The notes under the pieces are model-generated. The model saw only the letters and a program-made list of their open reading frames with translations, did no database searches and was not told the origin of the DNA. DNA of 29,359 bases, taken from assembly GCA_003225655.1 (NCBI GenBank), contig QIAW01000124.1:1-29359 (forward strand). The letters run 5' to 3'. Within the stretch, counting starts at the first letter, position 1. Every line of letters begins with the position of its first letter. This document shows positions 1 through 29,359 of this stretch, piece after piece. The DNA comes from Acidobacteriota bacterium (GTDB lineage Bacteria; Acidobacteriota; Terriglobia; Terriglobales; Acidobacteriaceae). The translations under genes were made by a program, and so were the position numbers.

Positions 1-1
1 T

Positions 2-775
2 GTGACTCGCGGTATGCAGTCGACTTACACCGCATTGGTGGAAAAATCATGGTTTGCGGCGCTGGGCAGCGCCAAAGACGCACGCCATGATCATGAGAAG
101 GTGCTGGAGATAAATCCCAACTACAACGACGCCAAGCTCGTGGTTGGCATGCATTCCTACATCGTGGGCAGTTTGCCTTGGGCCGTGCGGCTGCTGGCCC
201 ATATTGTTGGTGAGAGTGGAAACAAAACCACGGGCATCCGGCAGCTCTATGAGGCGGCCAACGGCGGAGGCGAGGCCGGTGTGGATGCTAAGACCGTGCT
301 CGCCCTGTTTCTACGCCGCGAGCAGCGTTACGATGAGGCCCTGGCGGTGCAGCGCTCGCTGGCCAAGGCGTATCCGGGGAACTTTCTGTTTGCCCTGGAG
401 GAGGCCAATATCCTCAGGGACGCAGGACGCGGTCCGGAGTGCATCGCCACCTATAGGTCTGTGAGAGAAAACGCGAAAAAGAACCAATACCACGATCCCC
501 ACCTGGAGTTTCTTTATTACGGCATGGGAGAAGCCCTGCGCGGACAGCGCCAGATTGATGCCGCGGCCGAAGCCTATGAACAGGTTTTAGCCTTGGCGCA
601 TGCGGATGCGGACCTGCGGTTGCGCGCCGCGTTGAGCGCGGGAGAAATGTACGATCTGCTGCAAAAACGCGACCTGGCGCGGCAGAAATATCAGGACGTG
701 ATTGCTCAAAACGCCAATTCCGAGGTCGCGGAAGCGGCGCGCCGGTATCTGAAGGACCCTTATCGGATGGAATAA
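2..775 (+). CDS. Tetratricopeptide repeat protein, 5' partial (runs off the window edge)
   Basis: ORF open from the window edge with repeated TPR-like helices (ALAVQRSLAKAYPGN, YYGMGEALRGQRQIDAAAEAYEQVL, AGEMYDLLQKRDLARQKYQDVI). Confidence 0.8.
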   Translation: MTRGMQSTYTALVEKSWFAALGSAKDARHDHEKVLEINPNYNDAKLVVGMHSYIVGSLPWAVRLLAHIVGESGNKTTGIRQLYEAANGGGEAGVDAKTVLALFLRREQRYDEALAVQRSLAKAYPGNFLFALEEANILRDAGRGPECIATYRSVRENAKKNQYHDPHLEFLYYGMGEALRGQRQIDAAAEAYEQVLALAHADADLRLRAALSAGEMYDLLQKRDLARQKYQDVIAQNANSEVAEAARRYLKDPYRME

Positions 776-841
776 AATTATGGCGCGGATGAAACTTTTT
801 GCTACCCATAAGCGTAATATCCATGAAAAGGGGTGAGAGAT

Positions 842-1180
842 ATGTACTGCAACTATTGTGGCAAGGTGATTCAAGAAGATGCCCATGTTTGCGCCTATTG
901 CGGTAAGCGGGTGGGTGCGGTTTCTGCGCGCAAAAGTCTGATGCGTCCACTGGCCGGACGCAAGATCGCCGGTGTGGCCCTGGCATTCTCCGAATATTTT
1001 GACCTCGATGTTGCGCTCATCCGCGTCGTATGGCTATTGGTAGCGATCTTTTCCGGCGGATTTGGAGTCATTGCATATCTGGTTGGCTGCATTGTGATTC
1101 CATCTGAGCCCGAGGCGCAGGCCAGCGCTGCCGTGCAATCCACTGCTCCCGCCGGCAGTTCACCTGTCACAGGGACCTAA
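842..1180 (+). CDS. PspC domain protein with N-terminal zinc ribbon (112 aa)
   Basis: CNYC-x10-CAYC ribbon followed by the PspC motif RPLAGRKIAGVALAFSEYFDLDVALIRVVWLL and a TM segment. ATG 842 follows a purine-rich AAAAGGGGTGAGAGA; the ORF track starts at GTG 833. Confidence 0.85.
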   Translation: MYCNYCGKVIQEDAHVCAYCGKRVGAVSARKSLMRPLAGRKIAGVALAFSEYFDLDVALIRVVWLLVAIFSGGFGVIAYLVGCIVIPSEPEAQASAAVQSTAPAGSSPVTGT

Positions 1181-1213
1181 GTCTCGCTGTGTGTAAAATA
1201 TCGTTCGAAGACC

Positions 1214-2011
1214 ATGGCTGGGCACATCTACTCTGAAGATGCCGAGATTTTCTATGACACACGCGGAGAAGGTCCACCGTTGGTGTTGCTGCATCCTTTT
1301 CCCAGCAATCGTGATTTCTGGAATCCCGTCGCCGCGCAGATGGCTACCCGTTACCGGCTGATTGTGCCTGACCTGCGCTGTCATGGCGACTCGCAGCCGG
1401 GCACAGGTCCGGCCACTATGCAGAAACATGCCGCCGATCTCGTGCGAATCCTGGAAGCAGAGCGCGTGCAACGGACCTGTTTTGCCGGTGTATCAATCGG
1501 CGGATACATTCTGTTTGAATTCTGGCGGCGGTATCGAGAGCGCGTGCAGGCATTGATCTTATGCGATACCCGGGCCCAGGCAGATACCGATGAAGGCCGC
1601 CAGACGCGGCTGAAAGCAGCTGAAGAAGTGGAGCGTTCCGGGCCAGATGACTACCTGGATAGCATGTTGCCTAAGCTGTTGGGAGAGACCACCCGCCGGA
1701 ACCGGCAAGATCGCGTGAGCGAAGCCCGGCGCATGATGGGACGCATGACCAGGGCAGGCATCAGTGCTGCTTTGCGCGGCATGGCCGCGAGGCCGGATTC
1801 TGTTCCGACGTTGAGGACCATCAATGTTCCCGTCTTGGTATTAGCGGGCACAGAAGACACGCTTACGCCGCCTGCCGATGCAGAACTCATGCATCGGGCG
1901 ATCTCCGGAAGCCAGTTTGCGTTGGTCCCTGCGGCTGGACACTATATGCCCTTCGAGCAACCGGAGTCAGCCGGGCAGCTCATGCGCGGATTCCTGGAAA
2001 AACAGATCTGA
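1214..2011 (+). CDS. Alpha/beta-fold hydrolase (enol-lactonase/PcaD-like family)
   Basis: LVLLHPF, PDLRCHGDS, nucleophile GVSIGG, AGTEDTLTPP (Asp), AGHYMPFEQP (His). Confidence 0.9.
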   Translation: MAGHIYSEDAEIFYDTRGEGPPLVLLHPFPSNRDFWNPVAAQMATRYRLIVPDLRCHGDSQPGTGPATMQKHAADLVRILEAERVQRTCFAGVSIGGYILFEFWRRYRERVQALILCDTRAQADTDEGRQTRLKAAEEVERSGPDDYLDSMLPKLLGETTRRNRQDRVSEARRMMGRMTRAGISAALRGMAARPDSVPTLRTINVPVLVLAGTEDTLTPPADAELMHRAISGSQFALVPAAGHYMPFEQPESAGQLMRGFLEKQI

Positions 2012-3108
2012 GCGTTGGCAGTTAGCGCTTGGAAAAATAAAAAAGCAAAGATCTTGCTGCAGGTAAACGCGGATAAACGCTGATTTACCTGCTTCCTTTT
2101 TATTGATTGGGAACCCTTGGGTTCGTGTTCCAGGTAGGTTTCCAGCTCTGCCATGGCATTGGTGTAATTTTTCAGGCCCAACATCGCGTGAGCTTTGACC
2201 AGATGAACCAGCGTATATTGCGGTTGCAACTGCTGGGTCTTATCAAATTGCTGCAGGGCGGCCTGGTAATTTCCCTTAGCCAAAAATGATTTGCCCATCT
2301 CGAAGTATCCCTGCCAGGCGGTAGGGTTCAAAGTTGTGCCGCGGGAGAGTACACGCAACGCATCGTCCCAGTGCGACAGAAGATTATAGGTCGCACCCAG
2401 CGCAATGTAGGCCAGAGGATAATTGGGGTCATCTTGAATTGCCTGTTCGAGGTCGCGGCTGGCCTCTTCATATTGTTTTGCATCCAGCTTAAGAATGCCA
2501 CGCAAGGTAAGGGCATCGGCGTATCGGGGATAAGCCTGCAGAGCCTCACCCACATATTTTGTGGCATCCGCAGTCTTTTGCTTGTGCATAGCTTCCTGCG
2601 CCTTGCGGAAAGCATTCCGGGCGCGCTCGGGTACGCGCATCTGGGCGACAGAAACCGAATTCTTATCGCCGCCGGGATCTGAGTTGTAGCTCGGCAGATG
2701 GAGAGAGACTTCCTGGTCGGCGCCTTCCAGGGTAATAGGTTCACGGATCTCCGTCAGGCCGGAAGAGACAACGACTTCGTAGCTGCCCGTGGGAAGGTTC
2801 GCAACCGCGAAGGAGCCGTTAGGGCTTGCATATCCGGAAAAGACGATTTGTCCATTTTCACGATTTTGAACTTCAATACGGGCATCTTTGACCGGCTTGC
2901 CGCTGGAATCGCGGATCAATCCGCTGAGGGTGCAGTTGTGTATCATTTTGCGGGAGAGCATGGATGGCGTCATTCCCCGGCCCATAGCGGACGGATCTCC
3001 GATGGTGCCGGCGCCGCCGTCTACACCCATTTGAGCAAGGGCGCCGCCAACAAACACCACAAAAATCAGAAAGGAACGTATGATGGATAGATAGAGCAGA
3101 TGAAGCAT
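1942..3108 (-). CDS. Secreted carboxypeptidase-regulatory-like domain plus TPR protein; 3' end probably aberrant (run-on)
   Basis: Signal-like N-terminus, LSGLIRDSSGKPVKDARIEV and GSFAVANLPTGSYEVVV beta domain, several TPRs. The tail after EPKGSQS reads through a hairpin and overlaps the convergent gene by 70 bp. Confidence 0.8.
   Translation of the reverse strand: MLHLLYLSIIRSFLIFVVFVGGALAQMGVDGGAGTIGDPSAMGRGMTPSMLSRKMIHNCTLSGLIRDSSGKPVKDARIEVQNRENGQIVFSGYASPNGSFAVANLPTGSYEVVVSSGLTEIREPITLEGADQEVSLHLPSYNSDPGGDKNSVSVAQMRVPERARNAFRKAQEAMHKQKTADATKYVGEALQAYPRYADALTLRGILKLDAKQYEEASRDLEQAIQDDPNYPLAYIALGATYNLLSHWDDALRVLSRGTTLNPTAWQGYFEMGKSFLAKGNYQAALQQFDKTQQLQPQYTLVHLVKAHAMLGLKNYTNAMAELETYLEHEPKGSQSIKRKQVNQRLSAFTCSKIFAFLFFQALTANAQICFSRNPRMSCPADSGCSKGI
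2059..2092. repeat. Inverted repeat between convergent genes (terminator- or REP-like)
   Basis: GCAGGTAAA (2059-2067) and TTTACCTGC (2084-2092) are perfect complements; T-rich tract follows on the + strand. Confidence 0.6.
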
Positions 3109-3291
3109 GTGTCTTAGTCCTTATGGGATCTGGGGTACGTGGCGCGTACGGTTTAGAGCCGTCTTCCTTCAATCCTTGCTGCAGTCGTAAGATGAAATCA
3201 CACAAACAAAGTTGGCCTTCATACTGTGCAATATTTTTTTGGAACCAGAGGCAACACTGCATCTTGAATTTACAGAGGACCAAAAGCAGAC

Positions 3292-4590
3292 ATGAGCGAT
3301 CAAAATAGCGTGATTGTGCCCCCGGCAAAGAATGTTCAGGGAACGGTGCGGCTTCCGGGTGACAAGTCCATTTCGCATCGCTACGCCATGCTGGCCGGAC
3401 TGGCCAGGGGAAAAACGGTCCTGGAGAATTTTTCAACGGGCGCCGATTGTGCCAGCACGCTGGGTTGCATGCAAGGTTTAGGCTGCAAGGTCACGAAAAC
3501 GGAGACCACTGTGGAGATCGAAGGGCTTGGGCTGGAGTTGCATCCGCCGCAAGCGTCTCTGGATTGTGGAAACTCCGGATCGACAATACGCATGCTGGCC
3601 GGCATTCTCGCCGGACAGAGTTTTAGCTGTGAGATGCAGGGCGACGAATCGCTCTCGCGACGTCCGATGGGTCGTGTGATTCGTCCTTTGAGCCTGATGG
3701 GAGCAAAATTTTCCTCTGCTGAAGGTGAGCGCCCGCCTTTGCGTATTACCGGGGCGAACGGCACGCTGCATGCCATTGAGTACAAGACTCCGGTTGCCAG
3801 TGCTCAAGTCAAATCGTCCATTCTATTTGCCGGTCTGCTGGCAGAGGGAATAACTTCGGTTGAGGAGCCGGTCCGGACCCGCGATCACGGCGAACTGGCG
3901 TTGCGGGCCTTTGGCGCCGAGGTGCAGCAGGAGAAGAACCGGGCCAGCATCCGAGGCCGGCAGCCGTTGCATGCGCTGCGGGCCACCATCCCGGGAGACA
4001 TCTCTTCGGCGGCATTCTTTATGTGCGCCGCGGCTCTCTTTCCTGAATCGAGCCTGGTGCTTGAGAACGTAGGCCTGAATCCCACCCGCTCCGCGCTGCT
4101 CGATGTACTCGCGGCCCTGGGCGCCCGCGTGCACGTGCTTGATTTGCAAGAAGCCAACTCGGAATTGCGTGGTTCCCTGAAGGTAGAAGCCGGACGGCTG
4201 AAGGGCACGACGATCTCGGGCGGCCAGTCGGCAGCTCTGATTGACGAGCTTCCAGTTCTGGCGGCCATCGCTCCCTACACCACGGAAGGAATCGAGATCC
4301 GGGATGCCGGTGAACTGCGAGTCAAAGAATCAGACCGCATTGCAACTGTGGCGCAGAGCCTCAGGGCCATGGGCGCCAACGTTGAAGAATACCCCGATGG
4401 TTTGCGCGTGCCCGGAAATCAACGGCTGCACGGCGCCAAGGTTGACTCGCATGGGGACCATCGCATCGCCATGGCTTTCAGCGTCGCTGCTTTGCGCGCC
4501 GAGGGTGAAACTGAAATCCTGGGTGCCGATGCGGCACGTATTTCGTTTCCAGAATTTTTCCGGATGCTGAGCGCGATCACGGAATCGTAG
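3292..4590 (+). CDS. aroA: 3-phosphoshikimate 1-carboxyvinyltransferase (EPSP synthase, class II type)
   Basis: LPGDKSISHR, DCGNSGSTIR, GDESLSRRPM, VASAQVKS, TRDHGE, ELRVKESDRI, HGDHRIAMAF motifs; 432 aa. Confidence 0.97.
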   Translation: MSDQNSVIVPPAKNVQGTVRLPGDKSISHRYAMLAGLARGKTVLENFSTGADCASTLGCMQGLGCKVTKTETTVEIEGLGLELHPPQASLDCGNSGSTIRMLAGILAGQSFSCEMQGDESLSRRPMGRVIRPLSLMGAKFSSAEGERPPLRITGANGTLHAIEYKTPVASAQVKSSILFAGLLAEGITSVEEPVRTRDHGELALRAFGAEVQQEKNRASIRGRQPLHALRATIPGDISSAAFFMCAAALFPESSLVLENVGLNPTRSALLDVLAALGARVHVLDLQEANSELRGSLKVEAGRLKGTTISGGQSAALIDELPVLAAIAPYTTEGIEIRDAGELRVKESDRIATVAQSLRAMGANVEEYPDGLRVPGNQRLHGAKVDSHGDHRIAMAFSVAALRAEGETEILGADAARISFPEFFRMLSAITES

Positions 4591-4776
4591 ACGCCGTTTG
4601 TCACTCCCGGGCATCGTGCGCCTAGTTGCGCCACCAAGTTCTTCCAGCGGCAGCCCACCCGAAAAGCAAAGCTGACATCCCATCATTCGTGTCCCCCATT
4701 TAAAACCTTTTTTTGGCTCTCGGCCGAGTAAGCAGGTTTAGGGGTGGGTGCAGCAAGACTTTTCAGGGAGCAAGCA

Positions 4777-5373
4777 ATGAAGAACATTGTATTTATCATG
4801 GTTTTAGCGTTAGGAGCCTACGTGGTTCCTGGCGCTTTTGCGCAAAATCATGGGGAGGTTGGCGTTTTTGCCGATTTCGTCCGGCTATCACCAACTGATA
4901 CCAACAACCTCGGAGTGGGAGGCAGGCTTTCCGTTAATGTGCATCCCAACGTGCAACTCGAAGGAGAGATGTCCTACGATTTCGCGCGTAATTTTACCGA
5001 GAGATTTACTCTTGGTCCTGCCGGGTCTCCGACGGGATCGACGGGCTTTAGCCGCACAGGCATACGCATCTTGCATGGTCTGTTCGGTCCTAAGTTCCAG
5101 ACCGGCGGAGAAGCAATCCGGGCATTCGGAACGATCAAAGGCGGTTTTGTGAACTTCCGTCTCGATAATCGTCCGGCCACATTCGGCACCTTCACCAGCT
5201 CGGTGGATAGTTTGCGCCGGAATAATGTGAACGGCGTCGTGTATCCGGCCGGGGGCGTTGAGTTCTATGCCGGACCTTTTGGAATCCGTGCCGAGGTAGG
5301 TGACCTGATGTATTTCCGCGATGGTGTGCATAATAACCTTCGGATCGCCGCTGGTCCCAGCATTCGTTTTTGA
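4777..5373 (+). CDS. Outer-membrane beta-barrel protein (198 aa)
   Basis: Signal peptide MKNIVFIMVLALGAYVVPGAFA, amphipathic beta strands, C-terminal Phe (SIRF); CAGGGAG RBS before ATG 4777. Confidence 0.8.
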   Translation: MKNIVFIMVLALGAYVVPGAFAQNHGEVGVFADFVRLSPTDTNNLGVGGRLSVNVHPNVQLEGEMSYDFARNFTERFTLGPAGSPTGSTGFSRTGIRILHGLFGPKFQTGGEAIRAFGTIKGGFVNFRLDNRPATFGTFTSSVDSLRRNNVNGVVYPAGGVEFYAGPFGIRAEVGDLMYFRDGVHNNLRIAAGPSIRF

Positions 5374-5404
5374 AGTTCCAGTAGCGTATCCGCGCCCGAA
5401 AACG

Positions 5405-5433
5405 AGGCGGCTGCAAAGCCGCCTTTGTTTTTT
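5405..5433 (+). terminator. Intrinsic terminator
   Basis: AGGCGGCT-GCAA-AGCCGCCT perfect 8-bp stem followed by TTGTTTTTT. Confidence 0.9.
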
Positions 5434-5680
5434 GGTTCTTATCTAAAGTCGAAAGGCTCGACGCCCGCCATCCCGCCTTGATTCAATAAATGGACACTAA
5501 ATGTGTACTCCTATACGTCTTCATTGTTATAGGGGGCCCTGCAACCTGCCTCATCATTTCTGATTTACGGAATGTTAGCTGTACGGGACACAGAGTCCTT
5601 GCGCATGGGGGCGAATTCGCCTTGTAGGAAGGCGCATGAGAAAATGAAGCAAAGCATATTGATTGCGAGTCTAAAGCGAA

Positions 5681-7588
5681 ATGAGTCCTGATCCGAAGCC
5701 CAAAGCGAAGCCTAAGCTCAACCGCAAAACCTTGCGTACGATTGCTCCTTTTGTATGGGAGCTGGTCCGCCCACGACGTGGCCTGTTGGCGCTGGGTTTT
5801 CTGCTCATGGTCATCAACCGTATTTCAGGACTGGTGCTGCCTTATTCGTCGCGATTCGTGATCGATAAAGTTGCCATTCAACATCATGTTGAGTTGCTAA
5901 GACCTCTAGTGCTCGTGGTAATGATTGCAACCGCGATTCAAGGAGTCACGTCGTTTACGCTGACGCAACTGCTGTCGAAGGCTGCACAGCGCCTGATCGC
6001 CGATCTGCGCAGAAAAGTGCAGGAACATATTGGACGGCTTCCGGTTGCGTTTTATGACTCCAACAAAACCGGCACCTTGGTCTCGCGCATCATGAGCGAC
6101 GTGGAGGGTGTTCGCAACCTGCTGGGGACCGGGCTGGTTGAGTTCGCGGGCGGCTTGCTTACCTCGGCGATCGCGCTCGGTTTTTTGTTCTCCATCAGCC
6201 GGCTTATGACCCTGCTGACGTTTGCCGCTCTGCTCGTGGTTGGAATTGCGCTGACAAAAGCCTTTGGAACCATACGGCCTATTTTCCGTGAACGGGGCAA
6301 GATCAATGCTGAGGTCACGGGACGTCTGACCGAATCGTTGGGCGGCGTGCGCGTGATCAAGGGATATCATGCCGAAGAACGCGAGCACAAAGTGTTCTCA
6401 GCCGGCGTGCAGCGGTTGCTGGATAATGTATTGCGCACTCTCACCGCAACTTCGGTGATGAGTTTGTCGTCGAGTTTGCTGGTTGGCGTTGTGGGAGCGG
6501 TGATTATGTATGTAGGGGGGCACCAGATGGCGGCCGGCACCCTGACTCCTGGTAAATTTACCAGTTACGTATTGTTTCTGGGGTTTTTAGTGGTGCCGAT
6601 TGTTCAGATTGTCGCCATTGGCACACAAATCACTGAGGCGTTGGCCGGTCTCGAGCGAACCCAGGAAATTCTTAATGAGAACCGGGAAGACAGCGATCCA
6701 AAGCGCACCGTGAATTTGCTCCTCATCACAGGCAACGTCGAATTTAAAGACGTGAGCTTCAGCTATGACGGCAGCCGCAATGTCTTGCAGGATGTCTCTT
6801 TTCAGGCAGAACCGGGAACTGTGACCGCGCTGGTTGGCTCCTCGGGTTCGGGGAAGTCAACCACGATTGGATTGATCGCGGCGTTTCATACGCCCAAATC
6901 GGGAACCATAACGGTCGATGATATGGACCTGAGCACGGTGCGGCTCGATTCTTACCGCACCCAGCTTGGCGTGGTTTTGCAGGAGTCGTTTTTGTTCGAC
7001 GGCACCATTCGCGAGAATGTAGCTTTTTCGCGGCCCGATTCCAGCGAAGAGGAGATCATGCGCGCATGCCAGATCGCGCGCGTCGATGAGTTTGCCGAGA
7101 GCTTCGCTGACCGGTATGACACGGTCGTGGGAGAGCGAGGAGTCAAACTCTCCGGGGGACAGCGGCAAAGGATTTCCATTGCCCGCGCCATTCTGGCGAA
7201 TCCGCGCATCCTCATTCTGGACGAGGCGACTTCGAGCCTGGATTCGGAATCGGAACAATTGATCCAGCAGGGACTCTCGTATCTCATGCGCGACCGCACT
7301 ACCTTTGTGATCGCGCACCGGCTTTCGACAATACGGCGCGCGGACCAGATCCTGGTGGTCGAGCAGGGAAGAATTGTCGAGCGCGGCACCCACGAGCAAC
7401 TCTATGCCGCGCAGGGACGTTACCGCGAACTTTACGACAAGCAGCACGGCCTGGAGAGCAACCTGTTCCTGGCGCCGGGTGAGGGAGATGCCATGCCGGT
7501 TTCGGAGAACGAAAGCAGCGCCCGGAACGGAGGCCGTGATCCCGGCCTGGCCGACGCTGTCCGCATTGTGAAAGGCGAAGTGCGGTAG
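5681..7588 (+). CDS. ABC exporter, fused TMD plus NBD (MsbA/Sav1866-like)
   Basis: N-terminal TM domain, Walker A GSSGSGKST, Q-loop VVLQE, signature LSGGQRQR, Walker B ILILDEATSSLD, H-loop IAHRLST. Confidence 0.95.
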   Translation: MSPDPKPKAKPKLNRKTLRTIAPFVWELVRPRRGLLALGFLLMVINRISGLVLPYSSRFVIDKVAIQHHVELLRPLVLVVMIATAIQGVTSFTLTQLLSKAAQRLIADLRRKVQEHIGRLPVAFYDSNKTGTLVSRIMSDVEGVRNLLGTGLVEFAGGLLTSAIALGFLFSISRLMTLLTFAALLVVGIALTKAFGTIRPIFRERGKINAEVTGRLTESLGGVRVIKGYHAEEREHKVFSAGVQRLLDNVLRTLTATSVMSLSSSLLVGVVGAVIMYVGGHQMAAGTLTPGKFTSYVLFLGFLVVPIVQIVAIGTQITEALAGLERTQEILNENREDSDPKRTVNLLLITGNVEFKDVSFSYDGSRNVLQDVSFQAEPGTVTALVGSSGSGKSTTIGLIAAFHTPKSGTITVDDMDLSTVRLDSYRTQLGVVLQESFLFDGTIRENVAFSRPDSSEEEIMRACQIARVDEFAESFADRYDTVVGERGVKLSGGQRQRISIARAILANPRILILDEATSSLDSESEQLIQQGLSYLMRDRTTFVIAHRLSTIRRADQILVVEQGRIVERGTHEQLYAAQGRYRELYDKQHGLESNLFLAPGEGDAMPVSENESSARNGGRDPGLADAVRIVKGEVR

Positions 7589-7676
7589 GAAGATTTTGCC
7601 CCCATGCTTCGCAATCGAACAGACGCGGTCAGTACTTGTATGTTTTAGAGAAACATTCGCTGGGACGTTAAAAAGC

Positions 7677-7934
7677 TCAGGAGACCTTGTGTTGCGCCTC
7701 GGAAACAGGGGGACTTTCTTCGTCTGGGCCTACCGGCTCGAACAAAACCATAAAAAGCCGATAAGCGGTGATAGGGATCACGCTCAAGACGTAGCCCGCC
7801 GCACCAATTACAAATAGCGTTTCCAGCAACTTGATGAAGAACACCAAGATAGTATTCAAAACGTGATGGAATATATCGTGAAAAAGGCGCGGCTGGAACC
7901 TATCCAATGGTATAGGTGGGGCAGCAACCGGCAT
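7677..7934 (-). CDS. Small membrane protein of unknown family, paralog A (up to 85 aa; start uncertain)
   Basis: Hydrophobic core FVIGAAGYVLSVIPITAYRLFMVLFE matches 21/26 residues of the ORF at 13334-13675, with mainly synonymous DNA differences. Confidence 0.75.
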   Translation of the reverse strand: MPVAAPPIPLDRFQPRLFHDIFHHVLNTILVFFIKLLETLFVIGAAGYVLSVIPITAYRLFMVLFEPVGPDEESPPVSEAQHKVS

Positions 7935-8043
7935 GGGACAGCATGCCTATTCTAAAGTATAAGAATTTTTGGTTCCCGTTCACTTCAAGTTCATAAGTAT
8001 TAGCGGCTCATGATCTTTAGAATTGCTGATTTCCAAGGAAGAG

Positions 8044-9453
8044 TTATGACAAACTGAGTTCAGCCGTGGGCACGACTGTTGATGCATCCGAGATCGTTTC
8101 ATCGCCGCCAGAGCCTTGCTGCCCACCTGCCGCCGCTGCTCTGCCGAGTTCAATTTGCTCTTGTTCCGGTGTTCCGTCGTCGATGTAATAATCTTCAGCG
8201 CATTTCAGATGGAAAGCCCCGCGCAAGGCGATGGGAGTCAATAGCGTGGTCAGAAGCACGACCCCGACCATGACCGCGACTTCAGATTTACCAAAGATAC
8301 CAGAGGCGGCTCCCATGGCGGTGACGATAAGACCCACTTCACCCCGCGAGATCATGCCGCACCCGATGCGCAGGCTGCGCACCCAGTTCATGCCTGAGGC
8401 AAGGGCGGCGAGTCCGCATCCTACTAGTTTGCCAACGATGGCAACCAGGAGCACGATCAGCAGCATGAACCAGTGCCCGGAGAGCGCCCGATAGTCGCTG
8501 GAGAGGCCAATGGAAACGAAGAACAACGGGATCAGCAAGCCATGCCCAATGGCATAAAAGCTGCGTTCGACGTCAGCTTTATACTGCGATCCAGCGAAGA
8601 CATAGCCTAGCAAATAGGCCCCCGTGATGCCGGCGACGCTGCCCAACCACTCAGCAGAAATTGCGTACAAAAAAACCAGGGCGAGCACGCAACTTGGAAC
8701 CGCCTCAGTGGAAGAGAGCTGACGCAACCGGGCAATTAACGGGTCCAACCAGCGTTTGGCCGCGCCGTAGCCCACGCCAAAAAACGCCAGTACGCAAAAG
8801 GAGAGGACCACCATTTGTACGAGCAGCGGATGTCTCGCTGCCAGTGGAATTTTTTGCTGCAACCATACGCTCGCCATCGGCCCCAGACCAAAGGCCCCCA
8901 TACCGGCGGTGGTATTCGATGCCGCGAGAAATGCAAGAACAAATAAACCCATCACGTCATCAATGACTGCGGCGCCCAATATCACTGTTGCTTCATCGGA
9001 GTTCATGCGCCCAACATCCATCAGTGTCCGGGCAGAGATAGAGACACTGGTGGCGGTCAGGGCGCCGCCGAGAAAGCAAGCAGTTTTCCATGACAACCCA
9101 AACAAGTGCCCAACCCCGGCCCCGAGCACGAACGGCCAGATCACACCAAAAAGGGCCACCACGAAGGCGGTTACGCTGGCTTCGCGCATGCGGTCGATAT
9201 CCGTCTCGATGCCAGCGATGAACATGAGCACCAGGCCCCCGATCTGCGCCAGAAGCATGAGTGCGCCGGTGGCCTGCCCGCCCTCGAGCAGGTGGATATG
9301 CAACAGGTTCAGTGCGCCGGGGCCGAGCACCACACCAACCAGTAGCTCTCCCAGAATTGCCGGTATGGCAATGCGGCTGCATAACGAGCCAACTACTTTG
9401 CAGGCGACGAGCAGGATGGCCAGCAACAGTGCGAGCTGAAGTGTGGGCTGCAT
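8044..9453 (-). CDS. Cation:proton antiporter, CPA2/NapA-like (469 aa)
   Basis: LGELLVGVVLGP, LMFIAGIETD, ALTATSVSIS, GAAVIDDV (twin Asp), PLFFVSIG, VGKLVG, GMISRGEVGL. ATG 9453 lies 2 nt after the upstream stop. Confidence 0.9.
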   Translation of the reverse strand: MQPTLQLALLLAILLVACKVVGSLCSRIAIPAILGELLVGVVLGPGALNLLHIHLLEGGQATGALMLLAQIGGLVLMFIAGIETDIDRMREASVTAFVVALFGVIWPFVLGAGVGHLFGLSWKTACFLGGALTATSVSISARTLMDVGRMNSDEATVILGAAVIDDVMGLFVLAFLAASNTTAGMGAFGLGPMASVWLQQKIPLAARHPLLVQMVVLSFCVLAFFGVGYGAAKRWLDPLIARLRQLSSTEAVPSCVLALVFLYAISAEWLGSVAGITGAYLLGYVFAGSQYKADVERSFYAIGHGLLIPLFFVSIGLSSDYRALSGHWFMLLIVLLVAIVGKLVGCGLAALASGMNWVRSLRIGCGMISRGEVGLIVTAMGAASGIFGKSEVAVMVGVVLLTTLLTPIALRGAFHLKCAEDYYIDDGTPEQEQIELGRAAAAGGQQGSGGDETISDASTVVPTAELSLS

Positions 9454-9455
9454 GG

Positions 9456-10052
9456 TTAGCTGATCTGTGGGGTTACCAAGGCCTCGCTGCGATTGCGCAC
9501 CAGGCGCCTGAACGCGCGCGCGATCCATTGCCCAGGGGTCTTATAGCCGCCGCGCTCAATACCTTCGCGCAACATGGTGCGAATTGCCGCCGCCTGCTTG
9601 CGCGCCAGATCTGCCTGCGCCATGTTTTGCGCCAGTTTGGCAGCCTGGTGTGTGTGCTCTGCGGCTTTGTTGCAGACCCGCAATCGCATCCACAACTCGC
9701 CCAGCTTGAGATGGGCAATGAAGCTGTGCGGGTCGAGTGAAACAGCCGTGCGCAACTCCTCGATCGCCGGCTGTACTTCCAGGTTCACGCATAAAGCCAT
9801 GCCAAAAAGCACCCGGAGTTCGGAAACTTCGGGATGCTGCGCGACGCAATCGCGCAGTTGTGCGACCAGTTCAGTGCGCTCCTGTTTTTCGAGCAAACTG
9901 GGGTCTGCGAACATTCGCAGCACCAACCGCTGCGCATTGGAAGGAATAGAGGAGAGAGATAACGATGGGGTTATAGCCTGCTTCAGGGCAAGCGACTCCC
10001 CACTTACATGATTGTTTGCCGGCACATTGTTGTCAGTGATCGTGTTTTTCAT
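9456..10052 (-). CDS. TPR-like helical protein, uncharacterised (198 aa)
   Basis: QHPEVSELRVLFGMAL, AIEELRTAVSLDPHSFIAHLKLGELW TPR pattern; coupled to the antiporter (TAA-CC-ATG). Confidence 0.75.
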   Translation of the reverse strand: MKNTITDNNVPANNHVSGESLALKQAITPSLSLSSIPSNAQRLVLRMFADPSLLEKQERTELVAQLRDCVAQHPEVSELRVLFGMALCVNLEVQPAIEELRTAVSLDPHSFIAHLKLGELWMRLRVCNKAAEHTHQAAKLAQNMAQADLARKQAAAIRTMLREGIERGGYKTPGQWIARAFRRLVRNRSEALVTPQIS

Positions 10053-10090
10053 CTGGTTACCCTGGAAATAGAATTTCTAACATGGCAAAG

Positions 10091-10125
10091 GGCAAGGCGC
10101 GGACAAACAAAGTACGCGCCTTGCC
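10091..10125 (-). terminator. 11-bp stem-loop just downstream of amt1 (weak terminator or mRNA stabiliser)
   Basis: GGCAAGGCGCG / CGCGCCTTGCC with a 13-nt loop; only CTTTG follows on the minus strand. Confidence 0.55.
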
Positions 10126-10151
10126 TAATGAATCCGCAACAAAACTACAAG

Positions 10152-11777
10152 CTACACTGCAGCAGCTTCGCGGTACTCGCGGAATGCCGGAGCTTCCTGA
10201 CGGAAGACAAACTCGGGATATCCAAGCTGGCCCATTTCAGGAATATCCAAGCCTGCCATCTCGGTTTCCGCGGAAACCCGGTGGCCGACAAAGTACTCAA
10301 GCACCATGTTCAGAACGAAGCTGAAGGTGAAAACGAAACCCAGCAAAGTGGAGATTCCTACGAGTTGGGCAGCAAGCTGACTGGCATCTCCGTAGAAGAG
10401 GCCGGTCACCGAACCGGTGACACCGTTCCAGCTTCCTCCGTAGTTGCTGGTGCCATCGGCAAAGAGACCGACCGATAACACACCCCACAGGCCGTTGGCC
10501 CCGTGCACAGAAATAGCGCCGACGGGATCATCTATCTTCAAGACGTTTTCCAAAAAGGCCACGCTGAGGCAAACCAGCACGCCGGCGATGACCAGACCGG
10601 CTAGCAGTCCGTTGCCGCTCATGGAAGCGTCCGGCTTACCCTTCAGAGCCCACATGTAGAGGATCGCGCCGAAAGTACCAGTGCAACCGGCCAGCATGGT
10701 GTTGACTGCAATGGAGCCAATACGCAGGGCGCCGTTTCCGGAGGCTCCCAGAGTGCTGCCGGGATTGAATCCAAACCAGCCGAAGGCCAGGATGAAGCAG
10801 CCGATCAACACGGCGGAAATATCGTGCCCAATAATCGGATTGCTCGAGCCGTCGCGATTGAACTTGCCGATGCGCGGACCGATGATCAGACACACCGCCA
10901 AGGCGGTAATCCCGCCGACTGCGTGTACTACGCCCGAGCCGGCAAAATCACAATATCCTTTACCTAGACCCAGATTGGTTCCCAGTTGCGAGAGCCAGCC
11001 ACCGCCCCAGGCCCAGTTGCCGAATAGCGGGTAGGTAAATGCGCCCATCAGTACGGAAGAAACAGCGAAGGTCAGGAATTTCCAGCGCTCGGCGCAGGCG
11101 CCGGTAACGATGGTGAGGGCCGTATCCATAAACACCATCTGGAAGAGGAACAGCACCATCACAGCGACATCATAGCTGTGTCCTGCCAGGAACATTCCAC
11201 TCTGGCCGAAGAGGCCCCAAGTTTTGTCGAACAAACTAAATGTATGTTCCGGGGTCAGGGAAGCAGTGCCGCCTAGATTGGCAATCCCAGATGACCCGCC
11301 CATTTGAATAGCGAAGCCGATCAGCCAGTAGGCAAGCAGACCGCAGCCGTACACGAAGAAGTTCATCATGTAGGTGTGATTTGCGTTCTTCACCCGGCAC
11401 AGGCCCGCTTCCACCATGGCAAAGCCGGCCTGCATGAACATGACCAGAAAGCCGGTAATGAGCGTCCAAACAAAGTTGATGGCAACCTTGTTTTGCCCTA
11501 CCTGGTTGGCAACATCGGGAAGGGTAACGCCGGCTTTGGAATCCGCCGGCGGGACATCGTTGATGGTGCCGGTTATCGTGCCACCAGGGTCGCCCTTGGC
11601 CAAATCTGCGGCAGCGGGCGCTTTGGAGGCAGCATCCTTGAGTTCAGCCGCCGAGGCTGAAACCGCCGGCGCCGGGGCCGCGGCCGCAGGAGCCGGCGCT
11701 GCCGCTGTCTGCGCCATGGCCCCCATGGTCAAGCCGACCATAAGAATTAAAAGACTTAGACATCGAATTGATTTCAT
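10152..11777 (-). CDS. amt: Ammonium transporter Amt (copy 1, 541 aa) with signal peptide and Ala/Pro-rich N-terminal extension; apparent ~19-aa internal deletion
   Basis: FMQAGFAMVEAG, DFAGSGVVH, GWFGFNPGS, DDPVGAISVH (twin His kept), C-terminal GLDIPEMG. GGAGCAGAGG RBS before ATG 11777. Confidence 0.95.
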   Translation of the reverse strand: MKSIRCLSLLILMVGLTMGAMAQTAAAPAPAAAAPAPAVSASAAELKDAASKAPAAADLAKGDPGGTITGTINDVPPADSKAGVTLPDVANQVGQNKVAINFVWTLITGFLVMFMQAGFAMVEAGLCRVKNANHTYMMNFFVYGCGLLAYWLIGFAIQMGGSSGIANLGGTASLTPEHTFSLFDKTWGLFGQSGMFLAGHSYDVAVMVLFLFQMVFMDTALTIVTGACAERWKFLTFAVSSVLMGAFTYPLFGNWAWGGGWLSQLGTNLGLGKGYCDFAGSGVVHAVGGITALAVCLIIGPRIGKFNRDGSSNPIIGHDISAVLIGCFILAFGWFGFNPGSTLGASGNGALRIGSIAVNTMLAGCTGTFGAILYMWALKGKPDASMSGNGLLAGLVIAGVLVCLSVAFLENVLKIDDPVGAISVHGANGLWGVLSVGLFADGTSNYGGSWNGVTGSVTGLFYGDASQLAAQLVGISTLLGFVFTFSFVLNMVLEYFVGHRVSAETEMAGLDIPEMGQLGYPEFVFRQEAPAFREYREAAAV

Positions 11778-11832
11778 TTCCTCTGCTCCATAGTGTGAAT
11801 TTTGGTTGCGCTGAGCTGTTGCGACTGGCGCA

Positions 11833-12222
11833 TCATGCCTTCCATATAGCGTTCTTGTTAAAAGCCGCGGGTAGCACGTAGAGCATGCCAAGCAGGCTCA
11901 CTGCGATGCCCGCCAGGGCCGCAATAATGCGTCCGCTGGTGCTGGTGGTGAGGTGCATGCCGAAGAGAGTCAACACCCAGCCCAGGCAGGCGAGCAAGGC
12001 GCCAAGCGCTTTCATTCCGCCTGCTCCCGCTTTTTGCGCCGTTGTTCCTTCGGCGGGCTTGATCTTCAAGAACCCAAACAGGCTCGCCAGAAAAACCACG
12101 ACTCCCACCAGCGCGACCACCTTGCCCATGCCGGTAGCAAGATACGCGATGCCGGCACATGCGATTGTCAGTCCCGCCAGAAATAGAGTGAAAAAACTTC
12201 CTTGCGACTTACTTGCCGCCAT
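11833..12222 (-). CDS. Hypothetical four-TM membrane protein (129 aa)
   Basis: Strong RBS GGAGGAGG, four hydrophobic segments, lies directly upstream of amt1. Confidence 0.8.
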   Translation of the reverse strand: MAASKSQGSFFTLFLAGLTIACAGIAYLATGMGKVVALVGVVVFLASLFGFLKIKPAEGTTAQKAGAGGMKALGALLACLGWVLTLFGMHLTTSTSGRIIAALAGIAVSLLGMLYVLPAAFNKNAIWKA

Positions 12223-12266
12223 AAAACCTCCTCCTTGGCCCGTATGGGCCGTTTCCTAAATTAAAT

Positions 12267-12731
12267 TTAAATTGCGTACTCTTCTGGTTTCAGTACTTCC
12301 AGTACTCCGTTACCCATCCAGAAGTGAAGCCCGCACAATCTGGCTTGCATCGCTAGGGAACGAACACTCCACGAAACCTGATCTTCGCGGTTGACGGTGC
12401 CGGCAATAATCAGTTCGGGAGGCTCGCGCACCGGCTGGCGGTAGACGCGGAATATCGCGTTATCAACCCCGGGCAATGCGCAGAACAGAAGCTCACGTAC
12501 TGCCATTGCGTCTTTTAACGCCTGAAGCGAAGCGTTGTGCTCGCCAATCGCCGGCGGCAAATCCTTGTCCCACTCATCGGCAGGACGCGCCATCCAATCG
12601 CACTCCACCTGGTTCTCTCGCAATTGCAGCCGCAACAGGCGCAGCGGAGCGCGCGACAGCTCCCCAAACCGCATCCCTATCCGCAACCCGCGAACGAAGT
12701 AACCGAGTTCCCACAAGCGCTTCATCTTCAT
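12267..12731 (-). CDS. Hypothetical soluble protein (154 aa)
   Basis: Fills the gap in the operon, has an ATGA overlap with the upstream gene and a plausible alpha/beta composition; no family recognised. Confidence 0.7.
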   Translation of the reverse strand: MKMKRLWELGYFVRGLRIGMRFGELSRAPLRLLRLQLRENQVECDWMARPADEWDKDLPPAIGEHNASLQALKDAMAVRELLFCALPGVDNAIFRVYRQPVREPPELIIAGTVNREDQVSWSVRSLAMQARLCGLHFWMGNGVLEVLKPEEYAI

Positions 12732-13036
12732 CGGCTATGAACGCCTCCATCAACTTCACGCCGGGCGGGTAGCGCAAGAAACACCAGAAATTGCAATAAG
12801 ATCGTGACTTCCAAAATCAAAGGCTGCGTTGATTGCAGCCGCAATACCAGCACCAGCGCGACCATGGCGAACCACTGCCAGCGCGAGCGGCGCAACCTTT
12901 CCCAGCGGCCTGGAAGGTGGAAGATGTTGCTCAAAGTTATCTTCTGATCGGGAGGGAAGGGTCCATGCGCAGTAATGCAACTGACCGCGAAAAATCCCGC
13001 GAGTAACAACTCCACTAAAATCATCATCTGCTGCAT
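12728..13036 (-). CDS. Hypothetical membrane protein (about 102 aa, 2-3 TM)
   Basis: CAGGAG RBS before ATG 13036; hydrophobic segments flank WERLRRSRWQW; ATGA overlap with the next gene. Confidence 0.7.
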   Translation of the reverse strand: MQQMMILVELLLAGFFAVSCITAHGPFPPDQKITLSNIFHLPGRWERLRRSRWQWFAMVALVLVLRLQSTQPLILEVTILLQFLVFLALPARREVDGGVHSR

Positions 13037-13110
13037 CCCCGACTCCTGAAACTTGCTGGTCAATCAATTGAAATAGTGCGTATACACTTCCACGCCTTCG
13101 GGCTTTAGCT

Positions 13111-13267
13111 GGCGGAAGACAAAAACACCCCCGCTTTCTGCCGCACAGGACCAATTCCTTGGCTCGTCTTCGAGCGCCTTGTAGTTATGAGTTGGGCACA
13201 GCGTCGTGCCCTAAGAGACCTCTCTGAGGTGGAAGAGAGGCAAGCTGCGATCCTCTAAAATGTTGGT
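13111..13267 (-). promoter_or_regulatory. Structured 5' leader B: three hairpins, ANTAR-target-like
   Basis: P0 stem CCTCTCT/AGAGAGG (13219-13240), P1 GGGCAC-GACGCT-GTGCCC (13194-13211), P2 GCTC-GAAGAC-GAGC (13162-13175), U5 tract (13121-13125). Same spacing as leader A. Confidence 0.7.
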
Positions 13268-13286
13268 AGGCGATTCTGGCGGTGTT

Positions 13287-13340
13287 GACTCAAAAAGTCC
13301 AATTGAAATTTTTGATAGCGGGAATTAGATATCCTAATCA
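13287..13340 (-). promoter_or_regulatory. Conserved promoter/operator block, copy B
   Basis: 51/54 identical to 16050-16103; contains the 26-bp palindrome TCAAAAA-N12-TTTTTGA and ATTAG-N5-CTAAT. Confidence 0.8.
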
Positions 13341-13675
13341 GAGCTGGAAATAAGACTTGAAAAATGAGGCAGATCTACGGTAATCATCTTATTCCTCCCA
13401 CTTTTCCCGTCCGTACCAGGTGGCAGATTCATGTCCGGTACTGGTTTGATGGATTCCTTGGGAGGAGAATCTGTATTTGAACTTTTCGATTCAAATAAAA
13501 CCATGAGAAGCCGATAGGCAGTAATGGGAATCACAGTGAAGACGCAGCCGGCGACTCCAATAACAAATATTGCTTCAGCAGTCTGATCAGCAATCGTATG
13601 AAAGTGTTCAAAATGTGCAAAGAACCGGCGACCGGAGGCGCGTGAGAGCAGGAACCGAATCACATTTACATTCAT
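13334..13675 (-). CDS. Small membrane protein of unknown family, paralog B (up to 113 aa; start uncertain)
   Basis: Core FVIGVAGCVFTVIPITAYRLLMVLFE is paralogous to 7677-7934; lies directly downstream of glnK. Confidence 0.75.
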   Translation of the reverse strand: MNVNVIRFLLSRASGRRFFAHFEHFHTIADQTAEAIFVIGVAGCVFTVIPITAYRLLMVLFESKSSNTDSPPKESIKPVPDMNLPPGTDGKSGRNKMITVDLPHFSSLISSSD

Positions 13676-13736
13676 AATCGACTGACAAAATATCCACACA
13701 CTTGCTCGGCGCTCCTCCGGTCTTTCGGTGGATCGG

Positions 13737-14075
13737 TCAAAGCGCGGAAACTCCCCGCTCCTGGCTGCGGATGCGAATCGCCTCATCCACTTTGTAGAGG
13801 AAGATCTTCCCGTCGCCGATCTTGCCGGTCGAGGCGGTTTTGATGATAGTGTCAACGGCCTCGTTCACAAGCTTATCGTCTAGCACCAGTTCGACTTTGA
13901 TCTTCGGCAGGAGATCAACCTTGTATTCATTGCCGCGATAAGCTTCGGTGTGTCCCTTTTGCCGTCCGTGGCCGCGGACCTCTGACACTGTCATTCCCTC
14001 AACACCGAGCGCGATCAGGGCTTCTTTGACCATCTCAAACTTGGTCGGTTGAATAATGGCTTCAAGTTTTGTCAT
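13737..14075 (-). CDS. glnK: P-II nitrogen regulatory protein (112 aa)
   Basis: EAIIQP, GMTVSEVRGHGRQKG, T-loop YRGNEY (Tyr51 equivalent), TGKIGDGKIF, AIRIR. GGAG RBS; adjacent to amt, hence glnK rather than glnB. Confidence 0.95.
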   Translation of the reverse strand: MTKLEAIIQPTKFEMVKEALIALGVEGMTVSEVRGHGRQKGHTEAYRGNEYKVDLLPKIKVELVLDDKLVNEAVDTIIKTASTGKIGDGKIFLYKVDEAIRIRSQERGVSAL

Positions 14076-14108
14076 CTTTTTTCTCCAGGTGAGTTGTCGA
14101 ACCAACGG

Positions 14109-14138
14109 CAGGAGGCAGAGAGCTTTCTCTGCCTCCTG
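14109..14138 (-). other. 13-bp perfect intercistronic hairpin between amt2 and glnK
   Basis: CAGGAGGCAGAGA-GCTT-TCTCTGCCTCCTG; no U-tract on the transcribed strand. Confidence 0.75.
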
Positions 14139-14143
14139 GATGG

Positions 14144-15754
14144 TTACGTGGTTATCTTTTCGGTGTGCGAGGTGGTCTTGGTAGCCATCGCGTGTTGTTC
14201 TGCCATGCCTTTCGGCATAGCCAGTGACGAGATGACGTATTCCGGATAAGCCGAGATACCATGCTCGTGCAGATCGAGGCCATACAATTCGCCTTCTTCC
14301 GATACCCGCAGCGTGCCGGTTGCATTAACGGCATACATGACCGCCATGGCGACGGCGAAGGTGGCAAGCGTGATGACTGCGCTGCCAATGGCCTGAGCTG
14401 CGAGCACTTGCGTACCACCGCCATAGAAGAGACCTTTCAACGGGGCGGAGTTGTCGGGTGAAACCGGTCCGGTTGCACCATACTTGCCGCAGGCAAACAG
14501 CCCGAGTGATAACGTTCCCCAGATGCCGCAGAAACCATGAACGGGAACGGCGCCGATGGGATCATCAATGCGCAGCCATTCCAGCAATTCAACCCCAAGA
14601 ACCACGAGAACACCGGCAATGCCACCCAGGAGAATGGCGCCCGTGGGGCTGACCCAGTAGCAGGGACAGGTGATGGCAACTAGTCCAGCGAGGAAGCCGT
14701 TTGTAGTAAAGCCAGCGTCCCATTTTTTGGATGACATGTAAGCCCAGAACATGGCGGTCAATCCGGCCGCGCATGCTGCCAGAGTGGTGTTGGCCGCGAC
14801 CCGGCCGATGCCTTCAAAATCCATTGCCGAGAGTGTGCTGCCAGGGTTGAAGCCATACCAGCCGAACCAAAGAATCAGACCGCCGCTGACAGCGATGGTC
14901 AGATCGTGCGGCAGCATAGGAGCGCCACCGTCGCGTTTGAATTTGCGGCCCAGGCGCGGACCAAGAACGATGGAGCCCGCCAGTGCAATGAAACCACCAA
15001 TGGTGTGCACGACCGTGGACCCCGCAAAATCATGGAAGCCCATTCCCAAAGAAGGGAAGAAGTGACCGTCGCTGCCCATCAAGGCAAGCCAGCCATCCGG
15101 CCCCCACGCCCAGTGGCCGATAATTGGATAAATAAAACCGGAAACGGCGAGACTGTAAAGCAGGTCGCCGACGAAGCCGGTGCGTCCGATCATCGCGCCT
15201 GAGGTGATGGTTGAGCAGGTGTCGGCAAAGGCAAACTGGAATATCCAGACCGCAAGAAATGCGACGCCTGTAGTCTCATAGGTAGCCGGCGCGTCTTTGA
15301 GGAAGAACCAGTGATGACCGATGAAGCCGTTGCCGTGGCTGAACATGAAAGCGAAGCCGATGGCATAGAAGAGAATGCCGCAAAGACATGTATCGACGAC
15401 GCATTCCATGAGGACGTTTACGGTCTCACGCGAACGGCAAAAGCCGGCCTCAAGCATGGTGAATCCGACCTGCATGCCGAAGACCAGAAAAGCGGCGATC
15501 AGAGTCCAGGCAGTGTTGACCGGATTGACGACGTCGGCAGCTTTGACCTCCGGGCCGCTATCGGCGTAAACGTGAGCAAAAAAGAGGCCCGAAACGGCCG
15601 CCATGATCAGCAGCACCAAGGCCAGTCCCAGGGCCTTGCCGGCAAAGACGGTTTTCGCATACCGGCGCCACTCCGGATCACGCATGCGGACGGACAAGCG
15701 CGAAAACTTTTGCGATAGAGACAATTTCTTCCCTTCGTGCACAATTGCAGACAT
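14144..15754 (-). CDS. amt: Ammonium transporter Amt (copy 2, 536 aa)
   Basis: GMQVGFTMLEAG, DFAGSTVVH, GWYGFNPGS, GLVAITCP, DDPIGAVPVH, GLDLHEHG; AAGGAG RBS. Confidence 0.96.
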   Translation of the reverse strand: MSAIVHEGKKLSLSQKFSRLSVRMRDPEWRRYAKTVFAGKALGLALVLLIMAAVSGLFFAHVYADSGPEVKAADVVNPVNTAWTLIAAFLVFGMQVGFTMLEAGFCRSRETVNVLMECVVDTCLCGILFYAIGFAFMFSHGNGFIGHHWFFLKDAPATYETTGVAFLAVWIFQFAFADTCSTITSGAMIGRTGFVGDLLYSLAVSGFIYPIIGHWAWGPDGWLALMGSDGHFFPSLGMGFHDFAGSTVVHTIGGFIALAGSIVLGPRLGRKFKRDGGAPMLPHDLTIAVSGGLILWFGWYGFNPGSTLSAMDFEGIGRVAANTTLAACAAGLTAMFWAYMSSKKWDAGFTTNGFLAGLVAITCPCYWVSPTGAILLGGIAGVLVVLGVELLEWLRIDDPIGAVPVHGFCGIWGTLSLGLFACGKYGATGPVSPDNSAPLKGLFYGGGTQVLAAQAIGSAVITLATFAVAMAVMYAVNATGTLRVSEEGELYGLDLHEHGISAYPEYVISSLAMPKGMAEQHAMATKTTSHTEKITT

Positions 15755-15877
15755 TCATTAACTCCTTCATGAATAGAAGATTTTTAATCGGGTTCAGCAG
15801 TGGCTCTTTACACCAAAAGCGGAACAACAAAACTCAGCACGGCAGCGTAGAAAGCCCGGCTCAAGCCAACGGCTAGA

Positions 15878-16030
15878 GACACAAAAACGCAACGGTTCGC
15901 TACCGTACAGGGACTAACTTGCCGGCTCGCCTTTGAGCCTGATATTTCTATGATTTCGGCACCGCGTCGTGCCCGAGAAGCGCCTCTGCTGGAGGAGAGG
16001 CCAGACTGCAGGGTTTCTGCAACTGTTGGT
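15878..16030 (-). promoter_or_regulatory. Structured 5' leader A: three hairpins, ANTAR-target-like
   Basis: P0 stem GCCTCT/AGAGGC (15982-16001), P1 GGCAC-GACGCG-GTGCC (15958-15973), P2 GGCTC-AAAGGC-GAGCC (15924-15939, canonical A1/G4 hexaloop), U5 tract (15883-15887). Confidence 0.75.
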
Positions 16031-16049
16031 CAACTATTCTCTATACATC

Positions 16050-16103
16050 GACTCAAAAAGTCCAATTGAAATTTTTGATAGAGGGAATTAGATCCCCTAA
16101 TCA
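16050..16103 (-). promoter_or_regulatory. Conserved promoter/operator block, copy A
   Basis: The first 32 bp are identical to 13287-13318; 51/54 identity overall. Confidence 0.8.
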
Positions 16104-16181
16104 AAATTCAAAACGAACAACAAAACCGGACCACTGCAAACGAAATGCAGCAGCCCGGTGCCTCGTGTACTGGTACAACTG

Positions 16182-16898
16182 TTAAGAACCTTGTTTTACG
16201 GCATCGCTCAACACAATGGCATCGGCAATTTCTTTCATGGATTTACGCCGCTGCTGGCTCTGGCGTTGCAGAATCTTGTAGGCCTCTGGCTCAGCGATCC
16301 TCAGATCCCGCTGCAGAATTGCCTTGGCGCGTTCTACGAGCTTGCGGGTTTCCAGTTGCTCGGAGAGCTGCGAGTTTTCGCTCTCCAGCCGTGCCATCTC
16401 GATCTCGGCGCCCACCAGGAAGCCGATGGTCGAAACCAGGCGGATTTCACGTTGACTGTAGGGATGGGGCGCGCGGTTCTGCAGGTTAATCACGCCTACC
16501 AGCCGCCCGCGGCTGAGCACAGGAACGGAGAGGAATGCCGCAAAGCGGTCTTCCGGCAGTTCATTAAAAAATTGAAAACGTGAATCAGCGGAGGCATTTT
16601 CTGGCACGGCGACCGGCTGCCGATGTTCTGCGACCCAGCCGGTAATGCCTTGTCCCAGCTTCAACTTCAATCGGTCCACAGTTTCGGGATGTGGATTCTT
16701 GGAGGCGCGCAGAACAAGCTCGTCACTCTCCAGCACATAGATGAAGCATGAATCGCACTTCACCACGGAGGTCACAAATTCGACCACATCGGCCAGCACA
16801 TCGTGCAACGGCTCGGCCGCCGTCCGGTTGGCCATGCGCTGCAGGAAGGCGGTCTCAGAATCCTCATTCAACATATAGGTTGACATACCATTCGACAT
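16182..16898 (-). CDS. GAF plus ANTAR domain RNA-binding antiterminator
   Basis: GAF: LGQGITGWVAEHRQP, EDRFAAFLSVPV, LVGVINLQN. Coiled coil, then ANTAR: QLETRKLVERAKAILQRDLRIAEPEAYKILQRQSQQRRKSMKEIADAIV. No receiver domain. Confidence 0.92.
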   Translation of the reverse strand: MSNGMSTYMLNEDSETAFLQRMANRTAAEPLHDVLADVVEFVTSVVKCDSCFIYVLESDELVLRASKNPHPETVDRLKLKLGQGITGWVAEHRQPVAVPENASADSRFQFFNELPEDRFAAFLSVPVLSRGRLVGVINLQNRAPHPYSQREIRLVSTIGFLVGAEIEMARLESENSQLSEQLETRKLVERAKAILQRDLRIAEPEAYKILQRQSQQRRKSMKEIADAIVLSDAVKQGS

Positions 16899-16991
16899 AG
16901 AAGGGTTAGTAGCGGGATTCGAATGAAAGGGACAATGATACCTTGGTATAGGTTTCGTATAGAAAAATAGAAATGTAAAGATAAAGAAATC

Positions 16992-17615
16992 TTATCGGTG
17001 AGAGCGAGGATTCAACTTTTCTGACATTCTTACCAGCTCCGGCAGGGAATCAGCCTGCATTTTCTGCATTACATGGCTGCGATGGAATTTGACCGTGACT
17101 TCACTGAGTCCGAGTTGCGCGGCGATCTGCTTATTCAGCAGCCCTTGAACCACCAGGTCCATGATCTCGCGCTCTCGTGGTGTGAGGCTGTCAAAGCGGG
17201 AGCGTAGAGAGAAAATAGCGGCCTGTTGGTCACGCCGTGCGAGGTCGCGTTCAAGCGCCTGATGGATGGCGGCGAGAAGTTCGTCTTTTTGAAATGGCTT
17301 GGTCAGGAATTCTATTGCGCCCGCTTTCATCGCCCGGCGAGTCATAGGTATGTCGCCATGGGCGGTAATGAAGATAATGGGAATGGGTATGCCGCAGCTT
17401 TCGAGCTGGTTTTGGAAATCCAGGCCGCTGACGCCGGGGAGTTTTACGTCGAGCACAAGACAACTGGGAACCTCTGGCCGCGTGGCTTCCATGAATTCTT
17501 CCGTCGAGGCGAACACCTCGGCGTGGTGCCCCGCCGATTCCAGAAGATTGCTGACGGCGTCGCGAACAGAGACGTCATCATCAACGACGTAAATTACCGG
17601 GCGTGGGTTAGCCAT
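16992..17615 (-). CDS. Response regulator, FixJ/NodW-type (receiver plus LuxR HTH, 207 aa)
   Basis: IYVVDDD, CLVLDVKLPG (phospho-Asp), FLTKPF, LTPREREIM...GLLNKQIAAQLGLSEVTVKFHR. ATG 17615 overlaps the kinase stop (ATGGCTAA). Confidence 0.93.
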   Translation of the reverse strand: MANPRPVIYVVDDDVSVRDAVSNLLESAGHHAEVFASTEEFMEATRPEVPSCLVLDVKLPGVSGLDFQNQLESCGIPIPIIFITAHGDIPMTRRAMKAGAIEFLTKPFQKDELLAAIHQALERDLARRDQQAAIFSLRSRFDSLTPREREIMDLVVQGLLNKQIAAQLGLSEVTVKFHRSHVMQKMQADSLPELVRMSEKLNPRSHR

Positions 17616-19106
17616 TGGAATCCTGCGAGCGTATGGGAATGGTGAACTGGAAAATGGCGCCGCCCGAAGGACGTGGCGTTGCCCACAACCGCCCCTGGTG
17701 CGATTCGACGATGGAACGGCTGATTGATAACCCCATGCCGATACCCTGGGGTTTTGTGGTGAAGAACGGCTCGAAGATTTTTTCCGTGATTGCAGGGCTG
17801 AATCCCACGCCACCATCTTCAACTCGAACCACTATTTGAGTAGAGTTTTCCGTGCCAGAGCTGATGAGCAGCTCCTTGGTACGGCTGGCGGTCCCTGCCA
17901 TGGCATCCATGCCATTCATCATGAGGTTAAGCACAACCTGTTGCAACTGGACCCTGTCTCCCTTGACCTCCGGAAGACCAGAAGCCAGGGCTGTCCGAAT
18001 GGTGATGCGACGCCCTCCTGGGCAGGAGCTTCTTTTTTGAAGAGAGCGCGAATTCGGCCAAGCACGGCGCCGGCCCTGGTTCCATCCTGGATAATTCTCT
18101 CAGTGGTCTGCAGCGCCTTGCTTACATTGGGTGGATTCGCCGCGAGCCAGCCGAGACACGCATGGCCATGCGCAACCACAGCAGCCAGCGGTTGATTGAT
18201 CTCGTGAGCGATGGAAGCAGCCAGCTCACCCATGCTCAAAACCCGGGAAAGATAAGCAAGCTCAGTCTGGGTTCTCATCAAGGCGTCTTCGGTCTTATGT
18301 AACTCTTCGATGTCGGTGTTGGTTCCGTACCAGCGGAGTGTCTTTTGCTGCTGATCTTGTAGCGGTACACCGCGGGTGAAAAACCAACGATATTGCCCGT
18401 CAGCGCCGCGCACACGCCATTCGCCTTCCAAGGGCTTTGCTTGAGACAGCGCGTCTCGCCAAAGCCGCCGGAAGCCTTCCCGGTCCTCGGGATGAATGGT
18501 TTCAACAAAGGCCTCGCCCTTCATCTCATCCACGGTCCGGCCAACATAGTTGAGAAGACGCTGATTGCAATAATCAATCGAGCCGTCGGCCGTGCCGCTC
18601 CAGATCTGCTGCGGAATGACTTCGGTCAAAAGATGGAGTTGGTGCTCCCGCCTGCGCAACTCGGTATTGGATTTCTCGAGCTCGGCTGTGCGCTCGGCAA
18701 CCCGGATCTCCAGTTGGTCGCGGGCTTCCATGAGCGCCTCCTCACTCTGCTTCTTCGACGAACTTACCCAGCTTGCTACCAGTGCGCAAATGACAAATGC
18801 GGCGAAATATGTCTCTGCGGTCGCGTTGATGGCGAAGGAATACAGCGGAGGCACAAAGAAATAATCAACAGCGAGGGTCGAAATCAGCACCGCGAAGAGT
18901 CCCGCGCCCATGCCGCCAAACCACGCGCTCGCCATCACGGCGCCAAAAAACAGGAATAGAAATGGATAAGGAAAGAGGTGCTGGACCAGCAGCGTCAGCA
19001 CCAGCGACAAAGCCACAAAGCACAGTGCCGCTCCGTAGCGCTGCAAGGCAGGTTTGGCCGGCCTTCTGGGTGATGCACTGGTTTGGGGGAGGGCCGTTAA
19101 TACCAA
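17608..19106 (-). pseudogene. Membrane PAS sensor histidine kinase, split by an apparent deletion with frameshift near 18012-18015
   Basis: First frame: four-TM input region, PAS, H-box ELAASIAHEINQPL, ending RIRALFKKEAPAQE. The -1 frame continues RRITIRTALASGLPEVKGDRVQLQQVVLNLMMNG to the G-boxes EDGGVG and GIGMGLSIS. TTG 19106 start inferred. Confidence 0.85.
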
Positions 19107-19136
19107 GTCCTTCAAAATGCGCCTCTTAAGCGCTGG

Positions 19137-19145
19137 ATTATAGCA
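19137..19145 (-). promoter_or_regulatory. Extended -10 promoter element for the kinase/regulator operon
   Basis: TGCTATAAT is an exact TGnTATAAT, about 30 nt upstream of the inferred TTG start. Confidence 0.6.
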
Positions 19146-19219
19146 AAGACAGAAATCTGACACGCGGCCTGGAGGCGCGCAGCGATATATCTTCAACGAG
19201 GCATTGTGGCGGAATGGGT

Positions 19220-20083
19220 TTACCGCTTCAGATGAGAATCAAAGAATTGTGAGCTCATGGTTACGAATTTTTCCAGGTTTGCGCGCTTTTCGATGCCGTG
19301 TCTTTCATCGGGAAACTCAACGTAGGTTGCGGGCACGCCGTTTTTCTGCAGCTCAGCCACAAACGGAACCAGAGGGTCGAGCGCGCCGTGAAAGATCAGG
19401 AAGGGAACTGTTTCGCGATCTATGTTAAAGATGGGCGAGGCAGAGCGATAGAGCTGAATTTCCTGTTCTGGTGTTCCGCCCATCAAGTTGTGCACCAGCT
19501 TGGGCACATCGGCTGGAGTTGTAGGTAAGGCAGTTAAATCGGTGGGGCCGTACATATCCACCACACACTGCACGCGGCTGGAATATAAGGCCAATTCCGA
19601 TGGCTGATGGTCCCGTGTCTCGACCGTGCCGAGCAGCGCGACCAGGTGTCCGCCGGCGGAGGCTCCCATGGCGCCGATGTGGTTAGGATCAACACCGTAG
19701 CGGGCGGCATTGGCCCGTATCCAGCGCACGGCGTGCTGCACGTCATCCAGTTGCGCGGGAAAATGGTGATCGGTAGCGTTCACCAGGCGATAGTTCACCA
19801 CGAAGCATACATATCCGCGTTGGGCAAAGCCTTCTGCCAGGGTACGGAAGTCGCTTTTGTCCCCACCGCGCCAGCCGCCGCCGTGAACGAAGATGATCGC
19901 CGGCCTGAGACCCGCGGCCGGCAAACGTATAACATCCAGCAACAGGGGCTCTCCCTGCGCGACGCCGTAGCTGACGTTTTCTTCCACGTGGGAAAGGCTT
20001 CTTTGGTGCGCCAACACCAGTAACGACAACACGGCCAGCAGCAATAACGGCCATACCACCCGGTTTTTGGATTTGACTGACAT
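19220..20083 (-). CDS. Secreted alpha/beta hydrolase esterase (HGGG-type)
   Basis: Signal/anchor N-terminus, FVHGGGW, VNYRL, GASAGGHL (Ser), HGALD (Asp), DERHG (His). Confidence 0.9.
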   Translation of the reverse strand: MSVKSKNRVVWPLLLLAVLSLLVLAHQRSLSHVEENVSYGVAQGEPLLLDVIRLPAAGLRPAIIFVHGGGWRGGDKSDFRTLAEGFAQRGYVCFVVNYRLVNATDHHFPAQLDDVQHAVRWIRANAARYGVDPNHIGAMGASAGGHLVALLGTVETRDHQPSELALYSSRVQCVVDMYGPTDLTALPTTPADVPKLVHNLMGGTPEQEIQLYRSASPIFNIDRETVPFLIFHGALDPLVPFVAELQKNGVPATYVEFPDERHGIEKRANLEKFVTMSSQFFDSHLKR

Positions 20084-20302
20084 TAGAACGCTACCCAGTG
20101 TGGATTTCGCAGGCTTTTGCAGAAGCGCATCATGACTTTTATCTTAGGCATATTGTTATATTCGTAAATTTGTTGGCAAAAGTTCCCCTGGAAGCACACG
20201 AGAGTGTAAACACGCTTAACAACCCGATGTTTCGAATTTATACGAAAGAGAGTGTTGTACACCGCCGCAAGCGTCTCGCCGTCTAATGGCATCTAAGTTT
20301 TT

Positions 20303-21190
20303 GTGAGATTGGCAGGCATAAAGACGGCAATTGTACGCACCTACGATGATGTGAACCGCAACCATACCATGCAGATGGCGGCTGCGCTCTCCTACTATTC
20401 GGTGCTTTCATTGTTTCCCGCGTTGATCTTGTTGTCTGCAGTGGTGGCGTATTTACCTGTTCCAGACCTGTTCAATCAGACCTTGGCGATGATGGCGCGC
20501 TTCCTGCCACCGGATACGATGGGCCTGGTTCGCCGGGTTCTGGCGGATGTGATCTCACCCAATCGAGGAACCTTTCTTTCCTTTGGAATATTGGGAACGC
20601 TTTGGGCGGCTTCAGGCGGATTCTCGGCAGCAATCGAAGCGCTGAACGTTGCGTATGACGTCGAGGATGACCGGCCATTCTGGAAGACGCGGCCGTTGGC
20701 CTTGGCGCTGGCCTTGATAACGGCGGTCCTGTTATTGGTTGCTCTCGTGACCATGATCGTGGGACCCAGATTTGGGGAGTGGCTCGCCGCTCGAGTGCAT
20801 CTTTCCCGGTTATTTATCCTGCTTTGGCCCTATCTTCACTGGACCATCGCCGTTGGCTTTACCGTGCTCGCGGTCGAGGTACTCTATTTTCTTGCTCCCA
20901 ACGTGAAACAGCGTTTTCTGGCTACGTTACCCGGCGCGGTGCTCGCCGTGGGATGCTGGATCGGCTTGTCGTATCTGCTGGGCATCTATTTTCGCCATTT
21001 TGCCAATTTCAATAAAACATATGGCAGCTTGGGCGCAGCTATCGCCTTAATGGTCTGGTTGTACTGGACTGGTTTTGCCATGCTGGTAGGAGCGGAATTA
21101 AATGCCGAGTTGGCCAAGCGGAGCCGCGAGGGCAAACTGGAGCAAAAGCATGAGCCGCCCGCTATCACAAAAATTGATCTCGCAGCGTGA
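20303..21190 (+). CDS. YihY/virulence factor BrkB family membrane protein
   Basis: AAALSYYSVLSLFPAL, LWAASGG, ALNVAYDVEDDRPFW, FLATLPGA, TYGSLGAAIALMVWLY, GAELN. Confidence 0.92.
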   Translation: MRLAGIKTAIVRTYDDVNRNHTMQMAAALSYYSVLSLFPALILLSAVVAYLPVPDLFNQTLAMMARFLPPDTMGLVRRVLADVISPNRGTFLSFGILGTLWAASGGFSAAIEALNVAYDVEDDRPFWKTRPLALALALITAVLLLVALVTMIVGPRFGEWLAARVHLSRLFILLWPYLHWTIAVGFTVLAVEVLYFLAPNVKQRFLATLPGAVLAVGCWIGLSYLLGIYFRHFANFNKTYGSLGAAIALMVWLYWTGFAMLVGAELNAELAKRSREGKLEQKHEPPAITKIDLAA

Positions 21191-21292
21191 CTCAAAGCTC
21201 GCCAAGGACTGATGAAGCTATACACCTCAATCGGCAGAATCACTGTCTTGCGCTACAATGGAAAAGTACCCACCCGCTGTCTTTGAAATCGT

Positions 21293-21368
21293 GGGCGCGT
21301 AGCTCAGTTGGTAGAGCAACGCCCTTTTAAGGCGTGGGTCGCTGGTTCGAATCCAGCCGCGCTCACCA
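21293..21368 (+). tRNA. tRNA-Lys (anticodon UUU), 76 nt, CCA encoded
   Basis: Acceptor GGGCGCG/CGCGCTC, D-arm GCTC-AGTTGGTA-GAGC, anticodon arm ACGCC-CTTTTAA-GGCGT, T-arm GCTGG-TTCGAAT-CCAGC, ending ACCA. Confidence 0.97.
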
Positions 21369-21487
21369 TAGACCCAACCAAGAGCAATTATTGCCGAGGT
21401 CCTTCGCCTTGCGGCTCAGGATTTCGCTTCCGGGCTAGCGCTTACGCCCGCAAGATGGCTCAAGTTCGAATCCAGCCGCGCTCACCA
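21369..21487 (+). mobile_element. 95-bp insert plus 24-bp duplication of the tRNA 3' end (att-like); no integrase
   Basis: GTTCGAATCCAGCCGCGCTCACCA occurs at 21345-21368 and 21464-21487; the insert is palindrome-rich. Confidence 0.7.
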
Positions 21488-21543
21488 GAAATCATATAAG
21501 CACTTCGATTGGAAGAAGAATGAACCGCAAACGTTCGGGATAC

Positions 21544-23139
21544 TTACTCTCCCACGGCAATTTTGGGAGAGGTGTCTTGCTGCGCCAGCCGGATAAGGTC
21601 CAGGCGGGCCCCATCAAGCAGTGCATTCCAACTGGCTTCAATAATATTGTTAGAGACTCCCACGGTTGACCAACTTTTGCCGCCTCCAGCCCACTGCACC
21701 AGCACACGCACCTTGGCGGCCGTGTTATTGCGGGAATCCAGCACGCGCACTTTGTAATCCGTAAGCCGGGCCTGCGTGAGCTGGGGATACATCGAGGAGA
21801 CACATTTTCGCAGGCAAAGATCGAGCGCATGCACCGGGCCTTCACCGATGGCGGTCGCTGTGTGAACCTGATTTCCTTCCGCCACGGTTACGCTGGCGGT
21901 AGATGAAGATTTTCCGCCTTCGGTCAGCTTAGTGACCACTTCGTAGTGCTTTACGTCAAAGAAGTGGGTTTGCGGATGTAAGGCTTCGTAGACCAGCAAC
22001 TCAAACGTCCCTTCGGCAGATTCGAGCTCATAGCCCTGGAATTCCATGTGCTTAATGCGCTCCAGAAGCTCGCGCCTGCTTTGTTCATTGAGGCGTTCCT
22101 CCAGCCCATGCTGCTTGAGCATATAAAGGATGTTGCTTTGTCCCGAAAGGTCGCTGACCAGAACGCGCTGGCTGTTGCCAACAGCTTCCGGCCGAATGTG
22201 CTCGTAGGTGGCAGAGTCTTTGAGAATGGCGCTGACGTGGATACCGCCCTTGTGCGCAAAAGCGCTCTTGCCGACAAACGGCTGCTCTCCTCGTGGGCTG
22301 AGATTGGCTACGTCGGCGATGGCCCGTGCCAGCGAAGTCAGGTGGGCCAGTTTTTCCGCGCCGATCACGTGATGGCCCATCTTCAGCTCCAGGTTGGCGA
22401 TAATAGAACAGAGATTGGCGTTGCCGCAGCGTTCGCCATATCCATTGATACAGCCCTGCACGTGCGTCGCGCCCTGCTCAACCGCTGCTAAAGTATTGGC
22501 GACGGCGACATCACAATCGTTGTGGGTGTGAATGCCAATGACCCCGTCAAAGCGGCGGCGCACCTCCGCCACCACCTCAGCCAGCAGGCCAGGAAGTGTT
22601 CCACCATTTGTATCGCAGAGGCAAAGAACGTCAGCGCCGGCTTTCTGCGCTGCTTCCAGCGTTCGCAGAGCGAAATCCGGGTTGGCGTTGTAGCCGTCAA
22701 AAAAATGCTCGGCGTCGTAGATGAGTTCTTTGCCGTGCTGCTTGAGGAAACTTACGGTTTCCGAGATCAACTGCAGATTCTGTTCTTCGGTGACCCCGAG
22801 GGCCCTCCGGGTGTGCAGGTCCCAGCTTTTGCCGAAAATTGAAACCACGGGTGTGCCGGTTTCGAGCAATCCTTTGACGCTGCGGTCGCTTTCCACGGTA
22901 TTTTTTGCCGAGCGCGTGGAGCCGAAGGCGGTAAGTTTGGCATGGTGCAGCTTCAGCTCCCGCGCGCGGACAAAGAGTTCCTTGTCCTTGGGGTTGGAGC
23001 TGGGCCAGCCGCCTTCGATGTAGTCGATGCCGAGTTCGTCGAGCATTTGCGCGATGAGGAGCTTGTCTTCCAGGGAGAACGAAATCGACTCGCCCTGGCT
23101 TCCATCGCGAAGCGTCGTGTCAAAGATAGAAATCTTCAT
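21544..23139 (-). CDS. cimA: Citramalate synthase
   Basis: FDTTLRDGSQGE, IEGGWPSSNP, IFGKSWDLH, YDAEHFFDG, GIHTHND, FAHKGGIH, LTDYKVRV, SWSTVGVS; 531 aa. Confidence 0.92.
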   Translation of the reverse strand: MKISIFDTTLRDGSQGESISFSLEDKLLIAQMLDELGIDYIEGGWPSSNPKDKELFVRARELKLHHAKLTAFGSTRSAKNTVESDRSVKGLLETGTPVVSIFGKSWDLHTRRALGVTEEQNLQLISETVSFLKQHGKELIYDAEHFFDGYNANPDFALRTLEAAQKAGADVLCLCDTNGGTLPGLLAEVVAEVRRRFDGVIGIHTHNDCDVAVANTLAAVEQGATHVQGCINGYGERCGNANLCSIIANLELKMGHHVIGAEKLAHLTSLARAIADVANLSPRGEQPFVGKSAFAHKGGIHVSAILKDSATYEHIRPEAVGNSQRVLVSDLSGQSNILYMLKQHGLEERLNEQSRRELLERIKHMEFQGYELESAEGTFELLVYEALHPQTHFFDVKHYEVVTKLTEGGKSSSTASVTVAEGNQVHTATAIGEGPVHALDLCLRKCVSSMYPQLTQARLTDYKVRVLDSRNNTAAKVRVLVQWAGGGKSWSTVGVSNNIIEASWNALLDGARLDLIRLAQQDTSPKIAVGE

Positions 23140-23145
23140 TTGTTT

Positions 23146-23294
23146 CTACGAGCAGCGCTCTTGCTCGCAAGTAGGGTGCAACTATTTGCAGAGGAGCAAC
23201 TTCTATTTTCTCCGAAGTTGCCGCGAACGGCAACTTAATACCTCGGGGAGGATTTGAAAGAGAGTACGTGGGGGCACTATCCTCGAGAGTACGT
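23146..23294 (-). promoter_or_regulatory. Structured region upstream of cimA with alternative hairpins
   Basis: 9-bp hairpin 23215-23236, alternative 8-bp pairing of 23196-23203 with 23214-23221, hairpin 23146-23174, direct repeat GAGAGTACGT at 23260 and 23285. Confidence 0.45.
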
Positions 23295-23371
23295 TGTTTG
23301 CGGTCCCAGGCGCGACTGTCGAATTTCGCGCTTCATGGCCAGGGCATTCTGGTTTAAATGAGCAAGTTTAA

Positions 23372-24106
23372 ATGAGTGACAAGATTCATTCCGTACCGGA
23401 CCTGCCGGATGCGGCTGTTCACATCTGGCGCGTCCCGCTGCTGGCCACGCCGGCCGCGCTGGCGTACTATCATTCACTGCTCGCGCCCGACGAACGCGCA
23501 CGCGCCGCCCGCTTTCATTTTGAAATCCATCGCCAGCACTTTGCGATTGCGCGGGCGCGAATGCGTATCTTGCTTTCCGCTTACTCAGGCTGTCTGCCGG
23601 TCCAGCTCGCCTTCAGCTATACCTCGTACGGTAAGCCCTACCTTTCGCATCCTTCGCTAGTATTCAATCTGTCGCACGCGCACGAGATGGCGATTTTCGG
23701 TGTAACCCGAAATCGCGCCATTGGAGTTGACATTGAGCATATACGCGCGGACCTCGCCACCGATGATATTGCAAACCGCTACTTCTCGAAGGAGGAGATT
23801 CGTGCTTTGCGCGCGCTTCCTGCCGAACAGCGGTGCGCCGCTTTCTTCCGCTGCTGGACGCGAAAAGAGGCTTATATCAAGGCCCGTGGCGAAGGGCTCT
23901 CCATGCCCTTGGCCGATTTCGAGGTTTGCCTCGAAGAAACAGAAGAGTTGTGGCTTTCAAATCACCAGGACCCGCACGAGGGCGCCAGATGGCAGTTGCG
24001 GAATGTTCCGGCTCCCGCAGGTTACGTGGCAGCGGCTGCGGTTCAGGGATGTGATCTCAACTTCAAATATATTGATTGGAGCGACGCCCCACCTACAGCA
24101 GCATAA
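23372..24106 (+). CDS. 4'-phosphopantetheinyl transferase, Sfp type
   Basis: YGKPYL, FNLSHA, IGVDIE, WTRKEAYIKARGEGL. Confidence 0.93.
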   Translation: MSDKIHSVPDLPDAAVHIWRVPLLATPAALAYYHSLLAPDERARAARFHFEIHRQHFAIARARMRILLSAYSGCLPVQLAFSYTSYGKPYLSHPSLVFNLSHAHEMAIFGVTRNRAIGVDIEHIRADLATDDIANRYFSKEEIRALRALPAEQRCAAFFRCWTRKEAYIKARGEGLSMPLADFEVCLEETEELWLSNHQDPHEGARWQLRNVPAPAGYVAAAAVQGCDLNFKYIDWSDAPPTAA

Positions 24107-24136
24107 TCGTGATTAAAAGAATATTTCAGCAAGAAG

Positions 24137-24163
24137 AAAAGCCTCGCACGAAGCGAGGCTTTT
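24137..24163. terminator. Bidirectional intrinsic terminator between convergent genes
   Basis: AAAAGCCTCGC-ACGAA-GCGAGGCTTTT. Confidence 0.85.
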
Positions 24164-24180
24164 GCAGGGGGGACGAAAGA

Positions 24181-24747
24181 TTATCGGTCATCCCGATCGT
24201 GATGGCCAAGATCACTCGAGTGGACCTGTCCACGAATTTCGCCGCCTGGGGAGCGGGTCGAGTGAACGTTAACGTAAGCTGCTCCTTCGTGAATTGCATC
24301 GATCAGCTTGGCAAAGTCCATCGCCGGCGTAATGCCTTGGGCGTTGGGCCCGACGACATTAGCAGCGGTAACAGTGCCGGTCACGGTCCCGGAAGTAGTA
24401 TCTGGGCACGCTGGGGGGCTGGGGAAGCCGGCTGGAGGACCACCGGGAGCGCCGGCAGCAGGACCGCACAGGAATACCACCACTCCGCCATTTTCTTTGG
24501 GGAAAGCAAAGTGGATGTGTGAAACCAGCACCTGGGCGTTCAGATTGGCATAGGTCAGCGTATAAGTGATGCTCATACCATCGGCGCTGATGAGCCCGGC
24601 GAACGAGCCCGTCGCTGCCGAAGCAACTGGAGGCACTTCACCCAAGCCTCGTAGCCTGGCTTTGAGGACCACGTCATCCTTATCGGCTGCCACGCACAGA
24701 GCGCTTAGGCAGAATATGCAGAGTACAGCTAACACAAATTTCTTCAT
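24181..24747 (-). CDS. Secreted CHRD domain protein
   Basis: Signal peptide, LRGLGEVPP, SHIHF, YVNVHSTRSPGGEIRGQV; AGGAG RBS. Confidence 0.9.
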   Translation of the reverse strand: MKKFVLAVLCIFCLSALCVAADKDDVVLKARLRGLGEVPPVASAATGSFAGLISADGMSITYTLTYANLNAQVLVSHIHFAFPKENGGVVVFLCGPAAGAPGGPPAGFPSPPACPDTTSGTVTGTVTAANVVGPNAQGITPAMDFAKLIDAIHEGAAYVNVHSTRSPGGEIRGQVHSSDLGHHDRDDR

Positions 24748-25059
24748 CTTGGATTCTCCTCGGTGACAAAGTTTGGAAACTACGTTGAACTAGATTCGTT
24801 CTCATGCAGTAACTTGCAGTAGAACTACCTCAAATCTCTTCGACGATGAGAGGGTTAAGAGACAGCAAGTATAAGCCGCATTTCAGTTGTCGATGCGGCT
24901 AAAAAAGTATAAAAAAGGCAAGTTCTCGGATTTGTCTCCGGAATGTAAAATCTTTGTTAAACGGTGTTAATCGGCTTTCTTCGGGGAATTGAGGCGATTT
25001 TATTTATTGAAACACAAGTATCATTACGCGAGCGCGTCCCCCGGCGTGCGCCTGCCGGA

Positions 25060-27273
25060 TTACGGGATAAATGCCAGATCTTCAGGCAACGGCGGCACAA
25101 TCGGAGTTTCAAAGAGAGGCCCTGCCCCATCAGGATCAAGCGTTAGGGTTCCATCCGTGGCAAGGAACGTTGCAATCTGTCTTTGGGCCTCGATCGCGGT
25201 TCCAGCCACAGGAAGTGGCGCTGCCACATTGGTAAGAAACGAGTGCGGGTTTTTGGGGAATCCGGCTCCCAAGCCAAAGGCAATATCATTGCGAAACAAT
25301 GTGGTTCGGTCCGCCAGATCGCCGGAGCGAATGATCGCCGTGGTGGTCGGATTGGGCACAGTTTCGTCGCCGCGGGCAAACTGAAGCAGGATGCCTTTTT
25401 GATGCTCGCCGGGAAGCGGTGATTTCCTGATAAACGGCGCCCATGCCACCGGATCGCCGGCCTGCGCCATCCATTCGCTGCTATCGAAGAAGGACTGGAT
25501 GGCCATGGCGCCCGCCACGTTGTTGATCAGCGGCGGTTGATTGCGTAAGGGCTCATTCTCGTTAAAGGCGAGGCCGCCAACGTTGATCAACGAAGGCACA
25601 TGTGTGGCCAGCAGCATCCCCGCGAGCGGACGGAAGGTCGGGCTCAGGCTTGATATCTCGCCAAACGAGCCTCCGGGAACATTGACCGCTCCAGCACGGA
25701 CGTCGGGCTCGATACCCAGGAAAACTGTGCCGCAGATGCCCCCGAGCGATTGCCCGAAGAAGTAGATGCGTGAGGGATCCAGCGCCACCGAGCCATTGCC
25801 ATCAACATCCATTCCACCCTGGATGGCGCGTACGAGCTGCATCAGGTCGGCCACGGTTTGCTGCACGCCATCGCGTGCAGCCAGGCTGCTGCGCGGCGGC
25901 GCCGTGAGAAAGCCTTCAATGGCCTCGATTTTGCCGTCGCCATTCTGGTCAACTCCGCGTCCTCCGGCGGGCAGAATCACCACACTCCCATTCTGCTCGA
26001 CCACCGTCAATGCACTGAGCGGGCCAAAGCCATGGCCGACCGTATTGATGGTAATGGTTGCAACGCCGCCAGCCGCCATGACGGAAGCGACAGCGAAGGG
26101 GCTGTTGTTCTTGTTGTCGCCAAAGCCGTGGCTGAAGATGGCGACCGGCCATCCCTGTGCGGGCCGTGGCCCGGCGGGAAGAAACACGTTGAAATAGAGG
26201 TCTTGCGTGCTCTGTACTGCAGGCACGCCGGTGCGCGTGGGAACAGCGGGAATAAACCCGCCTGCCGCTTCAAAGTTGAGCGCGCGGAATTTACCAAAAG
26301 CGACTGCGCCCACGGAAGGAAATATTTGTAGTGCCGGGGTCGGTACCGGGACCGTCTGGAAGGTGGGCGCCGTCGTCACCTCCTGCTGGAAGAGAATTCC
26401 CCGGAGCGAGACGACAGGGAAGACCGTGCGCTCACCTTGCAGGCCGAGATTGAAGTTGGCGACGGGAGCCGGGGCGGCCTTGATGTGGTCGCGAATTTTT
26501 TCCAGAGTCGCGGTTACGCTTTCCGTGGTAAACAGGCTGGCCACCGCAATATCTTTGCGCCGGAGCTTCCGCGATACGCCAATTGCAATTTGCCTTAGAA
26601 CATCGTGCTTCAGCAGGCGTGCGAGAATTTGCCGATACAACCTCACCTGTGCATCTCGGCCGCGGCCGAGATCGAAGTCTTTGCTTTCATCTTCATGCAG
26701 CCGCTCGAAACTCTCCGCAGGTTCTATGGGTTCGCCTGTGGCGTCATGAACGGCGGTAGTGACCAGCAGCAGGTAGTTGGCGTGCTGGTCAAGATGCTCA
26801 TCTGACTCGACGTGGAGTGTGAACGTGGCTGGGTCCCAAACGATCTGATTGATGCCAATGGGACGCAAACGGGCGTCATCAGGGTCGAGAATGTTGCCAA
26901 TCCTGACCAGGAAAACCGTGTTGCTGTTGACCGTGCTGACATCAATGGCGCCGTCAAAGGGGATGGAAATCCTGGGCTGAGGATTGAAGCCGTCAAGCTG
27001 GTTCAACAACCCGGTATCAATGCAGTCGGAAGGATTGGTCGCGCAGTTGGGTAATGGCAGATTGACCCGCAGCAAGGTGTTCTGCGCAAAATCGAATACG
27101 GTAAAACGGTCGCTGGGGAAAGGCGATTGCGAGGGCGATTGCAGGTTAAACAACGGGTGCACGTCGCCCGCGGCGGCCAAGACCGGCAGAAGCAGGGCAG
27201 CAACAATCGCCAGGACCATTGCAGTGCGTTTGGAAAGAAAATTTCTGGTCAAAAAAAACTGCTTTATGGTCAT
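25060..27273 (-). CDS. Secreted Ig-like domain plus alpha/beta hydrolase, lipase-like (737 aa)
   Basis: Signal peptide after ATG 27273 (CAGGAGG RBS), LDGFNPQPRISIPFDGAIDVSTVN N-terminal domain, PVAIFSHG, nucleophile YFFGQSLGG, ARGDETVPN, NPHSFL. Confidence 0.8.
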   Translation of the reverse strand: MTIKQFFLTRNFLSKRTAMVLAIVAALLLPVLAAAGDVHPLFNLQSPSQSPFPSDRFTVFDFAQNTLLRVNLPLPNCATNPSDCIDTGLLNQLDGFNPQPRISIPFDGAIDVSTVNSNTVFLVRIGNILDPDDARLRPIGINQIVWDPATFTLHVESDEHLDQHANYLLLVTTAVHDATGEPIEPAESFERLHEDESKDFDLGRGRDAQVRLYRQILARLLKHDVLRQIAIGVSRKLRRKDIAVASLFTTESVTATLEKIRDHIKAAPAPVANFNLGLQGERTVFPVVSLRGILFQQEVTTAPTFQTVPVPTPALQIFPSVGAVAFGKFRALNFEAAGGFIPAVPTRTGVPAVQSTQDLYFNVFLPAGPRPAQGWPVAIFSHGFGDNKNNSPFAVASVMAAGGVATITINTVGHGFGPLSALTVVEQNGSVVILPAGGRGVDQNGDGKIEAIEGFLTAPPRSSLAARDGVQQTVADLMQLVRAIQGGMDVDGNGSVALDPSRIYFFGQSLGGICGTVFLGIEPDVRAGAVNVPGGSFGEISSLSPTFRPLAGMLLATHVPSLINVGGLAFNENEPLRNQPPLINNVAGAMAIQSFFDSSEWMAQAGDPVAWAPFIRKSPLPGEHQKGILLQFARGDETVPNPTTTAIIRSGDLADRTTLFRNDIAFGLGAGFPKNPHSFLTNVAAPLPVAGTAIEAQRQIATFLATDGTLTLDPDGAGPLFETPIVPPLPEDLAFIP

Positions 27274-27433
27274 GACATCCTCCTGATCGGTCCTCAAGCC
27301 CCGGAAAACATAGACCGTGGTCGGAGAGATGTCAATCAGAATAACTGGCATTCAGCATTATTGGTCCCTGCATTACTTATTGATTTCTGCATTAACAATT
27401 CCTGCTCGCGCCGCTTGCGGTGCACGGTGGGAG

Positions 27434-27487
27434 CCCCGGCCTTCAGGCCGGGGAATAAGGATTCGTAGAGTTTTGGGCTTTAAGCCC
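27434..27487. repeat. Pair of GC-rich palindromes (REP- or IS200/IS605-end-like)
   Basis: CCCCGGCC-TTCA-GGCCGGGG (27434-27453) and GGGCT-TTA-AGCCC (27475-27487). Confidence 0.55.
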
Positions 27488-27562
27488 CGGTCCCAATGAG
27501 TAGGGCAGTATTTGTACTTATGCAGGCATCAATAGCCGAAACGCTATGGATTGTTTGAAATT

Positions 27563-29359
27563 CTACTGGCGCACCAGCAAAGCGAGTCGCGGAAAAAGGA
27601 AGTGCCCGGAGGCATCGTCGATGACATTGATCTGGCAGGTATAGAAGCCGGGCTTCAACTCGGTCAGAGGGACATCGAGCTGGAAGACGCTGGCGTGGCG
27701 ATTAGGCACATTGATTTCCTTGGCTTCGACCAGCGGGGTCTCATAGGCCTTTGTCTTCCCGTGAAAAAAGGCAACATTGGTCAGAACGTGGATCGCGGCT
27801 TTGTTCCCAGGCGCTTTGCTGTTCGTTGCCTGGGTGTTTGGCGATGGGCCGTTCCCCGCCGCTTTGCCGGCTGGACCATTTCCGGCGGTGCTATTGCTGT
27901 TCGTGTCTCGCGCGGGATCGTAAACCTCATAATAAAAATACAAATGCTGGCCCGAGGAGAATACATGGGTCACATTCGGGATCAGCTCCGATCCATCGCG
28001 CACCAGGGGATTATCGCCTTTTCGGTTCGAGGGTTGAATCTGGCTGGCAAGCACGACCGAGCTCATCTTCAGCGGAGTGGTTTTCATATCGGGAATCACC
28101 AGGTCGGTTTCGAACGAGCCCATCTGGCCGCTCTGATTTTCACGAACCACCAGCTTGAGATGATATTTGCCTGGTGGCAGCAGCAAGCCGGCATCATATT
28201 GCACGTTCTTGCGCTGCACCTCGGCGGAGGTGTTTAACGCCAGCTTGACCGTATCGCGCACCCGGCTGACGGCCTGTTTGCTTTCATCGAGCACGACTCC
28301 AATCACGTCCAGGGTGGCTTTGTCCTGTTCGCCGTTGCGGGTAAAAGGAATCGCCGAGCCCGGCACCACAACCGAGAGCGGAACAAAAAACTTGTTGTCC
28401 GAGAGCCGGAAATATCCCGTGGAAAGATAAACCGGCAGGTCGGTGCTGGGCAGCTCAGAAGAGAGCTCTTCCTCCAATTGCCGCTCGCGATCATCACGTG
28501 TTGCATGTTGAAAATCTGCCGGCGCGTAGTAGCCGCGACGATATTCCAGCTTCAATCCCGGGCGGTTGATCTGCACGGCAATGTGGCGATAGCGCCCATC
28601 GCGGGCCGGATTGCTGCTGTGATACCCCAGCACGTAGTAGGTGGAAGTATCTTCCTGCACACCGCGGAAGATCTTGCTGAAGTCGTTGGAATCGAGGAAC
28701 GCCCGTCCGCCGGTATCGCCGGCCAGCGTGACCAGGGTCTCCTGGTTGGAAAAATTGGCGTTGTATTGGTTCAAGGTCGCCCGTCCCGAGTAGGCCGAAG
28801 TGCCGCGCAAGCTGGCCGACTGCGCTTCGCCTCCAGGCACCATCGCCTGCAGCCCGCGTATATCGAGAGTGTAGATAGAAAGATTAGCGCGTACCGCGGC
28901 GTTGACCGCTGCGCGCAGCTCCGACTGGTTCTCAACGCCGGTGCGATTCATTCCGCTGGAAAAGTAAATCAGCGATTTTTTCTGGTCTACGCGCGAAAGC
29001 TGTTCGCCAATGGAGCGCAACGCTTCCAACCGGCGATCTGTATTAAAGATGTTGTATTCGGTGTCGTCTGGCGTGAACGCCTGGCCGGTATCCGGGGTGC
29101 CTTCGGTCGCGCCGGCGGCCCCCTCTTCAAAGCCCTGGCCAGCTCCTGTATTGAATGCGTGCAAAGTTTTTTGTAAAAGATCGTGGTCCGAGGTGAAATC
29201 CTGGTTCACCAGCAGCTCGCTTCCCAGCGAGACTACGGAAACCAGGTCAGCCGGTTGCATTTGCTTGCTCACGTAGTTCTCCGCGGCCTTGGCCGCGCGG
29301 TCCATCTCATCGGGCTGCATGGAAGTGAGATCGAAGAAAAGGATGATCAGTCGGTGGTC
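27563..29359 (-). CDS. VWA domain protein (Acidobacteria-type), 5' partial
   Basis: Frame open to the window end (DHRLIILFFDLTSMQP, MIDAS-like); QKKSLIYFSSG, LSIYTLD, LAGDTGGRAFLDSND, YYVLGY, DGRYRHI, YRRGYYAP. Confidence 0.9.
   Translation of the reverse strand, partial: DHRLIILFFDLTSMQPDEMDRAAKAAENYVSKQMQPADLVSVVSLGSELLVNQDFTSDHDLLQKTLHAFNTGAGQGFEEGAAGATEGTPDTGQAFTPDDTEYNIFNTDRRLEALRSIGEQLSRVDQKKSLIYFSSGMNRTGVENQSELRAAVNAAVRANLSIYTLDIRGLQAMVPGGEAQSASLRGTSAYSGRATLNQYNANFSNQETLVTLAGDTGGRAFLDSNDFSKIFRGVQEDTSTYYVLGYHSSNPARDGRYRHIAVQINRPGLKLEYRRGYYAPADFQHATRDDRERQLEEELSSELPSTDLPVYLSTGYFRLSDNKFFVPLSVVVPGSAIPFTRNGEQDKATLDVIGVVLDESKQAVSRVRDTVKLALNTSAEVQRKNVQYDAGLLLPPGKYHLKLVVRENQSGQMGSFETDLVIPDMKTTPLKMSSVVLASQIQPSNRKGDNPLVRDGSELIPNVTHVFSSGQHLYFYYEVYDPARDTNSNSTAGNGPAGKAAGNGPSPNTQATNSKAPGNKAAIHVLTNVAFFHGKTKAYETPLVEAKEINVPNRHASVFQLDVPLTELKPGFYTCQINVIDDASGHFLFPRLALLVRQ

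What the first reader, a model, noticed from the sequence alone, without database searches (positions are those of the whole stretch)
13111..16030. Twin three-hairpin RNA leaders with ANTAR-target features upstream of both amt units
On the transcribed strand both leaders show, in order: a CCTCT/AGAGG hairpin with an 8-nt loop; P1 GGCAC-GACGC(G/T)-GTGCC; a linker with AAxTCATA; P2 GCTC-(AAAGGC or GAAGAC)-GAGC; then GTTTTTGT about 36 nt later. The distance from P1 end to P2 loop is 23 nt in both. All four hexaloops have G at position 4; one is the canonical A1/G4, the others have G1. Established: ANTAR proteins bind dual hexaloop hairpins to relieve termination. A GAF-ANTAR gene sits directly upstream. 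In leader B, GTCTTCCGCC (13120-13111) can pair with the P2 segment GGCG...GAAGAC, an alternative fold that hides the loop. The extra P0 hairpin and G1 loops look like a non-canonical variant.
Basis: partly seen in the sequence, partly recalled or inferred. Interest (0 to 1): 0.85.

Follow-up and report, generated by a model that had tools for sequence, protein, structure and literature searches.

The report
ANTAR-type leader RNAs before ammonium transporters
Two related untranslated leaders in front of the two ammonium-transporter operons carry small hairpins of the type bound by ANTAR RNA-binding regulators, and this leader sits next to a GAF-ANTAR gene in many soil Acidobacteriaceae, so it is probably their nitrogen switch, though how it switches is not shown.

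Summary
In detail: both leaders have P0, P1, P2 and GTTTTTGT at the stated coordinates. They are paralogues (74% identity), not chance.

Comparative data support an ANTAR-target RNA. I collected 49 distinct homologous leaders from Acidobacteriaceae genomes and soil metagenomes.
- A GAF-ANTAR gene of one distinct paralogue clade lies directly upstream in 46 of 49 leaders with enough upstream DNA.
- An amt operon follows where enough downstream DNA is held, with one exception (L043).
- The conserved core is P0 plus P1, 9-10 nt apart. Both are C-G-closed hexaloops, consensus G-A-Y-G-C-N, with G4 invariant.
- P0 shows compensatory changes at 8 of 9 pairs.

P0 is not an extra hairpin. It is the ancestral first hexaloop hairpin. 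In this genus its loop has decayed to 5-21 nt without G4. A new hexaloop hairpin, P2 (AANGRC), appears 18-20 nt after P1. One metagenomic leader has all three.

The mechanism is unresolved. No conserved terminator overlaps P1 or P2, P1 is predicted to be stably folded, and the leaders show no excess pairing with the ribosome-binding site. The U-run and the alternative fold in leader B are not conserved.

ANTAR control of amt and P-II leaders is already known in Geobacter and Firmicutes, so this is a new variant of a known kind.

The parts
16182..16898 (-). GAF-ANTAR one-component regulator (238 aa), member of the leader-adjacent paralogue clade
   Evidence: Pfam GAF 1.1e-18 and ANTAR 5.6e-17. 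The GAF domain is nearest to the GAF of PtsP/EI-Ntr, PDB 3ci6, E 4.6e-20. The Tyr that stacks on G4 in EutV is conserved; the Met172 equivalent is Gln. The leader-adjacent (ADJ) clade is separated from stand-alone (SOLO) paralogues at 100/99 support.
16125..16159 (-). Strong intrinsic terminator ending the regulator gene
   Evidence: 14-bp stem followed by TTTGTTGTT. It shows that leader A has its own promoter.
16036..16102 (-). Promoter block A: GATTAG...CTAAT palindrome, A/T-rich tract, -35 TTGGAC (16065-16060), 18-nt spacer, -10 GAGAAT (16041-16036). Predicted start near 16029.
   Evidence: Near-identical to block B. The -35, 18-nt spacer and CAnnAT -10 are conserved in 33 of 34 anchored homologous leaders while the spacer sequence varies.
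15982..16001 (-). P0 of leader A (6 bp, 8-nt loop without G4)
   Evidence: Homologous P0 stems covary. Loop length is free in this genus.
15958..15973 (-). P1 of leader A: GGCAC[GACGCG]GUGCC
   Evidence: One compensatory variant, GACAC/GUGUC, occurs in L048.
15924..15939 (-). P2 of leader A: GGCUC[AAAGGC]GAGCC, canonical A1/G4 hexaloop
   Evidence: Present at 18-20 nt after P1 in 6 of 6 leaders of this genus clade plus L224, against 4 of 44 others at scattered positions.
15881..15906 (-). Weak hairpin plus GUUUUUGU. Candidate attenuator of leader A, unproven.
   Evidence: 6 bp with 3 G-C pairs. About -5.5 kcal/mol. Not conserved outside the genus.
14144..15754 (-). amt1 (ammonium transporter, 536 aa)
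   Evidence: Pfam PF00909, 1.4e-112.
13737..14075 (-). P-II (GlnK/GlnB) gene
   Evidence: Pfam PF00543, 5.4e-30. ATG read at 14075.
13273..13339 (-). Promoter block B: -35 TTGGAC (13302-13297), 18-nt spacer, -10 CAGAAT (13278-13273). Predicted start near 13266.
13219..13240 (-). P0 of leader B (7 bp, 8-nt loop UCCACCUC containing no G)
13194..13211 (-). P1 of leader B: GGGCAC[GACGCU]GUGCCC
13162..13175 (-). P2 of leader B: GCUC[GAAGAC]GAGC
   Evidence: Predicted probability is only 0.01-0.09, because of a competing fold with 13120-13111.
13111..13148 (-). Weak hairpin, GUUUUUGU and GUCUUCCGCC of leader B (candidate attenuator or alternative partner of P2)
   Evidence: Not conserved in the orthologous leader L184.
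10152..13036 (-). Operon behind leader B: three unknown proteins (B1 13036-12728, B2 12731-12267, B3 12222-11833) and amt2 (11891-10152)
   Evidence: amt2 Pfam PF00909, 2e-92; B1-B3 have no Pfam family. The same B1-B2-B3-amt2 or B2-amt1-P-II order follows the leader in most related loci.

Best explanation
Both stretches are 5' leader RNAs of about 275 nt (A) and 230 nt (B). Each is transcribed from its own copy of a conserved sigma70-type promoter. Each carries binding hairpins for the GAF-ANTAR protein encoded directly upstream.

The recognised unit is a hairpin closed by a C-G pair with a six-base loop R-A-N-G-N-N. The fourth base, G, would stack on the conserved tyrosine of the ANTAR domain. 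A protein dimer needs two such hairpins. In most genera these are P0 and P1, 9-10 nt apart. In this genus P0 has lost its hexaloop, and P1 plus the new hairpin P2 (18-20 nt further on) would serve instead.

The GAF domain resembles the glutamine/2-oxoglutarate-sensing GAF of PtsP. It would report nitrogen status, and binding of the leader would raise expression of the amt operons. The most likely route is suppression of premature transcript loss within the long leader.

Shown here: the leader, its hairpins, their conservation and covariation, and the linkage to the regulator gene and to amt operons.

Inferred: that ANTAR is the ligand (about 0.75), what the GAF domain senses, the direction of control, and that the step controlled is termination (about 0.4).
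For: Structure:
- P0 pairs are kept in 97.6% of cells, against 49-61% when the partner column is slid.
- 8 of 9 P0 pairs show changes on both sides, and 0 of 500 shuffles reach the observed values.
- Sense-strand U-G wobbles outnumber C-A/A-C mismatches 18 to 8.
- P1 has one compensatory variant, GACAC/GUGUC.

Loop signature:
- P0 is a hexaloop in 41 of 42 leaders outside this genus, with G4 in 41 of 41 and R1 in 41 of 41. P0 was not part of any search pattern.
- P1 has G4 in 49 of 49.
- P0, P1 and P2 share the C-G closing pair and the R-A-N-G loop although their stems are unrelated.

Literature:
- G4 is the base that EutV contacts, and A1 makes no contact (PMC8934654).
- Closing pairs A-U and C-G matter in eutP (PMC3369931).

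Linkage:
- GAF-ANTAR lies upstream on the same strand in 46 of 49 leaders.
- These regulators form one clade, separated from stand-alone paralogues at 100/99 support.
- amt operons follow wherever enough downstream DNA is held, except L043.

Turnover:
- P2 is present in 6 of 6 leaders of this genus clade, where the P0 loop is 5-21 nt. It appears in 4 of 44 others, at random positions. L224 has all three hexaloops.

Transcription:
- The conserved -35, 18-nt spacer and -10 lie 22-60 nt upstream of P0.

Protein:
- The Tyr164 equivalent is conserved.
- The GAF domain is nearest to PtsP GAF.
Against: - No binding or expression data exist. No metatranscriptome reads or contigs cover the locus.
- No conserved intrinsic terminator was found. 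Terminator-like sites occur in 23% of leaders against 16% of shuffles.
- P1 is predicted to be folded regardless of context (median probability 0.96), so nothing obvious competes with it.
- The consensus fold for this genus places the only U-run hairpin beside P2, not overlapping it, and its covariation term is unfavourable at +0.69.
- The P1-P2 linker here (19-20 nt) is longer than the 5-12 nt tolerated in eut.
- Loop position 1 is G, not A, in three of the four hexaloops here.
- The residue matching EutV Met172, described as obligatory for RNA binding, is Gln.
- The P2 stem never varies in 7 examples, so its pairing is unproven.
- P1's invariance is partly an artefact of my search patterns.
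- One genome (G090) has the leader but only the stand-alone paralogue.
Confidence: 0.65

Rival explanations
1. Same RNA and same ANTAR protein, but the step controlled is not intrinsic termination. The bound protein might block Rho loading, act processively on RNA polymerase, or protect the A/U-rich single-stranded stretch after P1 from an endonuclease (mRNA stability).
For: Terminator-like sites are not enriched. P0 and P1 are predicted to be constitutively folded. A conserved A-rich, G-poor single-stranded stretch of 18-20 nt follows P1 in all clades. Leaders extend 92-373 nt beyond P1 with clade-specific sequence.
Against: No ANTAR protein is known to act this way. Nothing here points to a particular alternative. 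Acidobacterial terminators may simply escape the consensus scan, although the regulator gene's own terminator is canonical.
Confidence: 0.2
2. The hairpins are a protein-independent element or the site of some other factor (for example a 5' stabiliser or a small-RNA or ribosome-related element), and the neighbouring ANTAR gene is only a syntenic neighbour.
For: P0 keeps its stem in this genus after losing the hexaloop, so the stem has some loop-independent value. G090 has the leader without an adjacent regulator.
Against: Three unrelated stems share one loop signature that matches the known ANTAR determinant. Adjacency holds in 46 of 49 leaders across different downstream operons. Gain of P2 coincides with loss of the P0 hexaloop, which suggests that two loops are required.
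Confidence: 0.1
3. The conserved palindromes are DNA sites: an operator for a dimeric repressor, or P1 (GGCAC-N6-GTGCC) as a sigma54 -24/-12 promoter or an NtrC-like site.
For: P1 is a perfect 5-6 bp inverted repeat. It is almost invariant and resembles TGGCAC...TTGC. The genes are nitrogen genes.
Against: The GG-to-GC spacing is 12, not 11 (read), and no TTGC is present. The asymmetric centre G-A-Y-G is conserved while position 6 is free. P0 changes sequence but keeps pairing, using U-G wobbles on the sense strand. The distance to the promoter varies from 22 to 60 nt, while the P0-P1 spacing is fixed.
Confidence: 0.05

Closest known systems
ANTAR-target dual-hexaloop RNA of EutV, NasR and AmiR (Ramesh et al. 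2012, PMC3369931; Walshe et al. 2022, PMC8934654)
   Same: Two short hairpins with six-base loops. G at loop position 4. A C-G closing pair preceded by A-U in P1, as in eutP. Located in a 5' leader. The regulator gene lies next to the target. Nitrogen-related genes are controlled.
   Different: Loop position 1 is mostly G. No terminator overlaps the second hairpin. Here the linker is 19-20 nt (P1-P2). The regulator is a one-component GAF-ANTAR with Gln in place of EutV Met172. Which hairpin carries a hexaloop differs between genera.
GnfK/GnfR antitermination at nifH, glnK and amtB leaders of Geobacter sulfurreducens (Ueki and Lovley 2010, PMC2995071)
   Same: An ANTAR regulator acting on amtB and glnK leaders. 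Its conserved site CAGGCAANGGCGCC, as I read it, holds a GGC[AANGGC]GCC hairpin. That loop is the same as P2 here (AAAGGC, AACGGC, AANGAC).
   Different: GnfR is a phosphorylated response regulator. Its site overlaps clear hairpin-plus-T-run terminators. It controls a regulon of several operons, whereas here there are one or two leaders per genome.
Predicted ANTAR sites before amt and P-II genes in Desulfotomaculum acetoxidans and Clostridium thermocellum (Table S2 of PMC3369931)
   Same: The same gene class lies behind an ANTAR-type leader.
   Different: Those sites were selected for an overlapping terminator and for A1/G4 loops. That study lists no hits for its one acidobacterium (Solibacter).
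Mycobacterial ANTAR RNAs (PMC8164766; bioRxiv 10.1101/660928)
   Same: Dual hairpins without an obligatory terminator.
   Different: Those overlap the ribosome-binding site or start codon and repress translation. Here the hairpins lie 92-373 nt upstream of the start codon and show no excess pairing with the ribosome-binding site (median z 0.26).

Membership tests
ANTAR-target dual-hairpin RNA | Two stem-loops, each with at least 3 base pairs | tested here: met
   P1 has 5-6 bp and P2 has 4-5 bp in both leaders. P0 (7-10 bp) plus P1 in related genera.
ANTAR-target dual-hairpin RNA | Hexanucleotide terminal loops | tested here: met
   P1 and P2 have 6-nt loops in both leaders. P0 has an 8-nt loop here but a 6-nt loop in 41 of 42 leaders of other genera.
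ANTAR-target dual-hairpin RNA | G at loop position 4 | tested here: met
   4 of 4 loops here. P0 41 of 41, P1 49 of 49 and P2 7 of 7 across homologues. For P1 this was partly fixed by the search patterns.
ANTAR-target dual-hairpin RNA | A at loop position 1 | tested here: not met
   1 of 4 loops here. Across homologues, P0 has A in 4 of 41, P1 in 1 of 49 and P2 in 5 of 7. Position 1 is always a purine. A1 makes no protein contact in EutV.
ANTAR-target dual-hairpin RNA | Conserved closing base pairs of the loop | tested here: met
   A C-G pair closes P0, P1 and P2 throughout. P1 has A-U then C-G, as in eutP P1.
ANTAR-target dual-hairpin RNA | Short linker between the two hairpins (5-12 nt in eut; 3 or 14 nt impair function) | tested here: inconclusive
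   P0-P1 is 8-11 nt in 48 of 49 leaders. P1-P2 in this genus is 18-20 nt. The tolerance of this protein is unknown.
ANTAR-target dual-hairpin RNA | The second hairpin is mutually exclusive with an intrinsic terminator | tested here: not met
   No overlap was found in the consensus fold. P1 median probability is 0.96. Terminator-like sites occur in 23% of leaders against 16% of shuffles. Only the G003-type leader offers a 10-bp alternative between the P1 5' strand and the stretch before the U-run.
ANTAR-target dual-hairpin RNA | An ANTAR protein is encoded in the genome, typically nearby | tested here: met
   Directly upstream of leader A. Directly upstream in 46 of 49 homologous leaders.
ANTAR-target dual-hairpin RNA | Specific binding by the ANTAR domain | not testable with these tools
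   Needs gel-shift or similar binding assays with purified protein.
Any curated Rfam family | Match to a covariance model | tested here: not met
   Nothing relevant was found, even at E up to 10, over 12500-16500.
sigma54 promoter (for P1) | GG and GC elements 11 positions apart, TGGCAC-N5-TTGC | tested here: not met
   The spacing is 12 and the second element is GTGC (read).

The most novel reading that the evidence does not exclude
The GAF-ANTAR protein works here without any terminator/antiterminator competition. The hexaloop hairpins would be constitutively folded landing pads. From them the metabolite-loaded protein would make RNA polymerase resistant to termination, block Rho, or protect the transcript. 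This would be a new mode of action for the ANTAR domain. It would also be the first described nitrogen-sensing circuit of Acidobacteria: a PtsP-like GAF domain coupled directly to RNA binding.
Probability: 0.25. Interest if true: 0.75.

Novelty: new variant of a known kind. Interest (0 to 1): 0.55.

Why it matters
I know of no described nitrogen-control circuit in Acidobacteria, a dominant soil phylum, and my literature searches found none for amt genes. This locus offers a compact, testable one: a single protein with a PtsP-like GAF sensor and an RNA-binding output, placed next to its leader and to the ammonium transporters it would control.

The family of 49 leaders also shows how a two-hairpin protein site evolves. 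One hairpin loses its loop while a new one arises on the other side of the fixed hairpin, and one lineage carries all three.

The lack of a conserved terminator, and Gln in place of the Met that EutV needs, suggest that the rules learned from EutV do not cover all ANTAR systems.

Tried and rejected
1. Rfam scan at a permissive threshold: no family matched.
2. Plain DNA search in 60 relatives: matches in the same genus only.
3. First covariance model, built on P1+P2: most hits at E > 1e-6 lay inside coding regions. The four extra hits in the window's own genome lie within long ORFs.
4. P1 pattern scan of all species: most hits were the nuoE codons for LCGTTPC in Alphaproteobacteria, which are false positives.
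5. P1 as a sigma54 promoter: the spacing is off by one.
6. Leaders next to the stand-alone GAF-ANTAR paralogues, including the window genome's own second copy on contig C610: none was found downstream of 20 such genes. Nor was one found upstream of amt genes in four genomes that have only that paralogue.
7. Translational control by pairing of the hairpin core with the ribosome-binding site: no excess over shuffles.
8. Conserved intrinsic terminator: not enriched. The consensus fold gave no covariation support.
10. RNA evidence: the three metatranscriptomes of a study holding the locus gave only four short pieces at 90-95% identity in the coding regions and none in the leaders.
11. Distribution: the leader was not found in 131 genomes of 12 other families of the class.
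Full report
**What is in the window.** All features lie on the minus strand, in this order:
- a GAF-ANTAR gene (16898-16182; Pfam GAF 1e-18, ANTAR 6e-17) ending in a strong terminator (16159-16125);
- a promoter block and leader A;
- amt1 (15754-14144) and a P-II gene (14075-13737);
- a small ORF;
- a second copy of the promoter block and leader B;
- three genes without a Pfam family (B1, B2, B3);
- amt2 (11891-10152).

The two leaders align at 74% identity over about 250 nt, preceded by a near-identical block of about 53 nt. They are therefore paralogues. Folding either leader alone is no better than shuffled sequence (z -0.5 and -0.9). No Rfam family matches.

**Finding relatives.** A DNA search found the leader only in two genomes of the same genus. 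A covariance model of P1+P2 picked up true homologues in other genera, and these showed that P2 was missing there. A second model, built on P0+P1 from four genera, matched 8 of 151 sampled genomes of the family. It matched none of 131 genomes from 12 other families of the class. One pattern scan of all species genomes and one of metagenomes added more. After removing coding-sequence hits, notably nuoE in Alphaproteobacteria, 49 distinct leaders remained. By their record titles, all come from Acidobacteriaceae/Terriglobales genomes or soil metagenomes. The family tallies include two unpublished genomes (G005, G028). No claim here rests on them.

**The conserved RNA.** Outside this genus, the element is P0, a linker of 8-11 nt containing AUUCUU, P1, and then an A-rich, G-poor single-stranded stretch.
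- P0 is a 7-10 bp stem with a pyrimidine-rich 5' arm and a purine-rich 3' arm.
- 97.6% of P0 cells are paired, against 49-61% when partners are slid.
- 8 of 9 P0 pairs show changes on both sides. No shuffle out of 500 reaches the observed values. L224 even has an unrelated stem, CCUGCUC/GAGCAGG.
- U-G wobbles on the sense strand outnumber C-A/A-C mismatches 18 to 8. This fits an RNA read on this strand.
- The P0 loop has six bases in 41 of 42 leaders, with G4 in 41 of 41, a purine at position 1 in 41 of 41 and A2 in 38 of 41. P0 was not part of any search pattern, so these counts are unbiased.
- The P1 loop is G-A-Y-G-N-N. Its stem is invariant apart from one compensatory GACAC/GUGUC, but my patterns fixed most of P1.
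- P0, P1 and P2 have unrelated stems yet share the C-G closing pair and the R-A-N-G loop. This points to one loop-reading protein.

**Hairpin turnover.** In the clade of this genus (window A and B, L009/L203, L010, L184, L214) the P0 stem is kept, but its loop is 5-21 nt and lacks the G4 signature. Exactly these leaders have P2, GCUC[AANGRC]GAGC, 18-20 nt after P1 (6 of 6). Among the others, 4 of 44 have some such hairpin at scattered positions, close to the 4% found in shuffles. L224 has hexaloops on P0, P1 and P2. The P2 stem never varies in the seven examples, so its pairing rests on position and loop pattern alone.

**Link to the regulator and to amt.** A GAF-ANTAR gene (58-87% identical) ends about 130-250 nt upstream, on the same strand, in 46 of 49 leaders with enough upstream DNA. 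The exceptions are leader B of this window, L044 (genome G090) and the rearranged L215.
- These regulators form one clade, separated from stand-alone paralogues at 100/99 support.
- The stand-alone paralogue is present in about a third of the family. Twenty copies, including this genome's second copy on contig C610, have no leader downstream.
- Wherever enough downstream DNA is held, an amt operon follows the leader: amt1-P-II, B2-amt1-P-II or B1-B2-B3-amt2. The one exception, L043, showed none of these genes in 1.5 kb; its first ORF looks like an amino-acid permease by eye.
- Leader A has orthologues in G003 and G002, and leader B has one in L184. The two lineages therefore predate this species.

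**Transcription.** A -35 (TTTGAC or TTGGAC), an 18-nt spacer of variable sequence and a CAnnAT -10 are conserved in 33 of 34 anchored leaders. They lie 22-60 nt upstream of P0. The hairpins are thus predicted to be transcribed, at a variable distance from the promoter but a fixed distance from each other. This argues against DNA operators. P1 resembles a sigma54 promoter, but its spacing is off by one.

**Comparison with known ANTAR systems.** The defining motif is two hairpins of at least 3 bp with hexaloops carrying A1 and G4. In eut the closing pairs are conserved and the linker is 5-12 nt. The second hairpin overlaps a terminator.
- G4 stacks on EutV Tyr164, and A1 makes no contact.
- Here G4, the hexaloops and the closing pairs are met. 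A1 is mostly G.
- The Tyr is conserved in the regulator, but the Met172 equivalent is Gln. In the stand-alone paralogue it is Arg.
- ANTAR control of amtB and glnK leaders is known in Geobacter. Read as a hairpin, its site contains the same loop, AANGGC, as P2. It was also predicted in Firmicutes.
- The GAF domain is nearest to the GAF of PtsP/EI-Ntr.

**Mechanism: what could not be shown.**
- P1 is predicted to be folded in nearly all contexts (median probability 0.96).
- Terminator-like sites within 130 nt after P1 occur in 23% of leaders against 16% of shuffles.
- The consensus fold for this genus puts an imperfect hairpin beside P2, ending before the U-run, with an unfavourable covariation term.
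- P2 is thermodynamically marginal in several leaders (probability 0.01-0.4; 0.84 in A, 0.01 in B). The competing folds differ from leader to leader.
- Only the G003-type leader has a canonical-looking 10-bp alternative between the P1 5' strand and the stretch before the U-run.
- The hairpins lie 92-373 nt from the start codon and show no excess pairing with the ribosome-binding site.
- No RNA reads or contigs cover the leaders.

**Verdict.** This is a real, conserved leader RNA of the ANTAR-target type. It is specific to a subset of Acidobacteriaceae and is paired with a dedicated GAF-ANTAR regulator and with ammonium-transporter operons. The window is unusual in carrying two copies in tandem. 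I rate it a new variant of a known kind. The step that the protein controls is open.

Noticed in passing
window 16036-16102 and 13273-13339: The duplicated promoter block is conserved across genera. It has an A/T-rich tract (ATAAAAAGTTTGAA), -35 TTKGAC, an 18-nt variable spacer and a CAnnAT -10, with GATTAG further upstream in several clades. This suggests a second layer of control at initiation by an unidentified DNA-binding factor.
   Followed up: partly
window 11833-13036 (B1, B2, B3): Three proteins without a Pfam family travel with the leader and amt genes in most related loci. B2 alone precedes amt1 in many of them, and B1-B2-B3 precede amt2. They are likely new accessory parts of ammonium uptake.
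   Followed up: partly
G000 contig C610:1767-2468 (locus L245): A second GAF-ANTAR paralogue, 64% identical, belongs to a stand-alone clade present in about a third of the family. It has Arg at the EutV Met172 position and no leader beside it. Its RNA target is unknown.
   Followed up: partly
window 14109-14138: A perfect 13-bp inverted repeat (CAGGAGGCAGAGA...TCTCTGCCTCCTG) lies between amt1 and the P-II gene, with no U-run after it. It could be a processing or attenuation site within the operon.
   Followed up: no
loci L050, L055, L057 and many others: The P1 sequence CGGCACGACGCCGTGCC occurs in the coding sequence of nuoE (LCGTTPC) in many Alphaproteobacteria. This is a trap for pattern searches of this motif.
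   Followed up: yes
locus L043 (genome G024): Here the regulator and leader precede none of the window's amt-operon genes. The first ORF looks like an amino-acid permease (read by eye, not checked against a family). The module can therefore be attached to another transporter.
   Followed up: no
locus L044 (genome G090) and L236: This 92%-complete genome has a B-type leader but only the stand-alone GAF-ANTAR paralogue, 1.8 Mb away. Either the paralogues can substitute for each other or the adjacent gene is missing from the assembly.
   Followed up: no
locus L215: A leader whose P0 5' half and promoter are replaced by unrelated sequence, while P1 and the downstream operon are intact. It is possibly a rearrangement that inactivates control.
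   Followed up: no

Follow-up and report, generated by a model that had tools for sequence, protein, structure and literature searches.

Can the uptake of ammonium be controlled at the RNA level by a protein that itself reads the nitrogen status of the cell? This question is raised by a stretch of acidobacterial DNA (29,359 nucleotides; the window), in which a gene for a GAF-ANTAR protein was noticed next to genes for an ammonium transporter (amt) and a P-II protein (glnK). A previous interpretation made from the letters alone (the sequence-only reading) had proposed a one-component antiterminator, which would couple nitrogen status to amt expression without sigma54. Nitrogen control in Acidobacteriota, a main soil phylum, is to our knowledge almost unstudied.

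The GAF-ANTAR protein, its neighbours and its relatives

The regulator and the surrounding genes are located as follows:
17608–19196, minus strand: histidine kinase (DUF4118-PAS-HisKA-HATPase)
16992–17615, minus strand: NarL/LuxR-type response regulator (REC + GerE); with an ATG start that overlaps the kinase stop codon
16182–16898, minus strand (16898 to 16182): GAF-ANTAR gene, single open frame, 238 aa (P0001)
about 16401–16808, minus strand: GAF domain, residues 31–166 (Pfam, E 1e-18)
residues 149–199 of P0001: coiled-coil helix preceding the ANTAR domain, continuous in the structure model (pLDDT > 90)
16212–16370, minus strand: ANTAR domain (PF03861), residues 177–229 (Pfam, E 6e-17)
14144–15754, minus strand: amt, ammonium transporter, first regulated unit (predicted)
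13737–14075, minus strand: glnK (P-II), 112 aa
10152–13063, minus strand: second regulated unit (predicted), three conserved genes of unassigned function (111/102 aa, 154 aa and a membrane protein of 129 aa) and a second amt
about 11776–10152, minus strand: second amt, at the end of the second unit

The GAF-ANTAR open reading frame is a real gene, since searches returned more than 7,900 homologues, and species-representative genomes contain 518 relatives. Its translation contains all peptides which the sequence-only reading had quoted (GQGITGWVAEHRQPV, ADSRFQFFNELPEDRFAAFLSVPVL and GVINLQ). Translation could begin at any of three ATG codons (16898, 16886 or 16874), and a Shine-Dalgarno sequence was not evident at these candidate starts. 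The ANTAR domain scored 61.7 bits, compared to a cut-off of 27.3 (Pfam PF03861), and matches Rv1626, EutV and NasR in the PDB. A receiver domain was not detected in P0001 by the Pfam search, and the Pfam domains thus bear out the suggested fusion of GAF to ANTAR. According to the structure model, the helix of residues 149–199 is most likely a coiled coil suited to dimerisation; the dimer itself is proposed. GAF-ANTAR is among the commonest ANTAR architectures.

Sequence comparisons place the GAF domain with the PtsP (EI-Ntr) type. The best NCBIfam model for P0001 was PtsP (PRK11061, positions 13–168, E 3.9e-16), followed by NifA (8e-11). A sequence search of the PDB yielded the PtsP GAF structures 3ci6 (E 4.6e-20) and 3trc (E 1.5e-15) and a Geobacter GAF (3e0y, 3.5e-20), with the next GAF class, Nlh1, at only 3e-7. 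The HMMER alignment to PtsP GAFs covers the motifs which had been picked by eye; common to both are DxC, EG-x-x-G-x-V, E-E-x-F/Y-x-x-F-L-x-x-P and GV-x-x-x-Q. Relatives had been annotated independently as "GAF and PtsI domain" proteins by JGI pipelines. With the structure model of P0001 (pLDDT 85.6), a Foldseek search of the PDB placed 3ci6 (30% identity) and 3trc (26%) at the top, both with a TM by target of about 0.8. Against the AlphaFold models of Swiss-Prot, NifA (the top match) and phosphodiesterases scored slightly above E. coli PtsP (rank 7), although the latter showed, equally with Salmonella PtsP (rank 10), the highest identity among the top 30 fold matches listed (24%). The modelled fold by itself therefore does not single out PtsP, as NifA and phosphodiesterase GAFs score equally well. 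The likeness to PtsP seen by eye was thus recovered in the family models and in both PDB searches, but not as a PtsP-specific one in the Swiss-Prot fold search. The protein is not a PtsP, since it is devoid of the PEP-utilising enzyme domain; its score with the full PtsP model was 58 bits, versus an equivalog cut-off of 583, with the alignment confined to the GAF part, and neither the window's own genome nor three relatives yielded a protein above this cut-off.

Identities to PtsP are 24–30% and to NifA, whose output is an AAA+ sigma54 activator, 16–20%. 2-Oxoglutarate is a ligand of the GAF domain of Azotobacter NifA, and the GAFs of other NifA proteins respond to P-II. On PtsP, both glutamine and 2-oxoglutarate act via the GAF domain (PMC13104625, PMC4848567); a ligand-bound structure of a PtsP-type GAF was not found in PDB searches. 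From the identity of 24–30% to PtsP we infer that the GAF-ANTAR protein may be a sensor of glutamine and 2-oxoglutarate.

The relatives fall into two groups, a minority which is linked to amt and a larger group of "orphan" paralogs, which are located elsewhere in unrelated neighbourhoods. In the tree, the amt-linked proteins group on a single branch (support 97/82), and the claimed link to amt is thus real; in the window, the gene lies directly upstream of amt (15754–14144) and glnK (14075–13737), as had been stated. Directly upstream of the GAF-ANTAR gene, 12 of the 14 amt-linked loci of the tree clade contain a histidine kinase and a NarL/LuxR-type response regulator, in the order kinase, response regulator, GAF-ANTAR, leader, amt(-glnK). 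The proteins from these 12 loci are 63–86% identical to P0001. The kinase gene in the window is disrupted near 18015–18100 by a deletion of about 60 nt with a frameshift. The kinase's DUF4118 domain is fused to GAF-ANTAR in two amt-linked lineages outside the tree (L020, L049) and also in P0120. A self-sufficient one-component regulator appears doubtful because of the conserved kinase and response regulator and these fusions; of the original "one-component" notion, it is the missing receiver which stands.

One position separates the two clades, residue 215, which is Q in 13/14 amt-linked proteins and R in 68/68 orphans. It aligns with Met172 of EutV, an essential residue which plugs the RNA hexaloop. 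When the EutV contacts K143, K147, Y164, R168, M172, N173, R175 and R177 were compared, K186, R190, Y207 and R218 of P0001 were found to be kept; replaced were R168 (Q211, with R212 adjacent), M172 (Q215), N173 (Q216) and R177 (S220). Residue 215 may, from these alignments, set the RNA specificity between the paralogs.

Leader elements ahead of the two amt units

An RNA leader element occurs twice in the window, once ahead of each amt unit, with the following parts:
16125–16159, minus strand: strong intrinsic terminator at the end of the GAF-ANTAR gene, 14-pair stem followed by TTTTGTTGTT
16036–16080, minus strand: promoter A, conserved upstream block; -35 TTGGAC (16065–16060), 18-nt spacer, -10 GAGAAT (16041–16036)
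15982–16001, minus strand: leader A, hairpin P1, GCCUCU, 8-nt loop, AGAGGC
15958–15973, minus strand: leader A, hairpin P2, GGCAC-GACGCG-GUGCC
15924–15939, minus strand: leader A, hairpin P3, GGCUC-AAAGGC-GAGCC, canonical A1/G4 hexaloop
15879–15903, minus strand: weak terminator-like hairpin followed by GUUUUUGUGU, about 55–70 nt past P2, overlapping neither P2 nor P3
13273–13320, minus strand: promoter B, block as in promoter A; -35 TTGGAC (13302–13297), 18-nt spacer, -10 CAGAAT (13278–13273)
13219–13240, minus strand: leader B, hairpin P1, CCUCUCU, 8-nt loop, AGAGAGG
13195–13210, minus strand: leader B, hairpin P2, GGCAC-GACGCU-GUGCC
13162–13175, minus strand: leader B, hairpin P3, GCUC-GAAGAC-GAGC

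The regulator gene is ended by a strong terminator, and the amt unit consequently has its own promoter. A sigma70-like promoter followed by P1 and P2 is present at each amt-linked locus, about 65–95 nt upstream of P2; its hexamers and their spacing were kept in 15 leaders with spacers of varying sequence. The earlier suggestion that amt is controlled without sigma54 thus agrees with the promoter found before the leader. P1 was also considered as a terminator of the regulator gene, which was ruled out by its location downstream of the conserved promoter and by the terminator already present at 16159–16125.

In most orthologous loci P1 consists of a 9-bp stem and the hexaloop GACGCC. P2 has an invariant stem (GGCAC-hexaloop-GUGCC) and an invariant G at loop position 4. 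P3 was found in this genus, and also in the more distant loci L040 and L078, there with non-A1 loops. In a model-based alignment, five pairs of P1 showed double changes; 95% of the cells were paired, versus about 50% when the partners were slid, and none of 500 shuffles matched the covariation. The P2 stem never varies, and P2 itself is therefore without covariation support; in the P2 variants of L040 and L078 a compensating A-U pair is inserted (GGACAC/GUGUCC). G4 is present in every P2 and P3 loop and in every P1 hexaloop. The loops of P1 and P2 are GACGCC-like with mostly G at position 1, and A1 in few of them; 3/4 of the P3 loops of this genus, including that of leader A, possess A1. The hexaloops of P1 and P2 are 7–10 nt apart in 11/15 modelled leaders (10/12 leaders of relatives), which falls inside the linker lengths of 5–12 nt reported for eut leaders (PMC3369931); between P2 and P3 the distance is 18–19 nt in this genus. 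ANTAR-type hexaloop hairpins are thus contained in a conserved leader element at each amt-linked locus, in support of the sequence-only reading.

Several general searches were negative. Paired A1/G4 hexaloop hairpins numbered 16 in a naive scan of the window, against 16.3 expected by chance; the folding energy of the whole leaders was no better than that of shuffled sequence, and no Rfam match was obtained in the leaders with gathering or permissive thresholds. The distribution of the element was searched with model R1. Matches in the window's own genome were the two leaders only, and across 725 kb of GAF-ANTAR loci they were confined to amt-linked loci. Among 60 related genomes matches occurred only in 3, those with an ortholog of 75–86% identity, and were situated 105–245 nt downstream of it. 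The leader element thus co-occurs strictly with the amt-linked GAF-ANTAR ortholog among the related genomes examined. A class-wide R1 search of 150 genomes with strict filters revealed no further carriers. Metagenomes were scanned with the pattern ATTC-N(2-5)-GGCAC-N3-G-N2-GTGCC, which is too loose to serve as more than a specificity control; at least 120 stretches matched it, and among the 80 loci listed none matched R1. No RNA run was found to contain this DNA. Related amt-glnK genes are present in RNA libraries (metatranscriptome contigs of relatives), and one contig may, weakly, connect the start of amt with the region of P2.

An intrinsic terminator overlapping P2 or P3 was not found in the leaders. 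Scanning past P2 yielded signals which were weak and inconsistent, and weak or absent in most relatives; in this genus, a T-run past the hairpins is conserved in both window leaders as well as in L003 and L093. P2 and the start codon are separated by very different lengths, from about 12–38 nt in L080 up to 395 nt. Because of the missing overlapping terminator and the proximity of the first gene to P2 in L080, the output need not be antitermination, and this part of the original proposal was not supported.

Proposed mechanism and alternative explanations

A nitrogen-related GAF-ANTAR riboregulator of both amt transcripts is, in our opinion, the probable explanation, with considerable doubt remaining. 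A dimer of the protein would bind hexaloop hairpins conserved at the 5' end of both transcripts, P2 and P1 in most relatives, P2 and P3 in this genus; this binding is what we infer from the protein and the leaders taken together. Such binding would determine to what extent each transcript is completed or translated, perhaps by promoting read-through of a downstream stop, which could be the weak GUUUUUGU site in this genus and may be Rho-dependent elsewhere. The GAF domain would read the balance of glutamine and 2-oxoglutarate in the manner of PtsP and NifA GAFs, such that amt-glnK would be switched on when nitrogen is short. The neighbouring kinase and NarL-type response regulator probably act on the promoter block, which would result in two layers of control. 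Counted against the proposal are the Gln in place of the essential Met172 of EutV and the canonical A1 missing in P1 and P2 loops.

With the same protein and RNA, binding could instead control the initiation of translation or the stability of the mRNA, as has been reported for actinobacterial ANTAR RNAs; this is possible, if hardly the expected outcome. The 5' arm of P1 is rich in pyrimidines (CCUCU) and could serve as an anti-Shine-Dalgarno sequence, and the P1 arms CCUCUUUUC and GAGAAGAGG do look like an anti-SD/SD pair. It would fit that no terminator lies over P2 and that the distance to the start codon is so variable; translational repression by ANTAR proteins is described for mycobacteria (bioRxiv 10.1101/660928). 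However, the hairpins are 85–400 nt away from the ribosome-binding site in most loci, and a conserved T-run comes after the hairpins in this genus.

Rather unlikely appears an explanation with the same RNA target in which the GAF domain serves for protein interaction or as a relay instead of as a glutamine/2-oxoglutarate receptor, receiving its input from GlnK or from the DUF4118 membrane sensor in the adjacent kinase. Parallels would be P-II acting on some NifA GAFs, and AmiC and NasS, which sequester AmiR and NasT. The location of glnK within the regulated operon, the conserved kinase and response regulator, the DUF4118 fusions and the rank of NifA in family and fold searches are all in its favour, but amt2-type loci are without glnK, P0001 has no receiver domain to accept a phosphoryl group, and its GAF retains the motifs common to ligand-binding PtsP GAFs.

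The 16-bp palindrome GGCAC-N6-GTGCC could also be a DNA operator for the NarL-type response regulator or another factor, or a sigma54-like element, with GAF-ANTAR acting on another RNA. An invariant P2 stem would be expected of a protein-binding DNA site; GGCAC resembles the -24 box of sigma54, and rpoN and many enhancer-binding proteins are encoded in the window's own genome. We consider this improbable, since the pairing of the adjacent P1 is kept by compensatory changes, which points to RNA, as does the compensating A-U pair of L040 and L078; moreover, a conserved sigma70-type promoter lies upstream, and the element occurs together with the ANTAR ortholog. The GG-to-GC spacing, which is one base too long, the palindromic variants and the P1 covariation led us to reject a sigma54 promoter at P2.

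Sensing of redox state or of a metal instead of nitrogen metabolites, via the Cys48-Asp-Ser-Cys51 (CxxC) motif, whose C48, D49 and C51 are invariant in 82/82 family members examined and of which PtsP GAFs have the second cysteine only, is very improbable, as the motif is just as invariant in the orphan paralogs with their unrelated neighbourhoods and the genomic context is purely ammonium uptake.

The riboregulator of both amt transcripts would have some consequences. The locus presents a compact and testable case, with a candidate ligand pair, an RNA element occurring twice in one genome and one possible specificity residue. If true, ammonium uptake would be subject to metabolite-gated riboregulation behind a sigma70-type promoter, without NtrC or sigma54 there, and the ANTAR recognition rule would be widened past A1/G4 loops, which should improve searches for ANTAR regulons. 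Only limited credence can be given to a far-reaching version, in which this clade would provide the first GAF-ANTAR whose ligand and RNA code can both be defined: a PtsP-type GAF would read the glutamine/2-oxoglutarate ratio and directly switch ANTAR, the single plug residue (Gln215; Arg in orphans; Met in EutV, NasR and Rv1626) would have retuned the ANTAR domain to non-canonical GACGCC hexaloops, and the protein would act at the 5' end of amt mRNA with no overlapping terminator of the classical kind, linked to a DUF4118 sensor in the membrane which may monitor the transporter itself.

Comparison with known ANTAR systems

The kind of system, GAF-ANTAR control of amt leaders, is known already: the literature contains the GAF-ANTAR architecture as well as ANTAR motifs upstream of amt and P-II genes (PMC3369931, PMC2995071, PMC12591593), and "undescribed", the term used previously, was too strong. 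A GAF-ANTAR protein studied at the bench is not described in the ANTAR literature consulted (PMC12591593, PMC7496416).

In Geobacter sulfurreducens, GnfK/GnfR similarly comprises an ANTAR protein acting on nitrogen-gene leaders: read-through of the terminator in the nifH leader depends on the REC-ANTAR protein GnfR, and the leaders of glnK and amtB contain similar terminator signals (PMC2995071). The Geobacter operon likewise starts with a hypothetical gene, and control is layered with a second two-component system (PMC2995071). GnfR differs by its phosphorylated receiver-ANTAR, sigma54 promoters and clear terminators (PMC2995071), whereas the P0001 locus has a GAF input and a sigma70-like promoter, and no overlapping terminator was seen in it.

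NasR of Klebsiella oxytoca is also a sensor and ANTAR protein in one polypeptide, encoded directly upstream of a nitrogen operon whose leader it binds at two hexaloop hairpins; its NIT domain binds nitrate or nitrite, the loops are of the A1/G4 type and the leader terminator is defined (PMC7496416, PMC12591593). NasR retains Met at the position of EutV Met172, where P0001 has Gln215.

EutV and the eut leaders of Enterococcus faecalis share with the present locus the coiled coil next to the ANTAR domain, two hexaloop hairpins 5–12 nt apart and G4 in the loops (PMC3369931, PMC8934654). The structure of EutV with RNA shows base-specific recognition at G4 alone, and one G4 hexaloop suffices as a minimal site (PMC8934654). 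EutV differs by receiver input, a P2 which overlaps the terminator, A1 loops and Met172 (PMC3369931, PMC8934654); its contact residues are partly kept in P0001.

The GAF-ANTAR protein and its sensor domain

The regulator gene was recovered as one uninterrupted frame:

16182-16898, minus strand: GAF-ANTAR gene, a single open frame of 238 aa (protein P0001), which holds all peptides quoted in the sequence-only reading

The start codon is uncertain, since three in-frame ATGs occur in a stretch of 25 nt, all lacking an obvious ribosome-binding site. In P0001, Pfam recognized GAF at residues 31-166 (E 1e-18), ANTAR at residues 177-229 (E 6e-17) and no receiver domain, which agrees with the receiver-less fusion described earlier. 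A confident AlphaFold model computed with 20 homologues (mean pLDDT 85.6) combined a GAF fold with one long helix (149-199) and an ANTAR bundle of three helices. The first GAF strand opens with a Cys-Asp-Ser/Ala-Cys motif (residues 48-51; window 16746-16757), invariant in 82/82 family members examined; the second Cys is the only one common to PtsP GAFs, and the motif could be a candidate redox or metal site.

A likeness to the GAF domain of PtsP had been proposed from an alignment by eye. PDB sequence alignments joined those same motifs, and the best NCBIfam model for P0001 was PtsP (PRK11061, model positions 13-168, E 3.9e-16), with NifA behind at 8e-11. Among all PDB sequences, the top GAF matches were a Geobacter GAF (3e0y, 3.5e-20) and the PtsP GAFs 3ci6 (4.6e-20) and 3trc (1.5e-15), followed by Nlh1 as the next GAF class (3e-7). 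Many family members were independently named "signal transduction protein with GAF and PtsI domain" by JGI pipelines. Comparison of folds gave a divided answer: 3ci6 and 3trc ranked first when the P0001 model was searched against the PDB with Foldseek, whereas among Swiss-Prot AlphaFold models NifA, VnfA and phosphodiesterases scored equal to or above E. coli PtsP (rank 7); the identity of the latter, 24%, was the highest in the top 30 listed Swiss-Prot hits, tied with Salmonella PtsP (rank 10). From these PtsP-best sequence matches and NifA/phosphodiesterase fold scores, the GAF domain is placed in the PtsP/NifA corner of GAF space. P0001 itself is not a PtsP, because the GAF alone aligns (58 bits versus a cut-off of 583); a full PtsP was found in none of four genomes examined. 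In PtsP, glutamine and 2-oxoglutarate work via the GAF domain (PMC13104625; PMC4848567, with an L83Q mutant). That they are also the ligands of the P0001 GAF is possible, and somewhat doubtful, on sequence kinship.

The PtsP-type GAF that scores highest in the genus (118-120 bits against the PtsP model) is joined to DUF3417/alpha-glucan phosphorylase in a protein of 907 aa, which suggests that the same sensor type may also gate glycogen breakdown:

L214:540-3263 (G003:C22), minus strand: PtsP-type GAF-phosphorylase fusion, with a partial copy in the window's own genome at G000:C34:9-509

The amt-linked clade and its two-component neighbours

The GAF-ANTAR family yielded >7,900 hits, and species-representative genomes contained 518 relatives, almost all of them from Acidobacteriota. 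The gene adjoins amt in only about 13 of the 80 best genome loci; in the others it lies near hemD, a gene for a DedA/VTT protein, inositol-phosphate synthase or short-chain dehydrogenase. Orphans near hemD, DedA/VTT, inositol-1-phosphate synthase or SDR genes are often mislabelled "uroporphyrinogen-III synthase" by JGI. In a maximum-likelihood tree all 14 amt-linked proteins fell on a single branch (support 97/82), and the second copy of the window genome (64% identity) grouped with the orphans:

L001, G000:C610:1767-2468: second GAF-ANTAR copy, orphan group, Arg at position 215

No column other than residue 215 splits the clades cleanly; it is Gln in 13/14 amt-linked proteins and Arg in 68/68 orphans (L001 and 66 loci among L006-L085 are orphan paralogs with this Arg). 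This fits a possible role of the residue in tuning loop recognition, and different RNA targets for the paralogs.

Along the minus strand, a histidine kinase (DUF4118-PAS-HisKA), a translationally coupled NarL/LuxR-type response regulator and the GAF-ANTAR gene are followed by a terminator, a 370-nt leader, amt, glnK, a further leader, three genes and a second amt; the adjacency to amt-glnK claimed earlier thus holds, past the terminator and leader.

16159-16125, minus strand: strong terminator after the GAF-ANTAR gene

The three intervening genes (window 11833-13063, minus strand) encode a 111/102-aa membrane protein, a 154-aa soluble protein and a 129-aa four-TM protein, all without a Pfam match; in many amt-linked loci (L005, L014, L017, L078, L080) they recur in varying combinations, placed between leader and amt.

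Kinase and response regulator are kept immediately upstream of the GAF-ANTAR gene in 12 of the 14 amt-linked tree loci. The kinase of the window (17608-19196, minus strand) is broken: about 22 codons near 18015-18100 are absent relative to a 523-aa ortholog in locus L003, and the HATPase_c portion runs on in another frame, open from 18099 to 17608. It is either a pseudogene or an assembly error of the MAG; a real break would leave the GAF-ANTAR branch as the sole intact sensor at the locus. The DUF4118 membrane domain is fused straight to GAF-ANTAR in family member P0120 and in two further lineages outside the tree:

L020:3404-4699 and L049:3410-4670: one ORF (about 420-430 aa) with DUF4118 membrane domain, coiled coil and GAF-ANTAR, directly 3' of amt-glnK

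The 4 kb upstream of these ORFs showed no separate kinase or response regulator. The ORFs are a Rosetta-stone-type link of the kinase sensor domain to the regulator.

Promoter and leader RNA element

The block AAAAGTTTGAATTTGACTT is conserved just downstream of the regulator gene in all amt-linked loci. The promoter there, with a -35 of TTGACT or TTGGAC, an nAGAAT-like -10 and between them a sequence-variable spacer of 17-18 nt, is by these motifs sigma70-type. Regulation "without NtrBC or sigma54" stands for the amt-leader promoter only; the genome carries rpoN and many NtrC-family activators, none of which exceeds the NtrC equivalog cut-off. The stretch that precedes the -35 and runs into it, AAAAGTTTGAAT-TTGACTT with a tandem TTTGAA/TTTGAC repeat, is conserved clade-wide and is a candidate site of the NarL-type response regulator.

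16060-16080 and 13297-13320, minus strand: AAAAGTTTGAAT block, also in 13 other loci
15973-15958 and 13210-13195: copies of hairpin P2; the element is present twice

In all amt-linked loci hairpin P1 follows about 20-80 nt past the -10; its stem has 9 bp in most of them and closes on a hexaloop, as a rule GACGCC. A linker of 7-10 nt separates P1 from P2 (GGCAC-hexaloop-GUGCC). In a model-based alignment, which leans toward the P1+P2 covariance model R1, five pairs of P1 had compensatory changes, and 95% of cells were paired versus about 50% with partners slid; the observed covariation score was reached by 0/500 shuffles. The P2 stem is invariant, and GGACAC/GUGUCC in two relatives adds a compensating pair. 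Loop position 4 is G in all P2 loops and all P1 hexaloops, and G also predominates at position 1. P1 loops of the window's genus have degenerated to 7-11 nt, and a third hairpin, P3 (GCUC-hexaloop-GAGC; loops AAAGGC, GAAGAC, AAUGAC, AACGAC) follows 18-19 nt past P2, so that two G4 hexaloops are retained by a different hairpin pair. In this genus only, P2 is followed at about 55-70 nt by a weak hairpin with GUUUUUGU; no terminator overlapping the leader hairpins was found, and most relatives lack a convincing signal after P2. In L080 the first gene begins about 12-38 nt past P2. A 2.4-kb contig of a relative (<95% alike) from the soil metatranscriptome run X24 matches the start of amt and, after a jump in the alignment, the conserved P2 region (window 15754-15986), which hints at a related leader in RNA libraries, or may instead reflect DNA carry-over.

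R1 matched solely the two leaders in the window's own genome (a 77%-complete MAG of 692 contigs), and across 87 GAF-ANTAR loci (725 kb) its matches were confined to amt-linked loci. R1 had no match among the listed stretches of metagenome DNA, 528 kb in all, picked for a P2-like pattern. Of 60 related genomes, which are kin and not independent samples, three carried R1 (two congeneric with the window's genome, the third from another genus), each match lying 105-245 nt 3' of a GAF-ANTAR gene 75-86% identical to P0001. There was no match in 15 genomes with only distant GAF-ANTAR-like matches (≤69% identity; several partial or inside larger proteins), and a class-wide sample of 150 genomes, searched under strict filters, gave no further carrier. 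Occurrence of the system is thus patchy and rare, and the RNA element goes with the regulator.

Proposed mode of action and comparison with known ANTAR systems

Beyond the observed architecture, clade, promoter, RNA element and element-regulator linkage, P0001 probably binds these leaders and regulates amt. A dimeric GAF-ANTAR protein would bind G4 hexaloops on nascent amt leaders and raise completion or translation of the transcripts; antitermination, rather than translational or stability control, is an evenly balanced proposal for the output. Through the GAF domain, nitrogen status would govern the effect of binding, the leading candidate ligands being glutamine and/or 2-oxoglutarate, and the kinase and NarL-type regulator would act at the conserved promoter block.

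The published ANTAR target comprises two A1/G4 hexaloop hairpins, 5-12 nt apart, the second overlapping a terminator (PMC3369931). G4, loop size, hairpin pairing and linker length are matched here, whereas A1 is absent as a rule for P1/P2 and no terminator overlaps the hairpins. In the EutV-RNA structure no base other than the flipped G4 is contacted specifically, the loop is plugged by Met172, an essential residue, and the minimal site amounts to one hexaloop with G4 (PMC8934654). P0001 keeps the EutV contacts K143, K147 (as Arg), Y164 and R175, but the plug Met of EutV, Rv1626 and NasR is replaced by Gln215.

An "undescribed system", as first supposed, is too strong a term. GAF-ANTAR is an architecture already listed for ANTAR proteins, with no characterised member found in that literature (PMC3369931, PMC7496416, PMC12591593), and a 2012 paper predicted ANTAR motifs ahead of genes for P-II and ammonium transporters (PMC3369931). 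In Geobacter, the terminator in the nifH leader is read through only with the REC-ANTAR protein GnfR, and terminator signals similar to that of nifH also occur in the leaders of glnK and amtB (PMC2995071). Distinctive here are the single PtsP-type GAF, the non-canonical loops, the Gln plug residue, the lack of an overlapping terminator and the conserved two-component partner.

Follow-up and report, generated by a model that had tools for sequence, protein, structure and literature searches.

Transfer RNA genes are the classic landing sites of large, integrase-bearing genomic islands. Islands and their integrase-less derivatives, the cis-mobilizable elements (CIMEs), are kilobases long, each of them uses one tRNA, and their attP carries the end of that tRNA; the T-loop as a sublocation for tRNA-integrating elements was reportedly treated by Williams in 2002. 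Much shorter units behind a tRNA gene are known from Escherichia coli. The tyrT-distal 178-bp repeats (rtT RNA, RF00391) are structured, protein-less tandem units that are co-transcribed and whose origin is unexplained, and each unit ends in a copy of the tRNA 3' end (19 bp). These repeats and the rtT RNA were reportedly dealt with by Egan and Landy in 1978 and by Bosl and Kersten in 1991 and, to our knowledge, are limited to one locus, one tRNA and the enterobacteria, and are not known as a dispersed family.

Other classes of short or non-autonomous elements are relevant as well. REPs are associated with Y1 transposases, and their loops serve as insertion sites for IS1397; we know of no REP or MITE that targets tRNA T-loops or regenerates 23-30 nt of its target. 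Mauriceville-type reverse transcriptases start at tRNA-like CCA ends, and, as far as we know, group II introns are the only target-primed retroelements of bacteria. The IS91 family makes no target duplication, uses a 5'-GTTC/CTTG target that abuts the ori end, has subterminal palindromes and is cleaved at GTTC at the ter end; in addition, its one-ended transposition carries adjacent DNA, and single-stranded circles are formed (PMC13181058).

In this study, we analyzed a tRNA-Lys gene in acidobacterial DNA from soil metagenomes; the gene is followed by a 95-nt insert and by a second copy of its own 3' end. The insert contains a short, structured sequence, further called element E, that recurs behind many different tRNA genes in related genomes. 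No description of such a mobile element was found in full-text searches of the literature; what papers on Geobacter “multicopy sequences” mention is a single repeat that runs into a tRNA-Asn.

The tRNA-Lys locus and element E

The window, i.e., the whole 29,359-nt stretch of DNA that was analyzed, contains an intact tRNA-Lys(UUU) gene with an encoded CCA (21293-21368, plus strand; ARAGORN, Rfam tRNA 74.7 bits), which is the target gene. Its last 24 nt (21345-21368, plus strand) comprise G53, the T-loop, the 3' strand of the T-stem, the 3' strand of the acceptor, the discriminator and CCA, and are part of the working tRNA. An exact copy of these 24 nt without tRNA positions 1-52 is located at 21464-21487 on the same strand, 119 nt further, and directly abuts the ...CTCAA of E. 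The two copies are identical from G53, which immediately precedes the T-loop TTCGAAT, through to CCA. The repeat search returned one such exact 24-nt direct repeat (GTTCGAATCCAGCCGCGCTCACCA), for which the chance expectation in 29 kb is ~1e-6 (from the window length and 4^24), and no third occurrence of GTTCGAATCCAGCCGCGCTCACCA was found in the 4.1-Mb assembly.

The 95 nt between both copies consist of a 27-nt spacer (21369-21395, plus strand), extending from CCA to E and not conserved across the family, and of element E itself (21396-21463, plus strand), which is ~68 nt long, folds into two hairpins and has a fixed 3' end ...GGCTCAAG, corresponding to GGCTCAA(G). The assignment is based on nhmmer (4.6e-12), covariance model R1 (68.4 bits) and covariation. 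In this copy, hairpin 1 is formed by 21398-21403 pairing with 21418-21423, and hairpin 2 by 21426-21435 pairing with 21446-21459. The spacer and the flank after the distal copy are unrelated. The upstream neighbour is a gene for a BrkB/YihY-type membrane protein (20303-21190, plus strand; Pfam PF03631, 1.3e-67), which lies outside the element, while a 2-isopropylmalate/citramalate synthase-like gene (21544-23139, minus strand; Pfam HMGL-like and LeuA_dimer) follows downstream in convergent orientation; both are given for context. No integrase was present among the open reading frames scanned around the site (19220-24106), and neither an integrase nor a transposase was found near the insert.

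A sequence-only reading of the locus had described an exact 24-bp duplication of the tRNA-Lys 3' end at a distance of 119 bp, with identity beginning at the base before the T-loop, and an insert without integrase, all of which is borne out by the features above. Of the palindromes it listed in the insert, CGGGC/GCCCG forms the hairpin 2 stem and GCC-TTGC-GGC caps hairpin 1, whereas GCAAT/ATTGC lies in the non-conserved spacer and is absent from the relatives. The minus-strand motif ATCCTGAG-N8-CGAAGGACCTC, which it took for a REP-like motif, corresponds to hairpin 1 of E and is indeed repeated in the source genome. Its guess of an acidobacterial origin agrees with the closest relatives of the neighbour gene, which are Terriglobia/Bryobacterales MAGs (Bryobacteraceae, Candidatus Solibacter).

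The tRNA-Lys insertion is common to three genomes of the same genus, specifically the source genome G000 (one unit), G002 (two units) and G003 (a truncated E), and is therefore older than these species. The elements of G000 and G002 are ~85% identical, and the repeat in G000 is still 24/24. The LeuA-like neighbour also follows the tRNA-Lys array in G002 and is assembled apart from the array in G003; outside the source genus, no leuA-like gene was seen beside tRNA-Lys. The window insert is an old single-unit copy of the E family.

Members of this family are gene-less, ~65-75 nt long, contain two GC-rich hairpins and end in ...CGGCTCAAG. The consensus is GGTCCTTCG-nnnn-GCTCAGGATTTCGCC-TGCGGGC-(loop)-GCCCGCA-AAACGGCTCAAG, in which the loop measures ~6 nt or ~15 nt and at times has far longer insertions. 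The source genome holds 19 E copies (nhmmer hits), and their alignment yields two hairpins with compensatory changes. The covariation set comprises 137 copies, 123 of which are distinct; in this alignment, which was fitted to the model and hence favours structure, 97.3% of the cells are paired and 227 cells (137 copies) are changed on both sides. The covariation score amounts to 0.323, compared to 0.114 for shuffles (0/500 reached the observed score) and at most 0.083 for slid controls. Pair swaps are frequent (UA/CG 69:50, CG/GC 66:55, also UA/AU/GC). At the two basal pairs of hairpin 1, 117 and 90 of the 123 distinct copies, respectively, have G.U, and these conserved G.U pairs imply that the fold belongs to the tRNA-sense strand, be it RNA or DNA, rather than to its complement. 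Since the lone window copy is not unusually stable (DNA fold z = -0.63), the evidence for structure is the covariation across copies.

The distribution of E is narrow. An Rfam scan of 20800-22000 at E <= 10 gave the tRNA as sole match, and the RtT RNA model (RF00391) did not match in this region at that threshold. In a 151-genome sample of the phylum, matches to the covariance model are confined to the source family and one genome of a sister family, and the hosts are soil Acidobacteria (Bryobacterales). No match to E was found in plasmid and phage collections. Hairpin 1 is common to E and a second repeat family, about eight of the other E copies in the source genome lie within the loop of a different palindromic repeat, and the loops of E itself harbour additional nested modules.

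Junctions, spacers and arrays at tRNA genes

The junction pattern GGATYTCG...TCAAG|TTCRANTC-N12-CCA was searched in 151 genomes of the source family. It matched 130 times in 38 of these genomes (33 of 142 genera), which are lower bounds, given that the majority of genomes are MAGs and that repeats next to tRNAs are poorly assembled in these, and which stem from related genomes that are non-independent samples. The reversed pattern did not match at all in the same 151 genomes. The layout is invariant and on one strand: the tRNA with its CCA, a spacer, E, and ...CTCAAG|TTCRANTC...CCA, with the final segment being a copy of the T-loop-to-CCA stretch of its own upstream gene.

A total of 85 loci was examined, with a match defined as the 23 nt after E recurring at most 115 nt upstream with at most three mismatches; ARAGORN in batch mode missed several obvious tRNAs, and the proximal copies were located by matching to the distal copy. 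The distal copy corresponds to the gene just upstream in 79 of the 85 loci, 64 of which are perfect (23/23 nt), while ~6 have no adjacent proximal copy. Decayed distal copies exist. Altogether, 52 distinct 3'-end sequences are found behind E, and the upstream genes represent, counted by amino acid, 16 or more kinds of tRNA, together with tmRNA. The targets include tRNA Lys, Met, Arg (five anticodons), Val, Asn, Cys, Leu, Ser, Thr, Pro and Ile, a Sec-like gene, and tmRNA. In E-rich genomes, such junctions account for most of the true E copies; in G305, for instance, a T-loop follows 21 out of 24. The question which of the two copies better fits the 5' half of the tRNA gave a mixed result. All standard tRNA genes called have an encoded CCA (31/31), and a CCA test for an RNA template is uninformative for that reason.

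The 3' junction of E is fixed at G53|T54. E copies away from tRNAs mostly continue as CTCAAG|TT; because the E end has GTT in common with G53-T54-T55, the joint is defined to within those bases. The 5' side is much looser. Spacers are 6-91 nt long, with clusters near 9-11 and 24-30 nt, and the duplication runs from 0 to 9 or more nt past CCA. At 18 of 75 loci, the spacer and the flank after the distal copy are alike in at least their first 3 nt (1.6% expected by chance), and at ~8-11 of 74 loci the spacer resembles this flank along its whole length (L093, L116, L120, L081). In L093, the 23-nt distal copy has no mismatch, against ~6 in the 30-nt spacer. Spacers do not align across loci, save for a faint likeness among Lys and Arg units of the source genus, and this rules out that the spacers form a 5'-truncation series of a longer element.

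Several loci deviate from the standard layout. In L038, the middle of a tRNA-like gene is replaced by E, so that a deletion rather than a duplication is present, with the left junction near position 38 (read by eye) and the right one at T54. The E copy of L058 is truncated at its 5' end but retains the 3' junction. A mirror class is found at tRNA 5' ends with E in antisense orientation, specifically G000:C676 (tRNA-Thr), G015:C11 (tRNA-Arg(CCT), two tandem units) and G295:C7 (tRNA-Thr). Here, the first 9-10 nt of the tRNA, together with a few bases of its leader, are duplicated directly next to the CTCAAG end, the joint is GAG|CTA, and a spacer separates the other end of E from the intact gene.

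A single unit is present in 52 loci, and tandem units in 27, with arrays of up to six near-identical units (tRNA-Arg(TCT), six; tRNA-Cys, five; tRNA-Met, Leu and Ser, four each). Mixed E subtypes occur within the arrays L078 (tRNA-Cys; unit 1 versus units 2-5), L081 (unit 4), G015:C54 and G302:C289, indicating that the same tRNA was hit more than once by independent insertions, while the identical units point to local amplification too. Seventy-five out of 79 arrays, including that of the window, end in a copy of the tRNA end followed by unrelated flank, and the other four end in a truncated E.

Probable mobility of E and possible origins of the duplications

Based on the pattern of its copies, E is probably a non-autonomous mobile element of Bryobacterales-type Acidobacteria with the T-loop of tRNA and tmRNA genes as its preferred target. 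Neither a single collapsed island nor a one-off slippage event can have placed these 70 nt at dozens of genes across 33 genera. The sequence-only reading had offered both a tRNA-targeting mini-element mobilised in trans and an island scar or local tandem duplication; the presence of E behind many tRNA kinds, each with its own 3' duplicate, supports the former and disfavours the latter.

Three further traces of movement named in that reading, i.e., empty sites in relatives, circular junctions in reads and a co-occurring enzyme, did not turn up. Comparison of G000:C658 with G001:C147 (tRNA-Arg) gave no empty site, with synteny upstream only and a weak likeness between spacer and trailer (z about 2, p = 0.05), and none was found between G305 and G004, where the loci are not syntenic. 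A search of metagenome contigs for the exact “empty allele” pattern returned nothing, and no junction joints were found in Logan contigs (three DNA runs and one RNA run), which break at the tRNA. Y1 transposases are near-universal regardless of E (134 of 151 genomes), and the flanks of 14 Y1 genes examined in E-rich genomes were free of E. Y2 (IS91-type) transposases are encoded by 15 of 38 E-positive versus 31 of 113 E-negative genomes, are absent from the high-copy genomes G015, G299, G302 and G004, and have no E near their genes. We should note that the same-genus synteny and the Y1 and Y2 tallies include the unpublished genomes G005 and G192, on which no specific claim rests. In a soil metatranscriptome, one contig spans a tRNA-Lys-like gene into an E copy, which hints at co-transcription of both.

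As to how the duplication arises, we lean tentatively towards a copying model in which insertion starts from the 3' end of E. A break at the T-loop would be joined to, or prime on, the 3' end ...CAAGTT of E (with GTT common to the T-loop), and the template would be a sense-strand RNA or a single-stranded DNA copy of E. The second junction would form at a variable point, usually at or just past the end of the gene, and gap filling would then duplicate the stretch between both junctions. The T-loop-to-CCA stretch, sometimes with a few bases beyond, would thus come to lie on both sides of the insert and the gene would remain whole, the surviving events being those that leave the tRNA intact. Units would subsequently multiply in place to form tandem arrays, and the mobilising enzyme would act in trans. 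The copying model explains why the 3' junction is fixed and the 5' junction loose, as well as the variable duplication, the deletion in L038, the 5'-truncated copies and the mirror class. A point against it is that the E copies of the source genome away from tRNAs have no flanking duplications, which are seen at the tRNA-linked copies only, as a general duplication-making insertion would predict them at the former as well. An RNA intermediate would be compatible with the G.U pairs on the sense strand and with the metatranscriptome contig. By analogy, E might even be a bacterial SINE-like element, in which a small structured RNA arising by read-through from tRNA genes would be copied back into DNA at T-loops by a trans-acting reverse transcriptase, with target priming or template switching from the tRNA's own 3' end regenerating that end; we regard this reading as rather improbable.

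The strongest rival to the copying model, possible albeit on the unlikely side, holds that the mobile unit itself carries the tRNA end, i.e., GTTCGAAT...CCA followed by a donor trailer (the spacer) and E, so that no true target duplication is involved. Such a unit would be excised between the T-loop and the 3' end of E and reinserted at the T-loop of a tRNA of the same kind, and could be moved by a trans-acting, T-loop-specific tyrosine recombinase (as for CIMEs) or by an IS91/Helitron-like rolling-circle enzyme. In the rolling-circle version, E with its subterminal hairpins would represent an orphan ‘ori’ end, and the surrogate stop and the insertion target would both be GTTC (G53-C56). The IS91-family rules fit well here: the end of E reads ...CTCAA|GTTC, the T-arm is a hairpin beside GTTC, tandem arrays are natural for rolling circles, and internal GTTC is depleted in the units (18 versus ~38 expected), although it does occur in 14 of 79 units. 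A carried tRNA end would also better explain the loci in which the spacer is like the native flank or alike in its first bases only, the similar spacers at three tRNA-Arg genes whose 3' ends are identical or almost so, and the persistence of an exact distal 23 nt while the neighbouring DNA diverges. However, a unit with the end of one tRNA cannot enter a different tRNA without breaking it, and yet 52 ends are served. This difficulty holds for any conservative site-specific model, be it an integrase, an integron-like G|TT exchange or an IS91-like rolling circle, because the unit already carries a tRNA end. At tRNA-Arg(ACG) in G002, moreover, both copies have the ACG-specific base despite a spacer that resembles those of the CCG/TCG units. 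The Y2 tallies given above argue against a rolling-circle agent, the mirror class joins at GAG|CTA instead of GTTC, and the left junction of L038 is of the deletion type. A tyrosine integrase in particular is disfavoured by the constant CTCAAG of E left of the crossover, where no mimicry of the variable T-stem arm is seen.

The remaining explanations dispense with a mobile E and are weaker still. A host RNA module, in which E and the tRNA-end copy would form a co-transcribed trailer for processing, termination or regulation and the duplication would be kept by selection as in an rtT-like unit, has in its favour the fold with G.U pairs on the tRNA-sense strand, the identity of the distal 23 nt while spacer and E diverge (G000/G002, L093) and the metatranscriptome contig across a tRNA and an E copy. 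We nevertheless give it little credence, as E is patchy (38 of 151 genomes, with different tRNAs in different genomes), varies in copy number from one to six, has decayed distal copies, occurs away from tRNAs and nested in other repeats, forms an antisense mirror class at 5' ends and has no Rfam match, RtT included. Host use and mobility could, for that matter, coexist. A collapsed island scar, i.e., an integrase island in tRNA-Lys that was deleted down to attL, attR and 95 nt, is very unlikely, even though T-loop-to-3'-end identity is the classic signature of integration at the T-loop, a 1.7-kb insert lies inside an E unit at tRNA-Arg(CCG) in G002, and other island ends read ...GTTCTNAAATCGTC followed by 15 nt of tRNA end (G000:C131, L050, L134). 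The mini form with the same ~70-nt element is found in 79 of the 85 loci, no full island carrying E at one end was seen among these 85, no integrase is located near the insert in the window and E occurs away from tRNAs too; that islands at dozens of tRNAs should have collapsed independently more than 100 times, and each time to the same 70 nt, is not credible. The least likely of the explanations, to the point of being negligible, is that replication slippage or unequal crossing-over acted locally and alone, with no mobile element at all. The GTT microhomology between the E end and the T-loop would suit it and arrays of identical units surely grow and shrink in this way, but slippage would leave arrays ending in E, in contrast to the 75 of 79 that end in a tRNA-end copy, and it does not explain the same element behind dozens of tRNAs in many genera.

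Relation to described systems and implications

E has features of several described systems, yet it fails a defining feature of each of them. Like the rtT repeats, its units are protein-less, lie directly behind a tRNA, are arranged in tandem and end in a copy of the tRNA 3' end, but E is a dispersed 70-nt family that always joins at T54, is found at tmRNA and at no fewer than 16 kinds of tRNA, and resembles the rtT repeats neither in sequence nor by model. It shares with islands and CIMEs the direct repeat from the T-loop to CCA or just past it, the intact tRNA, the tandem accretion and a plausible mobilisation in trans. E differs from them in its size of ~70 nt, in its dozens of tRNA targets, in having no arm-type repeats and in the constant CTCAAG that takes the place of the T-stem arm. 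Integrating elements keep to one tRNA per lineage, whereas a single lineage of E is found with 52 distinct tRNA/tmRNA 3' ends.

E resembles REPs, BIMEs and MITEs as a short, GC-rich, hairpin-forming, intergenic, multi-copy and modular sequence, with the difference from REP/RAYT systems that no Y1 gene flanked by E was found (14 loci). The likeness to IS91, ISCR and Helitrons concerns the GTTC abutting a fixed, hairpin-bearing end, a variable other end that captures DNA, and single-strand intermediates and tandem products (PMC13181058). E is unlike these elements in that it shows no association with a transposase, its T-loop target is stricter than a bare GTTC and the junction of the 5' mirror class differs. 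By analogy, target-primed elements of the SINE/LINE type are comparable to E in the precise 3' junction with microhomology, the variable 5' junction with extra bases, the variable duplication or deletion and the 5' truncation, and SINEs may additionally be likened to it as short, non-autonomous sequences with an RNA-type fold on the sense strand. In contrast to these, E has no poly-A-like tail.

For genome analysis, E units matter since they break assemblies at tRNA genes, lead island predictors to false “att” sites and give rise to spurious small open reading frames in annotations of Acidobacteria. With more than 130 junctions and arrays of up to six units, the family forms a system for studying the origin of tRNA-end duplications like those of the rtT repeats. 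If the SINE-like reading were true, E would be the first bacterial repeat of the retrotransposon type that is short and not an intron, and it could explain the rtT puzzle of E. coli. More generally, a gene-less 70-nt element uses the landing spot of islands in dozens of tRNA genes and tmRNA and rebuilds the gene end. E thereby suggests that the universally conserved T-loop is targeted in a way not recognised so far, possibly by a new enzyme or by a known enzyme that acts in an unfamiliar manner.

Hairpin loops and shared modules

E, the gene-less mini-element of two hairpins and about 68 nt found behind tRNA genes, can be nested in another palindromic repeat and can itself hold extra modules. 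A second palindromic repeat in the window's own genome (G000) carries E in its loop, with the organization GTGTGGGCA-[E]-TGCCCACACGACAGCCGGCGGGACGCCGGCGCTAC (contigs C204:5380-5536, C185:11671-11732, C323:5285-5352, C232:7733-7784, C61, and C668). The E-free (‘empty’) form of this repeat, GTGTGGGCAGGATGCCCACAC..., is located upstream of C281:643. The loop of hairpin 2 of E in turn holds nested extra modules resembling hairpin 1, e.g., in C204 and in loci L035 and L042. Hairpin loops seem to be the shared landing place.

Another repeat family, of the form ...GGTCCAATTTA-N-GGAGGTCCTTCGCCTGCGGCTCAGGATGACA, also occurs in G000 (C611:249-274, C168:5071-5096, C173:2592-2609, C235:2328-2353, and C671:2052-2073). 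Hairpin 1 is the only part that this family has in common with E, which suggests that the building blocks are modular and BIME-like.

Variation in the window copy and possible read-through transcription in another organism

A strain variant from another soil sample (run X5, record 28) contains six extra bases (GCTCGC) at window position 21433, within the hairpin 2 loop of the window's own E copy; the length of this loop is free to vary. A soil metatranscriptome contig of 180 nt (run X20, record 11) matches a tRNA-Lys-like gene over window positions 21291-21365 with four differences, and runs on for 104 nt through a short spacer into the first part of an E copy (...GGTCGAGGTCCCTCACTGCGT). The contig possibly represents read-through transcription in another organism, or it may be DNA carry-over.

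Mirror-image copies and broken tRNA genes

In a mirror-image class, E is located on the 5' side of the tRNA in antisense orientation, and a copy of the first 9-10 nt of the tRNA plus a few leader bases is joined to the CTCAAG end of E. Loci of this class are found in G000 (C676:1909-2013) and in two related genomes, G015 (C11, L156:1490-1745), where two units are arranged in tandem, and G295 (L155, C7:620-720).

E is also found inside a tRNA-like gene within a tRNA cluster of genome G020 (L038:100-235; C9:79700-79835). The 5' part of the gene, to about position 38, is followed by E and then by the stretch from the first T-loop base (T54) to CCA, so that the gene is split without a rescuing duplication. 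About 100-200 nt past the E copy on the reverse strand of L155 (G295, C7) is a tRNA-Thr-like sequence, with about 60 nt apparently interrupting it after the anticodon stem. Together with the adjoining intact duplicate tRNA-Thr, it forms another pair of a broken and an intact tRNA.

Other inserts at tRNA 3' ends

A different kind of insert has the terminus AAGTTCTNAAATCGTC, followed by just the last ~15 nt of the tRNA, a sublocation that differs from that of E (G000, C131:3540-3570, minus strand; G002, C42, L050:3050-3126; G299, C4, L134). One such insert, 1.7 kb long, breaks up an E unit behind tRNA-Arg(CCG) in G002.

Two further mini-inserts are unrelated to E but follow the same logic. Behind tRNA-Ala in G277 (L084, C15:93990-95070), tandem 62-nt units each contain a small hairpin and a T-stem-to-CCA copy, and behind tRNA-Arg(CCT) in G015 (C11, L156:1823-1930), a hairpin-rich insert of ~90 nt leads into a 27-nt duplicate of the end of the tRNA. 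The duplication of tRNA ends is therefore not peculiar to E.
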